Source of the DNA: Candidatus Aenigmatarchaeota archaeon
GTDB lineage: Archaea > Aenigmatarchaeota > Aenigmatarchaeia > CG10238-14 > SCSR01
Length of the DNA stretch: 64,000 bases
Assembly: GCA_038998335.1 (NCBI GenBank)
Contig: JAVZHQ010000001.1
Location: forward strand, 352,001 to 416,000
Direction: 5' to 3'
The position numbers and the translations under genes were made by a program. This document shows positions 1 through 64,000 of the stretch, one piece after another. Every line of letters starts with the position of its first letter. Within the stretch, counting starts at the first letter, position 1. The notes under the pieces were generated by a model, which saw only the letters and a program-made list of their open reading frames with translations, made no database searches and was not told the origin of the DNA.

Positions 1-699
1 ACCATAGCTGAACTGATAGATGAAGGGATTTTTAAGATAACAAAAGATGGGATAAGCCTAACTGCTGCTGACAGAGCTTTGGTAGCAGTAGTTGATTTTA
101 AAATTTCCTCAAAAGCTTTCGATGAATATGAAGTTGAAAAAGAGCAATCCATAGGAGTAAACATGGGTAATTTCTTGTCAGTACTAAAAAGAGCTGGAGG
201 TGGAGATAAAGCAACTTTTAGACTTCAAGATTCTAAACTTGAAGTAGTTATCGAAAATTCTTCAAGAAGAAGGTTTGTTGTTCCTTTAATAGACTTAAGT
301 CAAGAAGAAGTTCCTCCTATAGAGCAACTTGAGTTTACTTCAAAAGCTGAGCTTAAGCCTGAGATTTTAGAGGCTGGAGTTGAAGATGCTGAAGTTGTTT
401 CTGATTCCATTGTTTTTGAGGCTTCAAGAGAAAAGTTTTCAATGATAGCAGAAGGCGACATAAGTTCTGCTCAACTTGAACTTGAAAAAGGGAATGAAGC
501 CCTTCTTGAACTAAAGGCTGACGGAAACATTAAGGCAAGATACCCATTAGATTATTTGAAAAAGATGGTAAAGGCAGCTAAGATTGCTGATTCAGTAACT
601 CTAGAATGGGGTCAAGATTATCCTATGAAGTTAAGCTTTAAGCTTGAGGATAAGCTAAGCTTGAGTTTTGTGCTTGCTCCAAGAGTAATGGAAGAGTAA
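1..699 (+). CDS. pcn: Proliferating cell nuclear antigen (sliding clamp), 5'-truncated by window edge
   Basis: Frame open from base 1 (TIAELIDEGIFKITKDGISLTAADRA); C-terminal LAPRV; YPLDYL motif. Confidence 0.95.
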   Translation, partial: TIAELIDEGIFKITKDGISLTAADRALVAVVDFKISSKAFDEYEVEKEQSIGVNMGNFLSVLKRAGGGDKATFRLQDSKLEVVIENSSRRRFVVPLIDLSQEEVPPIEQLEFTSKAELKPEILEAGVEDAEVVSDSIVFEASREKFSMIAEGDISSAQLELEKGNEALLELKADGNIKARYPLDYLKKMVKAAKIADSVTLEWGQDYPMKLSFKLEDKLSLSFVLAPRVMEE

Positions 700-701
700 G
701 C

Positions 702-1310
702 TCATTTAATTATAGCAGTTAAATCTTTAAAAGAAGTTACCTTAATTTCATAAGTTCTTCCTTCCAAATCTTTTAAAGTAAAGTCATGAACCTTTTTATG
801 AGAAATTCCTCTTACATAGCTAGTTGCTCCACAACAATCTGAAACTATTATTACCTTATAATTTCTTTGGTAAGCTCCTTCTGCAGTAGCCCTAACACAA
901 TTATTCGTTAAAACTCCGCAGAGAATAACAGTACCTATATTTAAACCTTCTAAAATTTCTTCTAAATTCGTTTTAAAAAATGCGTCGAACCTATCTTTTC
1001 TTATTATTATGTCCTTATCCTTAGGTTTTATTTCCTCTATTATCTCCCAGCCTTTTGTACCTTCTATACAAGCTCTAACATTTTCTGGTTCTCCTATTTC
1101 TGCATTACTCTTATCAGGCTTAATAGTATGCTGAGTGTAAATGATGGGAATCTTTTTACTTCTGCAAAATTCTATCAGATTTTTTACTTTTTTTATTAGC
1201 TTTTCATCAAGCATTTCGCAAGAATATTCTGACTTTCCTTTTTTAAAATCATTTTGCATATCAATAACAAGCAAAGCTGGTTTCATTTTCCCAAAAAGAA
1301 ATTGATTCAA
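702..1310 (-). CDS. Isochorismatase/cysteine hydrolase family
   Basis: ALLVIDMQNDF, K-x-RFDAF, GVLTNNCV motifs. Confidence 0.9.
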   Translation of the reverse strand: MNQFLFGKMKPALLVIDMQNDFKKGKSEYSCEMLDEKLIKKVKNLIEFCRSKKIPIIYTQHTIKPDKSNAEIGEPENVRACIEGTKGWEIIEEIKPKDKDIIIRKDRFDAFFKTNLEEILEGLNIGTVILCGVLTNNCVRATAEGAYQRNYKVIIVSDCCGATSYVRGISHKKVHDFTLKDLEGRTYEIKVTSFKDLTAIIK

Positions 1311-1313
1311 ACG

Positions 1314-2081
1314 CTATAAATACCTTAACTCTTCCTCGCCTTTAATTCTTGCAACAACTTCTACTATATCCTCAAACCTTGCATGCTTTATTCTTTTAAG
1401 CATAGTCTCTTCTGTTTGGAAAATTCCTGCAGGATTCTCCATAGTTACTTCAATTCTTAAAGGCTTTTTCTCTCCTTCTAAAAACTTAACTTCTTCTATA
1501 GCCAAAGCAGAAAACTTGTGAATATCAGTTTTACCTACACTAAAAGGAATTCTAGCTCTCCACTTTGTTATATCTGTAGAGTCAGCAACTTCTACTAATC
1601 TTGCTTCAAAACTTGTTGCATCTTGGTAACCCATATGGCAAACTATTGATTCAAGAACAAAGCAGGCAATTCTATCCATTTTTTCTCTTTTATAAAACTT
1701 TTTTAGTATTCTTTGAATTATGGGATAAGCAATAACTGCTCCTATCAAATCATGCCCTTCTCTACAAACTGAACAACCAATATCATGCAAATAAGCTCCT
1801 AAAATTATGGCAATTTTTGCATCCTCTTCGTTTCCAATTTTTTCAGTTATTATATTTGGCTTAAACCCTTTTTTAAAAAGAATTTCAAAAATTTTTAAAG
1901 CGTTTAAAGCAGAAATTTCAGCATGTATTTTTCCATGATCGTTATACCCTAATCTTAAAACAGCAAGATTATTTGCTTGCTCAAGAAAAACATCAATTTC
2001 CTTATCTTTAAGTAAAAGGTTGATTAACTTTTTTAGTTTTGAGGTTTTTGCCATCTTTCTAAGTTCTTTTTCTACTTCCAT
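1314..2081 (-). CDS. HD-superfamily phosphohydrolase
   Basis: NDHG-x-x-H, YLHDIG, VADSTD motifs. Confidence 0.85.
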   Translation of the reverse strand: MEVEKELRKMAKTSKLKKLINLLLKDKEIDVFLEQANNLAVLRLGYNDHGKIHAEISALNALKIFEILFKKGFKPNIITEKIGNEEDAKIAIILGAYLHDIGCSVCREGHDLIGAVIAYPIIQRILKKFYKREKMDRIACFVLESIVCHMGYQDATSFEARLVEVADSTDITKWRARIPFSVGKTDIHKFSALAIEEVKFLEGEKKPLRIEVTMENPAGIFQTEETMLKRIKHARFEDIVEVVARIKGEEELRYL

Positions 2082-2114
2082 TTTAATTATTTTATATTTT
2101 TTAATAAAAATCTT

Positions 2115-2636
2115 TTATTCAAGAATTTTTCTCTCAATTTTAACAAATTCCTTATGTCTTTTCTCTATATCCTCTAAAGTTTTTTGTATTAGCTTATGCC
2201 TCTCTTCAAGCTCTTTTGGAATAGGCAAACCTTTAGCTTTATAGTAATTGTAGATTGCTTCATGCAAAGCATCTAAAGCAAGAATTGAACAATGCAGCTT
2301 TATAGGAGGAATCTTTTTCTTTCCACCAAGTTTTTTTATTAAATCCTCTTTATCAATTTTAAGCGCTTCTTCAAAACTTTTACCTTTTACCATAGTTGTA
2401 AGCATACTAGTATTTGCTACTGCAACGATACAGCCAAAAACTTCTCCTTTTACGTCAGAAATCCTTAACTTTCCTTTTGAATCTTTTTTAACCTTAATGT
2501 AAATTCTCATCACATCTCCACACATAGGATTTCCTGCCTCTCCTATTGCGTCAGAGTTTTTCATTCTTCCTAGATTTTTTGGATTTTTAAAATGCTTGAG
2601 TATTTCTTTTGAGTAAGGCAAAGCAATTTTTCTCAT
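2115..2636 (-). CDS. iscU: Fe-S cluster scaffold IscU/NifU
   Basis: HF-x-NP-x-N, GNPMCGD, FGC, KLHCS. Confidence 0.95.
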   Translation of the reverse strand: MRKIALPYSKEILKHFKNPKNLGRMKNSDAIGEAGNPMCGDVMRIYIKVKKDSKGKLRISDVKGEVFGCIVAVANTSMLTTMVKGKSFEEALKIDKEDLIKKLGGKKKIPPIKLHCSILALDALHEAIYNYYKAKGLPIPKELEERHKLIQKTLEDIEKRHKEFVKIERKILE

Positions 2637-3067
2637 TCTAAGTCCTCCTCTGTATAAACTTTTATTCCGTTTTTGCTTAGCAAAGCAGCAGTAACTCCAT
2701 TACCCTTTCTAACTTTTCCGTTAATCCAAGTCTTTCCAAAACCACAAGAAGGACTTCTTGCCTTAAGTATTGCTTCCTCTACTTTAAAAAGTTTTGCTAT
2801 TCTTAAAACTTCTTTCGCTCCTTTAATAAAATTTTTTGTTAAATCCTTTCCTGTTTTTGACAGAACTTTTCCTTTATTTTTAAGCACATATTCTCCACTT
2901 TTAGTTAAGTTCGCAGGCTCTCTAGGCGTAGGTAAACCTCCTAGCTCCTCAGGGCAAACAGGAATTGCTTCTCCTCTTTTCACCATTTCCAATACTTTTT
3001 TGTTTAAGTTATTTTTTCCGTCATACTTGCAATTTATTCCTGCCAAACAAGCACTAACTATCTTCAA
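2633..3067 (-). CDS. DUF523 / 2-thiouracil desulfurase-like protein
   Basis: VSACLAG, VCPE-x-x-GGLPTPR, SPSCG. Confidence 0.9.
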   Translation of the reverse strand: MKIVSACLAGINCKYDGKNNLNKKVLEMVKRGEAIPVCPEELGGLPTPREPANLTKSGEYVLKNKGKVLSKTGKDLTKNFIKGAKEVLRIAKLFKVEEAILKARSPSCGFGKTWINGKVRKGNGVTAALLSKNGIKVYTEEDLE

Positions 3068-3068
3068 A

Positions 3069-4226
3069 TTACCAACTTCCTTTATAAGGTGAAACCTTCC
3101 TTAAATTCTCTACAGCCTTAGGTAAAACTTCTAAAACATAATCTATTTCTTCTCTCTTTGTCCATCTTCCAAGGCTTAATCTCAAGCTTCCATGAGCTTG
3201 ATGATGCTTTAAACCTATTGCAAGTAGAACATGGCTTGGCTCTAAGCTTTCAGAAGAGCAGGCACTTCCTGTTGAAGCTGCTATTCCTTTTATATCCAAA
3301 GCCATTACTAGGCTTTCTCCTTCTATAAAATCAAACCAAAAGTTTGATATGTTTGGGAGCCTTTTTTCAGGATGTCCGTTCAGATGAGAGTTTTTTATTT
3401 TTAGAACTCCTTTTTCCATTTTTATTCTTAATTTTTCTATTCTCTTGCTTTCTCTTTTCATTTCTTTTTTTGCGATTTCTGCAGCAGCTCCAAAACCTAC
3501 TATTCCAGCAACATTTACTGTGCTTGAACGCAAGCCAAACTCGTGGCCACCACCATGAAGCAAAGGCTCTATCTTAACACCTTCCCTTATAAACAAAGCA
3601 CCTACTCCTTTTGGTCCATAAATCTTGTGAGCACTTACAGTTAACAAATCAACTTTCATTTTCTTTACATCAAGAGGAATTTTCCCGTAGCTTTGGGCTG
3701 CATCTGTATGAAAATAGACTCCATGCTCAGAACAAATCTTTCCTATTTCTTCTATTGGTTCTACAGTTCCTATTTCATTGTTTGCGTGCATTATCGAAAC
3801 TAAAATCGTATCTTTTCTAATAGCTTTTTCAACATCGTTAGGATTAACTAAACCATACTTATCAACAGGCAAATAAGTTACTTCAAAACCTTGTTTCTCT
3901 AACCATTTTGCTGTATCTAGAACTGCATGATGCTCAATGGAAGAGACTATTATATGCTTTCCCTTTTCTTTATTAGCAAATGCTACTCCTTTCAAAGCTA
4001 AGTTATCACTTTCTGTAGCACTTCCTGTAAATATTATTTCGCTAGCTTCTGCGTTCATTAGAGCAGCAACTTTTTCTCTTGCATCTTCTAAAGCACTTTT
4101 TGCTTCCCTTCCAAAAGAGTGTAAGCTCATAGTATTTCCAAATTTTTTTGTAAAATAAGGTTTCATAGCTTCAAAAACTCTAGGGTCAAGAGGAGTTGTT
4201 GCTGCATAATCAAGATAAACTCTCAT
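3069..4226 (-). CDS. iscS: Cysteine desulfurase IscS/NifS (probable start 4226)
   Basis: YLDYAATTP, SAHKIYGPKG, STGSACSS. Confidence 0.95.
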   Translation of the reverse strand: MRVYLDYAATTPLDPRVFEAMKPYFTKKFGNTMSLHSFGREAKSALEDAREKVAALMNAEASEIIFTGSATESDNLALKGVAFANKEKGKHIIVSSIEHHAVLDTAKWLEKQGFEVTYLPVDKYGLVNPNDVEKAIRKDTILVSIMHANNEIGTVEPIEEIGKICSEHGVYFHTDAAQSYGKIPLDVKKMKVDLLTVSAHKIYGPKGVGALFIREGVKIEPLLHGGGHEFGLRSSTVNVAGIVGFGAAAEIAKKEMKRESKRIEKLRIKMEKGVLKIKNSHLNGHPEKRLPNISNFWFDFIEGESLVMALDIKGIAASTGSACSSESLEPSHVLLAIGLKHHQAHGSLRLSLGRWTKREEIDYVLEVLPKAVENLRKVSPYKGSW

Positions 4227-4278
4227 GAAAAATATAACAGCGTTATAATATTTAAGCTTAACTGAGAAATAATAAAGT

Positions 4279-4656
4279 ATGAAGCCATTTTGTGAAATCA
4301 TAGTTTCCTCTGTTCTACCATCAATAAGGTCTTTGATAGCAAAAGAGCTTGTAATGAGCTATAATTTAACTCAGGAAGAGGCAGCTAAGCTCTTAGGATT
4401 AACTCAAGCAGCAATCTCACAGTATTACAGAGAATCAAGAGGAAGAAAAGTTAAACTGTTAGAAAACAACAGAAAAGTTATAAGAATGGTTAAGGAGCTT
4501 GGGAAGAAAATAGTGGAAGAAAGAATAGATGTCATAAAAATACAAAAAGAGTTTTGCAGGATTTGTAAGGAAGTAAGAAAAGAGAAAATAATTTGCAAGT
4601 TGCATAAGGATATTTACCCTTCCATAACTTCTTGTAAGGAATGTCCTATTTGCTAG
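4279..4656 (+). CDS. HTH transcriptional regulator with Cys-rich C-terminus
   Basis: PCE...LTQEEAAKLLGLTQAAISQY...RG HTH; CxxC/CxxH/CxxCxxC tail. Confidence 0.8.
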   Translation: MKPFCEIIVSSVLPSIRSLIAKELVMSYNLTQEEAAKLLGLTQAAISQYYRESRGRKVKLLENNRKVIRMVKELGKKIVEERIDVIKIQKEFCRICKEVRKEKIICKLHKDIYPSITSCKECPIC

Positions 4657-5657
4657 CCACAACTTCCGGAAGGAGTAGAGCTTGAAGTAGAAGTTATGTT
4701 TTGAGAACATTCTGAAGGTTGAGTAATAAACCCAGAGCAAATAGCTTTCTTAAAAGCTTCAGAGCTTCTGGTTCCTGTATATCTTGCTCCGTTTATTATT
4801 AAAGTTGGCGAGCCTGTTATTCCATATTGGTCTGTTAATTGCTCATCAGCTTTGAGCAATTCTACCCCTTCAGAACCATAAGCACATTTTTCTATTTTCT
4901 CAACATCTATTCCAAACTTTTGTGCAGTCTTTTTCCAGCATTCATCAAGCTTTTGATCATCTCTGTATAAAGAATAGCAATTGTTGTTAAATTCCATCAA
5001 ATAATCCCAATAAGTTTTTTGAGTGTAATACTTCATCATACAAGCCTGTCTTGCATCTTCTTTTGCTTCATTTGGTCCGTGTAAAGAATTAACAGAATCT
5101 ATTGTGTTTCCAGCTACGTTAACTATAAAGTGAATTTTTATGTCAGCTTTTGTTCCTAACAAATCAACAACAGGTTTCATCAAATTCTCTGCTTGCACCC
5201 CATAAGGACAAAAACTCATGACAAAAAGCTTTACTTCAGGTTTTTCTTTATCTGGAGCGTCAAATTCTTGGGTTGAGGGTTGAGTCTGAACTAATGGTTG
5301 AGAAGTATTAAAAGCTGAGAGAAATAGCATGGAACCATCTTTGGAAATATAGACAGGAATCTGACTTCCTTGATAAGAAGTCACAACTCTATAAACTGAA
5401 CCTATGTCTTCAACAGAAACCAAAGAAGCAGAAGTTCCTGCTTGAACAAGGTTTTGATTTATATAATCTATAGCTTTTTTGCCAGCTTCTTCTGCAGGTA
5501 AAACTTGAACCGCAAAGCCAGTTGGGCTACTAGGCTTAAAAAACCAAACCGCAATTACAGCAAAAGCTAAAATAACAGTAGAAACAGTCCAAGCATTAAT
5601 CTTTGGAATTTTAAGAGAAATTTTCACTTTTTGCTCTTGTTGTTGCTCTTCTGCCAT
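4653..5657 (-). CDS. Membrane-anchored DsbA/thioredoxin-fold protein
   Basis: N-terminal TM, FVMSFCPYG, GSPTLIING. Confidence 0.8.
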   Translation of the reverse strand: MAEEQQQEQKVKISLKIPKINAWTVSTVILAFAVIAVWFFKPSSPTGFAVQVLPAEEAGKKAIDYINQNLVQAGTSASLVSVEDIGSVYRVVTSYQGSQIPVYISKDGSMLFLSAFNTSQPLVQTQPSTQEFDAPDKEKPEVKLFVMSFCPYGVQAENLMKPVVDLLGTKADIKIHFIVNVAGNTIDSVNSLHGPNEAKEDARQACMMKYYTQKTYWDYLMEFNNNCYSLYRDDQKLDECWKKTAQKFGIDVEKIEKCAYGSEGVELLKADEQLTDQYGITGSPTLIINGARYTGTRSSEAFKKAICSGFITQPSECSQNITSTSSSTPSGSCG

Positions 5658-5698
5658 TCTATCTACTCTTTAAACTTAACTTTAAATGCTTTTAAGCT

Positions 5699-5956
5699 TT
5701 ACTCTAACTCTAAAGCTTTTTTAATTGCGTTAACGTCAAAGCCAACTATTATCTTGTCATCTATTTCTATTACCGGAACTCCCATCTGCCCAGATTTTTC
5801 TATCATCTCTATAGCAGCCTCTCTGTCAGAAGAAACATCTATTTCTTCATACTCGATATTGTTTTCTCTGAAAAAAGTTTTAGCCATCTCACAATAAGGG
5901 CATGTTGGTGTAGTATAAATTTTTACTTTTTTCATAGCTATTCTATCCTTTTTCAT
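5699..5956 (-). CDS. Glutaredoxin (NrdH/YruB-like)
   Basis: CPYC, GVPV, GFD. Confidence 0.9.
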   Translation of the reverse strand: MKKDRIAMKKVKIYTTPTCPYCEMAKTFFRENNIEYEEIDVSSDREAAIEMIEKSGQMGVPVIEIDDKIIVGFDVNAIKKALELE

Positions 5957-5994
5957 TTATTTAAAATTTATTCTTCACAGAAACCAAAATTATA

Positions 5995-6876
5995 TTGATG
6001 ATTAGAAAGTATGGAATAGCTGGTTTGCTTATAATAATCTTCGCTGAAATAACCATGTTCTTAAGAATTAAACCATTTGTCTACTGGTTTACTCCCTTAG
6101 TTTGGCTTGGCTATATTCTTTTTGTTGATAGTGTTGTTTTCATGCTTAAAGGAAGCTCTTTAATAACAAGAAAAAGGCTTAAGCTTGCGTTTATTTTTTT
6201 AATTTCCTTATTTTTTTGGTTGATCTTTGAGTTTTACAACATTTTCCTTGGAGGTTGGTATTACAAAAACTTGCCAGAATCTACAGTAGAAAAACTAGCT
6301 ATGGGTTACTTATCTTTTTCAACTATTGTGCCAGCAGTTTTTGAAACTAGCGAATTAATTCAAACTGCATTCTTCAAGGAAAATATTAAAATAAAAGCAA
6401 GAATCAAGTACAACAAGAATTTAACCAGAATCTTAATTCTCACAGGAATAGCTTTTATGATTTTGCCATTTTTCTTTTCTTCTCCTATAATGTGGGTTTT
6501 TGTTTGGTCGGGTTTTATTCTCATCATCGACCCTATTCTCTACATGCTTAAGAATAAGAAATCGATAATAGCTCAACTAGAAGAAAAAAGATATGGAAAA
6601 ATAATTTCCCTTTTTGTAGCAGGCTATATTTGCGGTTTTCTTTGGGAATTCTGGAATTACTGGGCTTACACGAAATGGTATTATACTGTACCTATTCTTG
6701 AAGAAATAAAAATATTTGAGATTCCTGCTGTTGGATTTTTAGCTTATGGCTTTTTTGCTTTAGAGCTTTATGTAATGTATAATTTTATAAGATTTTTCTT
6801 TTCTCCCAAGATTTTTGAGATTCTAGCTTCCTACCAAACAAAAGAATTAAAAATGCCAAATAAGCTTAGAAGCTAG
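5995..6876 (+). CDS. Polytopic membrane protein of unknown function
   Basis: About 8 hydrophobic segments, WEFWNY, FEIP motifs. Confidence 0.7.
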   Translation: MMIRKYGIAGLLIIIFAEITMFLRIKPFVYWFTPLVWLGYILFVDSVVFMLKGSSLITRKRLKLAFIFLISLFFWLIFEFYNIFLGGWYYKNLPESTVEKLAMGYLSFSTIVPAVFETSELIQTAFFKENIKIKARIKYNKNLTRILILTGIAFMILPFFFSSPIMWVFVWSGFILIIDPILYMLKNKKSIIAQLEEKRYGKIISLFVAGYICGFLWEFWNYWAYTKWYYTVPILEEIKIFEIPAVGFLAYGFFALELYVMYNFIRFFFSPKIFEILASYQTKELKMPNKLRS

Positions 6877-7587
6877 CATTAGCAAAATTCCTACGATAAA
6901 AATTAAAAATAAAAGAGAAGATTTTTTAACTCCTTCTGCTTTTTTAATCTCAGGTATCATGTCAGAAGAAGAAATATAAATGAAACTCCCTGCTGCAAAA
7001 GGTAAAAGAAAAGAAGTAAACTTTTCTGTATGAGTAGAAACGAAAAATCCTAAGATTCCACCAGCAAAAGCTGTTAAAGCAACGAGAAAGTTTAGCATTA
7101 AAGCTTTCCTTTTCTTAAACTTGCTGTAGAGCAAAACTCCAAAGTCTCCTATTTCCTGTGGAATCTCATGAAAAATAACTGCTAAAGTAGTAATAATTCC
7201 TAAGCTAAAACTTGAGAGGAAACTTGCAGCTATTATTAAACCATCAACAAAATTGTGAATAGCGTCTGAAATCAAATTAACGTAGCCTAAAGTATGCACA
7301 TGCTCAACTTTATGACAATGGTGCCAAAGCAAAAATTTTTCTAGGAAAAAGAAAGAAACATAGCCAAACAAAACCGAGGAAAAAATTTCAACCCCTGAGC
7401 TTTTCTCCATAGCTTCAGGCAAAAGATGTAAAAAAGCTGCTCCTATTAAAGAGCCTGCAGAAAAAGCTACTAGAACCAAAAGAATTTTGCCAAGTAACTT
7501 TTCTTTTATTAGTAAAACTGCTAATCCTACAAAAGAGATTGAGCTTACTATAAAAGTGCTTGCCAGTATTGGTAAAATGTCCATCAT
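6847..7587 (-). CDS. ZIP family metal transporter
   Basis: HLLPEA, HNFVDG, HEIPQEIGDF. Confidence 0.93.
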   Translation of the reverse strand: MMDILPILASTFIVSSISFVGLAVLLIKEKLLGKILLVLVAFSAGSLIGAAFLHLLPEAMEKSSGVEIFSSVLFGYVSFFFLEKFLLWHHCHKVEHVHTLGYVNLISDAIHNFVDGLIIAASFLSSFSLGIITTLAVIFHEIPQEIGDFGVLLYSKFKKRKALMLNFLVALTAFAGGILGFFVSTHTEKFTSFLLPFAAGSFIYISSSDMIPEIKKAEGVKKSSLLFLIFIVGILLMLASKLIWHF

Positions 7588-7614
7588 TTATTAATACTAA
7601 GCTTAAAATAAAAA

Positions 7615-9051
7615 TTGATGCATGAAGCAGACTTGGTAGCAAAAAGCGTTGAAAAATGGCTTGGAAACCCTGTTTCAAGATTTCTTTTAAAATGGATTGC
7701 TAAAAGAGAAAACGGAGAAAGTAGGTTAGACAAAATTTTGAGAAAGTATGCTGGTGAAGATGTTAAACTAAGCTTACAAGAACTTTTAGGTTATAGAATA
7801 GTTAAGTTTGCTATAGAAAAAGGGGCAAAATCTTTTGGGGTCGAAGAAAAAGGAAAGGAAAAATTTATAGAATCCTTAAAAATACCAGTAGTTAGAAGAG
7901 GTCTAACAAACATTTTAGAAGGAATAGCTTATTATGGAGTTAAGAGACCTCAAACAACCTATGCCCCTTTTCTAATAGTCTGGGATTATACAAAAGCTTG
8001 TAACTTAAGATGTAAACATTGCTATGAAAATGCTTCGCCAAAACCTGCTCCTGATGAACTAACTACTCAAGAAGCTTTTGAAGCAATAGATGAATTCGCT
8101 TCTGCTGGAGTAGTAGCAATAGCTTTTTCTGGTGGCGAGCCTTTGATGAGGAAAGATTTCTTTGAAGTAGCAAGTTATGCTGCAAAAAAAGATTTTTACG
8201 TTTCCTTAGCAACAAACGGAACTTTGATAACGAAAGAAGTTGCAAAAAGATTAAAAGATTCTGGCGTTCAATATGTGGAAATTTCTCTTGACGGTTTCGA
8301 AGAAACTCATGACAAATTTAGAGGAATTCCTGGTGCTTGGAAAAAAACTGTAGAAGGAATAAGAAATTGTGTAGAAATTGGAATAGATACTTGCGTTGCT
8401 ACTACTGCCACTCACTATAACTTGAAAGAAATTCCAAAACTTATGGAATTTGCGGAAAAAGAGCTTTTTGCAGATAGATTCATAGTTTTTAATTATGTTC
8501 CTACAGGAAGAGGAAAAGAAATAGTAGAAGAAGACTTAACTCCTGAAGAAAGGGAAGAGCTTTTGGACTTTCTCTACTCAAAACTTATTGATTCAAACTG
8601 TAGATTAGATGTTTTTTCAACAGCTCCACAATATGCTGTAGCTTCTTTAAAGTATGCTAACAGCCCTGCAGTCGCTACTCATTTCACCAATAAGGAAGCG
8701 ATGGAACTGCTTAAAGGAAGAACAAAAACTTTAACTGAGTTTATAGGTGGATGTGGAGCTGGAAGACTTTATTGCGGAATGGAACCTAACGGTGATATTC
8801 AGCCATGCGTTTTCATTCCAATAAAAATTGGAAATATAAAGGAACAAAGCTTGATAGAAATTTGGAAAAATTCTCCTGTTTTGAAAGAAATAAGAAACAG
8901 AGACAAATTTGAAGGCTGTGGTAAATGTGATTATAAGTATGTTTGTGGAGGTTGTAGAGCAAGAGCCTATGGCTACTTTAAAGATTTAAAAGCTGCAGAC
9001 CCAAGTTGTAGTTTTAATAAAGTTTATTGGAAAAGAATTAAAACGTCTTAA
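7615..9051 (+). CDS. Radical SAM/SPASM domain protein
   Basis: CNLRCKHC, GGEP, C-terminal CGAG..PC..CxxC..C-GGC SPASM. Confidence 0.92.
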   Translation: MMHEADLVAKSVEKWLGNPVSRFLLKWIAKRENGESRLDKILRKYAGEDVKLSLQELLGYRIVKFAIEKGAKSFGVEEKGKEKFIESLKIPVVRRGLTNILEGIAYYGVKRPQTTYAPFLIVWDYTKACNLRCKHCYENASPKPAPDELTTQEAFEAIDEFASAGVVAIAFSGGEPLMRKDFFEVASYAAKKDFYVSLATNGTLITKEVAKRLKDSGVQYVEISLDGFEETHDKFRGIPGAWKKTVEGIRNCVEIGIDTCVATTATHYNLKEIPKLMEFAEKELFADRFIVFNYVPTGRGKEIVEEDLTPEEREELLDFLYSKLIDSNCRLDVFSTAPQYAVASLKYANSPAVATHFTNKEAMELLKGRTKTLTEFIGGCGAGRLYCGMEPNGDIQPCVFIPIKIGNIKEQSLIEIWKNSPVLKEIRNRDKFEGCGKCDYKYVCGGCRARAYGYFKDLKAADPSCSFNKVYWKRIKTS

Positions 9052-9132
9052 GTAGGATTTAGAATTTAATCAGAGAAATAAACTTAAATATTTTTAAAAT
9101 ATTTTAATAAACATCTGTAAGGATGTGATGAT

Positions 9133-9564
9133 ATGTCTGAAAGAGTAGAAAAATGGGAAGAATTTTTAAAATCATCAGATACGAATAGGATCTTAAACCA
9201 GGAAATAAACGAAAAATACAAAATGAATATAGAGGGGAAGGATTTAGATGTTTATCTAAAAATAATTAACCCATATATTCAAGAAAACCAACTCTATTTT
9301 AGAGTTTTAGCTATCAGGCTTGAAATACCTCTGAAAAGAACACCATCTGAGGAAGAAATAGAAAAGACAATAAAGGAAATACACTTATTACACAAGAATC
9401 GTATGTTTATGGAATGCTATGTTAAGGGGGTAGCCTTACCAAAGTGGCTTATAATAGGAGTAAGTAATTATGATGTAGATTCAAGAACAATAATTTCTTG
9501 TTTAAAAGGTGTGGACGAAGTAGTAAAAAAATACTGGCTAAATAGCATTGAAGGTTGTGTTTAA
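9133..9564 (+). CDS. Hypothetical protein
   Basis: 143-aa ORF with SD-like GTGA upstream; no recognised motif. Confidence 0.6.
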   Translation: MSERVEKWEEFLKSSDTNRILNQEINEKYKMNIEGKDLDVYLKIINPYIQENQLYFRVLAIRLEIPLKRTPSEEEIEKTIKEIHLLHKNRMFMECYVKGVALPKWLIIGVSNYDVDSRTIISCLKGVDEVVKKYWLNSIEGCV

Positions 9565-9581
9565 TTATCAAGAAAAGGAGA

Positions 9582-10043
9582 TTATAGAAGAAGTTTGGAA
9601 AATTTTTCTGAAATTTTTACCGTGTTAGTTTTCCCGTAGGCCTCTTTTTCTATAATCCCCTTTTTCTTTAAACTTTCAAGAACTCTGAAAGCCTTAACTT
9701 TTCCCAATTCGGAAGAAAGCTTGCTTTGAGTAATTTTTCCCTTGCTTTCTATAATTTTTTGAAGTACAGCTTTTTCTTCTGGATCTAAAAAATCAAGAAA
9801 AATTTTATAATCTTCTTTTCCTTTACTTTCTTCTATTTTAGGAAAAAGCAAGTAATAAACTATTGAACCTACAAAAATTCCAAGCGAAGAAAAGGTTGGA
9901 ATTAAAAGAGGGATGGGTAAAGTGCAAGAGCAAGCAGTTCCTTCTATTATATGAGTTTGAGCATAAAGGGTGCTAAAAGATACAGAAAAAATGAAGCCTG
10001 CTAAAATAATCACTATTATTATTAGTTTCTGTATTGTTCTCAC
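9582..10043 (-). CDS. Membrane-anchored winged-HTH protein
   Basis: Two TM segments then ITQSKL...LKKKGII...GKTN wHTH. Confidence 0.75.
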   Translation of the reverse strand: MRTIQKLIIIVIILAGFIFSVSFSTLYAQTHIIEGTACSCTLPIPLLIPTFSSLGIFVGSIVYYLLFPKIEESKGKEDYKIFLDFLDPEEKAVLQKIIESKGKITQSKLSSELGKVKAFRVLESLKKKGIIEKEAYGKTNTVKISEKFSKLLL

Positions 10044-10136
10044 TTTTAAAAGTTAGCTAACACTAAATTTAAGCTTTTTCCAGGTTTCAAAAATTGAAAC
10101 CAAAGTATAAATAAGGTTTCATTTTAACTTAAAATT

Positions 10137-11408
10137 ATGGGTATAAGCAATTTATTAGCTTCAGAAAGAATAATAAAAGCAAAGGAATCAACAGAAAAAG
10201 CTTTTAGAAGCTACTTAATTTTCAGACAAAAATCCTTAGAAAGAGTTGATGTAGGAAAGCTAAAGAAAGAACTAAGAAGAATAAAGGAAGAATCAATTTC
10301 AAACCTAGAGGAACTTAAGAAAAAAGCTAGAGAAAACTTGGAAAGTCAAGGAGTAAAGGTTTTTGAAGCTAAGGATGCAAAAGAAGCTAGAGAAATTCTT
10401 TTAAAACTTATACCAAAAAATGAAAAAATAGTCAAATCAAAATCAAATGTTATAAATGAAATAGAATTAAAGAGATACCTTGAAAAAAGAAATGAAATAG
10501 TGGAAACCGATTGTGGTGATTTCTTAGTTGAAGTTTGTGAAGAAACTTCTACACATCCTGTAACTCCTGCTTTGCACATTCCAGCAGAAAAAATTGTTGG
10601 TAAAATAGAAAAAAAGTTTAAGGTTAAGCTTGAAAAATCTCCTGAGAAAATAATAACTTGGGTAAAAGAATATTTAAGAAAAGAAATTTTAAGCTCTAAA
10701 ATTGGTCTAACAGGAGCAAATGCTATTTCGTCAGATGGTGGAATTTTTATATTGGAAAACGAAGGAAACATTTCATTAGTTTCCAAACTTGTTGAGAAGC
10801 ATATAATAGTTGCTGGAATTGATAAAATAGTACCTTCTATTCAAGATGCTATAACAATTTGCCAAGCTTTAGCTATTTGGGGAACTGGAACCTCCTTGCC
10901 TTCTTACATAAATGTTATAAGTTCGCCCAGCAAGACTGCTGACATCCAGAAAGAAATTGTTTATGGTGTGCATGGTCCAAAAGAAGTTTTTTTGGTTTTA
11001 GTTGATAACGGAAGGAGCAAAGCAATTAAAAATGGTTTAGCTGAAATACTTTACTGCATAAACTGTGGTTCATGTCTTTATTTCTGTCCAGTTTATAGAC
11101 AAATACTTGATAATTATGGTCACAACTATTTTGGTGGAATTGGAGTGGCAAAAACAGCTTTTATTAATGATTTAAAGAAAGCTTTTGAGAGAGGGCTTTA
11201 TTATTGTACTACTTGCGAATCTTGCAAAATTAATTGTCCTTTAGAAATTGACATTGCTGAAATTATGAGAAAGTTAAGAGAAATTTCGGTAAACGAAAAA
11301 ATTGAAACAGAAGGAAATAAAAAGATGATTGAAAATATAAGGGAATATGGAAACCCTTTTGGAAAATTGGAAGAGGGAAAAGTTCCAAAGGAGTTGTATT
11401 GCTGTTAG
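10137..11408 (+). CDS. LUD-domain 4Fe-4S protein (LutB/LldF-like)
   Basis: KSKS, ETD-x-G, ENEGN, CINCGSC-x-x-x-CPVY, CTTCESC-x-x-x-CP. Confidence 0.88.
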   Translation: MGISNLLASERIIKAKESTEKAFRSYLIFRQKSLERVDVGKLKKELRRIKEESISNLEELKKKARENLESQGVKVFEAKDAKEAREILLKLIPKNEKIVKSKSNVINEIELKRYLEKRNEIVETDCGDFLVEVCEETSTHPVTPALHIPAEKIVGKIEKKFKVKLEKSPEKIITWVKEYLRKEILSSKIGLTGANAISSDGGIFILENEGNISLVSKLVEKHIIVAGIDKIVPSIQDAITICQALAIWGTGTSLPSYINVISSPSKTADIQKEIVYGVHGPKEVFLVLVDNGRSKAIKNGLAEILYCINCGSCLYFCPVYRQILDNYGHNYFGGIGVAKTAFINDLKKAFERGLYYCTTCESCKINCPLEIDIAEIMRKLREISVNEKIETEGNKKMIENIREYGNPFGKLEEGKVPKELYCC

Positions 11409-11995
11409 GTGAAAAAATGAAAGAAAAATTTATGATTGCGGGAATAATTATTGGCTTAGTTGTTTTTGTTGCAATTCTAATTAGCATAAGCAAGCCTTTG
11501 GTTCCGAGAAATTACACTCAAGAAATTGGCTATAGTGACAAGATAGAAGAAGCAATAATAAATTGTACTAACTGCAACATCTGCCCAGATGGAAAGATTA
11601 TATCACCAGGAAAAATATGCGTTTACTTCTTCTGGGGTCAAGGTTGCCCGCATTGTGCTGAAGAAAAACCTTTCCTAGAGGAATTGAAGAAAAAGTATCC
11701 TAACTTAGAAATCTATGATTTTGAAGTTTATTACCATCCTGAAAACGTAGAGCTTTGGGAGCAGGTTTGTGAAAAATGTAATACCCAGCCTTCTGGCGTA
11801 CCAATGACTTTTATCGGAGACAAGGTTTTCATAGGATTTGCAAACAGAGGTTTTTATAATTCTTCTTCAATTCCAACTTCTCACTCCATTCTTCCTTCTA
11901 CCACAGTTTTGGCTATAATTTTTGCTTGTGTGCTTAGTATAGTTATAATATTTCTCCTGCTTATGAGAAAGTTAAAAATAAAGGTGAAAACATGA
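11399..11995 (+). CDS. Membrane-anchored thioredoxin/glutaredoxin-like protein
   Basis: GCPHC, GVPM, N- and C-terminal TM. Confidence 0.8.
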   Translation: MLLGEKMKEKFMIAGIIIGLVVFVAILISISKPLVPRNYTQEIGYSDKIEEAIINCTNCNICPDGKIISPGKICVYFFWGQGCPHCAEEKPFLEELKKKYPNLEIYDFEVYYHPENVELWEQVCEKCNTQPSGVPMTFIGDKVFIGFANRGFYNSSSIPTSHSILPSTTVLAIIFACVLSIVIIFLLLMRKLKIKVKT

Positions 11996-12786
11996 AAAAA
12001 ATTCTTTTATTACTTCCTTTATTACTAATTCCAACAGTATACGCTCAAGAGTTTTATCATCCAATTTTAGGTGATATTAGTAAGCTTCCTGTAATCTTAA
12101 TAGGAATTCTTGCTGGCTTAATTGACGGAATTTTCAATCCTTGCGCTTTGTCTGTTCTTTTTTTCATGGCAGCTTACATGCTAGCCTTGGGCTCAAGAAG
12201 AAAGCTACTTATAATAGGAATTTCCTATTCATTAGTGATATTCCTGGTTTACTTTTCGTTTATGTATTTGCTTCTTAACGCAATTTCTTTAACAAATTAC
12301 TATGTAAGCTATACTCAAATAATAAGGTATATTTTAGGAGGAATAATTACTGTATTTGGAATAATAGAAGCTAAGGACTTTTTCTTCCTAGGAAAAGGTT
12401 TTTCTTTAGAAATTCCAAAATTTGCAAAACCAAAAATAGAGAAATTAATTAAATCTGCAACTTTGCCTTCTGCTATTCTTTTGGGCTTTTTAGTTAGTTT
12501 AGTTGAAATTCCATGCGCAGGAGCTTTTCCGTTGTTTTATGCTTCTTTTCTTAGCAGTTCTATATTTGCTGGAACTTTATCCTGGGCAGAAGCTATTTTT
12601 TACTTAGTTTGGTACAACATTTTCTTCGTTGTTCCCTTATTGCTTTTAACTTTGATATTCTATTTTGGTTTCCTGAAAGTAGAAGAGGCAGAAAAGAAAA
12701 GAATTGAATTAAGGAAATATATGAGGCTAACTGCAGGTATAATTTTAATTGCTTTTGGAATCGCTTTCTTTGTGGGGTGGATATGA
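11992..12786 (+). CDS. CcdA/DsbD-like transmembrane thiol-disulfide protein
   Basis: FNPCA and EIPCAG paired-Cys motifs in TM helices. Confidence 0.8.
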   Translation: MKKILLLLPLLLIPTVYAQEFYHPILGDISKLPVILIGILAGLIDGIFNPCALSVLFFMAAYMLALGSRRKLLIIGISYSLVIFLVYFSFMYLLLNAISLTNYYVSYTQIIRYILGGIITVFGIIEAKDFFFLGKGFSLEIPKFAKPKIEKLIKSATLPSAILLGFLVSLVEIPCAGAFPLFYASFLSSSIFAGTLSWAEAIFYLVWYNIFFVVPLLLLTLIFYFGFLKVEEAEKKRIELRKYMRLTAGIILIAFGIAFFVGWI

Positions 12787-13505
12787 TGAAATTTTTTGAA
12801 AAGTTAAAAGGAGGAAATATTTTATACTATCCTGGCTGCTTAACAAAATTTGTTGCTAAAGATTTGGGAGAAAATTACAGGAAAATTTTAAGAAAAATAG
12901 GAATAGATTTTATCGAGCTTAAAGATTTGGAAGTTTGCTGTGGTTCGCCTGCTTTAAACGCAGGTTATAGAAATGATGCAAAAAATCTTGCTCAAAAAAA
13001 TTTAAAAGTTTTTAAGGAGCACTCTGTAAGAAAAATAATAACTTCTTGTCCTGCTTGCTTTAAAGTTTTTTCTCAAGATTATCCAAAACTTTTGGATAAA
13101 TGGGATATAGAAGTTGAACATACTACTCAAACAATAGCTAAGGCTATAAAAGAAGGTAAACTTAAATTAAACAAAAAATTTAATAACATAATAACTTATC
13201 ACGACCCTTGTCACTTAGGAAGATATTCAAAAATTTATGAAGAGCCAAGAGAAATTCTTAAATTCTTAGGTTTTGAAATTGTTGAGATGGAATTTTCTAG
13301 AGAAAATTCTTTTTGTTGTGGAGGTGGAGGAGGAGTTGTTGGAAATTATCCTGAGTTAGCAGAAGAAATAGCAAAAGAAAGATTAAAACAAGCAACTAAA
13401 ACTAAAGCTAAGGTTCTTGTTACAGCTTGCCCTCTTTGTTATGTTCATTTGAAAAAATTTGCTAATGGGATGGAAGTAAAGGAAATCTCTGAACTTTTTA
13501 CCTAA
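12777..13505 (+). CDS. CCG-domain Fe-S protein (LutA/GlcF/HdrD-like)
   Basis: YPGC, VCCG, CPAC, YHDPCHLGR, CCGGGGG. Confidence 0.88.
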   Translation: MDMMKFFEKLKGGNILYYPGCLTKFVAKDLGENYRKILRKIGIDFIELKDLEVCCGSPALNAGYRNDAKNLAQKNLKVFKEHSVRKIITSCPACFKVFSQDYPKLLDKWDIEVEHTTQTIAKAIKEGKLKLNKKFNNIITYHDPCHLGRYSKIYEEPREILKFLGFEIVEMEFSRENSFCCGGGGGVVGNYPELAEEIAKERLKQATKTKAKVLVTACPLCYVHLKKFANGMEVKEISELFT

Positions 13506-14325
13506 CTTTAACAGTTTTAAGCATACTTCCTGTTCTATATCCTTCTAAGTCTAAAGTAATGTAATCGAAACCTAAAATTTTAAGATTTCTTACTAACTTT
13601 TCAACAACTTTAAGATTGAAAAACAACTTCCTTTCTTCTTTGCTTACTTCTATTCTTATCAAATTTCCATGCATTCTAGCTCTAACCTGTTTAGCTTTTG
13701 TTAACTTTCTTACGATATTTTCAGCTTTTTCTATTTTCTTTAATTTCTCTTTTGTGATTTTATCTCCAAAAGGGATTCGTGAAGACAAGCATGCCATAGA
13801 GGGTTTATTGTAGACAGGGAGTCTAAGTTTTTTTGCTAAAATTCTTATTTCATCTTTTTTGAACTTACACTCTACCCAAGGGCTGAAAACATTTTCCATT
13901 TCTTTGACAGCTTTAAATCCAGGCCTATGACCTTTAAGCTCGCTAAAGTTAGTTCCTTCAAAGATAACTTTAAAACCAATCTTCCTTGCAAACTTTTGTA
14001 ACAAAACTAGAGAAGCTCTTTTACAAAAATAGCATCTCTCTACTGAATTTCTAACAAATTTTTTGTCAGAAAAATGATTTATCCTTAAAACGTAATGCTT
14101 TATTCCAATTTTTCTTGCTAACCTCTTAGCTTCTTTTATTTCTTGGGAAGGATAAATCTCAGAATCTAAGGTAACTGCAATTGCTTTTTCTCCAAGTATT
14201 TCATAACATATTTCTGCTAAAGTTGTACTGTCTAAACCTCCAGAAAATGCTACTATTACACCATCTTTTCCTTTTTCAGCAATAAACTTTTTTAACTCTT
14301 CATATTTTCTTTCTAGTTCTTTCAT
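13498..14325 (-). CDS. larE: ATP-dependent sulfur transferase LarE
   Basis: AFSGGLDS, RCYFCK, HRPG, ACLSSRIP, GYRTGS. Confidence 0.93.
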   Translation of the reverse strand: MKELERKYEELKKFIAEKGKDGVIVAFSGGLDSTTLAEICYEILGEKAIAVTLDSEIYPSQEIKEAKRLARKIGIKHYVLRINHFSDKKFVRNSVERCYFCKRASLVLLQKFARKIGFKVIFEGTNFSELKGHRPGFKAVKEMENVFSPWVECKFKKDEIRILAKKLRLPVYNKPSMACLSSRIPFGDKITKEKLKKIEKAENIVRKLTKAKQVRARMHGNLIRIEVSKEERKLFFNLKVVEKLVRNLKILGFDYITLDLEGYRTGSMLKTVKVR

Positions 14326-15563
14326 GGAAATCCAAAGGACTCTCTAACTTTTGACTTTACTATTTCAGAAATTTCTCTTAAGCTTTTTTTAGTCTTTTTT
14401 GCAATTTTTTCCAAATCGTCATATTCTGGTTTAGCTTGAATTATTTGATTATTTAAATCTCTAGAAACCTTAACATTTACTTTTTCTTTTATTCCGTCAA
14501 TTTCTACTTCAAGAGGAAAGATTTCTCTCTTAACCTTAAGTCTTTCGCAAGGATGAATTCTTACTCCTAGGGTACCGGTCTCTCTCATAAGTACTCCTGC
14601 TATTTTTTGTAGGTTAGTTTCGTCGGTTATAACTTTTATTATTTGACCTGGCCTATTCTTTTTCATAATCGTCGGAATAACACTAACATCTTTTGCCCCT
14701 TCTTCAAAAAGTTTTTTAACGGTATATCCTAATATTTCCCCTGAAACATCATCTAAGTTTGTTTCAATTTCCAAAATTTTTTCACTTAAAAATTCTTTAG
14801 TAGAGTTTCCAACTATAACTCTTAATATGTTCGGTATTTCTTCAAAATCTTTAGTGCCGGCCCCATAGCCTATATTAATCAACTTGAGTAAGGGAAGGAA
14901 TTCCATAGTTTTTTTAGCAAGATTAACAAGAATAGATGCACCTGTAGGTGTAGTAAGTTCTGCCGAAATTGGCCCTCCTTTGACTGAAAAGTTCTTTGAT
15001 TTAAGTATTTCTAAGGCTGCTGGTGATGGAACAGAAACAATACCATGAGAAAAACTTAACATTCCTCCACCAAGTGCTACTGGTGAAGAATAAATTTCTG
15101 CATCAAATAAATTTAGATTAACCAAAGCAACAGCGCTTCCTATTATTTCTGCAACTGTATCTATAGAACCAGCTTCATGAAGATGAACTTCGTCGATACT
15201 TTTACCATGTATCCTTGCTTCTGTCTCTACTAAGGTTTTTGCGCATTTTATAGAAAAATCTTTAGCTTCTTTATTCAAACCCAAATCTTCTACACAATTT
15301 TCAACTGCTTCTACTATCTCTTTTCCCTTTCTTTCCTTTGGCTCTTCGGCTTTTATCTCGATTCTTTTGGCCAAAAAACCTTTCCTTTCAACTTTCTCGA
15401 TTTTTATCTCCAAATTTTTGCAATTGCTCAAATATTCTTGTAATTTTTTCATACTTTCTATTATTCTTTTTTCATCAGCTCCTAGGTCAAGCAAAGCAGC
15501 TAAGAACATATCCCCAGAAATTCCAGCAACTTGACAATCTATAAAAACAATTTTATTTTTCAT
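14322..15563 (-). CDS. larC: Nickel pincer cofactor nickel insertase LarC
   Basis: GISGDM, HLHE, TPTGA, MKKNRPG, PEYDD. Confidence 0.95.
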   Translation of the reverse strand: MKNKIVFIDCQVAGISGDMFLAALLDLGADEKRIIESMKKLQEYLSNCKNLEIKIEKVERKGFLAKRIEIKAEEPKERKGKEIVEAVENCVEDLGLNKEAKDFSIKCAKTLVETEARIHGKSIDEVHLHEAGSIDTVAEIIGSAVALVNLNLFDAEIYSSPVALGGGMLSFSHGIVSVPSPAALEILKSKNFSVKGGPISAELTTPTGASILVNLAKKTMEFLPLLKLINIGYGAGTKDFEEIPNILRVIVGNSTKEFLSEKILEIETNLDDVSGEILGYTVKKLFEEGAKDVSVIPTIMKKNRPGQIIKVITDETNLQKIAGVLMRETGTLGVRIHPCERLKVKREIFPLEVEIDGIKEKVNVKVSRDLNNQIIQAKPEYDDLEKIAKKTKKSLREISEIVKSKVRESFGFP

Positions 15564-15603
15564 ACTCTCTAATTTTTAAAAATATCATAATAAATAAAAA
15601 TAT

Positions 15604-16389
15604 ATGACGCTTAAGAAAATTTTGGAAAAAGTTTCTAAAAGAAAACTTTCAGTAGAAGAAGCAGAAAAGCTTCTAAAATTTTTTTCTTTTAGAGAAATAG
15701 AGAAAATAGCTAAGCTAGATGTTGGTAGAGAATTAAGAAAGGGAATAGCTGAAATAATTCTAGCAGAAGGAAAAGAAACTGAAGGTTTAATTAAAATAGT
15801 TTCCAATTTCTTGAAAGAAAGAGGAAGAGTTATAATTAGCAGAGCAAATAAAGCGCAACTTAAAGCTATAAGAAAAGCTTTCAAATCGAACAAAAAAATT
15901 TTAAAAATTAATGAAAAATCTGGAACCGTAGTGATTAAGAATAAAGGTTTTAAAGTCGAAAAAACTGGTGGTAAAGTAGGGATTTTGACAGCAGGAACTT
16001 CAGATATTCCGGTAGCTGAAGAAGCAAAAATTGTTGCTGAAGAAATGGGTTGTCAAGTTTTTGAGTTCTACGACGTCGGAGTTGCGGGAATTCATAGACT
16101 TTTTTCGTGTTTGAAAGAATTAATTAAGAAAGATGTTGATGTAATCATAGTTTTTGCTGGAAGGGAAGGGGCTTTACCTTCTGTTGTCGCTGGTTTAGTT
16201 GATGTACCAGTAATAGGAGTTCCTACTTCTTCTGGTTATGGAATTGGAGGAAAAGGAGTAAGCGCTTTTCTGGCTATGCTTCAGTCTTGTTCTTTAGGTA
16301 TAGGTGTGGTTAACATTGATAACGGTATAGGCGCAGGAACCTTAGCATCTTTAATCGCTAATAGAGCTGCAAAATTTAGGAGAGATTAG
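15604..16389 (+). CDS. larB: Nickel pincer cofactor carboxylase/hydrolase LarB
   Basis: AGTSDIPVAEEA, DVGVAGIHRL, VPTSSGYG, VVNIDNG. Confidence 0.95.
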   Translation: MTLKKILEKVSKRKLSVEEAEKLLKFFSFREIEKIAKLDVGRELRKGIAEIILAEGKETEGLIKIVSNFLKERGRVIISRANKAQLKAIRKAFKSNKKILKINEKSGTVVIKNKGFKVEKTGGKVGILTAGTSDIPVAEEAKIVAEEMGCQVFEFYDVGVAGIHRLFSCLKELIKKDVDVIIVFAGREGALPSVVAGLVDVPVIGVPTSSGYGIGGKGVSAFLAMLQSCSLGIGVVNIDNGIGAGTLASLIANRAAKFRRD

Positions 16390-16946
16390 TACTGAATCCC
16401 TTTTGTTGTTGGTATTTTCTTTGGAAACTTCACATCTTTTATGACGTTAACAAAATGTGCAATCTTGTAAAGCTCCTTAGGAGCAAATCTTCCGGTTAAA
16501 ACAACATCAGTTTTTTTTGGCAAAGATTTTAAAAATTTTATGACTTCTTTTTTATCGAGAAGCCTCCAATGTAGAGCTAGATTTACTTCGTCTAGAACAA
16601 GCAAGTGAGGTTTTTTCTCTTTAACAATTTTTTTAGCAAATTCTAACCCTTTTTTTGCAAAAAGCTTGTCTGCATCGTTTAAGTTTCTAACGACAAACTT
16701 TTTCTTTCCAAATCTATAGACTTTTGGCGAACCATCAAGCTTAAACCAACCAGGCCTTCCAAACTGATAAATCTCATAGTAAGGTTTAAGCTTATCTCTT
16801 ATTTTGTACTCTCCTGTATTTTTCCACCATTTCAAAAACTGGATTATAACAACTTTATGTTTATGTCCTATCGAACGCAAAGCTAATCCTAGAGCGTTAG
16901 TTGTTTTCCCTGCTCCTGTTCCGGTGTAAAGATAAATATAGCCCAT
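16386..16946 (-). CDS. Cob(I)alamin adenosyltransferase CobA/CobO/BtuR family
   Basis: YTGTGAGKTT, IQFLK, LDEVN, VLTGR, KGIQY. Confidence 0.88.
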   Translation of the reverse strand: MGYIYLYTGTGAGKTTNALGLALRSIGHKHKVVIIQFLKWWKNTGEYKIRDKLKPYYEIYQFGRPGWFKLDGSPKVYRFGKKKFVVRNLNDADKLFAKKGLEFAKKIVKEKKPHLLVLDEVNLALHWRLLDKKEVIKFLKSLPKKTDVVLTGRFAPKELYKIAHFVNVIKDVKFPKKIPTTKGIQY

Positions 16947-17254
16947 TATCTCACTTCTTTTCTTAGCCAAGTTTCATATTCTTTGTTTGTTTCAACTTCT
17001 ATCTTTGCTATTAGTGGTACTTTATACTCATGAACTTTTTTAACTTCTTCTTTAATTTTCTCAAGATTTTCTTTTATAGTTTTTGCTATCAAAATATATT
17101 CTTTCGATTTCTCTATTTTTCCTTGCCACCAGTAAAAGCTTTGAATTGGAAAAATGTTTGTGCAAGCGATTAATCTCTTTTTGAGTAAGTGCAAAGCTAA
17201 CTTTTCTGCATGTTTCTTGTTCGGGTTTGTTATGTAAATGAAGATAATGTTCAT
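16946..17254 (-). CDS. cutA: Divalent cation tolerance protein CutA
   Basis: LIAC-x-N, S-x-YWW-x-GKIE, H-x-Y-x-VP. Confidence 0.92.
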   Translation of the reverse strand: MNIIFIYITNPNKKHAEKLALHLLKKRLIACTNIFPIQSFYWWQGKIEKSKEYILIAKTIKENLEKIKEEVKKVHEYKVPLIAKIEVETNKEYETWLRKEVR

Positions 17255-17400
17255 AATTTTTCTCTATATTTTTAATTTTTTATTCTATATGCTTTTCCTC
17301 GTTATTGAATAAGGTTCCAAACCAAGTTTTTTACAATTTTTTGTTATTCCGAAATCTGCATCCATTGATGATAGTCAACAAATTACTAGTATTATCTTCT

Positions 17401-17808
17401 TCATTCAATACCATCATAAAATTCTGAGTGTTTAATACTTAGACAAGCTATCAAGTATAAAAGTGGATGTACTTTTTTACTTCTAAGTATTTTATCGAAA
17501 GTAAGCCAGAAAATTTTTTTAATTTCCCCTCTGGCTTCAATTTTTCCTCCGACAATCTCACAAAGATAGAAATAGAATAAGAAAGGCTTAAACTGTACTT
17601 TCATTACTAGTTTTTTTACCTTAACATATAGCCCTGTTTCTTCTTTTACTTCCCTTATTACAGCTTCCTCTGGACTTTCTCCTTTTTCTAGGTGACCTGC
17701 AGGAAGCCAAATAAAATCTTTATAAGTTCCTTTATCTTGTTTGATACAAAGAAGGCTGTTATTTTTTCTAAGAATTCCTGCAACTATTATTTCTAATTTA
17801 TTTTTCAT
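17401..17808 (-). CDS. NUDIX hydrolase
   Basis: PAGHLEKGESPEEAVIREVKEETG Nudix box. Confidence 0.92.
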   Translation of the reverse strand: MKNKLEIIVAGILRKNNSLLCIKQDKGTYKDFIWLPAGHLEKGESPEEAVIREVKEETGLYVKVKKLVMKVQFKPFLFYFYLCEIVGGKIEARGEIKKIFWLTFDKILRSKKVHPLLYLIACLSIKHSEFYDGIE

Positions 17809-18362
17809 ATCTTGATCTTATCCCATTTATCAAATATTTTCCAAAACTTAACAATAAAGCTATGAGGATACTTTGCCAGTTTTTTAGCAGTTTTTGTTTG
17901 AAGTGTCTCAAAACATTTTTGTTCAATTTTTCTTGCATATTTTAATGCTTCTCTAAATTTCATTTTTCTCGCTCCTATATTACAAGCTACTTCTCTAACG
18001 ATACCAAATGGTCCAATGACTTGAAGTTTGTCCGCATCGTATACCACTTTAGCCTCTATACTCTTAGCTTTATGAATGTTTTTCGTACTTGAACAATCAA
18101 CACAGTGCACAATTTCTTTAATCAAATTTTTATCAATCCTAATATTTTTGAGGAATTTTTCTACAACTTTTCCGTTATGAAATTGATGGAGCATTGCACC
18201 TAGCTTGACAATCTTAATGTTTGTTCCTTCTCTTTTACCTATATAGGTTGCTAACTTAATCGTTCTTCTTAAATGCTCAATCCCGTGAGTCTCATCCAAC
18301 TTTTTATAAAAATTTTTAGCAAAATTTTCTATTTGATTGATTTGTCTTTTAGTTATTCTCAT
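17805..18362 (-). CDS. HD-domain protein (HD replaced by HQ)
   Basis: HG-x-x-H, AMLHQ, VYDADKL-x-x-IG. Confidence 0.75.
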   Translation of the reverse strand: MRITKRQINQIENFAKNFYKKLDETHGIEHLRRTIKLATYIGKREGTNIKIVKLGAMLHQFHNGKVVEKFLKNIRIDKNLIKEIVHCVDCSSTKNIHKAKSIEAKVVYDADKLQVIGPFGIVREVACNIGARKMKFREALKYARKIEQKCFETLQTKTAKKLAKYPHSFIVKFWKIFDKWDKIKI

Positions 18363-18712
18363 TTAATAACCCTGAACTTAATTATCGTCACATAATCATC
18401 TTCCTTAACTTTTCTTCCGATTCTCTTTGAATAAATTTCATTTAATATGGAAACCAAAGAACTTTTTGGCCAAGCTTCAGGATCTCCTATAACCTCCTCT
18501 TTCCTTACTTCTTTAATCTTTTTTAAAACAAGCTCTGTAATTTCAGCCTCAGCAATTTTTTGCGCATTCTTTAAATCATCAGCAATTGTAATTTCAATCT
18601 TGTCTCCAACTTTGAATTTTTTAATGTAGTCGTTGCCTAACCTAACAGTTCTGAACTTCTTTCCTTCCAGAATCCAATTTTTATATTTGGGTAAGAAATT
18701 AAGTTTTTTCAT
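18359..18712 (-). CDS. ASCH domain protein
   Basis: ILEGKK-x-x-TVR, VGD, VTIIKF. Confidence 0.85.
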   Translation of the reverse strand: MKKLNFLPKYKNWILEGKKFRTVRLGNDYIKKFKVGDKIEITIADDLKNAQKIAEAEITELVLKKIKEVRKEEVIGDPEAWPKSSLVSILNEIYSKRIGRKVKEDDYVTIIKFRVIK

Positions 18713-18929
18713 TTACTTCACTTAACTCTTTATTAAAACTTTTTTAAGTTAAGATATAAATTAATTTGGCGCTAAAAGTGGGTGGTAGTCTTTGCTGCTA
18801 AAATCATCAAAGCTTCTTCTAACCAAAAATAGCAAATATACTTAATTTTGCCGTTGTTATAATCATCGGAAATAAACTCCCAAAAGCTATAAATAAAGCT
18901 ATTTACTAAGTAAGTTAAAAGCGATAAAA

Positions 18930-19550
18930 ATGAAGACAGAATCTTTAACTGTCGAGAAAGCTGAGCTAATAGGACTACTGTGCGCAGACGGTACACATTA
19001 TCACTATATTTCCATTTACAATCGATTTTATCCGAAACGAGGAAAATACTATACCACAATAAGTCCAAAAGAACAAATAGAATTTGGCAATTTAAACATA
19101 AAACTTTTGAAACATTTCCAAAAATTACTTAAGATTGCGTATAATTATCATCCTAAAATTACTGGTACTCCTAAAAGTTTAAAAATTCATATAAGTAAGA
19201 AAAATATAATTAAAGACCTATTGCAGTATACGGATTTTGGATCCGAAAAATGGAAGGTCCCAAAAGAAATTAAAGAAGGTCCTTTCGACGTTAAGGCGGC
19301 TTTTATTAGAGGAGTTTACGAAGGTGATGGGGTAAAGCTTCAAACATCAAAATATGGCAAACCATATTTATTTTTTGAAATGAAAAATAAACCTTCATTA
19401 GAAGATTTAAAGAAATTACTTCAAGATATTGGAATTAACGCAAGAATAAATAAGAATAGTAATGGGATGACTAGATTAATAGTGTATGGTTTTGAGAACA
19501 TTACGAAATTTAAAAAATTTATAAAACCAAAATATAAAAAGCTCGGGTGA
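18930..19550 (+). CDS. Free-standing two-motif LAGLIDADG homing endonuclease
   Basis: LIGLLCADG and FIRGVYEGDG; no intein splice motifs. Confidence 0.85.
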   Translation: MKTESLTVEKAELIGLLCADGTHYHYISIYNRFYPKRGKYYTTISPKEQIEFGNLNIKLLKHFQKLLKIAYNYHPKITGTPKSLKIHISKKNIIKDLLQYTDFGSEKWKVPKEIKEGPFDVKAAFIRGVYEGDGVKLQTSKYGKPYLFFEMKNKPSLEDLKKLLQDIGINARINKNSNGMTRLIVYGFENITKFKKFIKPKYKKLG

Positions 19551-19645
19551 CCGAACCAGGTCTAGGTAGTCGGCTGCAGTTGGTCTTTTGATAAAAGATG
19601 AAAAGTTGAGACCGACGCATGCGGGTTCAAATCCCGCCCCGAGCT
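19541..19645 (+). tRNA. tRNA-Cys(GCA) with 31-nt intron 19580-19610 (37/38)
   Basis: GCTCGGG/CCCGAGC acceptor, U73, GTCGG-CT-GCA-G|A-CCGAC, GGTTCAAATCC; relaxed splice motif. Confidence 0.92.
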
Positions 19646-19660
19646 TTTTAAAACTGGAAG

Positions 19661-21082
19661 TTGAAGAAAATGGTGCTCAAACTTTTTAACACTTTGACAA
19701 GAAAAAAGGAAGTTTTTAAGCCTATAAGAAAGAATGAAGTAAGAATGTATACTTGTGGCCCAACAGTTTATGATTTTGCTCATATAGGAAATTTTAGAAC
19801 TTATGTTTGGCAAGACATTCTGAAAAGATGGCTTCTTTTTAAAGGGTTTAAAGTAAAGCATGTGATGAACTTAACTGATATAGATGATAAAACTATTAAA
19901 GGAGCAAGAGAACAGGGAATCTCTTTAAGGGAATTTACGGAAAAATACATAAAAGCATTTTTTGAAGATTCAAAAACTTTGAACCTATTACCTGCAGATG
20001 TTTATCCAAGGGCAACTGAACATATAAGGGAAATAGTCGAGCTCATAAAAATTCTTATAGAAAAAGGCTACGCTTATAGAGGCGAGGACGGCTCAATCTA
20101 CTATGACATTTCTAAGTTTAAGGATTATGGTAAACTTTCTAAGCTTAAAATAAAAGAGCTAAAAGCTGGAGCAAGAGTTAAGTCAGACAGCTACACAAAA
20201 GAAGAAGCTTATGATTTTGCTTTATGGAAAGCCTGGGATCCTGAGGACGGAGAAGTGTTCTTTGAAACTGAAATAGGTAAAGGAAGGCCAGGATGGCATA
20301 TAGAGTGTTCAGCCATGTCAATGAAGTATTTAGGCGAGACTTTTGACATTCATACAGGCGGCGTAGACTTAATCTTTCCGCATCATGAGAATGAAATAGC
20401 TCAAAGCGAGGCAGCCACAGGAAAAAAATTTGTAAATTATTGGTTACATGCTGAGCATTTAATAGTCGAAGGAAGAAAAATGTCCAAATCGCTAGGAAAT
20501 TTTTACACTTTACGAGACTTACTTGCTAAAGGTTATGACCCAAGAGCAATAAGATATTTACTTCTTTCTACTCATTATAAACAACAGCTCAACTTCACTT
20601 TTGAAGGGCTAGAAGCAGCAAAAAATACTGTAGAAAAACTCATCAACTTTCTTTGGAAGCTAAAAGAAATAAAAGGAGGAAAAGAAAACAAGCAAGTAAA
20701 AAAAATGATAAAAGAAACTAGAGAAAAGTTTGAAGAAGCAATGGATGACAACTTAAGGATAAATGATGCGTTGGCTGTTATGTTTAAGTTTGTAAACCAG
20801 GTTAACAAGTTAATTTCACAAAACAAAATCGGAAAGAAGAACTCTAAAGAAATTATAGATTTAATTTTAAGCTTTGACAAAGTTCTTGGGCTAAACTTAG
20901 AAGAAGCAATAAAAGAAGAAAAGCTACCAGAAGAAATTCAAAAGCTTCTAAAGGAAAGAGAAGAGGCAAGAAAAAGAAAAGATTGGAAGCTTGCCGACGA
21001 GCTAAGAGAAAAAATAAAAGAGTTAGGCTATTCTGTTGAAGATACTCCTGAAGGACCTCTGTGCAAAAAAATTGGAAAATAA
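19661..21082 (+). CDS. cysS: Cysteine--tRNA ligase
   Basis: CGPTVY, HIGN, GRPGWHIEC, KMSKS. Confidence 0.97.
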   Translation: MKKMVLKLFNTLTRKKEVFKPIRKNEVRMYTCGPTVYDFAHIGNFRTYVWQDILKRWLLFKGFKVKHVMNLTDIDDKTIKGAREQGISLREFTEKYIKAFFEDSKTLNLLPADVYPRATEHIREIVELIKILIEKGYAYRGEDGSIYYDISKFKDYGKLSKLKIKELKAGARVKSDSYTKEEAYDFALWKAWDPEDGEVFFETEIGKGRPGWHIECSAMSMKYLGETFDIHTGGVDLIFPHHENEIAQSEAATGKKFVNYWLHAEHLIVEGRKMSKSLGNFYTLRDLLAKGYDPRAIRYLLLSTHYKQQLNFTFEGLEAAKNTVEKLINFLWKLKEIKGGKENKQVKKMIKETREKFEEAMDDNLRINDALAVMFKFVNQVNKLISQNKIGKKNSKEIIDLILSFDKVLGLNLEEAIKEEKLPEEIQKLLKEREEARKRKDWKLADELREKIKELGYSVEDTPEGPLCKKIGK

Positions 21083-21087
21083 AAAAT

Positions 21088-21279
21088 TTATTTTTTAACC
21101 AATTTTATCGCTCCTGCTGGGCAAGAGTCTGCTGCTGTTTTACAATCGCACTCATCACATCCCTTTGGGTTAATTACATGAGATTTTCCATCATCTCCCA
21201 ACTTAAAAACAGTCGGACAAATGCTTGCGCATAAGCCACAACCCAAACATTTATCTTCATCTACTACTGGAATTACCAT
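21088..21279 (-). CDS. Single-cluster ferredoxin
   Basis: CLGCGLC-x-x-x-CP ... CPAGAI. Confidence 0.92.
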   Translation of the reverse strand: MVIPVVDEDKCLGCGLCASICPTVFKLGDDGKSHVINPKGCDECDCKTAADSCPAGAIKLVKK

Positions 21280-21291
21280 TTTATCACCACC

Positions 21292-24200
21292 TCAAGAGTA
21301 TAAAGTGCAAGTTGGACAAACCGAAGAAGCTTCACTTAAAGGTTTTAAAACTTGAACTTCTCTGCTTGCATGCCTGTAAATTGTTATACCTTTGCATCCA
21401 AGCTTGTAAGCCAAGAGATAAGCTTTTTCCACATCATGAGGAGTTGCATGATGAGGAAAGTTTATTGTTTTGCTTACTGCATTATCAGTATATTTCTGGA
21501 AAGCTGCCTGCATTCTTACATGCCATTCTGGACTAATATCATGAGCTGTAACAAAAAGTTTTCTTATATGCTCAGGAATTTCTTCAACATCTTGAATTGA
21601 AGTTTTTCCAGAAATTTTCTTCATCAAATCTTCTGTATAAAATCCTTCTTTTATAGCTATAGTTTCAAACAAAGGATTGATTTCAACTAGGTTTGCTCCT
21701 AAGCTTTCTGAAACTTCTCTAACATAAGCAATAGCAAACAAGGGCTCTATACCAGAAGAGCAACCTGCTATTACTCCTATGGTTCCTGTTGGAGCAATGG
21801 TTGTTACAGTTGCATTTCTCATAGCTTTATAACCTTTCTTTTCCCAAACACTTCCCTTAAAGTTTGGAAAAGAGCCTTTTTCTTCCCCAAGCTCAACAGA
21901 CATCTTTCTTGCTTCTTCAGAAATGAATTTCATGACTTCTTCGGCAACTTTTAAAGCTTCTTCTGAATTGTAAGGTATGCCAAGCTGGATAAGCATGTCA
22001 GCAAAACCCATAACTCCCAAACCAATTTTTCTGTTTGCTTTTGTCATTTGTTCTATTTGAGGAATTGGATAATAGTTTGCATCTATAACATTGTCCAAAA
22101 AGCGAACTGCTAATCTAACAGTTTCTCTTAATCTTTTCCAATCGATTTTTCCGTCTTCAACAAATTTTGATAGGTTAATTGAACCTAAATTGCAAGACTC
22201 AAAAGGCAATAAAGGCTGTTCTCCACAACCACGTTGCACGTATCCGTCAGTAATCCAAGTATCGCTACCCTCGCAATACAAATCATAAACTGTATCATTC
22301 CCAACAAACTCTATAGAAACTACACGTGCCTTCCATGTGTTCCCAGTTGTGAGCCACTCTTTTTTTAATTCTCTAAGTTTTTTACCTTTTATTGGGTGTA
22401 TTTTTTCAATTTGAGACATACGAGCAAATCTTCCTGCACTCTCACCAGAAACTATTACTTGATACTTAGGATGTCTTCTTACAATTTTTCTTTTTCCTAT
22501 CATTCCTCCGTCATCGCTAAAACTCTCAAAAATTCTACCATGACATCCTAGCAGTAACAATAATCTACGAATGTTTTGAGCTAGTTGCTTGGATGATGTT
22601 ACAAAACGAATTTGTGGGTGATTGGAAGCTAATAAAATATCTCCATCAGTTGCCAACAAACCGTCAAGTATACCCAAAGCTTTTTCTCTACTTCTTACTT
22701 GAACTATATCAAAGCTTTTTTCATGAGAGTATGCAGGAGTTAAATTTAATTCTTGAAGAAGTTTTTTTCCGTTAGAAAAAATTAGGTTTACGGTTTTGGA
22801 GTCGGGAAAAGTATCTACGTTTCTGAAATTTTCTTCACTAAACAATTTTTTTAAATTCTCGTTAAATTCTACTTCTTCTTTATTTGATGCTATTTTAACT
22901 ATGTTTCGAGAAATTATACTTTTAGTATAACATCCATCCCCTAATAAAATTCCCATTTTTAAACCTTCCTCGTACTCCTCTGGATTGGAAGTTAAAATTG
23001 GAGTAGGTTCAACTCTCACATAATCTCCGATTCTAAGCTCATCTACCCTACAATCCACTAATTTTTTACTCTCACTTCCTTTTCTAATTACGTAGTATCT
23101 ATGAGAGGCTGTAACTATTTGTTCTCCTCCGTCCGAAAACTTTACTTTAAAAACAGGCATGTTAAAATGCTTTTCTATTGCTTTAACAGGCTCGAAACCA
23201 AAAACCGTACTTATATAATCTCCAACTTTTATATTTTCAACTGGAACATAACCAGAGGGAGTATTAACTAGTGTTCCTTTAGCTACACATGGGTTTGTTG
23301 ATTCTATTTCTCCTATATGAGGAGTGGGATTATGCCTATTAATTGTATCGATAAAAATAACTCCAGGTTCACCATTTTTCCATGCCATGGTAACTATTAA
23401 ATTCCATATAGCTCTTGCTTTAATTCTTTTAACAGGCTTTTTATTCCTTGGGTTAATTAGCTCAAAATCTTTATCTTTTTCAACAGCGTCCATAAACTTG
23501 TCAGTTATTGCAACAGAAATGTTAAAGTTTTTCAATATGCCTTCTCTTTCTTTACAAACTATGAAATCAAGGATGTCAGGATGATCAACTCTTAAAATTC
23601 CCATGTTTGCACCTCTTCTCTTTCCACCTTGTTTTATCACTTCAGTCGCTGCGTCAAACACTTGCATAAAACTTATCGGACCTGAAGCTACTCCGCTAGT
23701 TGACTGAACTATATCGCCTGCTGGCCTAAGCTTTGAAAAGCTAAAGCCTGTGCCTCCACCTGATTTTTGAACGATAGCCATTATCTTTACAGCCTCAAAG
23801 ATACTTTCTATAGAATCTTCTACAGGGATAACAAAGCATGCACTTAAATTAAGTTTTGTTCCTGTTCCTGCATTCATAAGAGTTGGAGAATTAGGTAAAA
23901 ACTCAAGCTTTGCCATCATCTCGAAAAATTGGCTTTCTAGCTCTTGAATTTCTTGCTCGCTTTTTCCGTAATTCTTTTCAACCTCAGCTATAGCATGCGC
24001 TACTCTTTGAAACATTTGCCTTGGTGTTTCTATAACTCTCCCACTTTCGTCTTTCCTTAAATATCTTTTCTCTAAAACTATTATTGCGTTTAAAGGAAGT
24101 TTTAAATCATCTTGTACGCCTAACAAAGCTTTCGCTCTTCTTATTTCTGCCCTTTTTTGCCTGTAAAGGATGAAAGCTTTTGCTGTTTTTGCATGTCCGT

Positions 24201-24459
24201 TTTCTATCAAGACTTTTTCAACCAAGTCTTGAACTTGCTCCACGCTTGGAATTTCTCCTGGCTTAAGTTGCTCTTTTAGAAGCTCAACCACTTGGTCAGC
24301 AAGTTTTTCAGATAATTCTCTATCTTTTCCTCCCACGCTTTTTGCAGCCTTCCATATAGCTTCTGTTATCTTGTTTTTATCAAAATCTACTATTCTTCCG
24401 TCTCTTTTTCTTATTTTAGAAATTTTTATTTCACTTTCATCCATTTTCTCTTCCTTCAA
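21292..24459 (-). CDS. nrdJ: Adenosylcobalamin-dependent (class II) ribonucleotide reductase with ATP cone and intein
   Basis: ATP cone [21 protein letters not shown]-[intein]-CGEQ, TIAPTGT, SKTIN. Confidence 0.93.
22228..23289 (-). mobile_element. Intein (354 aa) with LAGLIDADG endonuclease in RNR, just before the catalytic Cys
   Basis: CVAKGT block A, TASH block B, MGILLGDG and [13 protein letters not shown] block F; ends VQRG. Confidence 0.9.
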
Positions 24460-24539
24460 GCTTCAAAAAAACAAATGTTATTAGCTTTAAAATATTTATT
24501 TCTATGCTTAAATCTATATTACGCAGAATAAATATAAAA

Positions 24540-25313
24540 TTATCTTCTCCAGATTTTTTCTTTCAGACTTGCTACTATTTTTTTGAACAAAGAAGGATAG
24601 ATTTCAAATTCTTTACCCACAAGATGATGAGCAATTTGTATATATCTTAAAGCTGCTGGAGATTTTGCCTTAAATTTAAGCAAAGGAATGCCATAAGAAA
24701 CGCTATCAATAACGTTTTTATCGAAGGGAATTTCTCCTAGAATTGGTAAACCTAAAAGTTCTTCAACTTGCTCTCTTTTAAACTCATATCTTCCTAAGCC
24801 GACCATGTTTAAAACGAGCCAAAGTTTTTTCCCTCTTAAATCTATCATATCAATAGTTCTTTTAACATCCATCATGTTAGGAATTGTTGGAGTGGTAACG
24901 AATATTATTTCATCACAAGCTTCCATTCCACAAATTGCTTCTCTTCCTAAACCTGGGGCACAATCAACAAAAATAAAATCTATCATTGGTAAATCAAGTC
25001 TTTTTAAAGAATACTTTAAATCTTTCATATCAACTCCAATAATATCTGAAGGGTTAAGGGAAGCGGGAACAAACATTACTCCATTATAACTTGTAACAGC
25101 ATACCTTATATCTTCCCTTCCTCTTAAAATGTCGTTAATAGTTACAGAGTACTCTGGTAAACCTAAGTAATAGGAAAGATGCGGAGTAGTTAGGTTTGCG
25201 TCAACAACTATAACTCTATAGCCTATTTGATTTAAAGCTATAGCAAGGTTTGTAGCAAGTGTTGTTTTTCCCACGCCACCTTTTCCTGAAGCAATAGCTA
25301 TGGTTCTAACCAA
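24540..25313 (-). CDS. minD: MinD/ParA family ATPase
   Basis: SGKGGVGKTT, VDANL, DCAPG. Confidence 0.88.
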   Translation of the reverse strand: MVRTIAIASGKGGVGKTTLATNLAIALNQIGYRVIVVDANLTTPHLSYYLGLPEYSVTINDILRGREDIRYAVTSYNGVMFVPASLNPSDIIGVDMKDLKYSLKRLDLPMIDFIFVDCAPGLGREAICGMEACDEIIFVTTPTIPNMMDVKRTIDMIDLRGKKLWLVLNMVGLGRYEFKREQVEELLGLPILGEIPFDKNVIDSVSYGIPLLKFKAKSPAALRYIQIAHHLVGKEFEIYPSLFKKIVASLKEKIWRR

Positions 25314-25356
25314 CTTCTCACTCTATATTAATTTTTCCTTTTAAATAAAAATCTTT

Positions 25357-27066
25357 GTGCTTAGATATAAAGATTTAAAGCTTTCTTTCTATAGGTTAAT
25401 CATGAGAAATAAAACCTTGCTTATAGCTTTTGTAGCCTTGTTAATTTTACCTGAAATTGTTACAGCAGTTTGTGATTTAAGTTATCAAACTTATAGTTAC
25501 AAATCAGCTTTTTTCTACGTAAATAATGCGAAGAAAATAAGGATAACGGTTTATAACTCTATGAACGATTTGTACGCTAGATGCTTTACTGCTTGGATAA
25601 AAATTGATGGAAAATACATAAATTTAGATGGTTTACCTTATTCGCCGGAGAACTGGCAAGAAGCTTGGAAATCAACTGCTCCAAATTGTTATAATTGTGG
25701 CTACAGAATTGTTTCAGGTTATTCAGGTTATGCTGAGTATGATTTAGAGAAGTATGCTCCTTATGGTTATACAGGCGAAGTTGAGGTAAGGGTTAGTAGC
25801 TATTGCTATGAAATAGAAAGGGAAGACCCTTGTTTTTGCTGGGAAGCTAAAGTTGAGGTCATAGAGTATTATCAACCACAAACTTGCTACCTTGATATTT
25901 ACATTAAGGATACGAAAAAAAATCCTATTAACGCTTATGTTTATGTTGATGGAAAATACTTAGGTTATGGTTCTCATTTTTTAAAGGAAATTTCAACAGG
26001 AACGCATACAATTTCAGCAATCAAACCTGGTTATAGTTCTGTTAGCAAAACTGTAAGTTGTTCCTGTAGCGAGAGGAAAAAAGTAGAGATTTTGTTAGCT
26101 CCGGTTCAAGTTTGTGTTCCAGGAGAAATAAGAAATAGATATTGCGCATGCTCAACTCAAGTTGCTTATGAAAGATGTAAAAACGATGGAAGTGGGTTTG
26201 AAACAGTTATAGAGAATTGTGCTTCTGGATATACTTGTGAAGAAGGTTATTGTGTCAAAGCTTGTGAGGAAGGTTATACAACCGAATACAGATGCTTTGC
26301 AAACTGGGTTCAAAGAAAGTATGTTTTTTCTGATTGTTCAAGCAATTGGATTGATTGGGAATATTGTAGTTATGGTTGCTCGCAAGGAAGATGCTTAGCC
26401 AAACAACCTTGCAAAATAAGTGTAAGTGTGAGCAAACCTGAAAATGTTTTTGTTGGCGAAACCGTAAGAACTATTATCAGGTTGACAAATTCTGGGGATG
26501 AAGGATGCTATGTTAATTTAGACGCTTATGTTTGTAGTATAGATTATTGTTATTTGATGAGTTGTAACGATTATTCAACTGACCCTAGGGTTTATGTTCA
26601 GGGGAAAGGTGTTTATGTTTTAAACTGTAATGCAAACATAAGAGAAGAAGGAAGTTACAAGGTTAAGGTTTCTTATGCTTGGCTAAACCAAACTCAAACT
26701 GTTTATTCTGAGACATTTTTAGTCAAGAAAAGGGATGAACCAAAATGTACTGCTAGATTTTTGGAAGAATTCAAGTGTGAGGGAAATTGGAGAATGCAAC
26801 TTTATCAATATTCTGACTGCTCAGTAGGCTGGGGATATGTTAATTATTGTTCTTATGGGTGTAAAAATGGGGAATGCTTACCTGAGCCAAAAGAAAGCTT
26901 AGGTGAAGAAAAGGTTTCTTTTACTGGTTTAGCTTTTCTAGCTAATCAAAATCTTTTAATTTTGTTTGTTTTGATTTTGCTAGTGTTGATTGGCTTATTG
27001 GCTTGGATTTTGATGAAAAGAACGATGAGAAAAAGGAATAAACCAGAAGAATTTGGACAAAATTAA
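25357..27066 (+). CDS. Cys-rich surface protein with PEGA-like domain (start probably about 25402)
   Basis: Signal peptide, AYVYVDG...GTHTI...KPGY, repeated Cys modules, C-terminal TM. Confidence 0.75.
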   Translation: MLRYKDLKLSFYRLIMRNKTLLIAFVALLILPEIVTAVCDLSYQTYSYKSAFFYVNNAKKIRITVYNSMNDLYARCFTAWIKIDGKYINLDGLPYSPENWQEAWKSTAPNCYNCGYRIVSGYSGYAEYDLEKYAPYGYTGEVEVRVSSYCYEIEREDPCFCWEAKVEVIEYYQPQTCYLDIYIKDTKKNPINAYVYVDGKYLGYGSHFLKEISTGTHTISAIKPGYSSVSKTVSCSCSERKKVEILLAPVQVCVPGEIRNRYCACSTQVAYERCKNDGSGFETVIENCASGYTCEEGYCVKACEEGYTTEYRCFANWVQRKYVFSDCSSNWIDWEYCSYGCSQGRCLAKQPCKISVSVSKPENVFVGETVRTIIRLTNSGDEGCYVNLDAYVCSIDYCYLMSCNDYSTDPRVYVQGKGVYVLNCNANIREEGSYKVKVSYAWLNQTQTVYSETFLVKKRDEPKCTARFLEEFKCEGNWRMQLYQYSDCSVGWGYVNYCSYGCKNGECLPEPKESLGEEKVSFTGLAFLANQNLLILFVLILLVLIGLLAWILMKRTMRKRNKPEEFGQN

Positions 27067-27079
27067 AAAAATGAAAATT

Positions 27080-28318
27080 TTAGTTAAGTCTCAAGGCAGC
27101 CCTTATGTAAGCATGAGTTTGATGAATCTCTATTTTTCTATTTTTATAAGAGCCTGTGTTCAAAAGGTAAAATGTTACACCATAATCAAAAAGTTTTCTG
27201 AAAAATTTTTCTTGTCTTTCCAAATCCATTTCTAATTGATAAGGATCATAAAAGGGTTCGTTTCCGTATTGTCCCCATTTTTCTGGAGGTCCGCCACCAG
27301 GCATAATTTTGAACTTTCCTTCTTTCAAAATCTTAATCGCTTCTTCACACTCTATCTTTCTTATTATCGGGCTACTCTCGTCTCTTGTGAGAAGTAAAAC
27401 ATACTTAAGGTTCGTTTCATTAGCTACATTTTCTTTTCCTTTAAAAACCTCTTTTACATTTCCTTCATCATCAGCTATTAGCATAGTAAACCTTTCTCTT
27501 GGAAACATTACTCGCGAGTTTGCGTAAGACCAATAGCAACAATTAAAACCCTCATCAAAAACGCATTTCTTCCTTCCCTCCAAAACACTCCTATAACAAG
27601 AACCTATCTTGTTTATGTCATCGCTTTTTTGCCTGCAATTTTCCTTTTTTGTTACAACATTTTCTAACGGTAAACCTTCAAAAGATTTGATAAAAGTAGG
27701 ATGATTTTCTGCTATCTCTGTTCTCATGTAAAGCCAATTTTCTGGTTGCTCAGCTTTAACTCTATCCTTTTCGTCGAAAGAAACGAATAGATAATCGTCA
27801 CCGACAACTTTGCTGTTTCTAACATTATAAAGAAGCTCGTGAAATTGAGTAGTTTTCCCTGTGCCTGTTGGAGCGATAATTGCTACTCCAAATTCTTCGT
27901 TATTTCTTTTGATTGAAACGGAAGCAGCATGCATAGGATATTTTTCCTTTTCTTTCAGAATTTCTGTTGCTAGACCTAAAGCACTTTTTGATTTAGCAAG
28001 CCCGTAGTATTCTGTGTTAACTCCTAGGGCAATTTTTTTGTCAAGATTGTAGAATAAGCATGGCTCAAAACCTTCAACTCCTGTTATAATATAGACAAAA
28101 CCTTCAGCCTGATTAGAGTTTGAGACATACCAGTTTAACTGCCAAAAATCAAAAACGTGTTTTGAATTGGTGATTAACCTTATTTTTGCGTCGCATATGT
28201 TTGCTGTGTGGGAAAAAGGCAGATTTTTACCATATTTCCTGAGAATTTCGTCTATTTCTCCTTTATCCTTAAAAGCTTGTGGCCTTCTGTCCGGAAATGT
28301 AACGTAATTGTTGACCAT
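27080..28318 (-). CDS. PEP-carboxykinase/HPr-kinase-like P-loop protein
   Basis: YYG-x-x-K, MHAA, APTGTGKTT, VGDD, LLNTG. Confidence 0.7.
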   Translation of the reverse strand: MVNNYVTFPDRRPQAFKDKGEIDEILRKYGKNLPFSHTANICDAKIRLITNSKHVFDFWQLNWYVSNSNQAEGFVYIITGVEGFEPCLFYNLDKKIALGVNTEYYGLAKSKSALGLATEILKEKEKYPMHAASVSIKRNNEEFGVAIIAPTGTGKTTQFHELLYNVRNSKVVGDDYLFVSFDEKDRVKAEQPENWLYMRTEIAENHPTFIKSFEGLPLENVVTKKENCRQKSDDINKIGSCYRSVLEGRKKCVFDEGFNCCYWSYANSRVMFPRERFTMLIADDEGNVKEVFKGKENVANETNLKYVLLLTRDESSPIIRKIECEEAIKILKEGKFKIMPGGGPPEKWGQYGNEPFYDPYQLEMDLERQEKFFRKLFDYGVTFYLLNTGSYKNRKIEIHQTHAYIRAALRLN

Positions 28319-28451
28319 TTTACTATAATATGGAGTTTAAAATTTAAGAAGAATTGTAGGAAATTACTTAAACTTTTCTTAACAAGAAAATGTTTTATCC
28401 ATATTTTTGAAATAAATAATCTTTTATTTTTTACTTTTCTTAATTTAAACC

Positions 28452-29744
28452 ATGATATTGAGGGAAATAGAAGATATCATCAAAAAAGAAAAGAAAAAAG
28501 GAGAATTTGTTTATCCGTTTTACGAAAAATACTGTTTTTCGAACATTCCTTCAACGATTTTAGAGTTATATGGGATTAAGTCTAAAAGACCTGCTCTTCC
28601 TCTTCAAGTGTATAAAGATAAAGTTGAAACAAATGTAAATAAAATTGTATTTTTTCTGTTAGACGGTTTTGGGTATCACCAATGGACAAACTACTTTAAA
28701 GAACATAAATTTTTTGATAGAGTTACCAAAAGAGGTGTAGTTTTCCCTCTTACATCCATATTTCCTTCAACAACTGCTGCTGCTCTTACCACAATAAATA
28801 CAGGTTTAACATCTCAAGAGCATGCTTTGTTCGAATGGTTTCTTTATTTTAAAGAAATTGATATGATAATCAGTACGCTACAATTTACACCTTTAGGTAT
28901 CAAAAGTCAAGACAGGCTTTTAGAATTTGGAATAGATCCAAGAATTTTATTCAGAGGAAAGACTATTCATCAAACTCTCAAAAAAGCTGGCATTAAATCG
29001 TTTGCTTTTATTAATGAACAATATGCTTGGAGTGCATACTCTCAAGTAGTTCACAAAGGAAGCGTGAGAATACCTTTTATCAATTGTTCAGACCTTGTGG
29101 TTAGGTTAAGAAAACAGTTGGAAGCAGAAAGTGGTCCTGCGTATTTTTATGTGTATGTTGGAGATATAGATGCGTTAGAACATAAGTATGGCCCTCGTAC
29201 CGAAGAGTATCATGCAGAACTTTCGATGCTTTCCTTTTTACTTAAAAAAGAATTGCTTGAAAAAATAGATAGAAAAACCGCAAGGGAAACATTAATTTTA
29301 ATAACTTCTGATCATGGCCAATTGAACGTTTCACCAAAAGATACAGTTTATCTAAACAAATATCCTAAACTAGTAAATTCCTTTCAAAGAGGTAGGAAAA
29401 ACCAACCTATACTACCAACAGGCAGTCCACGCGATGTTTTTTTACATATTGAAGAAAGTAAGCTAGAAGAAACTTACAACTTTCTTTCAGAAAAGTTAAA
29501 AGAAAAAGCAAAAGTGATTAAGACAGAGGAAGCTATAAGAGAAGGTTTGTTCGGTATTGGCAAACCTAAGAAAGAATTTTATGAACGAGCAGGAAATTTG
29601 TTGATTCTTCCTTACAAGAATAACACATTTTGGTACGAATACCTTAAAGGATGGAAAATGGACCTTTTAGGTCATCATGGAGGATTAAGTGAAGACGAAA
29701 TGTTAATACCTTTTGCTATTTGTAGGCTGTATGATTTACTTTGA
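28452..29744 (+). CDS. Alkaline phosphatase superfamily (nucleotide pyrophosphatase-like)
   Basis: LLDGFG, FPSTT, D-x-x-x-H, TSDHG, GHHGG. Confidence 0.9.
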   Translation: MILREIEDIIKKEKKKGEFVYPFYEKYCFSNIPSTILELYGIKSKRPALPLQVYKDKVETNVNKIVFFLLDGFGYHQWTNYFKEHKFFDRVTKRGVVFPLTSIFPSTTAAALTTINTGLTSQEHALFEWFLYFKEIDMIISTLQFTPLGIKSQDRLLEFGIDPRILFRGKTIHQTLKKAGIKSFAFINEQYAWSAYSQVVHKGSVRIPFINCSDLVVRLRKQLEAESGPAYFYVYVGDIDALEHKYGPRTEEYHAELSMLSFLLKKELLEKIDRKTARETLILITSDHGQLNVSPKDTVYLNKYPKLVNSFQRGRKNQPILPTGSPRDVFLHIEESKLEETYNFLSEKLKEKAKVIKTEEAIREGLFGIGKPKKEFYERAGNLLILPYKNNTFWYEYLKGWKMDLLGHHGGLSEDEMLIPFAICRLYDLL

Positions 29745-29789
29745 ATAAATTAAAATATTGGAAGAATTTGGACTTATAACTTAAATTTT

Positions 29790-30188
29790 CTACGTACGTT
29801 TAAGAGTAAAAATGTACTTCATCGGCATAAAAGCTTCCAAATCGCTTTGATAAGCACATTTCTTACATCTGTAGCCAATAACTATTTCTTTGTTCAACAA
29901 GTTTTTTACCCTAACTTCCTCTATTTCAGACTCGCAAATTGGACATTTATCAATTTTCTGCATTTTTATAGTTTTTTTAGTTTTTGCCTTAACCTCAACT
30001 TCAGGAATAAGCAGAGCTATTCTTTTCACTCTTGTAGGAGAAAGTGTATAATTTTTTTCCTCTTTCCTAAGCAACCTTAAAACAAGCCTTGCTAATTCTT
30101 CTTGGGACTCTACTTTAAGTCTTGACTTTAAAACTTGTAGAATTACTTCTTTAACCTTATCCTCTGGAGGGATTTTTCTATCGTCCAT
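29790..30188 (-). CDS. Hypothetical Zn-ribbon protein
   Basis: CPIC ... CKKC. Confidence 0.7.
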   Translation of the reverse strand: MDDRKIPPEDKVKEVILQVLKSRLKVESQEELARLVLRLLRKEEKNYTLSPTRVKRIALLIPEVEVKAKTKKTIKMQKIDKCPICESEIEEVRVKNLLNKEIVIGYRCKKCAYQSDLEAFMPMKYIFTLKRT

Positions 30189-30269
30189 CAGTTAAAATAA
30201 GGAAAAACTTAATTTAAATGTTTTTTCTAAGCGAAAAATTTTTAATTTTAAGATGATAAAAGAAGAAAA

Positions 30270-30485
30270 ATGTCACATCTATGTAGAATGGTAAAAAAAG
30301 AAGAAATTCCGTTGTGGAAGAGGATTTTGATTCGCCTACTCGGAAAATATCCAGCCTTTAGAACAGACCCTTATGGTTATGGAATTATCGAATACTTTTA
30401 CAGCTATTGTTCAAAACATGGTTACTACATAGACTATCTTCACGGATATTATGAAGATTTAAGATGCCCTGCTTGTGAAAAGTAA
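30270..30485 (+). CDS. Small putative Zn-finger protein
   Basis: CSKH ... CPAC. Confidence 0.55.
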   Translation: MSHLCRMVKKEEIPLWKRILIRLLGKYPAFRTDPYGYGIIEYFYSYCSKHGYYIDYLHGYYEDLRCPACEK

Positions 30486-30488
30486 ATC

Positions 30489-31643
30489 TTAACCTATTTC
30501 TTCAACCTCAGTTTTTTTCAAAACATTTCTGATTTCTTTTTCAAGCTTCAATTTTTCCTCAACTTTTTTTATAATTTCGAGCTTTGCCTTTGTTGTTGGA
30601 TGTTTAGGAACGAATAAAGTGCAACAATCTTCTTGTGGCTTGATGGAAATTTCGTAAGTTTTAATTTTTTTAGCAAGCTCGATTATTTCATTTTTGTCCA
30701 TTCCTACCAAAGGTCTTAGAATTGGTAAGCTTGTTGCTTCCTCTATTGCTAGTATATTATCCAAAGTTTGAGAAGAAACTTGAGCAAGGCTTTCTCCTGT
30801 AACTAAAGCTTTTGCATTTTCTTTTTTTGCTATTTCTTCGGCTATTTTTACCATAGCTCTTCTGTAAAGCACTATTCTGTACTTTGCTTGAGCAAGAGTT
30901 TTAATTTTCATTTGAACTTCTGAAAAGGGAATAAAGTATACTCTGCTCTTTCCTTGATATTCGCTTAAGAGTTTTACCAGTTCTCTTGTTTTTTCTATAC
31001 TTGCCTTAGAAACTAGAGGAAAGGAGTGAAAATGAACAAAAACAACTTTACATCCTCGCTTCATAGCTAGCCAGCTTGAGACAGGAGAATCTATTCCTCC
31101 TGAGATTAAAGATAAAACTTTTCCTGAGCTAGAAACAGGCATTCCTCCCAAGCCTTTAATCTTTTTAGTGTAAACATAAGTATCTTGGTCTCTAACTTCG
31201 ATGAAAATTTTGACTTGAGGTTTTGATAAGTTAACTTTCCTTTTGATAATTTTTCCAGCTTCTCTAGCCAATTCTTGGCTTGAATAATCATGCTTCCCTA
31301 TTCTTTTCACTTCTAAAGCAAAAGTTTTACCTGGTTTGATAAGTTTTGAGTAGTTCTTCCTTAAAAACTCTATTATTTCTTCTTTCTTGCTTGTTTTTAA
31401 ATGGAAGCAAGGAGAAAAAGAGACTACGCCAAAAACTTTTTTTAGAGCATCGCAAGTTTTTTTGATTTTTTCAGTTTTTATAAAAATTCTTCCTCTTGTC
31501 CTATAAATTTCAAACTCTATTCCAGCTTTTCTTAAGCTAGCTTTAATGTTTTCTATAAGCTTTTTTTCATAAATCCTTCTAACAATTTCTGATTTGAGAA
31601 AAATTTCACCATATCTTACAAGAATTTCTTCCTCTACTTGCAT
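30489..31643 (-). CDS. thiI: tRNA 4-thiouridine synthase ThiI
   Basis: VRYGEI, THUMP domain, SGGIDSPV, TGESLAQVSSQT. Confidence 0.95.
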   Translation of the reverse strand: MQVEEEILVRYGEIFLKSEIVRRIYEKKLIENIKASLRKAGIEFEIYRTRGRIFIKTEKIKKTCDALKKVFGVVSFSPCFHLKTSKKEEIIEFLRKNYSKLIKPGKTFALEVKRIGKHDYSSQELAREAGKIIKRKVNLSKPQVKIFIEVRDQDTYVYTKKIKGLGGMPVSSSGKVLSLISGGIDSPVSSWLAMKRGCKVVFVHFHSFPLVSKASIEKTRELVKLLSEYQGKSRVYFIPFSEVQMKIKTLAQAKYRIVLYRRAMVKIAEEIAKKENAKALVTGESLAQVSSQTLDNILAIEEATSLPILRPLVGMDKNEIIELAKKIKTYEISIKPQEDCCTLFVPKHPTTKAKLEIIKKVEEKLKLEKEIRNVLKKTEVEEIG

Positions 31644-31697
31644 GTTATACTTTTAAAGGTAGAAAAATTTATTTCTAATTAGGAAATCGGAATTGAT

Positions 31698-31782
31698 GCC
31701 CAGGTCGCCTAATCTGGTAGGGCGCCAGCCTGGAGAGCTGGTGGGGCTTTGCCCCTTCTGGGTTCAAATCCCAGCCTGGGCG
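31698..31782 (+). tRNA. tRNA-Ser(GGA)
   Basis: GCCCAGG/CCTGGGC, CCAGC-CT-GGA-GA-GCTGG, long variable arm, G73. Confidence 0.95.
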
Positions 31783-31873
31783 TTTACTTTGTGAAGAAAT
31801 CCTAAAGGAAGAAAAAAAGTAGTTAATAGGTTGACCTGATAAAGATAAATATCAAAAACCTTAAAACTTTTAT

Positions 31874-32800
31874 GTGTTTTACCCTGGTATTGAAGATATA
31901 ATCGGGGAAAATGCCGAAAAAATGGAAAAAATAATTACAACATTTGTTAAGGTATCTCGAAAAAGAGGATTTAAACCATTTTATACTCCTGTTTTTGAAG
32001 ACCCAAAAATGCTTTTTGATAAAAATCTCCTTGGTTCGAATGTTTTTAAAGAGCTTTATTGTTTCCAAGATATAGAAGGGAAAAGAATATGTTTAAGGTT
32101 TGACCATACTATTTCCTTGTTAAGGATTGTTAGAACCAACAAAAATCTAAAATATCCTTTAAAGAGATACGCGATCGGCCCGGTTTGGAGATTCGAGAAA
32201 AAAATAGAAGCAAACCGCTGGAGAGAATTTTGGCAAGCAGATGTGGATATAGTTGGGGGCAAAGAAGTAGAAATGGATGCCACATGTTTAGATATCGTTA
32301 ATGAATGCTTAAGGGAAGTTGGCATAAAAGATTTTATATTTAGGTTTAATTCAAGAGAGGTTATTCACGAAATAATATCAAAAAAAGTTGGAAGGAAATA
32401 TATGGATAAGATAATGCTTTTTCTAGACAAGGAAAGAATAAATGAACTTAAAAAAGTGGTCACGAAAAAATCTCCTGAATTAATTGAACTGGTAGAAATG
32501 AAAGATTCTAACGAAAAAAAGTTACTTTTTTTAAAAGAAAATTTCCTGGGTATAAGCGGCGTCGAAAAATTGTTTAAATTTTACCGAAAATTAAGAGAAA
32601 CAATTCGAGATAAAAACTTAGAATTTAATATCAGAACAGTTAGGGGCTTGAGATATTACACTTCATTGGTTTATGAAGTTTACATTAAAAATGTAGGATG
32701 TTGTGGTGGCGGAAGTTATAAAGCTATTACTTATAGCAGAAAGGTATTGCCGGCAGCTGGCTTATCTTTGGGTTTGTTCAGGATCTTATATATGGAATAA
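31874..32800 (+). CDS. HisRS-like catalytic domain (no anticodon-binding domain)
   Basis: LRFDHT, YAIGPVWR-x-E, RWREFWQADVD, RGLRYYT, GGGSY, GLFR. Confidence 0.8.
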   Translation: MFYPGIEDIIGENAEKMEKIITTFVKVSRKRGFKPFYTPVFEDPKMLFDKNLLGSNVFKELYCFQDIEGKRICLRFDHTISLLRIVRTNKNLKYPLKRYAIGPVWRFEKKIEANRWREFWQADVDIVGGKEVEMDATCLDIVNECLREVGIKDFIFRFNSREVIHEIISKKVGRKYMDKIMLFLDKERINELKKVVTKKSPELIELVEMKDSNEKKLLFLKENFLGISGVEKLFKFYRKLRETIRDKNLEFNIRTVRGLRYYTSLVYEVYIKNVGCCGGGSYKAITYSRKVLPAAGLSLGLFRILYME

Positions 32801-32838
32801 AATTTTTTGAAAATTTGAGAATTTTTCCAGAGAGCTTT

Positions 32839-35800
32839 CTAAATAAGCAACCTTAAGCTTGGGTTGTACTTTACACCTTTTTGTATTGCACTTCTCATTA
32901 TTTCCTTAACTTCTGTAAAAAATTCTTTTATCACTTCTTGAGCTTTGGCTTCGCCTATTTCAACCTTATCCATCTTTTCTTCCAAAACTTTTGTCAATTC
33001 CTCGTTCAGATATTTTCCGTATTTTTCCCTCAAGAAAAAGTAAACCTTTGCACCAAGCAAAGTTGAAACAAGCCTTTTATTAATTTCTTTAACATATTCT
33101 CTTTTCTTCAAAATTTCCAAAATTTTAGCATAAGTTGAAGGTCTTCCTATACCTTTTTCTTTCATCATAGAAACTATTTCAGAATAAGTAAACGGATAGT
33201 AAGCTTGAACCACTTTTCTTCTAACAAAGGAAATCCATTGTTTTCCTTCTTTAACTTCTGGAATTTCTTTTGTATAAACAGGAGCAATTTTTGAAAAGCC
33301 CTCTTCTATTATTCTTGTTAAAAACTCGAAATCCATTTCTTTTCCTGCTATTAACACTTTCATATAAACCTTTTCTACCTTCGTAGCTTTCATTTGACTT
33401 GCTATAAATCTTTTGAAAATTATATCATAAGCCTTAAGCTCTTGCTCGCTCAAAGCAACTCTAATTGTTTTAAGAGCTATCATGCTTCTCAATCTTTCCA
33501 GATCTATAGCTTTTGTTGGCCTAATGCATTCATGAGCTCCTTCAGTTTGCCACTTCCTTTCCTTAACAAAGTTTTCTCCAAATTTTGAAGAAATATAGTC
33601 TTTTGCTATAGCTATTCCTGTGCTGCTTACAGTAGTACTGCTAGTTCTGTGATAAGTTATTAGACCACTTTCGAAAAGTTTTTGAGCTATTTTCATAGCT
33701 TCGTTTGCGTCAATTTTTAAGGAAGAAGTAAGGGCAGAAATTAAAGTATCAGTTGTAAAAGGAGGATATGGGTTAAGCTCCTCTACTTTTCTTTCTACCT
33801 TGAGAATTTCTGCAACTCTATTTTTCAAAATTTTCTTCCATGTTCCGAGCTCGCTCTTGAAAGAAAGTTTTAGACCATTCTTTAAAGTAATGTTTATTAG
33901 CTCTTGTTTTTCCTTCAACTTTTTAGTTCTTTCGTATATCCAACCTAGAACAGGGGTTTGAACCCTACCTGCTGATAATCTGTTATTGTTGAAAACTTTC
34001 CAGAGTACTGGGCTTATGCTGAAACCTATCCATCTATCTTGAATTCTTCTCACAACTTGCGCTTCCACAAGCTTAAGATCAAAATCCTCTAAATTTTTTA
34101 AACTGTTAATTATTCCTTTTTTTGTAACTTCATGAAACCTTGCTCTTTTGATGTTTTGATTGAATGGTTTAAGCAAAAGATACAAGTCAAAAGCTATCTT
34201 TTCTCCTTCGGCATCTGGATCTGTGCCTATTACTACTTTATCGACTAAGCTTGCAATTTTTCTCAAAACTTTAATTCTTGGCTCAGAGCTAACAAAATCT
34301 TTTCTATTGCAAATAGGGCAAACATCATTTTCAACTTCTTTTCCACAATATCTACATTTTTTAATTGTCCTATAAACAGGAATGAACTCATCGTTAACTT
34401 TAACTCCAAACAAACCTTCAACCAAATCTAAATCAGTAATGTGGCCTTTGCTTGCCGTTATTATAGCTAAAGAATTCTCGATAAAAACTTCAAAAGTTTT
34501 CAAGTCTTCTACAGTTTTTCTGAAAGGTCTTCCAAAGTACCTTGCTATAGTCCTTGCTTTGTTCGGCGATTCCACTATGAAAAGAATAGTAGAAAGAGAA
34601 ACTTTTTCCTCAACCTTAAGCTTACCTTCTTGTGCTAGCAAGACTTTTTCCCTATCTTTATCTATTTCCCTTATCAAAGAAGGCAAGTCAACATCTTCAA
34701 AATTTTTCCACTCTATTTCTTCAAGATAGCCAAGCTCTTTTTTAAGGTTATTAAATGCTTTTTCATCGTCTATAATCATAATGCTTAGCCCTTTTGTTAG
34801 GCCTGCTATGTAAAGTCTACTAGTTCTTCCGCTTGCTTGAATGTAAGCAACCTCGTCAACTACCAAAAAATAATATTCGTTTTTTTCAAACCCAAAGGAT
34901 ATGGTAGGAGATTCTTTTAAGGTTTTGAGTATATTTTGATCATTAAGTATTTTTTGAAAAAATTCCATTCCTTTTAAGGCAACTTTTCTCGTGTACTCAA
35001 GAAAACCTTCCAATTTCTTATTCTCTTTCAAAGCTTCTCTGACAATTTTCAATTGTTCTAAGGTTAGAGTTTTGATTTTAGCCAACTTTTGAACTAAAAC
35101 CTCAAATTCTTTCTTATAATCTTCTCCTATTGCATAGGAAATGTTGTTCAAAAGCATAAGCCATTTTGTAGGATGAAACTCTTGAAGGTTAATTCTTATA
35201 AAAAACTTTGGAACGCCTACAAAAACAGCGTACCTTATTCTATGCGGCAAATCTATTCCTCTAACTAATGGACTTCTTAGAGTTGCCATTCCTATTAAAC
35301 AATCTAGCTCGCCTTTATCAAACATTTCAAAGTATTTTTTGTTTGGCTTGAGAAAAGCCCTTGCTTTTACGTTTTTTTCTTGTAAGTGTTTCTCTAAACT
35401 TTCTGCAAACTCACTTCCTTTATCGGTAGGAACAAAAATTAAAGCTCCGCCTCCAACTTTTTTAATTATTTCTACAACCTCTTCTTCCAAAGGTCTTTTT
35501 GGCTTAAGGTAAGAATCTAAGATTTTTCTTCCAAATTCAACTTTACCTCCAAGCGTAAAACCAAAAATTCTGGCCAAAATAAGAATGCTTTTAGTTCTTT
35601 TTCCTCTTGGCGTGGCACCACTTACTATAACTTGACACTTAATTTCTTCTTCACTTTTCATTTTTTCTATTTTTTGCAAAGCATCTTTTAGTTCAATCTT
35701 CTTTTCATAAATTTTTAGAATTATGTTCTTAATTTTTCTTGGTAGTTTTAGCATTTTAAAAACGTACATAACGCTTTTACTTCTCTTAAGAAAACTGTCA

Positions 35801-36387
35801 ACGTCATCGACAAAAACTAAATCAACGTTTTGTGAGTTTATTTCTTCCTTTTTCATTATGCTTAAGTGGGTAGTAACTATTATGTGAGCTTTTGCCATTT
35901 TTTTAAGCTGTTCTTCTTTCTCTTTTTTTGTTAGCATGCTGTGATAAAATGCTATTTCTGTTTTTAGGTTAAGAGTTTCTTTAAAATTAATCAATTTCTG
36001 GCTGACTTGATGAACAAGGATGCTTGTTGGTAAAATTATTAAACATCTTTTGTTCATTTTTGAGGAAGCGTACAAGCTTAGTATAACTTGCATAGTAGTC
36101 TTTCCGCTTCCTGTGGGAGCGATCAAAGCAAAACTTTCTCCTTCCAAAAACCTTCTTGCCCAAAACCTTTGCAAAGCCCACATGTCAGTTTTCAAAATTT
36201 TCTGAAAAATTTTCTCGATTTCTTCCAGATTTTTATTTCTTAAAGCTAGCCTAGTAAGAAAACCTTCTCTCATTTCTTTCGAACGCTCTGGCAAGCAAAT
36301 TTCGCAGGGCAAGCCTCTTTCCAGTCTTTCAGAAGTTATAGTATTTCCGCAATTCGGGCAAAGTCCCTTATATTCAAATTCCATCAT
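32839..36387 (-). CDS. rgy: Reverse gyrase
   Basis: N-terminal Zn finger, APTGSGKT, DDVD, QASGRTSR, VESPNKA, SAGRVQ, ITYHRT, GIGRPSTY. Confidence 0.97.
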   Translation of the reverse strand: MMEFEYKGLCPNCGNTITSERLERGLPCEICLPERSKEMREGFLTRLALRNKNLEEIEKIFQKILKTDMWALQRFWARRFLEGESFALIAPTGSGKTTMQVILSLYASSKMNKRCLIILPTSILVHQVSQKLINFKETLNLKTEIAFYHSMLTKKEKEEQLKKMAKAHIIVTTHLSIMKKEEINSQNVDLVFVDDVDSFLKRSKSVMYVFKMLKLPRKIKNIILKIYEKKIELKDALQKIEKMKSEEEIKCQVIVSGATPRGKRTKSILILARIFGFTLGGKVEFGRKILDSYLKPKRPLEEEVVEIIKKVGGGALIFVPTDKGSEFAESLEKHLQEKNVKARAFLKPNKKYFEMFDKGELDCLIGMATLRSPLVRGIDLPHRIRYAVFVGVPKFFIRINLQEFHPTKWLMLLNNISYAIGEDYKKEFEVLVQKLAKIKTLTLEQLKIVREALKENKKLEGFLEYTRKVALKGMEFFQKILNDQNILKTLKESPTISFGFEKNEYYFLVVDEVAYIQASGRTSRLYIAGLTKGLSIMIIDDEKAFNNLKKELGYLEEIEWKNFEDVDLPSLIREIDKDREKVLLAQEGKLKVEEKVSLSTILFIVESPNKARTIARYFGRPFRKTVEDLKTFEVFIENSLAIITASKGHITDLDLVEGLFGVKVNDEFIPVYRTIKKCRYCGKEVENDVCPICNRKDFVSSEPRIKVLRKIASLVDKVVIGTDPDAEGEKIAFDLYLLLKPFNQNIKRARFHEVTKKGIINSLKNLEDFDLKLVEAQVVRRIQDRWIGFSISPVLWKVFNNNRLSAGRVQTPVLGWIYERTKKLKEKQELINITLKNGLKLSFKSELGTWKKILKNRVAEILKVERKVEELNPYPPFTTDTLISALTSSLKIDANEAMKIAQKLFESGLITYHRTSSTTVSSTGIAIAKDYISSKFGENFVKERKWQTEGAHECIRPTKAIDLERLRSMIALKTIRVALSEQELKAYDIIFKRFIASQMKATKVEKVYMKVLIAGKEMDFEFLTRIIEEGFSKIAPVYTKEIPEVKEGKQWISFVRRKVVQAYYPFTYSEIVSMMKEKGIGRPSTYAKILEILKKREYVKEINKRLVSTLLGAKVYFFLREKYGKYLNEELTKVLEEKMDKVEIGEAKAQEVIKEFFTEVKEIMRSAIQKGVKYNPSLRLLI

Positions 36388-36520
36388 ACTTAACCCTTAA
36401 TTTGAGATTATTTTTAAAGTTTATAGACGAAAAAAATTTATTTTTCCTTTATAATTATTTAGAAATAGGTGTTGCCTGCCGTGGGTAGTAAAATCTGTTT
36501 CCCAGGATTCGACGGTAAAG

Positions 36521-36865
36521 GTGGGTATGATGAGTATTCACCTTATCGTCGAGTTCATGGGGGTAAAGCCAGAAAAAATATCGAAAGTAAAGCCTGTTAA
36601 AAGAATTTTGGATAGTGTTATTTCTAAAGCTGGCTTAAAAGTTGTCTCCTCAAGTTTCCACCAGTTTAAACCTTTTGGCGTTTCTGCTGTTTATCTTTTA
36701 AGGGAATCTCATTTAAGCATTCACACCTGGCCTGAACTTGGTTATGTGGCTCTAGACATTTTTACTTGTGGGAATGAAAAAAGTGCTCTTAAAGCTTTTG
36801 AATTGCTAGTCAAAAAATTCGAACCAAAGAAGATAAAAAAGAAGATAATAAGGAGGTATGGATGA
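36521..36865 (+). CDS. speD: S-adenosylmethionine decarboxylase proenzyme
   Basis: F-x-P-x-GVS, ESH-x-SIHTWPE, DIFTCG. Confidence 0.93.
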   Translation: MGMMSIHLIVEFMGVKPEKISKVKPVKRILDSVISKAGLKVVSSSFHQFKPFGVSAVYLLRESHLSIHTWPELGYVALDIFTCGNEKSALKAFELLVKKFEPKKIKKKIIRRYG

Positions 36866-37881
36866 TGAAAAGAATAAAAGCAAAAATTTTGAATGAAATA
36901 GCAGAATCTCCCAAGAACTTATGGGAAATCCTTGAAAAGTCTGATTTCTTGCTTAGAGATTCTATCGATACCTTAAGAAAACTTTACAAAAATGGCTTAA
37001 TAGAAAGTAAAAAGAGAAAAATAGTTCTCACAAAAAGCGGGAAAAAACTGATTAACAAAAAAAGCTTAGCCCTTAAGCCTGAACTCTGCCATAAATGTCT
37101 GGGGAAAAGAATAGTTTTAAACAAAAAGCTCAAAGAACTCCTTAAAGGATACAAGAAAATCGTAAAGGAAAGGCCTTTGCCAACAGAAAAATTCTTTCAA
37201 GGCTATATGCAAGAGTTTGACGTAATAACAAGAGTTGCTTTCATGCATTATAACAACGACTTGGACAAGAAGAAAATCATTTTAATAGGCGATGATGATT
37301 TGCTTAGCATAGCCTTAGCTCTTACAAGTTTACCTTCAAGAATTCTTGTTTTGGATATTGATGAAAGAATAGGAAGTTTCGTGGAAAAGGTTAGCAAGAA
37401 GTATAAGCTCGATATAGAGTTTCAAGAATATAACGTTGAAGAACCTTTACCAAAAAAGTTTTTAGGAAAGTTTGATGTTTTCTCTTCAGAACCTTTAGAA
37501 ACGCTTACCGGACTTAAGGCTTTCATCTTGCGCGGAGTTTCTGCTTTAAAGAAGAATTCTTCAGGATATTTCGGTTTAACTCATGCTGAAGCTTCTCTCA
37601 AAAAATGGTTGGAAATTGAAAAATTCTTAACAAGGATGAACTGCGTGATAACAGATTTGATAGCTGGTTTTTCGGTTTATCCCACTATTTATGGAGATTT
37701 AAGTTATGAGAATTTTGTTAAAAAGCTTCCTTTCAAGGTTCCGGAAAATAAAGGAATTAACTGGTACAAATCAGCTTTATTCAGGTTTGAAGTTTTGGAA
37801 AAGCCGAAAGTTTCTGTTTTGAACAAGAAGATGAGAATAGAGTTCATAGATAAGGAAGAGGATATAACTTTTCCAGGTTAG
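36862..37881 (+). CDS. bpsA: Branched-chain polyamine synthase A (DUF43)
   Basis: CxxC, RP-x-P...FFQG, IGDDDLLSIAL, DIDER, GYFGLT. Confidence 0.88.
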   Translation: MMKRIKAKILNEIAESPKNLWEILEKSDFLLRDSIDTLRKLYKNGLIESKKRKIVLTKSGKKLINKKSLALKPELCHKCLGKRIVLNKKLKELLKGYKKIVKERPLPTEKFFQGYMQEFDVITRVAFMHYNNDLDKKKIILIGDDDLLSIALALTSLPSRILVLDIDERIGSFVEKVSKKYKLDIEFQEYNVEEPLPKKFLGKFDVFSSEPLETLTGLKAFILRGVSALKKNSSGYFGLTHAEASLKKWLEIEKFLTRMNCVITDLIAGFSVYPTIYGDLSYENFVKKLPFKVPENKGINWYKSALFRFEVLEKPKVSVLNKKMRIEFIDKEEDITFPG

Positions 37882-38294
37882 GAAATTTTTCCCAAAAGTT
37901 TGGTTAGCTTGAAAAAAGCTTCTTCCGGAGTTTTACATTTTTCGACAGCTTTTTCAAAAGGACAAGTTTCTGTTTTATTTTTATTGAGAATCCTTTCCGC
38001 TAAGGTCTCATACTCGTAGGGAATTCCATTTTCCTTTAAAACTTCTAAACCATGCTTACTTAAAACCTTGGCAAAAACATTTTTCACTTGAGAAAAAGCA
38101 AGAAGAAAAGCTGCAGCTTTTCCAACTATTTTATCAGCAACACTTGAAGCTTTAACATCAAATTCTGTAACAGCTTTTAACAAATCTTTTATTCCACTTG
38201 AACTACTTTCAAAAATAATTTTACTATCTTTAACAAAGACTAAAGCTAAATTTTTTTCTTTCATCGTTTGCTTAGCTATTTCTAAATCTTCCAC
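37878..38294 (-). CDS. DUF1893 protein
   Basis: ADKIVGKAAA, I-x-N...CPFE. Confidence 0.85.
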   Translation of the reverse strand: MEDLEIAKQTMKEKNLALVFVKDSKIIFESSSSGIKDLLKAVTEFDVKASSVADKIVGKAAAFLLAFSQVKNVFAKVLSKHGLEVLKENGIPYEYETLAERILNKNKTETCPFEKAVEKCKTPEEAFFKLTKLLGKIS

Positions 38295-38320
38295 TTTTAA
38301 TTTAATGAGCTTGAAAAATT

Positions 38321-38566
38321 TTAAATTCTTTCAACTTTTTCTTCTTCTATTAACCATAGTCCATAGAAATTTTGGCCTCTGTGATGTCTTGTAAAACCTA
38401 TACCAAAACTTAAGTTTTCATCTACTTTGTAAACTTCCAGAGTTGCATCTTCAGGGAAAAAATAATGAACTATCTTTGGTTTAATTTGTTTAACTTCTTC
38501 TAGGGAAAGACCTAGCAAATTACAAGCAGCAAGCAAAGCTTTTTCCTCACTTTCGTATTCTTCCAT
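38321..38566 (-). CDS. Hypothetical protein
   Basis: 81-aa ATG ORF filling intergenic space. Confidence 0.5.
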   Translation of the reverse strand: MEEYESEEKALLAACNLLGLSLEEVKQIKPKIVHYFFPEDATLEVYKVDENLSFGIGFTRHHRGQNFYGLWLIEEEKVERI

Positions 38567-38642
38567 AATTAAGAAATAAAAGAAAAAATTTAATCTTTTA
38601 GTTTGTCGGATTTTTTATCTTTTTAATGCTTAATTAAAATTT

Positions 38643-39065
38643 ATGGAAACTTTTAATGAAGTAGTTAAAGGTTATCTTTATTTTAGAAGAGTTTACCTTT
38701 TGGACAAATTTGAATACGGAAAAAGCTTGGTTGCGCCTAAAAATTTTTTTGATAAGCTAGGGATAAAAATTACTCAAATTTCAATCAAATTCAAACCAAT
38801 ATCAGGAGAAGAAATGAAAAATAAAGTGAGAAAATATTCGGGCAAAAGTTCTGTAAGAAATGCTTCTAAAAGATTGGAAGAAGAATGGTTGGAATGTCAT
38901 TTGCTAAAATCAAAATTTAGCTATCATTACAGCATCTTTTATAATCCAATAACCCAAATCCAAATAGAAGAAATTTTCTATGCAACAAGCCAATGGTTTG
39001 ACAGTTATGAGCTTTTGCCTGGTGTAAAAATTGTGGTAAAGATTCCAGGAGAGTATTTAGTTTAA
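38643..39065 (+). CDS. Hypothetical protein
   Basis: 140-aa ATG ORF. Confidence 0.55.
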   Translation: METFNEVVKGYLYFRRVYLLDKFEYGKSLVAPKNFFDKLGIKITQISIKFKPISGEEMKNKVRKYSGKSSVRNASKRLEEEWLECHLLKSKFSYHYSIFYNPITQIQIEEIFYATSQWFDSYELLPGVKIVVKIPGEYLV

Positions 39066-39117
39066 TAATGAATTTACTTTTATATTTAATTAAGTCAAGG
39101 ATAATTTTTAATAGAAA

Positions 39118-39214
39118 GCGCCAGTAATCTAACCTGGTAGGATTAACTATACTAATACCAGCTTCCCAAATCTGGAATAAGCTGGGTGTCCGGGTTCAAA
39201 TCCCGGCTGGCGCA
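39118..39214 (+). tRNA. tRNA-Gly(CCC) with two introns (39144-39156 at 25/26; 39169-39179 at 37/38)
   Basis: GCGCCAG/CTGGCGC; cloverleaf restored by removing both inserts; TTCC/GGAA helix at 37/38. Confidence 0.88.
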
Positions 39215-39254
39215 TAAGTTAAGCATAAATCCTTTTTCTTTCTTTTTTAACTTG

Positions 39255-40760
39255 ATGACTTCGATAACTTTTTACGGTGGAGTAGGAGAAGTTGGAGGAA
39301 ACAAAATTTTAATAGAAGATAAAAATACAAAAGTTTTCCTAGATTTTGGAACTTCCTTCGGAAAAATAAAAAGATTTTATAAAGATCCTTTTTCTTCGCC
39401 AAGAAGCTTGTTAGATAGATTTGTTATGGGAATTCTTCCAAGTTTGGAAGGAGTATACAATCCTGCTATGCTCAAGAAGATAGGTAAAAAGCCTCATGAA
39501 GAGCCTTTAATAAACGCTTGCATTTTATCTCACTCTCATCTTGACCATTTTGGTGATATTGGTTTTCTTGACCCCAACATACCTGTATACTGCTCAAGAG
39601 AAACTTATTGCACAATAAGAGCTTATGAAGATGTTACAAAAGGCTTGGAAGAAAAGCAATGGACTTACTACCAAGAATCAAGAAAATTTGACGACTGGAT
39701 ACCTATAGGGTATTATATAATAGACGAACTTGGAAAAGCACATAAAGCACCAAAAGAAAAAGCTACACATGAAAGGGTAATAATTCAGTTCGAAATTCCT
39801 CCTGAGGAAATAAAAAGAAATTTTATTCAAAGATTAAAATCCAAAATTGATGATTTAGAAGTTGAACTTTATCCTGTAGACCATAGCTCTTTTGACGCTC
39901 AAGCTTGTATACTCTACACTTCTGACGCAAAAATAGCTTACACAGGAGATATAAGGTTTCACGGCTTCAAAACACAAGAAAGCATAAAATTTGTAGAAGA
40001 GGCAAGGAATGCAGATATTCTTATAACAGAAGGGACTAAAATTAACGAGGAAGTAAATTTCACGGAGTATGATGTAGAAGAAAAAACAAAGGAAATTGTA
40101 AGAAATACAAAAGGTTTGGTTTTGATTGACTTCTCTTCAAGAAATTTGGAGGAATTTTTGATTTACAAGAGAATAGCAGAAGAAACAGGAAGGAAGTTTG
40201 TAACTTCTCCTAAGAATGCCTTGTTTCTTTTGTATAAGGATATGAGAAACTTGATAAAGGAAAGGTTTTCCAATTTTTTATCAAAAATTCTTGTTTTTGA
40301 AAAAAATGCTTCTTCAACAAGGTCTAAAAGAAGTATTTCTCGGTATAAAGAAGTTGAAGTAGTTAAAGATGAGGAAATAAAAAATAATCCTCAAAATTAT
40401 ATAGTAAACCTAAGCTTTTATGATTTTGACAAGCTTGTTGACTTTTCTCCACCAGAAGGAAGTGTTTTGATAGTTAACAACCCGGAACCTTTTGACGAAG
40501 AATCTACTCTTGATGAGGAAAAAATACAAAACTGGTGCAACTACTTTAAACTCAAATATCATAGAATTCATGCTTCAGGTCATTTGGGAAATTCAGATTT
40601 GTTGTGGATGGTAAAAGAAATTAAACCAAAGCATATATTGCCAATTCATTCAAGCCTAGACAATGCTTTACTGATTAGAGAAAGGTTTGGCTCAAACGTT
40701 AAGATTATGAAAGAAGGTGAAGCTTTCAACTTTAGACCTGGTCTTTTAAATTTCATTTAA
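39255..40760 (+). CDS. Metallo-beta-lactamase/beta-CASP (RNase J-like) protein
   Basis: GGVGEVGGN, SHSHLDH, VDHS, YTGD, HASGH, PIHS; start moved past the tRNA. Confidence 0.88.
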   Translation: MTSITFYGGVGEVGGNKILIEDKNTKVFLDFGTSFGKIKRFYKDPFSSPRSLLDRFVMGILPSLEGVYNPAMLKKIGKKPHEEPLINACILSHSHLDHFGDIGFLDPNIPVYCSRETYCTIRAYEDVTKGLEEKQWTYYQESRKFDDWIPIGYYIIDELGKAHKAPKEKATHERVIIQFEIPPEEIKRNFIQRLKSKIDDLEVELYPVDHSSFDAQACILYTSDAKIAYTGDIRFHGFKTQESIKFVEEARNADILITEGTKINEEVNFTEYDVEEKTKEIVRNTKGLVLIDFSSRNLEEFLIYKRIAEETGRKFVTSPKNALFLLYKDMRNLIKERFSNFLSKILVFEKNASSTRSKRSISRYKEVEVVKDEEIKNNPQNYIVNLSFYDFDKLVDFSPPEGSVLIVNNPEPFDEESTLDEEKIQNWCNYFKLKYHRIHASGHLGNSDLLWMVKEIKPKHILPIHSSLDNALLIRERFGSNVKIMKEGEAFNFRPGLLNFI

Positions 40761-40818
40761 AAATTTAAATTCTTTTATATAAAAAACTAAAAATACAATA
40801 TTTTTAAAAAGTGAGAAA

Positions 40819-41181
40819 ATGAGACCAACAGGACCAACAAACCCCTACTTAAAAAAGCTTATAGAAGAGCTTAAGAAAAAAAGCAAGGAATTAAAAGCAC
40901 CTATTTGGCTTAGCGTAGCTGAAAAGTTAGAAAAGCCAAGGAGAAAAAAAGTTGAAGTTAACGTTGTTGATATAGAAAGACATGCAAAGGAAAATGAAAG
41001 TGTGGTTGTCCCTGGTGTAGTTTTGGGTTATGGTGAACTAACAAAACCAGTAAAGGTTGCTGCTTGGCGCTTTAGCTTAAAAGCAAGAGAAAAGATTGAA
41101 AAAGCTGGAGGAAAGTGCATAAGCATAGAAGAATTGCTTAATGAAAACCCAAAAGGTAGTGGAGTAAGAATACTTACGTGA
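40819..41181 (+). CDS. rpl18e: 50S ribosomal protein L18e
   Basis: TNP..., VPG-x-VLG-x-G, NPKGS. Confidence 0.95.
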   Translation: MRPTGPTNPYLKKLIEELKKKSKELKAPIWLSVAEKLEKPRRKKVEVNVVDIERHAKENESVVVPGVVLGYGELTKPVKVAAWRFSLKAREKIEKAGGKCISIEELLNENPKGSGVRILT

Positions 41182-41185
41182 TTTT

Positions 41186-41605
41186 ATGATAATAGACGCT
41201 GAAAACCAAATCCTTGGAAGGCTTGCTTCAAGAATTGCAAAAAAACTTTTAGAAGGAGAAAAAATAATTGTTGTTAACTGCGAAAAGGCAATAATTTCTG
41301 GGAATCCAAAGTATACGATTAAAAAATACTTAGAAAAAATTCATCGAGGAGATCCTAAGCATGGTCCTTTTTTCCCAAGAACTCCTGACGGAATTTTTAG
41401 AAGAACTGTAAGAGGGATGCTTCCTTGGGATAGGGCAAAAGGTAGAAAAGCTTTTAAAAACTTAAAGGTTTTTATTGGCATCCCAGAAGAGTTAAAAGAT
41501 AGAAAATTTGAGAAGTTTAAGGAAGCTGATGCAAGTAAGCTTAAATGTGAATTTATAAGTTTGGAAGAGCTTTCGATAGCTTTGGGGGCTAAGAAAAGAT
41601 GGTGA
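41186..41605 (+). CDS. rpl13: 50S ribosomal protein L13
   Basis: ILGRLAS, RTVRGMLP. Confidence 0.96.
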   Translation: MIIDAENQILGRLASRIAKKLLEGEKIIVVNCEKAIISGNPKYTIKKYLEKIHRGDPKHGPFFPRTPDGIFRRTVRGMLPWDRAKGRKAFKNLKVFIGIPEELKDRKFEKFKEADASKLKCEFISLEELSIALGAKKRW

Positions 41606-42021
41606 AGAAAGAAAAACCAAAAATTGTGATAACCTTGGGAAAAAGAAAAAGTTCTGTAGCAAGAGCTGTAGCCAAAGCAGGAAGCGGAAAAGTAACTATA
41701 AACTCTATACCTTTAGAAATTTGGGGAACTGAGCTTGCTAGAATGAAAATAATGGAACCTTTAGTTCTTGCAGGAGACGCTTCAAAAAAAGTTGATATTG
41801 AAGTTAATGTTAGTGGAGGTGGAACAACAGGGCAAGCAGATGCTGTAAGAATGGCCATTGCTAACGCTTTAGTTGAGTTTTACAAGGATGAAAATCTTAA
41901 AAGAAAATTTCTCGATTATGATAGAAATTTGTTAGTTGCAGATGCTAGAAGGCCTGAACCAAGAAAACCTTCAAGAAGTAAGAAAGGCGCAAGAAGACAT
42001 AAACAGCGCAGCAAAAGATAG
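41599..42021 (+). CDS. rps9: 30S ribosomal protein S9
   Basis: GKRKSSVARA, GGG-x-x-GQA, GAR...Q-x-S-x-R. Confidence 0.96.
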   Translation: MVKKEKPKIVITLGKRKSSVARAVAKAGSGKVTINSIPLEIWGTELARMKIMEPLVLAGDASKKVDIEVNVSGGGTTGQADAVRMAIANALVEFYKDENLKRKFLDYDRNLLVADARRPEPRKPSRSKKGARRHKQRSKR

Positions 42022-42072
42022 ATTGTGCGCATTCTCAATTAAATATTTAAAAATGATTTTGAAATTAAGAAT

Positions 42073-42663
42073 ATGGAAGCAAAAAATAATTCACCAATAG
42101 AGTACATAAAAAATGAAAAAATCAACGAACTTATAAAGCTATACTATGAAATTAATCACTTAAAACAACTTTATAGAAAAGGATGGTTAAGATATGTACC
42201 AAATGAAAAATGTGAAAGTGTGGCTGACCATAGTTTTGCAGTAGCTGTTCTTGCTTATTTTCTAGCAGAGAAGTATTTTCCTCAACTGGACAAAACCAAA
42301 ATTCTTAAGATGGCCTTAATCCATGATTTTTGTGAAGTTTATGCAGGAGATATAACTCCTTCTGATAAAATTGACCAGGAAAAAAAAGCAAGTATAGAAG
42401 AAAAAGCAATAGTCAAAATTTTTTCTAAACTAGAAAAAGGTCAAGATTACATAAACTTGTGGAAAGAATTTCAAGAGGAAAGCTCGGAAGAGGCAAAGTT
42501 TGTAAAGCAGGTTGATTGTTTAGAAATGGTATTGCAGGCTAGTATTTATGAAAAGCAAGGTTATAAAAATCTACAGGAATTTTTTGACATGGGAAATAAA
42601 AAAATAAAAAATCGAGTATTAAGAAAATTTCTTGAAGATATAATTAAAATAAGGGGAAGATAA
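42073..42663 (+). CDS. HD-domain 5'-deoxynucleotidase-like (YfbR/HDDC2)
   Basis: LK-x-x-x-R-x-GW, ESVADHS, IHDF-x-E-x-x-x-GDI. Confidence 0.88.
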   Translation: MEAKNNSPIEYIKNEKINELIKLYYEINHLKQLYRKGWLRYVPNEKCESVADHSFAVAVLAYFLAEKYFPQLDKTKILKMALIHDFCEVYAGDITPSDKIDQEKKASIEEKAIVKIFSKLEKGQDYINLWKEFQEESSEEAKFVKQVDCLEMVLQASIYEKQGYKNLQEFFDMGNKKIKNRVLRKFLEDIIKIRGR

Positions 42664-43094
42664 TGGAAGTTCAGGTTGGAACTGCAGCCGTTGTTGTAAA
42701 AAATGGAAGTTTTTTAGTTATAAGAAGAGCTATGAAAGACGAAATAGGAAAAGAAAGTAGCTGGACTTTGCCTGGTGGGAGAGTAGAAAATTATGAAGAC
42801 CCGAATAAATCAGTTTTAAGAGAGGTAAAGGAAGAAACAGGCCTAAATGTAAGTTTAATTAAACCAATTTTTGTTTGGACAGGAAGAAAAGGTAGCTTGT
42901 GGAGAATAGTAATCCATTATCTTTGTAAGTATAAAAGTGGGAAAGTTAAACTAAGCAAAGAGCATAGTGAATTTAAATGGATTGATTTTAAAGATTTAGA
43001 AAAAGTAAAGCTTGAAAAATGGGTAAAAGAGCGTGCAAAAACTGCAATGGAAGAACTGAAATTAAACCGAAAGTCTTTTAAATTATCAAAATAA
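42663..43094 (+). CDS. NUDIX hydrolase
   Basis: PGG...REVKEETG, LSKEH. Confidence 0.9.
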   Translation: MEVQVGTAAVVVKNGSFLVIRRAMKDEIGKESSWTLPGGRVENYEDPNKSVLREVKEETGLNVSLIKPIFVWTGRKGSLWRIVIHYLCKYKSGKVKLSKEHSEFKWIDFKDLEKVKLEKWVKERAKTAMEELKLNRKSFKLSK

Positions 43095-43122
43095 TCTAAT
43101 AAAATTATTAAGGTGATATTTT

Positions 43123-43317
43123 TTGATCATTCCAGTGAGATGCTTTACATGCGGAAAAGTTGTTGGCCACTTGTACGAAGAATATAAAAAGAGAGTAGAA
43201 GCTGGAGAAGAAAGGGAAAAAGTTTTAAATGAGTTAGGTCTTAAGAGGTATTGTTGCAGACAGCTTTTCTTAGGGCATGTAGACTTGCTAAAAGAAATAA
43301 AGCACTTCAAACCATAA
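43123..43317 (+). CDS. rpoN: RNA polymerase subunit N (Rpo10)
   Basis: [14 protein letters not shown]. Confidence 0.96.
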
Positions 43318-43402
43318 ATTTTAAAGTTTAAAAATCCATAAAACTTAAATATTTAAAATATGGGAGCTGAAATGAATACAAAACTTTTTTTGTGGTGAGA
43401 TT

Positions 43403-43663
43403 TTGATATGGCCTATAGACAGACTAACGAGATTTGAAGCTGCCCGTTTACTCGGAGCGAGAGCTTTGCAAATCTCTCTTGGGGCCCCGATTTTAGTTAA
43501 AGCGGAAAAGGAAACCAATCCTATAGAAATAGCAAAGCTTGAATTTAAAAATAAAATTATACCCATAACTGTTAAAAGGAGATTACCTTCAGGGGAAGAA
43601 ATGGTAATAGACATAAAAAAAGCAATAGAAAATTGGCTAGCTAATCATGGGGGAGAAATTTAA
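43403..43663 (+). CDS. rpoK: RNA polymerase subunit K (Rpo6)
   Basis: TRFE-x-AR-x-x-GARALQISLGAP. Confidence 0.95.
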   Translation: MIWPIDRLTRFEAARLLGARALQISLGAPILVKAEKETNPIEIAKLEFKNKIIPITVKRRLPSGEEMVIDIKKAIENWLANHGGEI

Positions 43664-45267
43664 ACCAATTTTCTTAGATGATTTAAAAGCTCGGAATAAG
43701 CTTCGTACCTTTTTCTTCTATCATACTCTAGGACTATTTCACTTCCTCTGTTTTCTTTGATAAAGTCTTTTAAAACTTTAAAGTTTTCTCTTCTAACTTT
43801 ATCGCTTACTTTTGGTTCTTCCATTTTTTCAAGATTTTCGTGAACATAATGCATAGAGGTAAAGTATAAGTAATCCCAAGAAGTTTCAAAAGGTTTTTCT
43901 ACGTAGCAGCATACCCCATGCCTTATTTTTGAATTCAAGCTTCCAGGAACTTTCCAACCTTTGTTAAAGCATATCGAAGTAGTGTCTACTATTGCATCGC
44001 TCTCTATCTTTTCAGAAAAATTTCTAGGGTCAAAACCAACTTTAAGTTTGGATTTTAAGGTAGAGATTAAAGAATAAGTTAAAATCGTTTCTCTTAAAGA
44101 ATCAAGAAGTATTTCACCAGGACTTTTTCTTCTCTCGTAAGTTTCGAGCTTAAGTTGAGAAGAAGGCGAGATTAAATTTTCCTCGTAGATCAGAGGAATA
44201 AAAAGGTGGTAGCCTCCTACTGAACTTCCCGAAGCCCTTACTATAATGTCTTTTAAACCTATACTCTTATCAAACTCAAGAATTTTATTAACTATTTTAA
44301 GGGTATCTTGGTATTCAAGAGATAAAGGATCTATGTCTCTAATAGCATCTATCGGAGTTTGATGAACAGAAGCTTCAGAAAGAAGTTCAAAGCCTAAGGG
44401 ATGGGAATTTCTTATTATCTCGAAAGCGAGTAAGCGTTGATTCAACTCTTTTATTTCTTCTTTTTTTTCTATTTTTATAGGTTTTTTTCCATAAAAGCTG
44501 GGCCAGTTCCTTAAAGTAACAGACTCTTCTAGTTCAAGCTCTTCATCAAGCTTTTGCCATTCTTCATCTTTAATCAAAGAAGTTGAAATTTTTTTCAAAA
44601 AAGGAAACCAGTTTTTTGGTCTTAAACATTTAACCGAAACTCCATAATTTTTACAATAATTTGCAATAATATCACCAATCAACTTGTAATGTTCAATTAT
44701 TTTTGGCATATCTTTTAAAGAATAAGCCTCTTTGTAAGGCTGTTTGAGCTTGAATTCACCTTTTAAAGATAAGGGAAAATCTTTTGAAATATAAGAAACA
44801 CAGAAGATTTTTTTGCTATCTGAAAAAAGTTGGTAAGTGAAACGATGGCAAAAATTTATGCTTTCATAATCTAACAAAAGCCTGTTGAAATCGCTCACTT
44901 CTTTTACCAAATCTTTGAAGTCTTCTGCTTCAATTCTCCCTATGGCTTCTACCTTTTTTGAATCAATAGAAGGAAGAAAGTGTGCTTTCAAGTTGATGTT
45001 TTTAATTCCTGCAATCTTGTTTATCGTGCTAACAAAATTTTCTGCATGATTCTTTCCTTCCTTAAGTAAAACCTTTCCTGTAAAAGGGTTTTTTATGAAA
45101 AACTCAAGCTCAACCCTAAAAGTTAAAGTCTTTGCCTCGGTAAGAAAAGGCCTAACTCTATTCTTTGCTTCCTCGTTAATCTCGCTAACAGGCAAAACAT
45201 CGACTAATTTATCCTTAAAATAAAGCTTCACGTTTCTTCTTTTTTTATACTCTTCTTTCCAAGACAT
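43660..45267 (-). CDS. Putative archaeo-eukaryotic primase (AEP) superfamily protein
   Basis: RDIDP, SGSSVGGYHLFIP, IVD, KVPGSLN in C-terminal half. Confidence 0.6.
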   Translation of the reverse strand: MSWKEEYKKRRNVKLYFKDKLVDVLPVSEINEEAKNRVRPFLTEAKTLTFRVELEFFIKNPFTGKVLLKEGKNHAENFVSTINKIAGIKNINLKAHFLPSIDSKKVEAIGRIEAEDFKDLVKEVSDFNRLLLDYESINFCHRFTYQLFSDSKKIFCVSYISKDFPLSLKGEFKLKQPYKEAYSLKDMPKIIEHYKLIGDIIANYCKNYGVSVKCLRPKNWFPFLKKISTSLIKDEEWQKLDEELELEESVTLRNWPSFYGKKPIKIEKKEEIKELNQRLLAFEIIRNSHPLGFELLSEASVHQTPIDAIRDIDPLSLEYQDTLKIVNKILEFDKSIGLKDIIVRASGSSVGGYHLFIPLIYEENLISPSSQLKLETYERRKSPGEILLDSLRETILTYSLISTLKSKLKVGFDPRNFSEKIESDAIVDTTSICFNKGWKVPGSLNSKIRHGVCCYVEKPFETSWDYLYFTSMHYVHENLEKMEEPKVSDKVRRENFKVLKDFIKENRGSEIVLEYDRRKRYEAYSELLNHLRKLV

Positions 45268-45305
45268 TCAAATAAGATTTATAAGCTACTTATAAATCTT
45301 TAATT

Positions 45306-46226
45306 TTATTCCAAAAATTCTACATCATCTATTCTTCCGTCAGAATCTCTGTCTATTCCTAAAACAACCTTTGCTATAGTATTAGGAGAAAATTTATTGC
45401 CTCTTTCTATTTCTTCAAGATAGTTGATTAGCCCAATTATCGCTGCTCTTGTTCCCTTAAACCTTTTTCCACTTAAAACAAGAATTTCTTTTTCCGGGTT
45501 GAAAGGATTCTTAATTTTTTCTATTATTCCAACCTCATCTTCAACATAAACTTGTTTAGAAAAAGGAGAAACTATGTTCCATTCTCGGTGAAAATCAAAG
45601 TAAATTGGCAAACTTTTGTTTATTCTTTCAACAATCATATTCGCCTTTGGACCACCAACCAAAATCAAGTTTTCTTTTAGTTCCTCTTCTTTTACTTCAG
45701 TGTCAAGCTTATAGTTTGCATAAACTTCTTTTAGCAAACTTCCTAGAAATAAAGCTAAGTCTATTGCACAGCAACCATCAGAAGCTTGTGCTGCATACTT
45801 TCCGTGAGGATCTGGCGAACCCACTATTATTTTTGCCTCTAACTTGCCATCTTTTATAAAAGGCTTGAAAAACTTTATTTCTCTAACTTTTATCTTGCTG
45901 TTTATTATTTCCTTTCCTTCAAAAAGTTTGAAAGAAACTACCGGATAACTAACAGAATAAATTTTTGCCGTAGCTCCAACTCTTTCCTCTGTTTTTTCAA
46001 GTTTGATTAGGCCTATTTCTTCCAAGTTTCTTAAGTGATAATAAACCTTTTGTTCATGTTCCTTCAACTTTCTTGCTATATCCATAGCACAAGAAGGTTT
46101 TTTTGAGAGAAGAGAAATGATTTTTAAGGCTAGCTCGTTACCCAAGCAAGAAAAAAGTTTTGGGTTTGTTATGAGCAAAGATTCGTAAGCTCTTTGCTTT
46201 TTGCCTTCTTCTACTAGAAATGCCAT
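45306..46226 (-). CDS. ArsR-type HTH regulator with C-terminal LILVGGP domain
   Basis: AMDIARKL...VYYHL...GLI; NLILVGGP-x-x-N. Confidence 0.75.
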   Translation of the reverse strand: MAFLVEEGKKQRAYESLLITNPKLFSCLGNELALKIISLLSKKPSCAMDIARKLKEHEQKVYYHLRNLEEIGLIKLEKTEERVGATAKIYSVSYPVVSFKLFEGKEIINSKIKVREIKFFKPFIKDGKLEAKIIVGSPDPHGKYAAQASDGCCAIDLALFLGSLLKEVYANYKLDTEVKEEELKENLILVGGPKANMIVERINKSLPIYFDFHREWNIVSPFSKQVYVEDEVGIIEKIKNPFNPEKEILVLSGKRFKGTRAAIIGLINYLEEIERGNKFSPNTIAKVVLGIDRDSDGRIDDVEFLE

Positions 46227-46523
46227 AATGTTATAATTAAAATTATAACCTTATAAATTTGTTTGTAATGGTTAAGCTTTTTTTGACTTTATTTTTAAGC
46301 TTACAGCTAAGCCTTAAAATTTTATTTTTAGGTTTTCTTTTTATTCAAAACTTTATTTTCTTAATTTTGTGAAGAAAAAACAAGCTTTGTGGAGCGAAAT
46401 TTTATGCTCAAGATTTGGCTCAAATTTTGTTGTAATTTCTAGTGTTAATTATCCAAATTCTTTTGAGTGCAAAAAATGTGGAAACCTTTTTTTAAGAATA
46501 CCAAAAGCTTTGGTTGATGAATA

Positions 46524-48290
46524 ATGTGTGGAATTTTTGGTTATTTTGGTGAAAATAATGCTTTTTCAACTATCTTGAAAGGGTTAAAAATGCTTGAGTA
46601 TAGAGGATACGATTCTGCTGGAATCGCGATACTAGGCCAAAAACTAGAGATAGTTAAAGATATTGGAAAAATAGACGAAGTTTTTTCAAAAGTTAATCCT
46701 GAAAGCTTAGCCGGAAATCTTGGAATTGGTCATACAAGATGGGCAACTCATGGGAAAGTTACAAAGGAAAACGCTCATCCACATGTTTCAAACAACAAAA
46801 AGATTGCAGTTGTTCATAACGGGATAATAGAGAATTACCAAGAACTTAAGAGTTTTCTTGAAAGTAACGGCTTTGTTTTTTACAGCGAGACTGACACTGA
46901 AGTTATTCCTAACCTTATCGAGTATGAGATGAGAAAGGGGGAAAGTTTTGAAGAAGCATGCAAAAGCGCTTTTAAAATGCTTGAAGGAAATTATGCAATT
47001 CTTGTCGTTCATGAAGATGAGAAAAAAATTATAGCAACGAGAAATGGCTCTCCTTTGGTTATAGGCGTTGGTGAAAAAGAATACTTTGCAGCTAGCGATA
47101 TTCCTGCTTTTCTTGAGTTTACTCCAAGAGTTATTTACTTGCACGATAAGGATTTTGTTGTTATTGATAAAGAAATGAAATTCTTCAACCTTGCTGAAGA
47201 AAGAGAAGTGAAAAGAGAAGTGAAAAGTGTTGAGTGGAGTTTGGAGCAGGTTAAAAAGGGGAATTTTGAACATTATATGTTAAAAGAAATTTCTGAGCAA
47301 GTTGAAACTATTCAAAGAGCTATAAATCAAGACGAAAAAATATTGATGGAAGTTGCAAAAAAGATTAAAGAAGCAAAAGGAGTTTTTTTGATCGGATGCG
47401 GAACTTCTTACCATGCATGCTTAACAGCAAGCTACTTGTTCTCAAGAATAGCTAAAATGCATGTTAATGCAGTTTTGGCTTCAGAATTTTCAAACTATGA
47501 AGATTTTCTAATGGAAAAAACTCTTGTTATAGCAGTATCGCAAAGCGGAGAAACTGCAGATGTTTTAGAAGCTGTAAAGACTGCAAAGAAAAAAGGAAGT
47601 AAAGTAATTTCAATAGTTAATGTAGCAGGCTCTTCTTTACACAGAAATTCTGACCAAGCTTTACTCATGAATGCTGGACCAGAAATTTGTGTGCTTTCAA
47701 CAAAAACCTACACTTCTCAACTTGCTATTTTAACGCTTTTAGCTTATGCCTTAGCTGGAAAGTACGAAGAAGGAAGGAAAAAATTAGGATATCTTTGGAA
47801 CTTGATTTATAACCTAACTTCAGAGAGTACTAGAGAGCATATAAAAAAGCTTGCCGAAAAACTGAAAGATAAAGAGCATATATTTTTGATAGGAAGGGGC
47901 TTGCAATATCCCACTGCTCTAGAAGCTGCTTTGAAAATAAAAGAAGTTTCTTACATCCATGCAGAAGCTTTTGCTGGTGGCGAGCTTAAACATGGGACAA
48001 TAGCCTTAATAGAAAATGATACCCCTTGCATAGTTTTTGTTTCAGAAGAAAATGAGAAAGAAATTATTTCTAACGCTTACGAAGTTAAAGCGAGAGGAGG
48101 TTATATAATCGGAATTTCTCCAAAAAGAAATGAAATTTTTGACTTTTGGATAAAAGTCCCTGAAGTTGGAGAAACAAACCCTATATGCCAAATCATTCCG
48201 ATTCAAATTTTAGCTTATCAGCTGGCAGTTTTAAGGGGTTATGACCCTGATAAACCTAGAAATTTAGCTAAAAGCGTGACTGTAAAATGA
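46524..48290 (+). CDS. glmS: Glutamine--fructose-6-phosphate aminotransferase
   Basis: MCGI, EYRGYDSAG, HTRWATHG, SQSGET, PRNLAKSVT. Confidence 0.97.
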   Translation: MCGIFGYFGENNAFSTILKGLKMLEYRGYDSAGIAILGQKLEIVKDIGKIDEVFSKVNPESLAGNLGIGHTRWATHGKVTKENAHPHVSNNKKIAVVHNGIIENYQELKSFLESNGFVFYSETDTEVIPNLIEYEMRKGESFEEACKSAFKMLEGNYAILVVHEDEKKIIATRNGSPLVIGVGEKEYFAASDIPAFLEFTPRVIYLHDKDFVVIDKEMKFFNLAEEREVKREVKSVEWSLEQVKKGNFEHYMLKEISEQVETIQRAINQDEKILMEVAKKIKEAKGVFLIGCGTSYHACLTASYLFSRIAKMHVNAVLASEFSNYEDFLMEKTLVIAVSQSGETADVLEAVKTAKKKGSKVISIVNVAGSSLHRNSDQALLMNAGPEICVLSTKTYTSQLAILTLLAYALAGKYEEGRKKLGYLWNLIYNLTSESTREHIKKLAEKLKDKEHIFLIGRGLQYPTALEAALKIKEVSYIHAEAFAGGELKHGTIALIENDTPCIVFVSEENEKEIISNAYEVKARGGYIIGISPKRNEIFDFWIKVPEVGETNPICQIIPIQILAYQLAVLRGYDPDKPRNLAKSVTVK

Positions 48291-49411
48291 AGGCTGTAAT
48301 TTTAGCAGCAGGAAAAGGGACAAGAGCTTTTCCCTTAACAGAAAATAGACCAAAATCTATGCTTAACGTTCTGAACAAACCTTTGCTTTACTATATAATT
48401 GAAAAATTAAAAGGTTTGGGAATTGAAGAAATAGGAATTGTTGTTGGCTATAAAGAAGAGAAAATAAAGGAATATTTTGGAAAGGACTTTAAGTATTTTA
48501 AGCAAAAAAAGTTGGTAGGAACTGCTAATGCTTTATATCAAGCAAGGAATTTTATTGATGGTAATTTCATCGCCTTGAACGGTGACATTTACTTTGAAGA
48601 CAATTTAAAAAATTTTTTGAAGTTCAAGAAAAATGCGATAGGCACAACTTTTTCAAACAATGCTAGTTTATACGGAAGAATTTTGAAGAAAGGAAATAAG
48701 TTAATAAGAATAGAGGAAAAAGGCGTAGAGAAAAAAGGGTTGATAAACACTGGAATTTATCTTTTTGATGAAAAAATTTTTGATTTTATAGAAAAAACTA
48801 GAGAAAACGATTTGAGAAAAGAATATGAGTTAACAGATTCTATAAACCTTATGGCTAAAAAGTTTGAATTCAAAATTTATGAGCTTGAAGGTTATTGGCA
48901 AGATATTACTTTCCCTTGGGATTTGCTTAAAGCAAATCTTTTTGCACTTAACAAACTTAATGATGTAGTTATTGGTGAAAACACAGAAGTTTGGAAAAGT
49001 GCTATAATAAGAAAACCTGCAGTTATTGGAAATAATTGTACGATAAAAAATTGTGTGATAGAATCTTCTGTTATTGGAAATAATTGTACTGTAGGAGAAT
49101 TTTCTATCGTTAAAAGAAGTATAGTAGGTGATTTTTCAAAAGTTCCGCACTTGAACTATGTTGGAGATAGTATAATCGGCGAAAACTGCAACTTGGGAGC
49201 AGGAACTAAAACAGCAAACCTTAGGTTTGATGAAAAAGAAATTTTTGCAATAGTGAAAAATGAAAAAGTTTGCACTGGCTTAAAAAAATTCGGAGCAGTA
49301 ATTGGCGATGGAACAAAAACTGGAATAAATGTTTCCATTTATCCTGGAAGAATTATTGGCTGTAATAAATGGATTAAGCCTCATTCAGAAGTAGTAGAAA
49401 ATATAATTTAA
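48287..49411 (+). CDS. glmU: Bifunctional sugar-1-phosphate nucleotidyltransferase/acetyltransferase (GlmU-like)
   Basis: ILAAG-x-GTR...PK, hexapeptide repeats, HLNYVGDS. Confidence 0.88.
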   Translation: MKAVILAAGKGTRAFPLTENRPKSMLNVLNKPLLYYIIEKLKGLGIEEIGIVVGYKEEKIKEYFGKDFKYFKQKKLVGTANALYQARNFIDGNFIALNGDIYFEDNLKNFLKFKKNAIGTTFSNNASLYGRILKKGNKLIRIEEKGVEKKGLINTGIYLFDEKIFDFIEKTRENDLRKEYELTDSINLMAKKFEFKIYELEGYWQDITFPWDLLKANLFALNKLNDVVIGENTEVWKSAIIRKPAVIGNNCTIKNCVIESSVIGNNCTVGEFSIVKRSIVGDFSKVPHLNYVGDSIIGENCNLGAGTKTANLRFDEKEIFAIVKNEKVCTGLKKFGAVIGDGTKTGINVSIYPGRIIGCNKWIKPHSEVVENII

Positions 49412-49429
49412 AAGAAACAAATTAAACTT

Positions 49430-49636
49430 ATGATCATAAAAAACTTTTCGCTAACTGAGAAAAAAGGGATGTTTAACCTAACTTTGCTATGCCTCTCGCC
49501 TCGTGGAAAAGAAAAAGTAGTAAAACTTTACCTTTCTTTTCCAACTCTAGAACATCTAGCAATTTCCCTACAAAAAGCTGTTGAAGAGCAAAAGAAAAAA
49601 ATTCCTACTGGTAAAGATACAAGATACATAGCTTAG
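49430..49636 (+). CDS. Small hypothetical protein
   Basis: 68-aa ATG ORF. Confidence 0.5.
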   Translation: MIIKNFSLTEKKGMFNLTLLCLSPRGKEKVVKLYLSFPTLEHLAISLQKAVEEQKKKIPTGKDTRYIA

Positions 49637-51322
49637 CTACATTTTTTCAGGAATTTGTATCCCGATTATCTTCAAACAATTCTTTAAGATTTTTCTCGTA
49701 CAATCAACTAAAGTAAGTCTAAATTCTCTTAACCTTTTTTCTGCTTTCAAAACCGGACAATACTCATAAAATTTGTCAAAAGCTGTGGCCAAATCAAAAG
49801 CATAATTACAAATATAATTCGGCCTTAGATTTTCTGCTGCATCTTTAACAACTTTTGGAAATTTCAAAAGCAATTTAATCAAGTCTTTTTCTTCCTGAGT
49901 AAGTTTTTTTGTTTTATAACTTGGCTTCCACTTTCCTGCTTTTTTTAAAATTCCATTACATCTTGTACAAGCGTACTGCAAGTAAGGGCCAGTATCTCCC
50001 TGCAAACTTAGCATTCTGTTCCAATCAAAAATTATAGCATTGCTTGGGTCTATCTTAACTATAGCATACTTTAAAGCTCCTATTCCGATAATTTCCGCTA
50101 TTCTAACTTTTTCCTTTTCTTTCATTCCTGGGTTTCTTTTCTCAACTTCTTTTAAAGCAAGTTCTGTTAGTTTTTTAATAACTTCATCAAGCATGACAGC
50201 TTTTCCTTCTCTTGAAGACATTTTTCCTTCAGGCAGTCTTACGAGCTCGAAAGAAAAATGATAGCAATTTTTAACCCAGGAAAAACCCAAAAGTTCCAAA
50301 ATCTTAAAAAGTTGTTTAAAGTAAAGGTTTTGCTCAGAAGAAACAACCCAAAATGCTTTTTCAAGCTTATACTTTTCAAACTTTTGTTTCGTTAATCCTA
50401 AATCGCTAGTTACGTACAAACCTGTACCGTCTGACCTTAAAATAACAATGTTTGGCAAACCATACTTTTCCAAATCTGCGACTATCGCTCCTTCGGGAGA
50501 CCTGAAAGCTATTCCTTTTCTTAAAGCATCTTCAACTAATTTCTTTCCCAAATCTCTTGAATCACTTTCATAAAAATAAACATTGAATTTTATCCCAAGT
50601 TTTTTGTAAGTTTCTTCAAAACCTTTTACACACCAACCAACAACTTTATTCCAAATTTTTATTACTTCCTTGTCTCTTTCTATTTCATACTTTCTCAAAA
50701 TTTCTCTTGCTTTTTCCTCTAGCTTAGGATTTTTGTTTGCTTCTTCATGAAACTTAACGTAAAATTCCCAAAGCCATAAGTCTGGTTTTTCTTCTGGTTC
50801 TTTTTTATTACCCCAAAGCAAGTAAGCAGTAACTAGCTTAGCAACTTGTAAACCAACGTTATTCATGTAGTTTGCTCTTATAACTTTATAATCAAGAAAT
50901 TCAAGCATATTTGCTAGCGCATCACCAAGAAAAGTTGACCTTGCATGGCCTATATGCATAGGATGTACAGGATTTGGTTGAGAGTATTCAACCATTATTC
51001 TTTTTCTTTTTCCTTCGTTAAGCTCTATCCCTTTTTGAATTTCCTTCAAAACCTTTTCAGAAATTTTTTCCCAATCAAAGAAGAAGTTTATGTAACCAGA
51101 TTTTGCTTCAACTTTTTTTATCAAGCTTTTTCTAGGAATTTTTATTTTTTTAACAATTTCTTCAGCAATTTCTTCCGGTTTTTTTCTTTCTTTTTTTGCT
51201 AGCTGAAAACAAACGGTAGAAGCTAAATCTCCAAGTTCTGAGCAAGGCGGAACTTCTAGAGTTTCCTCTATTTTCTCTATGCCCAAAAACCCTAAAGTTT
51301 TTATAACTTCCTCTTCTAACAT
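49637..51322 (-). CDS. argS: Arginine--tRNA ligase
   Basis: VEYSQPN, HIGH, KMSSR, YLQYA, F-x-x-FY-x-x-CPVL. Confidence 0.96.
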   Translation of the reverse strand: MLEEEVIKTLGFLGIEKIEETLEVPPCSELGDLASTVCFQLAKKERKKPEEIAEEIVKKIKIPRKSLIKKVEAKSGYINFFFDWEKISEKVLKEIQKGIELNEGKRKRIMVEYSQPNPVHPMHIGHARSTFLGDALANMLEFLDYKVIRANYMNNVGLQVAKLVTAYLLWGNKKEPEEKPDLWLWEFYVKFHEEANKNPKLEEKAREILRKYEIERDKEVIKIWNKVVGWCVKGFEETYKKLGIKFNVYFYESDSRDLGKKLVEDALRKGIAFRSPEGAIVADLEKYGLPNIVILRSDGTGLYVTSDLGLTKQKFEKYKLEKAFWVVSSEQNLYFKQLFKILELLGFSWVKNCYHFSFELVRLPEGKMSSREGKAVMLDEVIKKLTELALKEVEKRNPGMKEKEKVRIAEIIGIGALKYAIVKIDPSNAIIFDWNRMLSLQGDTGPYLQYACTRCNGILKKAGKWKPSYKTKKLTQEEKDLIKLLLKFPKVVKDAAENLRPNYICNYAFDLATAFDKFYEYCPVLKAEKRLREFRLTLVDCTRKILKNCLKIIGIQIPEKM

Positions 51323-51368
51323 ATATGAGATATTTTATTTTAACTTAAAAAATAAATTGTTGGTGAGT

Positions 51369-52304
51369 ATGGAAGTAAAAGAATTTGAACCAAAAAAGCA
51401 AAGTGTGAATGAGCTAACCAAACAAATGAGAAGAACAGCCTTTAACGCAAGAAGGCTTGGGGAAGCAGTAGAAATTATAGAAGAAATGATAAGAGATAAA
51501 AATTGTGTTAAATTTTTAGGTTTGGCTGGAGCCCTAATTCCTGCTGGAATGAGTAAGTGTATAGTAGAAATGATAAAAAATAAATGGGTTGATATAATTG
51601 TTTCTACAGGAGCTAACATTACTCATGAGCTTGCAAATTGTTTTGGAGAGAAATATTATCAATGCGAACCGGAAAAAGTTAACGATTTAGAACTGAGAGA
51701 AAAAGGTTTGGATAGAATTTACGATGTTTATGCAAGCTCAACCACAATGGCAATAATGGAAAAAAATTTTCAAGAAATTTTGAGCAAAATCAAAGAAGGG
51801 GAATACGCTACTTTTGAACTTCTCGAGGAAATAGGAAAAAGGATTGAAAAGAAAGAATCGATCTTAAGAGTAGCGTTTGAAAATGAGGTTAAAATTATTG
51901 TTCCAGGAATTGTTGATTCAATCCTAGGAATTCAAGTTTGGATGTTTTCTCAAGACCATAAATTAAAGATAAATGAAATGAAAGATTTGGACTTTTTGAT
52001 AAACTTAAACTTTGACTTAAAAAAGGAAGGAAAAAATACTGGTGTAATAATTTTAGGTGGAGGTGTACCGAAAAACTTTATTTTACAATCAGTTTTGTTA
52101 GCTGACAAACCTCACAAGTATGTTGTTCAAATAACAACTGAAGTTCCAGAGTATGGTGGTTTATCGGGAGCAACTTTAGAAGAAGCTTTAAGCTGGGGTA
52201 AAGTTGACAAAAGCTCAAAAACCTGCACAGTTTATTGCGATTCGACCATAGCTTTACCCATAATAGTTTCTTCTTTAAAAGAGAGACTAACTTTCAAAAC
52301 CTAA
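51369..52304 (+). CDS. dys: Deoxyhypusine synthase
   Basis: STGAN, GGGVPKNF, GGLSGA-x-x-x-EA-x-SWGK, DST-x-ALP. Confidence 0.93.
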   Translation: MEVKEFEPKKQSVNELTKQMRRTAFNARRLGEAVEIIEEMIRDKNCVKFLGLAGALIPAGMSKCIVEMIKNKWVDIIVSTGANITHELANCFGEKYYQCEPEKVNDLELREKGLDRIYDVYASSTTMAIMEKNFQEILSKIKEGEYATFELLEEIGKRIEKKESILRVAFENEVKIIVPGIVDSILGIQVWMFSQDHKLKINEMKDLDFLINLNFDLKKEGKNTGVIILGGGVPKNFILQSVLLADKPHKYVVQITTEVPEYGGLSGATLEEALSWGKVDKSSKTCTVYCDSTIALPIIVSSLKERLTFKT

Positions 52305-52940
52305 CTCTTTCAGTTTCTTTAAAATTCTATCAACAACAACTTCAGGGGGGATATCAACTTTGCTACACCTTACATTTCCAAAAGGTTTTTTCTTTTTATA
52401 ATATTTTATCAAAGGTTTTGACTGTTTTTGATAAACTCTAAACCTTTCTTTAATAACTTCTGGTTTATCGTCTTCTCTTTGAATTAGCTTGCTTCCGCAC
52501 TTATCGCATATTTCATCGTTTTTTGGCTTAAGAAAAATTTTATGGTAAATCGCGTTGCAATTTGGACAGATTAACCTTCCAGAAAGTCTTGCAATTATAA
52601 CACTTTGAGGGACAACCAAATTTATAATTACGTCAGGAGAAGAGATTTTTTCCAAAGCTTCTGCTTGCGGAATTGTTCTCGGATACCCATCTAAGATATA
52701 ACCTTTTGAGCAATCTGGTTTTGAAAGTCTTTCTTTAACTATTTCTATAACAATATCGTCAGGAACTAGCTCGCCTTTACCTTGATATTCAGCTATTTTT
52801 TTAGCTAGTTCGCTTCCTGACTTAGCAATTTCTCTTAGAATATCACCAGTGTTAATTTTTGGTATTCCTAACTTGCTTTCAATAATTGAAGCATAAGTTC
52901 CTTTTCCTGAGCCTGGGGGACCAAAAATTATTAGCTTCAT
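52287..52940 (-). CDS. adk: Adenylate kinase (Zn-lid type)
   Basis: GPPGSGKGT, LDGYPRT, CxxC lid, QREDD. Confidence 0.95.
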   Translation of the reverse strand: MKLIIFGPPGSGKGTYASIIESKLGIPKINTGDILREIAKSGSELAKKIAEYQGKGELVPDDIVIEIVKERLSKPDCSKGYILDGYPRTIPQAEALEKISSPDVIINLVVPQSVIIARLSGRLICPNCNAIYHKIFLKPKNDEICDKCGSKLIQREDDKPEVIKERFRVYQKQSKPLIKYYKKKKPFGNVRCSKVDIPPEVVVDRILKKLKELGFES

Positions 52941-53023
52941 TTTCTTGCCTCAATTTTATTAAATTAGGGAAAACAAAGCTATAAAGTTTATTAAAAAAAT
53001 ATAAGAGAAATAATTAATTAGAA

Positions 53024-53132
53024 GCTGGGATAGTTCAGCGGTTAGAACGCGGCGCTCATAAGCTTTATGAGCTTTGAAAAAATGATGAAAGATGAAACGC
53101 CGAAGTCCCGGGTTCAAATCCCGGTCCCAGCA
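53024..53132 (+). tRNA. Elongator tRNA-Met(CAT) with 36-nt intron 53062-53097 (best BHB at 38/39)
   Basis: GCTGGGA/TCCCAGC, CGGCG-CT-CAT-AA|CGCCG; BHB helix TCAT/ATGA. Confidence 0.9.
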
Positions 53133-53161
53133 TTTTCTTAAAGAATTTATCCTTTCACTTT

Positions 53162-53422
53162 TTGTTTAATATTATGATTGTACCAACAAAAATTTTGAAG
53201 AAAGAAGATGATTATGAAATAGCCTTGATGGTTTTCCCTGTTTTTGAAAAAGAAAAAACTTTCTACGAGTTTCATCTTGTCAAATCATCTAGCTCCAAAA
53301 CGGAAACACTTAAAGTAAATGAATACAAACCACCACTTAAACTAGAAGAAATAGCAAATGATTTTAACGTTAAACCAGAAGACGTAAAAGAACTTTTAGA
53401 AAAGCTGGGTTACAAGGCTTAA
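53162..53422 (+). CDS. Hypothetical protein
   Basis: ORF track. Confidence 0.5.
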   Translation: MFNIMIVPTKILKKEDDYEIALMVFPVFEKEKTFYEFHLVKSSSSKTETLKVNEYKPPLKLEEIANDFNVKPEDVKELLEKLGYKA

Positions 53423-53476
53423 CTTTAGAAAAGTATTAAATTTATTTTTGCTTAAATATTATCAAAAGGTGAAAAA

Positions 53477-53704
53477 ATGGTTGAATTGACAGAAGAGGAA
53501 AAAAAAGTTGTAGAAGCGATGAAAATGCTAAAAGCAACTTCCGAATCTCAGCTTAAAACAGTAGACCATATAGCAAAAGCTGCATCAATGCCAAAAAGTA
53601 AAGTTGCTTCAATAATCCAAATGCTAATGAACAAAAAAGTTGTAAAAAGAATTGCAAGGGAAAAAGCAGCAGGATATTATCTTGATCCTTCAGCCCAAGT
53701 TTGA
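53477..53704 (+). CDS. Small winged-HTH protein
   Basis: SD GGTGA; IAKAA-x-M-x-KSKV...L...VKR wHTH pattern. Confidence 0.65.
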   Translation: MVELTEEEKKVVEAMKMLKATSESQLKTVDHIAKAASMPKSKVASIIQMLMNKKVVKRIAREKAAGYYLDPSAQV

Positions 53705-53779
53705 CATAACCTTACCTTTGAATTAATGGGATAAAAAGAGGATTTATTTATTCCTAATTCTAATTTTTATTTAAACCAT

Positions 53780-53854
53780 GGCCCGATTAGCGTAGCCTGG
53801 TTAGCGCGCAGGCCTGTGGAGCCTGAAGGCCGGGTTCAAATCCCGGGTCGGGCC
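53780..53854 (+). tRNA. tRNA-His(GTG) with encoded G-1
   Basis: G-GCCCGAT/GTCGGGC-C, CAGGC-CT-GTG-GA-GCCTG. Confidence 0.95.
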
Positions 53855-53998
53855 CAAATTTCTCATCCTTCAAACCCACAGAAGAATTTTTGGATATTTT
53901 GGTAAACTTAAGTAGTTTCAGGATTAAACTTCATCTTTCACAAGAAATTTTAAAAATTTAAAAATTTGATTTAAATTAACAGTTAAAAGTGGAAAAAT

Positions 53999-54736
53999 AT
54001 GAATGAAATGGAGATTTTTGTACTTGGTTCTGGTAATGCTTATTCAGAAAAACGTAACCCAACAAGCTTTGTAATTAATTCTTCTGGAAAATATACACTA
54101 GTTGAATGTCCTAGTATGCTGAGAAAAATTTTAAGAGAATTTAGAGAAAGGTCTGGCAAAAAATTAGGAATCGAGGAAATAAACGATGTTATAGTAACCC
54201 ATTTACATGGCGATCATTCTAACGGTTTAGAAGCTTTTGGATTTTGGAAACATTTTGTAGAAAAGAAAAAGCCAAACATTTATTCTATAAAAGAAGTTTT
54301 TGAAGATTTATGGGAGAATAAACTTAAAGCCAGTATGCAAAGAATTTATACAGAAAATTTTTCTTTAGAAAAAGTTTCTTTAGATTTTTACTTCCAAACA
54401 AAAATTTTAGAATTTGGAAAGATAAATGAAGTAAACAATTTAAAAGTGGAGATTAAAAGAACAAAACATGTTGTACCCTGTTTTGCGATTAAAGTTAATG
54501 GTATACTAGGCTACAGCTCAGATACTTCTTTTGACCCTGAATTAATAGAATTTTTGTCGCCATGTAGAATGATTATTCATGAAGTTGGACCTGGAATTCA
54601 TACAGACTATAAAGAACTAATTCGATTGCCAAAGCATATAAAAGAGAAAATTTATCTTGCTCATTTGGACGATGACTTTAATACCATAAGATCTGAGTTA
54701 AAAATTTTGGAAGAAGGCTTGGTTTACAGAGTATAA
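53999..54736 (+). CDS. MBL-fold hydrolase (RNase Z-like)
   Basis: LGSGNA, THLHGDH, YSSDT, IIHE, HT. Confidence 0.85.
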   Translation: MNEMEIFVLGSGNAYSEKRNPTSFVINSSGKYTLVECPSMLRKILREFRERSGKKLGIEEINDVIVTHLHGDHSNGLEAFGFWKHFVEKKKPNIYSIKEVFEDLWENKLKASMQRIYTENFSLEKVSLDFYFQTKILEFGKINEVNNLKVEIKRTKHVVPCFAIKVNGILGYSSDTSFDPELIEFLSPCRMIIHEVGPGIHTDYKELIRLPKHIKEKIYLAHLDDDFNTIRSELKILEEGLVYRV

Positions 54737-54772
54737 AATCTTTTTTCTTATATCTATACAGAAAAAAATAAA

Positions 54773-55441
54773 GTGTTAAATACTCAAATTAATTATGAGA
54801 AGATGGGAGTAAGAGAAAAATTAACATCCTTCTGGAAAAGCTTAGAAGGCGCCTCTCTTCTTAGAAAATATGTTAACGGAGAAATAGGAATTAAGGAAGT
54901 AGTAACAGTAGAAAAAGGTGGAATAAAATTCTTTGGTGTTATACCAGTTTTTCCTATGGAAGCAAAGGACTGGGGAAGACTTATAGAAGAACTTATAAAA
55001 ATTCATGGTCCTGGTGTAGTTGCAACGATGAGAATGAGTTATAAAAAGAATGGTTACGAAGAAACAAAAGAACTTAAAAAAATTTTACCAAAAGAAAAAA
55101 TAATTAAACTTCTTGAATTTTGGATAGACTTAGGGCATATAGAAAAAATTCTCGAGATTAAAATGGGAAAAAATAACGAGCTGCGAGAAGTTTCTTTTGA
55201 GAATATTTTAAATGAAATAAAGGAAGATGATAATAAAGTTGTAGTAAAGGTAAAAGGTTCTCTTTCTTGCAAAGCAGTAAAAGAAGTTATGAAAAAAACT
55301 CGGTATCCAGTTTGTATCCATGAACCAGGTTATATAGCTGGCTTTCTAGAAGCTTTAGTAGAAGGAAAATGGGAAGTTGAAGAAACTAAATGTGAAGGAA
55401 TGGGAGATAAGTTTTGTGAGTGGGTTTTCTTTAAAAAATAA
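54773..55441 (+). CDS. V4R-domain protein
   Basis: PVC...GYIAG...ETKC-x-x-x-GD-x-x-CE. Confidence 0.8.
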   Translation: MLNTQINYEKMGVREKLTSFWKSLEGASLLRKYVNGEIGIKEVVTVEKGGIKFFGVIPVFPMEAKDWGRLIEELIKIHGPGVVATMRMSYKKNGYEETKELKKILPKEKIIKLLEFWIDLGHIEKILEIKMGKNNELREVSFENILNEIKEDDNKVVVKVKGSLSCKAVKEVMKKTRYPVCIHEPGYIAGFLEALVEGKWEVEETKCEGMGDKFCEWVFFKK

Positions 55442-55462
55442 TTTTTATCTCTTTAAGTAAAA

Positions 55463-55478
55463 CGAAAAACTTATAAAT
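55463..55478 (+). promoter_or_regulatory. BRE/TATA promoter of the 16S transcript
   Basis: CGAAAAAC-TTATAAAT about 30 nt upstream of the structured leader. Confidence 0.7.
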
Positions 55479-55506
55479 ACTTTGAAAACAATTCTTTTAA
55501 ATAAGC

Positions 55507-55583
55507 CTCATGGGCATGGCGTTGGACTTTGACTCTACCGACTTAACGGCAGGATGAAAAGTTCTATTCCTGCTCATGAGATA
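55507..55583 (+). ncRNA. H/ACA guide RNA (K-turn) in 16S leader targeting U966-equivalent
   Basis: Stem 55507-16/55571-80, pockets TGGCGTT and TATTCC pair around 56629, TTGA/ATGA K-turn, ATA box 16 nt from pocket top. Confidence 0.75.
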
Positions 55584-55646
55584 AACTTGATCCTGAAGTA
55601 GTGCTTCAGGTAGGTTGATTGGTGAAACCTAGAGGTATTCCCGCCA

Positions 55647-57193
<1,547 letters not shown>

Positions 57194-57309
57194 TAAGTCT
57201 TTGTGTGCGGTAATACCTCTAGGCACCAAAAATCGCTACCTTTTTTCTTTCTCGGTCAAAAAAAATAGAGGCTTTAATTAAAAATAAATGTTAGACGTCT
57301 AACAAAAAT

Positions 57310-57765
57310 TTAAATTCGATCTTGATCTTTAAGGAACTCTAAGGTTTGGAGAAGTAATTCTTCAAAACGATAAAGAGCTTTTTTGTTTCCAAAAATTTCT
57401 ATAATACCAAAATTTGTAGGAAAGTCTCTTAACTTCCACATCTCATAAGGATAAGGGAATAATCTGTCAACGAGATTTTTTTCTTGTAGATAAAAAGCTA
57501 AATCCCTAACAATGCCTTTATCACAGAACTCTAGTTCAAAAATCGTTGGCGAATAATCATCACAACTGTGCACACCTAAACAAACCTTCGAGAATTTTGA
57601 CAGAACTTTTATTTTACTTTCCTTTCTCGCAAAACATTCCAAGTCAACAAAAATAAAATTCCCATTATTATCGTACTTCTTCATCAGTTTTAAGCAATAG
57701 TTTCTCGCATCTCTATCCTTATCTAACCCGAAAAGAATTCCAACATAGTTTTTTACTTCTGTCAT
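57310..57765 (-). CDS. Hypothetical protein
   Basis: 151-aa ATG ORF. Confidence 0.55.
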   Translation of the reverse strand: MTEVKNYVGILFGLDKDRDARNYCLKLMKKYDNNGNFIFVDLECFARKESKIKVLSKFSKVCLGVHSCDDYSPTIFELEFCDKGIVRDLAFYLQEKNLVDRLFPYPYEMWKLRDFPTNFGIIEIFGNKKALYRFEELLLQTLEFLKDQDRI

Positions 57766-57792
57766 CTTGAAAATAAAAATACTTTAAAAGAT

Positions 57793-58599
57793 TTAACTCT
57801 TAACTATTTGACCCAGGAAATAACTAGCTATTTCAAATTTACCAGTTCTTAGGAAACCAGTCGTATGATCTCTCAGCAAATATATAGTTTCCCTAAGCAT
57901 GAGAGTATGCGAAGGAGTAATGTAAGGAATTATGTAATTGTTGTTAAAACCTTGTAAAGAAGCTTTTTCTAAGCATTTCCTTATATCTTCTTTAAAGAAA
58001 TTAAAAGCTAAATCAAAACTTTTGAACCTTGAGTCTAAGCCAGAAATCAAGGCCAAGTTGTTTTTTCTAGCATAATTTATAGCTTCTTTGTTTGCTTTTT
58101 TAAGACCCTTTTTTAATGAAGGAATAGATTCCAAGTAATAGCTTACTTCTATGAAAGGTTTGTGACAAATTTCACCTTTTTCGTAAAGTTTAATTATCTC
58201 GTCTGCTCTTTTACCCAACCCGCAAGGTCCAAACTGGTGCGGAACGACAATAAATCCTTCATCCCTTTCTATGCTCTTGCAAACATCTTCTAAATTTTTT
58301 GGTGAGATCTTGTTTTCCCATCTTTCTGGAGTTAAGCATAAACCCAAAATATGATAATTGTCGAAAGTCAAAAATTCTAAACCAAAAAGCAAGTTTTCTT
58401 TTTTTGCTTTAAGGTAAGATTTGATCTCTTTGAAAGCTTTTATCGGCAAATCGATTTTTTCACACGCAAAAGCTTTATCAGTAAGAATAAGATAATCTAC
58501 TTTGCTTTTTTCAAAATCTTCTGCTAATTTTTTTGAAGTTTTTCCTAGGTTAAGTTTTTCTCCTTCTTTTGTATGGTAATGGATTGTTACTAAAGGCAT
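57793..58599 (-). CDS. Divergent PHP-domain-like protein
   Basis: HYHT, LILTD, GLE, HILG, VPH, GLDS. Confidence 0.6.
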   Translation of the reverse strand: MPLVTIHYHTKEGEKLNLGKTSKKLAEDFEKSKVDYLILTDKAFACEKIDLPIKAFKEIKSYLKAKKENLLFGLEFLTFDNYHILGLCLTPERWENKISPKNLEDVCKSIERDEGFIVVPHQFGPCGLGKRADEIIKLYEKGEICHKPFIEVSYYLESIPSLKKGLKKANKEAINYARKNNLALISGLDSRFKSFDLAFNFFKEDIRKCLEKASLQGFNNNYIIPYITPSHTLMLRETIYLLRDHTTGFLRTGKFEIASYFLGQIVKS

Positions 58600-58654
58600 A
58601 CTTATTTAAATAGCTCTAATCTTCAAATCTATTGCTCAAAAGTAAAGTTTTATT

Positions 58655-59389
58655 CTATGTAATATAAGGTTTGTAATTTTCTCCAAAAGCTCCCATAATC
58701 ATTTTTTTTAATTCTTTCTCGAAGAAGCTCCTACAAGTTTTATAAAATGGATAAAATATTTTATATATACTTTCACTTTTCTTTTCATAATCCACAAACT
58801 TCGCTTTCAGTTTTTCTCTTGTGTACTCGTACAATTCTTTGGTACTGATTGTTTGAATTTCATTACAACCATAAAACTTTCTAAAAGTACATAATTGAGG
58901 GTTGGCAATCCCTTTATCATATTCTTGGATTTTAATTTTTTTACCCCATTCCTTAGAGGAATTTATCAACCCGATTTTATAAGGATTTTCCCGATCCGAC
59001 AACCTACAGATTAAAATGCTTTCGCTTAGTTCTTTTCCTGGTACAGGCATAATAGAAGCGATAAGAAAATAATCACAAAAATATTGAATTCCTTTTATCT
59101 TTTCTTCGTCCAGGAAAGTTGAAGAATTGTGAAGGATTTTTCTTACCGGTGCCCCTGGACCCTCGACTATAGAATGATTCAAGAGAGACGGCCTTGAATA
59201 TAATAAAGTGAGAAAACTTAAACCGATTAAATGACCTGTAAGGGGTTCTTGTACTTCTTTATCTCTTCTGAAAAGTTCAAACATAAAAATGTCCAAAACC
59301 TGTACTCCATTTAAACCAGTTTTTTCTTTGGCTTCCTCAAGAGTTGATTGAAATTCTGCCCACATTGCTTCCTCTTCTTGGATATCCAT
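58655..59389 (-). CDS. Hypothetical protein
   Basis: 244-aa ATG ORF. Confidence 0.55.
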   Translation of the reverse strand: MDIQEEEAMWAEFQSTLEEAKEKTGLNGVQVLDIFMFELFRRDKEVQEPLTGHLIGLSFLTLLYSRPSLLNHSIVEGPGAPVRKILHNSSTFLDEEKIKGIQYFCDYFLIASIMPVPGKELSESILICRLSDRENPYKIGLINSSKEWGKKIKIQEYDKGIANPQLCTFRKFYGCNEIQTISTKELYEYTREKLKAKFVDYEKKSESIYKIFYPFYKTCRSFFEKELKKMIMGAFGENYKPYIT

Positions 59390-59566
59390 TATAAGAAATA
59401 GAAAGTAGAAGAATTTAAACCTTTTGACAAAAAGAGTCGTTAGGTTTCTAACACTTTAGAATTTTTAAACTATAAAGCCTTATCTCATAAGAACAAAGCT
59501 CCTTGAACTTAAAAACTTAAGGATAAAATTTTATCTTCATCTTAACTAAATTAGAAATAATTAATT

Positions 59567-59638
59567 GGGCCGGTAGATCAACGGTAGATCGCCTCGCTTG
59601 CAACGAGGAGGTTCGGGGTTCGAATCCCCGCCGGTCCA
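59567..59638 (+). tRNA. tRNA-Ala(TGC)
   Basis: GGGCCGG/CCGGTCC with G3:U70, CCTCG-CT-TGC-AA-CGAGG. Confidence 0.96.
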
Positions 59639-59712
59639 TACTCTTAATAAAAGTTATCGAGAAAATCCAAATGAGTTTAAAAATTTTTATTTTTAGTTGT
59701 AAATTAAATCAA

Positions 59713-60273
59713 ATGGAAGTCCCATCTTGGTATGTAATAACGGGAGAACCTTCTTCTGGTAAGACAACAATTTTAAAAAAATTGGAAGAATTAGGATACT
59801 TTGTTGTTCCAGAGACTGCAAGAATTTTGATAGATAAATATATCAAAAAAAGGTATACCAGCACAAAAATTAAGAAAAAACGAAAGTCGATTTCAAAAAC
59901 AAGTTTTAAAGTTGAAATTAAAAATTGAAGAAACTGTTCCTAAGGATAGAATTGTATTTTTTGACAGAGGTATTCCAGACAGTATAGCCTATTTCAAAAT
60001 TTGTGGGCTAGATACCAAGGAATTAGAAAAATATCAAGAAATAGATATAAAAAAATATTCTTTTTAGAGCAGCTACAATTCCAGCGAGATTATGTAAGAA
60101 TAGAAAATGAAGAAACTGTTAAAAAGTTAAATCAATTACTTCTGGAGACTTACAAAAATTTAGGCTACAACATTGTTCATATCCCAGTTTCTTCGGTTGA
60201 AAAAAGAGTAAGACTTATTTTTATTCAATTTATGATTTATTGGCACGGTATTGAAAAAATGTACAACTACTAA
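59713..60273 (+). pseudogene. AAA_28/NadR-like P-loop ATPase with two frameshifts
   Basis: ITGEPSSGKTT, VPETAR; middle segment FFDRGIPDS in shifted frame; C-terminal SVEKRV. Confidence 0.75.
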
Positions 60274-60409
60274 CTTTTTTAAAAAAAGGTTTCTTAACAA
60301 AAGTAAAACAAAAGCTTTAAATAGGATAAAGCTTTTAAATTATAAAAACTAATAAATTAGTTGCCGGTGTCGTTATGTCTGCTTAGCTTGAACATCGGCC
60401 TTTTTGTTT

Positions 60410-60467
60410 AGCTATGAGTTTGCCCTTCTAACTGATAAAAGATGAAGAAATGGGCACCTAACGAGCT
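60410..60467 (+). ncRNA. Box C/D sRNA A in 23S leader
   Basis: C ATGAGTT, D' CTGA, C' ATGAAGA, D ACGA; D guide antisense to A-loop 63499-63507. Confidence 0.8.
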
Positions 60468-60514
60468 TCCTTTGATGCGAATCCTTATTTTGATAATAAG
60501 GGTTTAAGAGTTGA

Positions 60515-60576
60515 GGTTGATGACTTGACTGACAGCGTCTGATAAAAGATGAAGAACGAACTGTCTTTATGAAACC
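60515..60576 (+). ncRNA. Box C/D sRNA B in 23S leader
   Basis: GGTT/AACC stem, C TGATGA, D' CTGA, C' ATGAAGA, D ATGA; both guides antisense to the peptidyl transferase centre (PTC). Confidence 0.85.
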
Positions 60577-62618
60577 AGAAGATGAAACTACCATAGGATA
60601 AGCTGGTCAAGAGGTCCTGGCAACAGTAGCCCACTTGGTGGATGGCTCGGCTTGGTTAGCCGAAGAAGGCCGTGCCAAGCTGCGATAAGCCTGGGTTATC
60701 CGCATGGAGGAGCTGACCCCAGGATTGCCGAATGGGATTCCTAGCCCGTTAAGGGCTATTTCGGAAGAAAAGGGAACGCGCCGAAGTGAAGCATCTTAGT
60801 AGGCGCAGGAAAAGAAATCAAACGAGATTCGGTGAGTAGGGGCGACCGAAAGCCGAACAGGACAAACCGAACTTTCTTTCGAAGAGGAAGAAAGGATGTG
60901 GAGTTACAGGACTTGGGCCTTTCCTAGCTTGCTAACCTGAAGTGAGCTGGAAAGCTCCACCATAGAGGGTGATAGTCCCGTAGGGGAAGGCAAGAAGGAA
61001 AATGCCAAGTCTCCTGAGTACCATTCCTTGGATATGGAGTGGGAATTTGGGTGGCATTAACATCCAATCCTAAATACTAACCAAGTCCGATAGCGGACTA
61101 GTATCGTGAGAGAAAGCTGAAAAGTACCGCGAAAGCGGGGTGAAAAGAGCCTGAAACCAAGTTGGGCATAGTCAGCTAGGGCATGAAAGGTGCTACTCCG
61201 AAGGAAATTCTCGCAAGAGAAGAGTACGAGGAGTAGCTTACAGTGTCCTAGCATCCGTTCTGAAAAACGGGGCAGGGAGTTTGCTCGAGTAGTGAGGTTA
61301 AGGGGTTTAAACCTCGAAGCCAAAGCGAAAGCGACAAGCCCGTAGTCTCGCAAGAGACGTGGGGCGGGGTGTGAAAGCGCCTGAAATTACTCGAGCAAGA
61401 CCCGAAGCCGGTCGATCTAATCCTGGGCAGGATGAAGTTCCTCGAAAGAGGAATGGAGGTCCGAACCGGTGCTGAGACCCAATCGCTCGGTTGACCCAGG
61501 ATTAGGGGTGAAAAGCCAATCGAGACCGGTGATAGCTGGTTCCTCCCGAAATGAGCGTCAGCTCAGCCTGGTTGGAGGTAAGCAGTAGGGTAAAGAGACT
61601 GATTGGACGGTCAAGGTGCGAAAGCATCAGCCGTCCTGTCAAACTCTGAATCTACTGCTGCCTGAGAAGACCGGAGTGAGGGTACTGGGTTAAGCTCGGT
61701 ACCCAAAAGGGGAACAACCCAACCTGGGGTTAAGATCCCTAAATGCCGGCTAAACGAAGAAGGGAGTCCAAATCCTTAGACAGCGGGGCTGTAGGCTTAG
61801 AAGCAGCCATCAGTTAAAAAGTGCGTAACAGCTTACCCGCCGAGGGTTTGGGCCCTGAAAATGGAAGGGACTAAGCCGGCTGTCGATACCCCAGACCTGC
61901 GAAAGCAGGGGGTAGGGAGGCGTTCTGCATGGGTAGAAGCTTGTTCGTGAGAACAAGTGGACCGTGCAGAATTGAAGATCCTGCCATGAGTAGCAGCATA
62001 GCTGGGTGAAAATCCCAGCCGCCTGAACCCTCAGGGTTTGCCAGCAATGTTCGTCAGCTGGCAGTTAGTCGATCCTAAGGGCGCTCTTAACCGAAGCGCT
62101 CAAAAGGGAAATCGGTTAATATTCCGATACCATGGAGGTACGTGCGGCAACGCAAGCTAGCTTTCCGACGTTTCGGGATAGGCCGACGCAAGTTAACTGC
62201 CGAAGCCTGCAGAGTCTCGTAACGAGGAGAAGCAGGTGAAAGCAGGAATAGCTCCGCGTATGCGGAGTTCGGCCGATTCCTGGAACCCGTGAAAAGGGAA
62301 GCTAGAAGGATCCTCCATGATCGTACCAAGAACCGACACAGGTAGGGTCGCTGAGAAGGCGAAGGCGTGTTGGGAGAACCCAATCCAGGGAAATCGGCAA
62401 ATTGGCCCCGTATCTTCGGTAGAAGGGGTGCCTGTTCTCTCGAAAGGGAGAACAGGTCGCAGTGACAAGGGGGAAGCGACTGTTTAACAAAAACACAGGA
62501 GACTGCTAGTCCGAAAGGATTTGTACAGTCTCTGAGGTCTGCCCAGTGCCGGTGTGTGAAACCCGGTTCCAACCGGGAGAAGCCCCGGCAAACGGCGGCG
62601 GTAACTCTGACCGTCGTA

Positions 62619-62664
62619 ACTCAGGGCGGTCATCTGATTTGATGATACGCCGCCTGGGCGACAT
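62619..62664 (+). other. 23S BHB intron (46 nt) at about 1927 with D'/C' K-loop
   Basis: GTCG-TA|A ... CGAC-AT|A. Confidence 0.9.
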
Positions 62665-62792
62665 AAGTAGCGTAATCCCTTGCCGTTTAATTGACGGCCC
62701 GTTCAACGGCTTAACGACTTCCCCACTGTCCTGGGTTGGGACCCAGCGAAAATGCTGTTCTGGTGAATAGGCCAGAGACCTCCGGTGGGAAA

Positions 62793-62823
<31 letters not shown>

Positions 62824-62976
62824 GCGTTGCTGTAAGGTTGAAATTGCATAGAGTAGCTGGGACTCGCTATTAGGCGCAGGCTTCGGCCGAGGCTGAGAGG
62901 AAAGTGTAACACCAGCCCTTTTCAACCTTACGGCTTACCCGTAAGGGGACAGCGTCAGATGGGCAGTTCGGCTGGG

Positions 62977-63060
62977 AGTTTAGGAGCTAGAATGAAGAGT
63001 CCCTTAAGTTATGAAAAAATGATTAAGGGCATACGGTCTGAACAGCTCCTAAACCAGCAA
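62977..63060 (+). other. 23S BHB intron (84 nt) in P-loop (2252/2253) encoding a full box C/D sRNA
   Basis: GCTG-GG|A ... CAGC-AA|G; removal restores GGCTGGGGCGG. Confidence 0.93.
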
Positions 63061-63115
63061 GCGGTACGCCCTTGGTAAGAGATCAAGGGCGCCCAAAGCT
63101 CAGCTCATCCGGGTC

Positions 63116-63212
63116 ATGTCAGAAGTTGAAGCTATGATTACACTGCTCCAGAATGATTTAAAGATGAGTATGGAGGTAGCTTATGAGCTTTCATCAACTT
63201 CTGACACCCGAA
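63116..63212 (+). other. 23S BHB intron (97 nt) at about 2306 encoding a full box C/D sRNA
   Basis: CGGG-TC|A ... CCCG-AA|A; removal restores CCGGGTCAGAAATCCGG. Confidence 0.92.
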
Positions 63213-63384
63213 AGAAATCCGGAGTAGAGTGTAAGCGCAAAAGCTGGGTTGATTGGATCCCGCAAAGCGAGGGATCCAAGGGCGAAAGCCTGGGCTAGCG
63301 ATACATCGGTTCGCCTTAATGGCGGCCGGTGGTATCAGAAAAGCTACCTCGGGGATAATGGGCCCGTGGCCGGTGAAAGCCCAC

Positions 63385-63427
63385 AGCTCAGGGGTTTTCA
63401 TCCCACTCGATAGCGACGAGCGGGTAA
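63385..63427 (+). other. 23S BHB intron (43 nt) at about 2477
   Basis: GCCC-AC|A ... GGGT-AA|A; removal restores AGCCCACATTGAC. Confidence 0.88.
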
Positions 63428-63526
63428 ATTGACCCGGCGCGTTGGTGCGTCGCTGTCGGCTCCCCCCCTCCTGGCCGTGCAGTAGCGGCCAAGGGTACAG
63501 GTGCCCACTGGTTAAAGGGGGACGTT

Positions 63527-63560
<34 letters not shown>

Positions 63561-64000
63561 GCTATCTACCGGAGGTGCTGGCTGTCTGACCGGAAGGATG
63601 GGTGAGTACGAAAGGAACACCCATCCGTGGCCTCTGGTCTACCGGTTGTTCATCGCACAGCCGGGCAGCTAAGCCATAGCGGATAAGTCCTGAAGGCATC
63701 TAAGGACGAAACCGCCCGGGAAAATAGGCAGCCAATTGCTCTGCTATTCCGCAAGGAACGGTAGAGCAACGAGGGCTCTCCTAGACGAGGAGGTTGATAG
63801 GAAGGGGGTGTACGCGCCAAGCTTTCGAGCGAGGCGTTCAGCCCGCCTTTCCTAATCGCCCGAGGTTGCCAGGACTTGATAAGCAGCTTATCCTATGGTA
63901 GTTTCAAAAGTTTTTTTCTAAAATAAAAAAGTTAAACTTTTTTTTCTTAATTTAATTTGTGAAGATTGAAGTGTACATAAGAAATAGAGAAGTTGAAATT

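Follow-up and report, generated by a model that had tools for sequence, protein, structure and literature searches.

A 46-nt BHB intron in the 23S rRNA gene of an aenigmatarchaeon is a probable natural half-guide for methylation of C1920

Introduction

The closest described counterpart of the element analysed here is the BHB intron of archaeal pre-tRNA-Trp (Haloferax; sR50 in Pyrococcus). It contains a C/D guide for the formation of Cm34 and Um39 in the host exons. That intron we take to be a complete sRNA with both C/D and C'/D' motifs. The genomic contexts of C/D sRNAs include tRNA introns, with the tRNA-Trp guide acting in cis or in trans (PMC7994747); the passages of that paper that deal with such contexts do not mention rRNA introns. 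The intron that we describe, at position 1927 of a 23S rRNA gene, shares with the pre-tRNA-Trp intron a putative guide directed at its own host exons and the accompanying question of cis versus trans action (PMC7994747). It differs in lying within 23S rRNA, in having a D'/C' K-loop only, in its single boxed guide and in its length of 46 nt.

In vitro, hemi-RNP or half-mer C/D complexes consist of one box motif and one guide, as the 1927 intron does. A single-motif hemi-RNP was found to be active in vitro and not site-specific, and the bipartite architecture was described as absolutely conserved in natural complexes, in the relevant passages of Hardin and Batey 2006 (PMC1635284). Such hemi-RNPs were engineered, whereas a half-guide at position 1927 would occur in nature, tethered to the RNA on which it acts.

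BHB splicing is also common to the 1927 intron and the rRNA introns of Desulfurococcus, Staphylothermus and Pyrobaculum, which, unlike the 1927 intron, are long and often encode homing endonucleases. Conformational change around the splicing of archaeal rRNA introns is, to go by its title, reportedly the subject of a 1991 study by Kjems and Garrett. Part of a 2013 review calls for further research into whether rRNA introns give rise to noncoding RNAs (PMC3608112). Among the matches listed in our search of the open-access literature, no paper paired the term 'rRNA intron' with methylation guides, an unrelated Hfq review aside.

Helices H68, H69 and H71 are predicted 2'-O-methylation hotspots in archaea, according to the relevant part of PMC4644070. 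In bacteria, TlyA is described as forming Cm1920 in 23S rRNA and Cm1409 in 16S rRNA, and the former is the same nucleotide and the same chemistry that we predict for the guide in the 1927 intron. TlyA is a stand-alone protein enzyme, whereas the mark at the 1927 site would be RNA-guided, in a genome where we found no TlyA.

Results and Discussion

A spliced mini-intron at position 1927 of the 23S rRNA gene

We analysed a 64-kb stretch of DNA (hereafter the window) from a genome of 1.0 Mb with 33% G+C, assembled in 9 contigs and estimated to be 90% complete. The sequencing runs that hold this stretch are hot-spring and sediment metagenomes. Rfam models placed a 16S rRNA gene at 55647-57193 and an archaeal 23S rRNA gene at 60614-63875. 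Three minus-strand ORFs (151, 268 and 244 aa; 57310-59389) separate the 16S gene from tRNA-Ala, and the 16S and 23S genes therefore do not form one contiguous operon. The alignment of the 23S gene contained an unaligned insertion of 48 nt between GACCGUCGU and AGUAGCG.

We assigned this insertion to a 46-nt BHB intron at 62619-62664 on the plus strand, between E. coli 23S positions 1927 and 1928. For numbering, we aligned the intron-free sequence to E. coli K-12 rrlH in MAFFT; in this alignment 62611 corresponds to C1920, 62618 to A1927 and 62665 to A1928. The central helix H pairs the exon strand GUCG (62613-62616) with the intron strand CGAC (62659-62662), and is flanked by two three-base bulges, UA/A at 62617-62619 (cut after 62618) and AU/A at 62663-62665 (cut after 62664). 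Helix h' is formed by CUCAGGGCGG (62620-62629) and its partner at 62650-62658; the outer helix h is weak, which makes this a motif of the HBh' type. The 3' arm of the intron (62648-62658) reads CG and CCGCC followed by UGGG, the last belonging to outer h'. Two 3-nt bulges with a 4-bp helix between them are thus present here, and the same geometry, including all four pairs of helix H, is possible in 23 of the 23 distinct variants described below.

The intron is absent from the RNA. In contigs of the metatranscriptome runs X5 and X8 the bin holding the intron had zero depth, and the joint 62618 to 62665, which skips 46 nt, occurred in 9 contigs of run X5; in the DNA runs X1 and X2 the intron was present at the depth of its flanks and no joint was seen. 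The variable stretch of the host's 23S rRNA was covered about 1000-fold, with no differences, in two metatranscriptome runs. The joined RNA is identical to the rRNA of relatives that lack the intron, and on its own the joint is thus no proof that transcripts of this gene are spliced. Genes for the splicing enzymes EndA and RtcB are present in the host genome, as are those for fibrillarin, Nop5 and L7Ae. We conclude that 62619-62664 is a genuine, spliced BHB mini-intron. The excised introns were not covered in the RNA contigs; as small RNAs are usually lost from such libraries, this says nothing about the stability of the excised form. The match to RtcB (G000:C1:120751-122073, 547 bits) contains two TAA stops within a 494-aa frame.

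Among 41 relatives and the host genome that were searched, the H69 region was recovered from 23 genomes. A related intron occupies the 1927 site in six of these, the host included. There is no intron at the site in 15 relatives, with the junction GTC[G/A]TAAAGTA in every one of those listed, nor in G019, where a 1.07-kb insertion lies 9 nt downstream. One further genome, G010, has an unrelated intron of 35 nt at the same site, which carries no guide or box element.

A predicted guide for C1920 within the intron

Within the intron, GGCGGTCA (62625-62632) is followed by T (62633), CTGA (62634-37), TTTG (62638-41) and ATGATA (62642-47). At the RNA level we read this as a putative guide, GGCGGUCA, with an adjoining unpaired U (62625-62633), which is the local form of a GACGGUCAY guide that recurs in the clade; a D'-like box CUGA (62634-62637); a K-loop linker UUUG (62638-62641), whose length and sequence vary among variants; and a C'-like box AUGAUAC (62642-62648), with an invariant RUGA core and unconserved positions 6-7. 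The guide can form seven Watson-Crick pairs and one G-U pair with TGACCGTC at 62608-15 in the upstream exon, that is, with the RNA strand UGACCGUC (62608-62615) at the loop end and in the 3' strand of H69. The fifth base upstream of CUGA is G62629; its partner is C62611, the equivalent of E. coli C1920 and hence the predicted site of 2'-O-methylation. The CGCCGCC segment of the 3' arm (62648-54) can in addition form 7 bp with GGCGGCG (62594-600) in the 5' strand of H69, GGCGGCGG (62594-62601), and no D box follows it. The original prediction had claimed this entire arrangement, namely the 8-bp pairing with one G-U, C1920 as its N+5 target and a second, unboxed pairing segment; its coordinates and every base that it quoted agree with the window sequence, and the alignment with rrlH bears out the identity of the target.

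Several features of the element depart from a canonical box C/D sRNA. The position 12 nt upstream of D' (62615-21, CGUAACU) does not contain a box C, nor does a box D follow the 3' arm (62661-64, ACAU), and the same is true in the 22 variants; the terminal C/D k-turn of archaeal box C/D sRNAs is missing. This absence counts against a guide function. So does the C' box, whose positions 6-7 are unconserved, compared with AUGAAGA in bona fide sRNAs. The internal D'/C' K-loop, on the other hand, is present at the level of sequence, in the layout of the clade's bona fide sRNAs. Guides of archaeal sRNAs typically span 10-12 nt; here the register is right and matches that of canonical relatives, but the duplex has no more than 8 bp, including one G-U. 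A scan with the 12-nt guide returned scores at unrelated rRNA sites that equalled or exceeded the one at its proposed target, and the motif CTGA-N3-5-ATGAT was observed twice in the window against 1.23 occurrences expected. Neither the pairing nor the box motif of a single sequence is above chance, and the significance of the element therefore rests on comparison among relatives.

For the protein that makes this mark in bacteria, the host genome, about 90% complete as assembled, yielded no TlyA (TIGR00478): the best match scored 25 bits against a cut-off of 185.8 and covered only profile positions 1-50. The absence of tlyA had been proposed as a check on the prediction, and the result is in its favour.

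Canonical C/D sRNAs with this guide in related genomes

Insertions were surveyed in 45 of the clade's 23S sequences, and pattern searches followed. Canonical C/D sRNAs of relatives (G031, G034, G030 and others) share with the 1927 intron the 9-mer guide, the position of the D' box, the N+5 register, the K-loop layout and the target cytidine, whereas the intron lacks their terminal k-turn and second boxed guide and has a C' box degenerate at positions 6-7. The strict unit ATGA-N6-GACGGTCWY-NKGA gave 14 matches in 14 of 371 genomes versus one for a reversed control. In G031 the sRNA reads AUGAUGA-AACGACGGUCAU-CUGA-AGCU-AUGAAGA-GUAUCUAAUCCU-CUGA, with 12 nt before the last CUGA; its first guide forms 10 bp with H69 and places the same C at N+5, and its second guide is, by eye, the complement of the conserved 16S stretch AGGAUUAGAUAC. 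The guide duplex spans 9-10 bp in the canonical relatives versus 8 bp in the 1927 intron, a shortfall that speaks against the guide reading.

The unit occurs in varied surroundings, free-standing genes among them. Canonical C/D sRNAs bear it in G036, G014 and G034 (the last with CGGA as D'), and in G030 it lies within a cluster of sRNAs. It is placed in a 23S leader in G042 and G074, where it precedes the 5' end of the 23S by about 50-75 nt; in an intron of 82-86 nt at another 23S site in G027, G032, G096, G097 and G098, where the second guide pairs with GAAUGGCUUAA near H71; and in an intron at a third 23S site in G012. In G026 it sits in a tRNA intron, enclosed by an Rfam tRNA at 1443-1569 of L205, and by eye it is probably in a tRNA intron in G290 as well. 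Rfam called the tRNA of G026 and not that of G290; ARAGORN left intron-bearing tRNAs uncalled.

In the six genomes with the intron guide we found no second boxed copy, and the 1927 intron is absent from the four genomes of known 23S sequence in which a boxed copy lies elsewhere. Among the 17 relatives with an H69 region free of this intron, 13 yielded no recognisable C1920 guide, which counts against the proposed function. In G008 and G013, where H69 reads UGACUGUC, the compensated guide GACAGUCA gave two matches, neither of them boxed, a further point against. The occurrence of the same guide, box and register in canonical sRNAs indicates that C1920 is a C/D target in this clade and that the intron element is a local form of its guide. 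Together with the conservation of the element in 22 of 23 distinct introns, it supports the half-guide reading put forward in the original prediction.

Less specific searches were set aside. The loose pattern GRCGGTCWYNKGA gave 24 matches and its control 24, and only box-bearing contexts were accepted; we took as chance the unboxed matches in G037, G006 (three), G014 (one), G017 (two), G020 and G016. A looser version of the unit (9 matches versus 6 for the control) added no new case. An initial GTDB pattern scan was too loose, with only six 23S rRNAs among 119 matching stretches, of which about 80 were listed, and a scan of GC islands and a 9-mer antisense scan were too noisy to use.

Conservation of the guide and boxes among 1927-site introns

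An exon-anchored scan of metagenome contigs (36 loci), combined with GTDB and the loci of relatives, yielded 23 distinct introns at the 1927 site in 46 loci. The arrangement G[G/A]CGG-UCA-Y-NUGA-(3-9 variable nt)-RUGA is kept in 22 of the 23. Among these 22 variants the 5' part of the guide is GGCGG in 21 and GACGG in one; UCA and RUGA are kept in all 22, and NUGA in 21. The D' box is CUGA in 9, UUGA in 10, AUGA in 2 and, in the variant L153, UUAA, a departure that weighs against the guide reading. Between the two UGA motifs the loop takes 18 different forms, 3-9 nt long; the 3' linker is variable too. Invariant GA dinucleotides around a freely varying loop are, at the level of sequence, the pattern of a K-loop and would be superfluous in a plain hairpin.

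The change from GACGG to GGCGG in the intron preserves pairing with the target through a G-U pair and gains one G-C pair in h'. The substitution appears to reconcile the demands of two pairing partners; in the loci L012 and L174 GACGG is retained and its A is bulged. The CG that precedes the 3' arm is present in 21 of 22 variants, and seven pairs with the 5' strand of H69 are possible in 20 of 22. The G of this CG can also pair, within h', with the U of UCA, a point against the guide reading.

Competing folds and a proposed order of events

The guide duplex uses 62613-15, within helix H (62613-16), and 62625-29, within h'. These shared bases make the guide fold and the BHB mutually exclusive, as had been predicted and as follows from the coordinates. 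CCGCC of the 3' arm has a corresponding choice between GGCGG (62625-29) and the 5' strand of H69. Nearest-neighbour energies, calculated without protein, were -19.3 kcal/mol for H69 with the intron hairpin, -15.6 kcal/mol for the BHB and -25.9 kcal/mol for a double clamp, in which the guide and CGCCGCC occupy the 3' and 5' strands of H69, respectively, and the K-loop lies in the junction.

We propose the following model, in which pre-23S rRNA would supply its own guide for Cm1920. The two intron arms would open H69, the guide engaging its 3' strand and CGCCGCC its 5' strand. The D'/C' K-loop at the tip of the intron hairpin (CUGA-UUUG-AUGAU) would bind L7Ae and, via L7Ae, Nop5-fibrillarin, and GGCGGUCA would direct methylation of the H69 3' strand with C62611 at N+5. 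Having no terminal C/D k-turn, the intron would be a natural half-guide. Because the clamp fold excludes the BHB, methylation would precede splicing; the likely sequence would be clamp formation, binding of L7Ae-Nop5-fibrillarin, Cm1920, refolding to the BHB, cleavage by EndA and ligation by RtcB. Alternatively, the excised intron may act in trans on C1920. From these comparisons we estimate a probability of about 0.7 that 62619-62664 is a functional, natural K-loop-only half-guide for Cm1920.

Alternative explanations

The K-loop might instead be an L7Ae-binding structural cap that helps the intron to fold or to be recognised for splicing; no methylation would then be guided, and the complementarity to H69 would follow incidentally from the likeness of a GC-rich stem to that helix. 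GGCGG is also required by h', which detracts from any reading of it as a guide; the intron arm GGCGGU is identical to the 5' strand of H69, so cross-pairing is automatic; complementarity alone is insignificant; and the terminal C/D motif is absent. Such a cap, however, would not account for an invariant UCA that carries the pairing on into the loop of H69. Nor would it account for the presence, in canonical dual-guide sRNAs of relatives, of an identical guide with the same box and register, or for the complementary distribution of the intron and the boxed copies elsewhere, and we regard it as unlikely. The missing C and D boxes and the degenerate positions 6-7 of C' would equally suit a C/D sRNA that was once inserted beside its own target and has since decayed into a non-functional fossil, as would the element-free 35-nt intron of G010 at the same site. 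Yet the guide, the GA of D' and the GA of C' are kept over 22 distinct variants while the adjoining loop and linker are free to vary, and six carrier genomes have no other boxed C1920 guide, so that decay appears quite improbable.

Chance resemblance to boxes in a plain extended hairpin, with UCAUC paired to GAUGA around a UGAUUU loop, draws on the MFE fold, in which UCAU(C) is predicted to pair with (G)AUGA, a point against the guide as modelled. The fifth pair of this stem is C-G here and U-A in some variants, and roughly one occurrence of the motif per window would arise by chance. The UGA of D' would lie in the loop of such a hairpin, yet 21 of 22 variants keep UGA while loop length ranges over 3-9 nt; only 8 of the 22 have a standard fifth pair, and L161 and L012 show an uncompensated C-A mismatch in the core UCAY/RUGA stem. 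We consider a plain hairpin very improbable, and favour the half-guide.

Other guide-bearing elements in the genome

The same 23S gene holds a second intron, of 84 nt and with a canonical hBHBh' motif, at 62977-63060, which interrupts the P-loop between E. coli G2252 and G2253. This intron is a C/D sRNA complete with both guides (AUGAAGA-12 nt-AUGA-AAAA-AUGAUUA-12 nt-CUGA), which form 11 and 10 contiguous Watson-Crick pairs with 16S rRNA at 56571-82 and 56862-73 and give U56575 and U56866 as N+5 targets. The RNA runs show it removed, and G001 and six metagenome loci conserve it, with covariation in its terminal stem.

The gene for tRNA-Met(CAU) at 53024-53132 contains an intron with a K-loop-only layout, in which the guide UUAUGAGC is followed by U, UUGA, AAAA and AUGAUGA, and the C and D boxes are absent. 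The guide pairs with the exon sequence GCUCAUAA in the anticodon arm and has C34 at N+5, a layout that is kept in 8 distinct sequences from nine relatives' loci. A UGA near the 3' end of this intron could alternatively contribute to the BHB by pairing with the anticodon-loop UCA. The tRNA-Met and 1927 introns have a common design: an exon target, a short loop, the guide, D', a loop, C' and the 3' arm.

In the 23S 5' leader we noted a candidate C/D sRNA at 60518-60573 (UUGAUGA-15 nt-CUGA-UAAAAG-AUGAAGA-ACGAACUGUCUUU-AUGA), whose second guide forms 10 Watson-Crick pairs and one G-U pair with 23S 63546-58. Its position is similar to that of the C1920 guide in G042 and G074. Strict scans of the host genome (RUGAUGA...CUGA with internal boxes) found no canonical C/D sRNA, one of them returning five unconvincing pairs; boxes in this clade are relaxed, for example AUGAAGA, and strict consensus scans therefore miss them.

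On balance we lean slightly against a broader generalisation, which we nevertheless put forward tentatively: that the Aenigmatarchaeota have a natural class of K-loop-only half-guides in BHB introns of rRNA (23S 1927, Cm1920) and tRNA (tRNA-Met, Cm34), each of which would methylate its own exon in cis through a fold incompatible with the splice-site structure, so that modification gates splicing. Members of such a class would have arisen by insertion of C/D sRNAs next to their targets and would replace stand-alone sRNA genes in reduced genomes.

If the half-guide reading of the 1927 intron is right, it would depart from the bipartite architecture described as universal among natural C/D guides, as tethering to the substrate would take the place of the second motif. 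It would also give a function to archaeal rRNA mini-introns, the question left by the 2013 review, and represent RNA-guided convergence on the H69 nucleotide that TlyA methylates in bacteria. Such a half-guide would then offer a simple system for examining the ordering of modification and splicing by competing folds, and the movement of guide RNAs among stand-alone genes, leaders and the introns of tRNA and rRNA genes.

Other insertions in the clade

The 23S genes of the clade (loci L008-L186) contain many short insertions at many sites, mostly flanked by stems that resemble BHB arms. Some insertions reach 340-570 nt, and box motifs were sought in a few of the insertions. The 1.07-kb insertion of G019 (L025), which follows GTAGCGTAA about 9 nt downstream of the 1927 site, may be a long, ORF-bearing intron. 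In the window, Rfam identified a tRNA of 97 nt at 39118-39214 that ARAGORN missed and that probably contains an intron.

Follow-up and report, generated by a model that had tools for sequence, protein, structure and literature searches.

Archaeal rRNA introns are usually viewed as selfish remnants of homing-endonuclease elements, and the box C/D guide RNAs of archaea are usually viewed as small free-standing genes. Small non-coding BHB introns were reportedly described by Jay and Inskeep in 2015 from the 16S and 23S rRNA genes of Thermoproteales; we know of no guide-RNA cargo in these introns. The intron analyzed here, in the P-loop of a 23S rRNA gene, resembles them in its BHB motif, in its highly conserved functional site, and in having a LAGLIDADG intron at a neighboring site in a relative. 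The latter (L014, in the 23S gene of genome G025) is a 662-nt P-loop intron with a LAGLIDADG-type ORF, located two bases downstream of the site of our intron. Eukaryotic intronic box C/D snoRNAs offer a second parallel, as promoterless guides that derive from introns of host genes serving translation. However, they reside in spliceosomal introns of Pol II transcripts and are released exonucleolytically, whereas the P-loop intron would be cut out by an endonuclease and lies in rRNA itself. Tang et al. are said to have identified, in 2002, a stable L7Ae-binding RNA from a spliced 16S leader; that RNA would be related to the leader sRNA described below, not to the P-loop intron.

A box C/D RNA in the pre-tRNA-Trp intron was reportedly described by Clouet d'Orval et al. 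in 2001 and by Singh et al. in 2004. In the available portions of two later papers, the pre-tRNA-Trp intron of Haloferax volcanii and other Euryarchaeota is a box C/D RNA that acts on its own host (PMC7994747, PMC7714728). There, as we propose for the P-loop intron, the body of a BHB intron is a dual-guide box C/D RNA that is freed by the tRNA splicing endonuclease. The host in that case is a tRNA and the targets, C34 and U39, lie in its own exons; the P-loop intron instead has 23S rRNA as its host, splits the P-loop, and has both of its predicted targets in 16S rRNA, which is most likely transcribed separately. Its boxes, 12-nt spacers, and adherence to the N+5 rule are features shared with the free-standing dual-guide sRNAs of Pyrococcus, Sulfolobus, Pyrobaculum, and Nanoarchaeum, insofar as the accessible sections of the relevant sources describe them (PMC4644070, PMC6009581, PMC7994747), as are rRNA targets in functional regions. 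From the same partial sources, Neq sR15 and sR17 also direct two guides to distant 16S sites (PMC4644070), and free-standing sRNA genes are intergenic, next to tRNAs, or beside ORFs, whereas the P-loop guide is inside an rRNA intron. The excerpted text of a 2021 review gives tRNA introns, tRNA-linked positions, and intergenic positions as contexts of C/D sRNA genes and does not name rRNA introns (PMC7994747). A full-text literature search returned no report of a C/D sRNA in an rRNA intron, in part a weak negative, since some of the phrase matching on 'C/D box' was uncertain; within that search, the arrangement was found reported in archaea only for tRNA introns.

The P-loop intron and its splicing

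The window, as we refer to the whole 64,000-nucleotide stretch analyzed here, belongs to a 1.0-Mb genome (nine contigs, 33% G+C), and public records with an identical intron are assigned to Candidatus Aenigmatarchaeota from hot-spring samples. Rfam models place an archaeal 16S rRNA gene at 55647-57193 and an archaeal 23S rRNA gene at 60614-63875, both on the plus strand, as are the window features described below unless stated otherwise. In domain V, immediately past GGCUGGG at 62976, the Rfam alignment of the 23S gene has 86 nt against 2 in the model, and the same alignment shows a further insertion approximately 55 nt downstream. The first insertion contains an 84-nt intron (62977-63060), which we take to lie between E. 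coli G2252 and G2253; this 23S numbering was assumed rather than aligned. The position of the insertion thus bears out the proposal, made in an earlier sequence-only reading of this DNA, that an intron splits the P-loop between these two nucleotides.

The intron ends are embedded in a canonical BHB motif. Its 5' half (62971-62977) comprises a helix strand, GCUG (62971-62974), and a 3-nt bulge, GG|A (62975-62977), that holds the 5' splice site; the 3' half (63055-63061) comprises the partner strand, CAGC (63055-63058), and a second bulge, AA|G (63059-63061), that holds the 3' splice site. The 4-bp helix between the bulges is bordered on the intron side by an 11-bp terminal helix (62978-62988 paired with 63044-63054), and a short outer helix of exon bases, found by sequence inspection, completes the motif. 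An MFE fold of the intron recovers the succession of helix, 3-nt bulge, 4-bp helix, 3-nt bulge, and helix (z = -2.9; 3 of 200 shuffles equally stable), and the columns of both BHB halves are invariant in all nine intron variants considered below. Excision at the bulges restores the P-loop, hence the placement of the intron between G2252 and G2253, and the model alignment likewise indicates that excision restores conserved rRNA.

Splicing at these positions is observed in RNA. In contigs from two metatranscriptome runs of one study (X7 and X12, available as contigs), matches to the 5' exon proceed without difference to 62976, stop there, and continue with the letters of 63061 onward; conversely, RNA contigs whose match starts at 63061 carry, immediately before it, the letters up to 62976. 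Contigs assembled from DNA (X1 and X2) read through the intron uninterrupted. Because the RNA contigs are joined and the DNA contigs unspliced, we conclude that the 62976/63061 exon junction is made in RNA as predicted. No contig of X7 or X12 extends over 62997-63050 or over 63132-63212; these are ordinary libraries and are uninformative on the stability of the excised RNA.

The genome encodes most of the machinery that such an intron would call upon. A profile search identified adjacent genes for fibrillarin and Nop5 as well as a gene for L7Ae, all above the Pfam cut-off, and the splicing endonuclease EndA (95 bits). A match to the RtcB ligase was also obtained (547 bits), but it contains two TAA codons in frame. 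Both of these codons fall in an 18-nt in-frame insert (G000:C1:120826-120843) within a conserved glycine-rich motif near the N-terminus of RtcB. The insert may represent a mini-intron of the mRNA, or else a defect; by eye, no BHB is evident around it.

The interval separating the 16S and 23S genes is occupied by three minus-strand ORFs (57310-59389) and tRNA-Ala. With opposite-strand ORFs and a tRNA gene between them, the two rRNAs are most likely separate transcripts, and describing the 16S gene as unlinked to the 23S gene, as had been done previously, is fair. No separate promoter for the intronic guide is evident.

Box C/D architecture, predicted 16S targets, and conservation

Enclosed by the terminal helix, the intron contains in succession a C box (AUGAAGA, 62992-62998), a 12-nt D' spacer (62999-63010), a D' box (AUGA, 63011-63014), an AAAA loop (63015-63018), a C' box (AUGAUUA, 63019-63025), a 12-nt D spacer (63026-63037), and a D box (CUGA, 63038-63041). 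All four boxes occupy the coordinates given to them by the sequence-only reading. The C and D boxes are closed by the 11-bp helix, as befits a terminal C/D motif, and box bases that depart from the consensus compensate one another: U6 of the C' box faces A1 of the D' box, and A5 of the C box faces U2 of the D box. At the gathering score, Rfam assigns no C/D family to the intron. Among its sub-threshold matches, six of eight are CD-box families, and the best of these (sno_ZL63, sR12, sR5, and snoZ266) score 13-19 bits where 38-50 are required. When a strict regular expression for dual-guide C/D RNAs was applied to both strands of the 1.0-Mb genome, it matched at two places only, namely this intron and the next 23S intron. 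A looser expression matches at six places, three of which match rRNA over at least 9 nt, all within the pre-23S transcript; on the reversed genome it matches at three places, none with such an rRNA match. The naked intron RNA is predicted by its MFE fold to prefer an internal hairpin, CCCUUAAG/UUAAGGG, that masks part of both guides and the C' box.

Within the D' spacer, 63000-63010 form a putative guide that matches 16S 56571-56581 at 11 of 11 positions; within the D spacer, 63027-63036 match 16S 56863-56872 at 10 of 10. Outside the intron, each complement occurs only once in the window. The fifth paired nucleotide upstream of each box (N+5) is 56575 for the D' guide and 56866 for the D guide, so that 2'-O-methylation is predicted at these two uridines, which a gapless comparison with E. 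coli rrs aligns to E. coli 912 and 1203. Duplexes and N+5 positions are thus precisely those that had been proposed from the letters alone. When each spacer was shuffled 1500 times and compared with 16S and 23S rRNA, counting contiguous Watson-Crick pairs that include N+5, at least 11 pairs were reached by 5 of 1500 shuffles and at least 10 pairs by 15 of 1500, giving joint odds of approximately 3 in 100,000 (a product that assumes independence). One detail of the original proposal requires correction: the G at 56578 that the D' guide accommodates is indeed present, but it is not atypical, since 20 of 21 site-1 sequences from relatives have it. The D' guide therefore fits the 16S rRNA of its own lineage.

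A further pairing noted previously, of the D guide with its own 3' exon, was also recovered, with 63025-63034 pairing with 63064-63073 at 9 of 10 positions. It is interrupted two positions from N+5, and a rough hand estimate puts its chance probability at approximately 0.02; the 'retargeting' that had been read into this weak pairing is inference only. We also considered whether the intron is equivalent to N. equitans sR15, whose targets (930 and 1217) resemble the local 16S numbering of our sites (929 and 1220). We regard this as a coincidence of numbering and reject the equivalence because the paper, in the portion available, puts the sR15 targets in helix 30, while the sites here correspond to E. 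coli 912 and 1203. Pca sR56, for which the same partial source lists U894 as target, might be a guide for these exact sites (PMC4644070).

Homologous introns provide a test of the guides. A search with the 23S stretch across 41 genomes yielded matches in 25, three of which carry the intron (G000, G001, and G015). A guide-plus-D' pattern was found in 7 of 118 genomes of the order, compared with two matches in a reversed control; five of the seven are P-loop introns, and the remaining two (G012 and G109) lie outside rRNA and are boxless. So that the guides themselves played no part in the selection, public collections of genomes and metagenomes were searched with an exon-anchored pattern consisting only of exons and intron ends, which gave four and eight loci, respectively. 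Together with five fetched earlier these make 17 loci, of which 16 matched extraction and collapsed to nine distinct sequences; L077, which contains N, was excluded from the intron alignment.

Across the nine variants, the columns of the guide duplexes are nearly invariant (0 of 11 variable for D' and 2 of 10 for D, or 2 of 21 in total), whereas variation is seen in 20 of the 33 columns of stem, linker, and loop and in all six of the D'-C' loop. The variants are related sequences, so the significance of this difference is only indicative. Conservation of the guides spans three genera and several metagenomes. The sequence-only reading had named as its refutation a set of homologues that conserved only the internal CCCUUAA/UUAAGGG pairing; the nine introns instead keep their complementarity to 16S rRNA also outside that pairing, while stem and loop diverge. 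Some changes extend the duplexes: in G095 and L084, the first base of the D' spacer is U in place of G, which makes the duplex with 16S 12/12, and in G001 a change from A to G at 63026 lengthens the D-guide match to 11. In the metagenome variant L079, a change from C to U adjoins N+5, and the contig that carries it has no 16S gene; for G015, the 16S gene is missing from the assembly. The 16S targets are identical to those in the window at both sites in G001 and G095 and at site 2 in G097. As the targets are invariant in the four intron-bearing genomes in which they can be read, what we observe is conservation of the guides and no true guide-target covariation.

The scaffold that surrounds the guides is maintained as a structure. 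As written, its pairs form in 96.7% of alignment cells, with six pairs changing on both sides; for the inner helix (12 counted pairs, columns 12-23 with 79-90) the corresponding figures are 98.1% and five. Displacing the partners by 1-3 columns lowers pairing to 22-47% of cells. Both spacers are 12 nt long and the D' box is AUGA in all nine variants. The C' box is AUGAUUA in six of nine and GUGAUUA in three; D' and C' boxes are separated by 3-6 variable nucleotides, and the pair between C' U6 and D' A1 is retained in nine of nine, consistent with an internal k-loop. At the terminal motif, C boxes of homologues include AUGAGGA and AUGUAGA, and the D box is CUGA in six variants, CUAA in two, and CCGA in one. 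The pair between C-box position 5 and D-box position 2 is A-U in seven variants, G-C in one, and G-U in one, and that between C-box position 6 and D-box position 1 is G-C in all nine. AUGUAGA is the C box of G001 and CUAA that of the D box in G015 and L080; both deviate from the consensus where the second G.A pair of the k-turn would form. L7Ae binding tolerates A at the 2n position of a k-turn, according to the part of the source available to us (PMC3985660).

Other introns and predicted guide RNAs of the lineage

The U1203 guide also occurs in a second kind of host. A pattern in which the U1203 guide stands between a C-type and a D-type box was found in 5 of 118 genomes, with no match in the control. 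New among the five are G025 and G034, of family f2, in which the same 12-nt spacer, except for its edge bases, stands before D' with its register kept. The host in this family is a tRNA intron, and the intron mode of ARAGORN identifies tRNA-Arg(CCU) with a 58-nt intron in G034. Both loci (L086, G025:C5; L087, G034:C17) have the appearance of box C/D sRNAs in tRNA introns. Another tRNA scan reported no tRNA at either; ARAGORN in intron mode calls both, the L086 call being doubtful. The other guide of these two sRNAs can pair, over 10 positions with G-U pairs allowed, with the opposite (5') strand region of the same 16S helix, as judged against the 16S rRNA of G000. The presence of the U1203 guide in two different BHB introns is difficult to account for unless selection acts on the guide as a unit.

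The insertion downstream of the P-loop corresponds to a second 23S intron of 97 nt, placed at 63117-63213 to within one base, which is spliced in the RNA contigs and has the features of a dual-guide C/D sRNA: C box at 63134-63140, D' at 63153-63156, C' at 63164-63170, and D at 63183-63186. Its D guide matches 23S 63341-63350 at 10 of 10 positions, with N+5 at 63345. Its D' guide forms 10 contiguous pairs (8 Watson-Crick and 2 G-U) with the spliced P-loop, placing N+5 on 62975, the equivalent of G2251. Because the splice junction of the first intron lies within this duplex, the duplex can form only after that intron has been spliced out. An alternative partner for the D' guide is its own 3' exon, with 8 Watson-Crick pairs, 1 G-U pair, and 1 mismatch; the spliced P-loop is preferred. 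The second intron occurs widely across the order: relatives have at least 17 distinct short variants of it, and by eye the D' guides of these variants differ mostly by C/U changes opposite G.

Two more predicted box C/D sRNAs are associated with stable RNA genes of this genome. One lies in the 5' leader of the 23S transcript (60517-60572), just upstream of a processing stem in which 60583-60603 pairs with 63884-63904. The D guide of this leader sRNA has a 10-11-nt match to 23S rRNA around 63550, and its boxes and D guide are conserved in seven related loci. The other has canonical boxes and resides in a 53-nt tRNA intron on the minus strand (G000:C1:504696-504833), with the layout TGAGGA-12-CTGA-ATAA-TGATGA-10-CTGA; its D' guide matches 23S rRNA three bases from the D target of the second intron. 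In the 5' leader of the 16S gene (55542-55579), two 12-mers each precede ATGA and match 16S and 23S rRNA over 10 and 11 nt, N+5 included, with no clear C box.

Several 16S genes of the lineage are themselves interrupted. In the window, a 76-nt intron (56382-56457) occupies the GAUUAGAUACCC site, where the Rfam alignment has 80 nt against 1 in the model; it carries a k-loop-like element, CUGA-UAAAAG-AUGAAGA, on a stem without a terminal C/D pair. Introns of 85-88 nt are present at E. coli 1197|1198 in the 16S genes of G021, G011, G024, G095, and G097 (L059, L056, L053, L075, and L074, respectively), a site that precedes the U1203 guide duplex by two bases. All of them bear a D'/C'-like k-loop at the apex of an extended stem that covaries, and these look like L7Ae-binding introns without guides. 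Further introns lie in or beside the U912 duplex, at approximately E. coli 907 and at 917-919, in the 16S genes of G095 (L075), G032 (L052), and G038 (L049). In G095, the pre-spliced and spliced forms of the 16S sequence both match the guide at 12 of 12 positions.

A proposed mechanism, its competitors, and what it would mean

We interpret the body of the P-loop intron as a complete dual-guide box C/D sRNA that directs methylation of 16S U912 and U1203, and we put the probability of this reading at roughly 75%; there are no methylation data and no data on the excised RNA. On the strength of the BHB motif and the spliced junction in RNA, the splicing endonuclease is taken to cut at both 3-nt bulges, after which a ligase would join the exons and restore the P-loop. 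The excised intron would probably be circularized, by analogy with other archaeal introns. L7Ae, whose gene is present, is inferred to bind at two places, the k-turn of the terminal C/D motif and the k-loop of the internal C'/D' motif; Nop5 and fibrillarin, also encoded, would complete the RNP. The 12-nt spacers would then act in trans, forming duplexes with 16S rRNA made from a separate transcript and specifying ribose methylation at U912 and U1203, as inferred from the complementarity, register, and conservation of the guides. Since the guide is located in a 23S intron, each 23S transcript would deliver one copy of a guide for 16S rRNA. That maturation of 16S rRNA is thereby coupled to splicing of 23S rRNA, as had been suggested from the sequence, is inference only.

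The main rival to this reading is that the intron binds L7Ae or an RNP and pairs with 16S rRNA, with its 3' exon, or with both, in a chaperone or assembly role, or that only one guide is active, so that methylation is lacking at one or both sites. The introns of relatives' 16S genes that have a k-loop on a covarying stem and no guide are what make L7Ae binding without methylation the foremost competitor. The pattern of box conservation is compatible with it as well: deviations are concentrated at the terminal k-turn (G001, G015, and L080), whereas the C'/D' motif is almost unchanged (D' fixed and C' variable in a single column), and the guides persist even where the D box is CUAA. The 9-of-10 pairing of the D guide with the 3' exon could serve such a role, and Dennis et al. 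(2015), in the sections at hand, propose roles of this type for dual guides to distant 16S sites (PMC4644070). Nevertheless, both duplexes hold the exact register, with N+5 inside a perfect helix, the spacers have the 12-nt length of catalytically active archaeal guides, and the tRNA-intron copy of family f2 retains the register too. We therefore consider an intron that acts without methylating both sites unlikely, albeit not to be dismissed.

Still less probable, in our assessment, is an intron without present function, either a trapped former guide in decay or a mobile mini-intron whose antisense segments mark insertion hot spots in 16S rRNA. Both 16S target regions are such hot spots in relatives, some boxes are degenerate, and the distribution of the intron is patchy (3 of 25 matched 23S genes of relatives; 5 of 118 genomes of the order). 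The guides, however, are far better conserved than the stem and loop. We also followed the mobile-element version and rejected it: the introns at the 16S hot spots are unrelated, having LAGLIDADG ORFs or k-loop hairpins, and apart from the two boxless matches outside rRNA the guide-plus-box pattern is confined to P-loop introns and never found inside 16S genes. Finally, the idea of an ordinary hairpin intron that came by UGA-rich motifs and two rRNA-complementary stretches by chance can practically be set aside, for although UGA-type motifs are common in so AT-rich a genome and NTGA preceded by a 10-nt rRNA complement occurs at approximately 340 places in it (319 in the reversed genome), the joint shuffle odds, the restriction of the full arrangement to 23S introns, the pattern of conservation, and the same guide in another family's tRNA intron all speak against it.

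The reading of the intron as a methylation guide makes concrete predictions: two methylated uridines in 16S rRNA, an 84-nt RNP that is probably circular, and splicing that precedes methylation of G2251. Beyond this single locus, we tentatively suggest, as a broader hypothesis that may well not hold, that BHB-processed parts of stable RNAs are the main platform for guides in this lineage, that guide modules move between tRNA and rRNA introns, that the P-loop intron is kept for its 16S guide, whose supply it sets 1:1 with 23S rRNA, and that splicing orders the pairing at G2251. If the interpretation of the P-loop intron itself is correct, an rRNA intron at an essential site has a cellular job, which would supply a simple reason for its persistence in the P-loop and constitute, within a reduced DPANN genome, an archaeal parallel to eukaryotic intronic snoRNAs. 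Production of the two ribosomal subunits would then be linked even though 16S and 23S rRNA are transcribed apart.

Follow-up and report, generated by a model that had tools for sequence, protein, structure and literature searches.

The rRNA operon and its interrupted 23S gene

The stretch of DNA analysed here (64 kb, hereafter the window) belongs to a genome of 1.0 Mb with 33% G+C on 9 contigs (G000), and the DNA runs that contain it carry the label hot springs metagenome. The closest relatives of the fibrillarin of this genome are 79-92% identical to it and come from Candidatus Aenigmatarchaeota. An rRNA operon occupies the end of the window with 16S at 55647-57193, tRNA-Ala at 59566-59639 and 23S at 60614-63875, the latter on the + strand like the intron features and rRNA targets described below. 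The 23S gene, which hosts the intron under study, matches the Rfam archaeal LSU model (RF02540) with 2633.5 bits over model positions 1-2987, and its length of 3262 nt compares with 2987 positions in the model. Four inserts lie between 62600 and 63500, measuring 48, 86, 101 and 45 nt against 2, 2, 4 and 2 in the model. The third of them is located in helix 84 and has 101 nt in place of the 4 nt between model positions 2400 and 2405. The 16S gene, 1547 nt long against a model of 1478 positions, may also contain an insert, and the spacer that separates it from 23S (57194-60613) measures about 3.4 kb. Besides a tRNA-His at 53781-53855 of the window the genome has a second, atypical tRNA-His(GTG) with a 6-bp anticodon stem (G000:C2:27034-27105).

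A bulge-helix-bulge intron in helix 84

The third insert contains an intron of 97 nt (63116-63212). Its removal gives GGGTC|AGAAATCC, which is the sequence of seven intron-less relatives; borders at 63117-63213 would yield an identical spliced product. An alignment to a copy of E. coli 23S places the intron between positions 2303 and 2304 (local numbering), which we take to be about 2306 in standard E. coli numbering by conversion through landmark positions. The intron and its flanks show the anatomy of a bulge-helix-bulge (BHB): the exon strand CGGG (63110-63113) pairs with the intron strand CCCG (63207-63210) in a central helix of 4 bp, which separates two 3-nt bulges on opposite strands, TCA (63114-63116) with the 5′ splice site and AAA (63211-63213) with the 3′ splice site. 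The TCA bulge lies between the central helix and a 13-bp intron stem (63117-63129 with 63194-63206). As the outer exon-exon helix is only about 2 bp long the motif is of the relaxed form. Cleavage of a BHB occurs after the second base of the bulge, and the 5′ cut predicted by this rule agrees with the junction found in RNA contigs (see below), which together with the anatomy also places the 3′ splice site.

Both helices are supported by covariation in an alignment of 12 relatives. All 12 tested pairs of the intron stem have changed on both sides, with 96.5% of cells paired, and the same holds for two of the four pairs of the central helix (97.9% paired), giving 14 of 16 pairs and 96.8% of cells for the two helices together. 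Sliding the partners by 1-3 columns reduced pairing to 34-53% and none of 500 shuffles attained the observed values. Where the exon of a relative reads GAGG, the intron strand of the central helix reads CTTC or CCTC. Both exon anchors are present at 22 loci of relatives. Of these, 15 have an insert at exactly the helix-84 site; in the remaining seven the loop is uninterrupted and identical to the predicted spliced product. The intron is longer (150-231 nt) in G007, G017 and G008 (loci L010, L011 and L017), with extra sequence inside or beside the core described in the next section.

The junction itself is found in RNA libraries. Contigs from two metatranscriptome runs (X11 and X14, both of one single study) that end at 63116 read on as GAAATCCGGAGT, the start of the 3′ exon, and contigs starting at 63213 are preceded by ...CATCCGGGTC, the end of the 5′ exon, with short overhangs of 8-16 letters. 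DNA contigs of runs X1 and X2 span both this intron and the one at 62977-63060 unbroken. The spliced exon-exon junction is thus present in the RNA libraries, and a near-identical strain devoid of the intron would produce identical letters. Inside the two introns, the bins 62998-63029 and 63126-63189 have no cover in X11 and X14, and exon bins have hundreds to thousands; ordinary libraries lose such small RNAs, and we counted the zero cover neither as absence of an sRNA nor as proof of splicing. RNA contigs that join across either of these introns were not seen, nor were back-joined contigs that would mark a circular intron, which these runs could not be expected to yield. The original prediction of an intron in the loop of helix 84 is thus borne out by covariation, by relatives with and without the insert and by the junction contigs. 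When the single sequence is folded to minimum energy (z = -4.2), the long stem is retained and the mature helix-84 stem is favoured over the BHB central helix, which suggests that two conformations compete.

The intron body as a putative dual-guide C/D box sRNA

The elements of a C/D box sRNA follow one another within the intron: a C box ATGATTA (63134-63140), a D′ guide CACTGCTCCAGA of 12 nt (63141-63152), a D′ box ATGA (63153-63156), a linker of 7 nt, a C′ box ATGAGTA (63164-63170), a D guide TGGAGGTAGCTT of 12 nt (63171-63182) and a D box ATGA (63183-63186). They are enclosed by a closing stem AAGC (63129-63132) / GCTT (63187-63190), inside the 13-bp intron stem. The boxes and the AAGC/GCTT stem were found where the original prediction had put them. 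Both guide spacers are exactly 12 nt long, as expected of an archaeal C/D sRNA. The boxes are aligned in 55 family members, the C box through its TGA core, and conservation of the boxes in homologues, which had been set beforehand as a test, extends to all four of them across 34 intron-borne copies. The consensus of the class is RUGAUGA for the C box and CUGA for the D box. The C box of the intron agrees with it at six of seven positions and the C′ box departs at two, while the D and D′ boxes are ATGA instead of the textbook CTGA with the TGA core kept.

A strict pattern (ATGA-N16-TGA-N3-9-ATGA-N16-TGA) has two matches in the window, at 62992-63041 and 63134-63186, and both fall inside 23S inserts. 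Dinucleotide shuffles gave a mean of 0.00 matches, with 0 of 100 containing any, in keeping with the earlier claims that the intron encodes a full C/D sRNA and that it is the second such intron in the 23S gene, the first being 62977-63060. A looser pattern run over the whole 1.0-Mb genome gave five matches, a number not above that of shuffles (1-10 in 20 shuffles); three of the five lie within the rRNA operon. No curated Rfam C/D family was reached, the best being sR35 with 17.7 bits against a gathering score of 60; these families are guide-specific, so that the miss bears on identity with a described sRNA and not on membership of the class. By its boxes, its spacers, the register of its guides and the protein genes of the genome (see below) the intron body appears to be a dual-guide archaeal C/D box sRNA, for which accumulation and methylation are predicted.

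The D guide and U63345 in helix 74

The D guide pairs with 63341-63350 in helix 74 through ten Watson-Crick pairs out of ten. This is its single best site in 16S and 23S, and the match was equalled by none of 400 shuffled guides. The fifth guide base from the D box meets U63345, the predicted site of 2′-O-methylation, and this register is fixed in relatives. We take U63345 to be the counterpart of E. coli U2438. According to PMC3351187, U2438 stands opposite A2071 in E. coli and pairs with it in helix 74.

The D target could be recovered in 37 rows of the 55 family members and positions 2-10 of the duplex are all paired in 29 of these 37. Guide and target have changed together in several genomes: G083 has TAACT in the guide and AGTTA in the target, G007 has TAGTT and AACTA, and G028 and G033 both have GGGG and CCCC. 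One internal mismatch occurs in 8 of the 37 rows, in G112 adjacent to the target base, and in seven rows with GGGAGTAGCT or GGGTGTAGCT the duplex needs a bulge of one base in the guide. The assignment of the D guide to domain V and U63345 (about U2438), as first proposed from the window alone, is upheld by the complete pairing, the unique best site and the covariation.

The D′ guide and G62975 in the P-loop

The D′ guide leads to a target that is discontinuous in the genome. An unbiased scan in relatives found its partner to be the P-loop of helix 80, GCTGGGGCGGTA, with the N+5 position at the second G of four. In the genomic DNA of G000 the P-loop is split by another intron of 84 nt (62977-63060), whose spliced junction (62976/63061) is seen in RNA-library contigs of X11 and X14; one RNA contig matches over 170 bases with zero differences as far as the exact end of the upstream exon (62807-62976). 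The 5′ half of the target (62972-62976) adjoins the 3′ half (63061-63065) only once the helix-80 intron has been spliced. On the spliced 23S the D′ guide forms 10 bp (8 Watson-Crick and 2 G-U) with N+5 at 62975, the second predicted site of 2′-O-methylation. By our own conversion of the numbering we take G62975 to be E. coli G2251.

For G000 alone the D′ match is marginal, being equalled by 19 of 400 shuffled guides, and the case for this target therefore rests on the relatives. When the rRNA loci of 38 genomes were scanned, each with its own guide, the P-loop GCTGGGG(C/T)GGTA recurred in 19 genomes and the next sites in two and one. Among the 34 relatives with this type of guide and an extracted P-loop, positions 2-10 are all paired in 26, and one internal mismatch is present in eight. 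The guide variants differ by transitions, all of which preserve pairing to GGGG(C/U)GG, and in G014 and G103 an A at guide position 8 is matched by a U in the target. Methylation at the G2251 site is described as conserved in E. coli, yeast, human and Arabidopsis; RlmB is responsible for it in E. coli and C/D snoRNPs are in Arabidopsis (PMC11542601). For haloarchaea, table 1 of PMC11542601 equates Gm1950 of Haloarcula marismortui with E. coli G2251 whereas PMC2584109 places Gm1950 of Haloarcula at E. coli 1909 in helix 69; because of this conflict we make no claim on haloarchaea.

The original prediction had instead assigned the D′ guide to the neighbouring 3′ exon, with methylation of G63222 (about G2316) in helix 84. 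Pairing does exist there: at 63218-63227 nine of ten positions are paired, one of them as G-U, and the tenth is an A-C mismatch. The guide of G021 has CCGGA which abolishes the mismatch, and the intron of tRNA-Trp is reported to act on its own exons (PMC7994747). The mismatch, however, is two positions away from the base to be methylated, and 61283 is an equally good site. More importantly the guide does not follow its supposed partner, since it stays constant in relatives where the helix-84 strand TCCGGAG is replaced by TCTCGAG, and it is equally conserved in free-standing copies of the sRNA (described below) from genomes that have no helix-84 intron, including some such as G019 in which helix 84 does not match. 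The P-loop on the other hand accounts for all guide variants. We consider it extremely unlikely that G63222 is the D′ target, and the conserved partner appears to be the P-loop, which a reader of the genomic sequence could not see because it is split by the helix-80 intron.

Other candidates for the D′ guide did not hold. A 16S site (56259-56270) offers nine contiguous pairs in G000 and is poor with their own guides in all 15 relatives checked, and the atypical tRNA-His on contig C2 gives nine pairs, which is chance level. The two guides could also pair with each other (CTCCA with TGGAG), but relatives, as judged by eye, have not conserved this pairing. A genome-wide search with the inferred D′ target motif found none in stable RNAs because the genomic P-loop is split, and a genome-wide scan of the guides with one mismatch allowed returned hundreds of chance matches and was uninformative. 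Three members of one genus (G078, G075 and G010; loci L063, L064 and L026) keep the helix-84 intron and the D guide; their D′ guide (..ACCTTTGAT..) is unrelated and lacks pairing to the P-loop.

Free-standing and intron-borne orthologues

A covariance model built from 12 helix-84 introns was searched against 118 genomes of the order and found matches in 80. The 55 members that were aligned comprise 34 in the helix-84 intron, 20 that are free-standing and one in an intron at another site of 23S. The 20 free-standing genes have terminal stems of their own, lie in AT-rich DNA and carry the same D and D′ guides; in six genomes we could see both the free-standing copy and a helix 84 without intron. 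The exceptional member, in G069 (L070, contig C18, about 1501-1583), is the same two-guide sRNA in an intron at a site equivalent to about 62957 of the window, some 18 nt upstream of its own P-loop target. Because an sRNA with these two guides is encoded by a free-standing gene in relatives that lack the intron, the intron copy appears to be an orthologue that has come to lie within the rRNA gene. It is the only copy found in G000, which has a single match to the covariance model, as do most intron-bearing genomes.

Across 151 sampled genomes of the phylum, every match of at least 45 bits falls within the order of the window. Weaker matches occur in 12 genomes of other families, all labelled as the same class, and in one of them, G200, helix 84 has an intron with just one C..D unit, which bears the D guide. 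Further free-standing copies, at least three archaeal loci, are among the matches listed for a loose pattern in Aenigmatarchaeota, Micrarchaeota and Undinarchaeota, most of the other listed matches being chance ones in bacteria. The distribution of free-standing copies and weaker matches suggests that the free-standing state is probably the older one.

This family also bears on whether the guides are still in use. The intron could be real and its C/D core a relic that was captured once, the excised RNA being degraded and the two sites being unmethylated or served in another way. Such decay would fit the off-consensus boxes, the single mismatches in the guide duplexes of several relatives, the exchange of the D′ guide in one clade (G078, G075 and G010) and the single remaining C..D unit of G200. 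Yet both guides, the four boxes and both 12-nt spacers have been retained in 34 intron-borne copies, and changes matched to the target are found in copies that are themselves intron-borne (G083 and G007 for the D guide, G014 and G103 for the D′ guide). Nor does the covariance model detect a second copy in G000 or in most intron-bearing genomes, which have one match each. A decayed core is in our view very unlikely.

Partner proteins and proposed course of events

G000 encodes the proteins that such an RNA would use. Fibrillarin (281.9 bits) adjoins Nop5 (230.3 bits) and an L7Ae family protein is found with 109.3 bits, all three above the Pfam cut-offs, and the splicing proteins are present as EndA (95.1 bits) and RtcB (547.2 bits). 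The RtcB match (G000:C1:120751-122073) reads through two TAA codons near its start, with an open frame of 410 amino acids behind them; possible reasons for these codons are a start site located further downstream, an error or some other cause.

Taken together our data make it likely that helix 84 of the 23S gene contains a BHB intron that harbours a dual-guide C/D sRNA directing methylation of U63345 and G62975. The pre-23S rRNA would be transcribed with its introns included, and the exon CGGG (63110-63113) would pair with the intron CCCG (63207-63210) to form the 4-bp helix with its two 3-nt bulges on top of the 13-bp stem. EndA would cut both bulges and RtcB would join the exons, restoring the loop of helix 84, and the same ligase probably circularises the excised intron. 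L7Ae, Nop5 and fibrillarin are expected to assemble on the two kink-turn motifs (C/D and C′/D′), while the intron is nascent or once it has been excised. The D guide would then pair with 63341-63350 and direct 2′-O-methylation of U63345 (about U2438) in helix 74, and the D′ guide would pair with the P-loop for methylation of G62975 (about G2251). As the P-loop is interrupted by the intron at 62977-63060 the D′ guide could bind only after that intron has been spliced, which would fix the order of events in G000: first splicing in helix 80 and then methylation of G2251.

A C/D RNP on the intron might alternatively serve mainly as a chaperone of folding or splicing, holding helix 74 and the P-loop or the shape of the BHB, and not as a methylation guide. 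The competition between the mature helix-84 stem and the BHB central helix would provide a use for it, neither target is more than about 140 nt away from the intron on the same transcript, and roles of this kind have been proposed for guide pairing (PMC4644070, PMC7994747). Against this, the free-standing copies of genomes without the intron have the same guides, and the conserved function should therefore not depend on the intron. For each box the fifth base moreover faces a single rRNA position that is constant across all relatives, which is a requirement for a methylation guide, and fibrillarin is encoded. We judge a role mainly as a chaperone to be quite unlikely and favour methylation of the two targets as the function of the intron-borne sRNA.

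Relation to known systems

The closest parallel to the helix-84 intron is the intron of pre-tRNA-Trp (Haloferax volcanii, and Pyrococcus sR50), likewise a BHB intron with a dual-guide C/D sRNA as its body (PMC7994747). That intron methylates its own host RNA, as predicted here, and its splicing and methylation also need ordering (PMC7994747). It differs in that the host here is 23S and the targets are about 130-140 nt away in helices 74 and 80 rather than in adjoining exon stems, that one target is split by a second intron and that relatives have free-standing orthologues. Free-standing archaeal C/D sRNAs have the same C-D′-C′-D order, 12-nt spacers and N+5 rule, and also targets near the peptidyl transferase centre and L7Ae, Nop5 and fibrillarin as partners (PMC7994747, PMC4644070). 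Unlike them the intron copy would have no promoter or terminator of its own. It would be transcribed within the pre-rRNA and freed by the tRNA-splicing endonuclease, and it has the 13-bp stem and the BHB at its ends and ATGA as its D boxes.

Archaeal rRNA introns, as described in Desulfurococcus, Staphylothermus, Pyrobaculum and other genera, share the BHB, splicing by EndA and a ligase, and patchy presence at a fixed site (PMC3608112, PMC4496867). Those described carry reading frames for homing endonucleases or of unknown function, or nothing, whereas the 97 nt of the helix-84 intron at about position 2306 appear to carry a guide RNA. Eukaryotic intronic C/D snoRNAs include guides for the same P-loop G (yeast Gm2619, human Gm4196, Arabidopsis Gm2620) and likewise reside in introns of genes for the translation apparatus and are co-expressed with their host (PMC11542601). 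Their introns, in contrast, are spliceosomal, they are released by exonuclease trimming, and their hosts are protein-coding or non-coding genes of pol II and never the rRNA itself.

An arrangement with a guide inside an intron was thus previously known from eukaryotic genes and one archaeal tRNA. A 2021 review gives tRNA introns, in the part that treats the matter, as the only intron context of archaeal C/D sRNAs (PMC7994747), and section 6 of a 2013 review asks whether archaeal rRNA introns yield non-coding RNAs (PMC3608112). In the relevant passages of two large archaeal guide surveys introns are mentioned only as sequences removed before the target search (PMC6009581, PMC4644070). We found no description of a C/D sRNA borne by an rRNA intron in the open-access literature. 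The novelty would accordingly lie in the combination of a true C/D sRNA with a true BHB intron, and in the host.

If our reading of helix 84 is correct, small archaeal rRNA introns of this class would acquire a function, and the rRNA itself would join one tRNA as an archaeal host of intron-borne methylation guides. The single guide family in three states (free-standing, in the helix-84 intron and in another 23S intron) forms a natural series that bears on how guide RNAs enter introns, a question central to the origin of snoRNA organisation in eukaryotes. Our reading further leads to a testable prediction on the order in which splicing and methylation occur at the P-loop, which is among the most conserved modified sites of the ribosome. 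For practical purposes, target searches for archaeal guides must use spliced rRNA, and annotators of DPANN genomes should check rRNA inserts for guide RNAs.

The rRNA operon as a possible host of its own guides

The intron that splits the P-loop (62977-63060) holds a complete candidate C/D sRNA of its own; it is identified as an insert relative to the model and supported by relatives, RNA contigs and the strict pattern. Its elements are ATGAAGA, 12 nt, ATGA, AAAA, ATGATTA, 12 nt and CTGA. Its guides pair with 16S and not with 23S, one by 11 of 11 Watson-Crick pairs at 56571-56581 (N+5 at 56575) and the other by 10 of 10 at 56863-56872 (N+5 at 56866). This helix-80 intron is present in 5 of the 36 relatives examined. 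The spacer contains a third C/D-like unit (60520-60572), which lies some 40 nt ahead of the 23S 5′ end. The guide that precedes the D box of this unit forms ten Watson-Crick pairs and one G-U with 63547-63557 (N+5 at 63550) and its D′ guide pairs over 9 bp at 63451-63459.

The rRNA operon may therefore carry three guides. That it acts as host of its own modification guides, with at least three C/D sRNAs located in the 23S leader, in the P-loop intron (guiding 16S) and in the helix-84 intron (G2251 and U2438), is a serious possibility that we stop short of calling probable. If it were true the supply of guides would be tied one-to-one to rRNA synthesis, and the delivery of guides would explain the persistence of small rRNA introns, which have long been regarded as selfish or without function. 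P-loop methylation would then constitute a built-in check on the order of splicing, and the operon would represent a counterpart of intron-encoded snoRNAs in a prokaryote, possibly their forerunner.

Two further small 23S inserts lie at 62616-62668 (48 nt) and 63384-63428 (45 nt). The former contains CTGA..TGATGA without a full C/D unit. Both inserts are skipped by RNA-library contigs, with several joints of 46-48 nt at 62616-62668 and one of 43 nt at 63384-63428.
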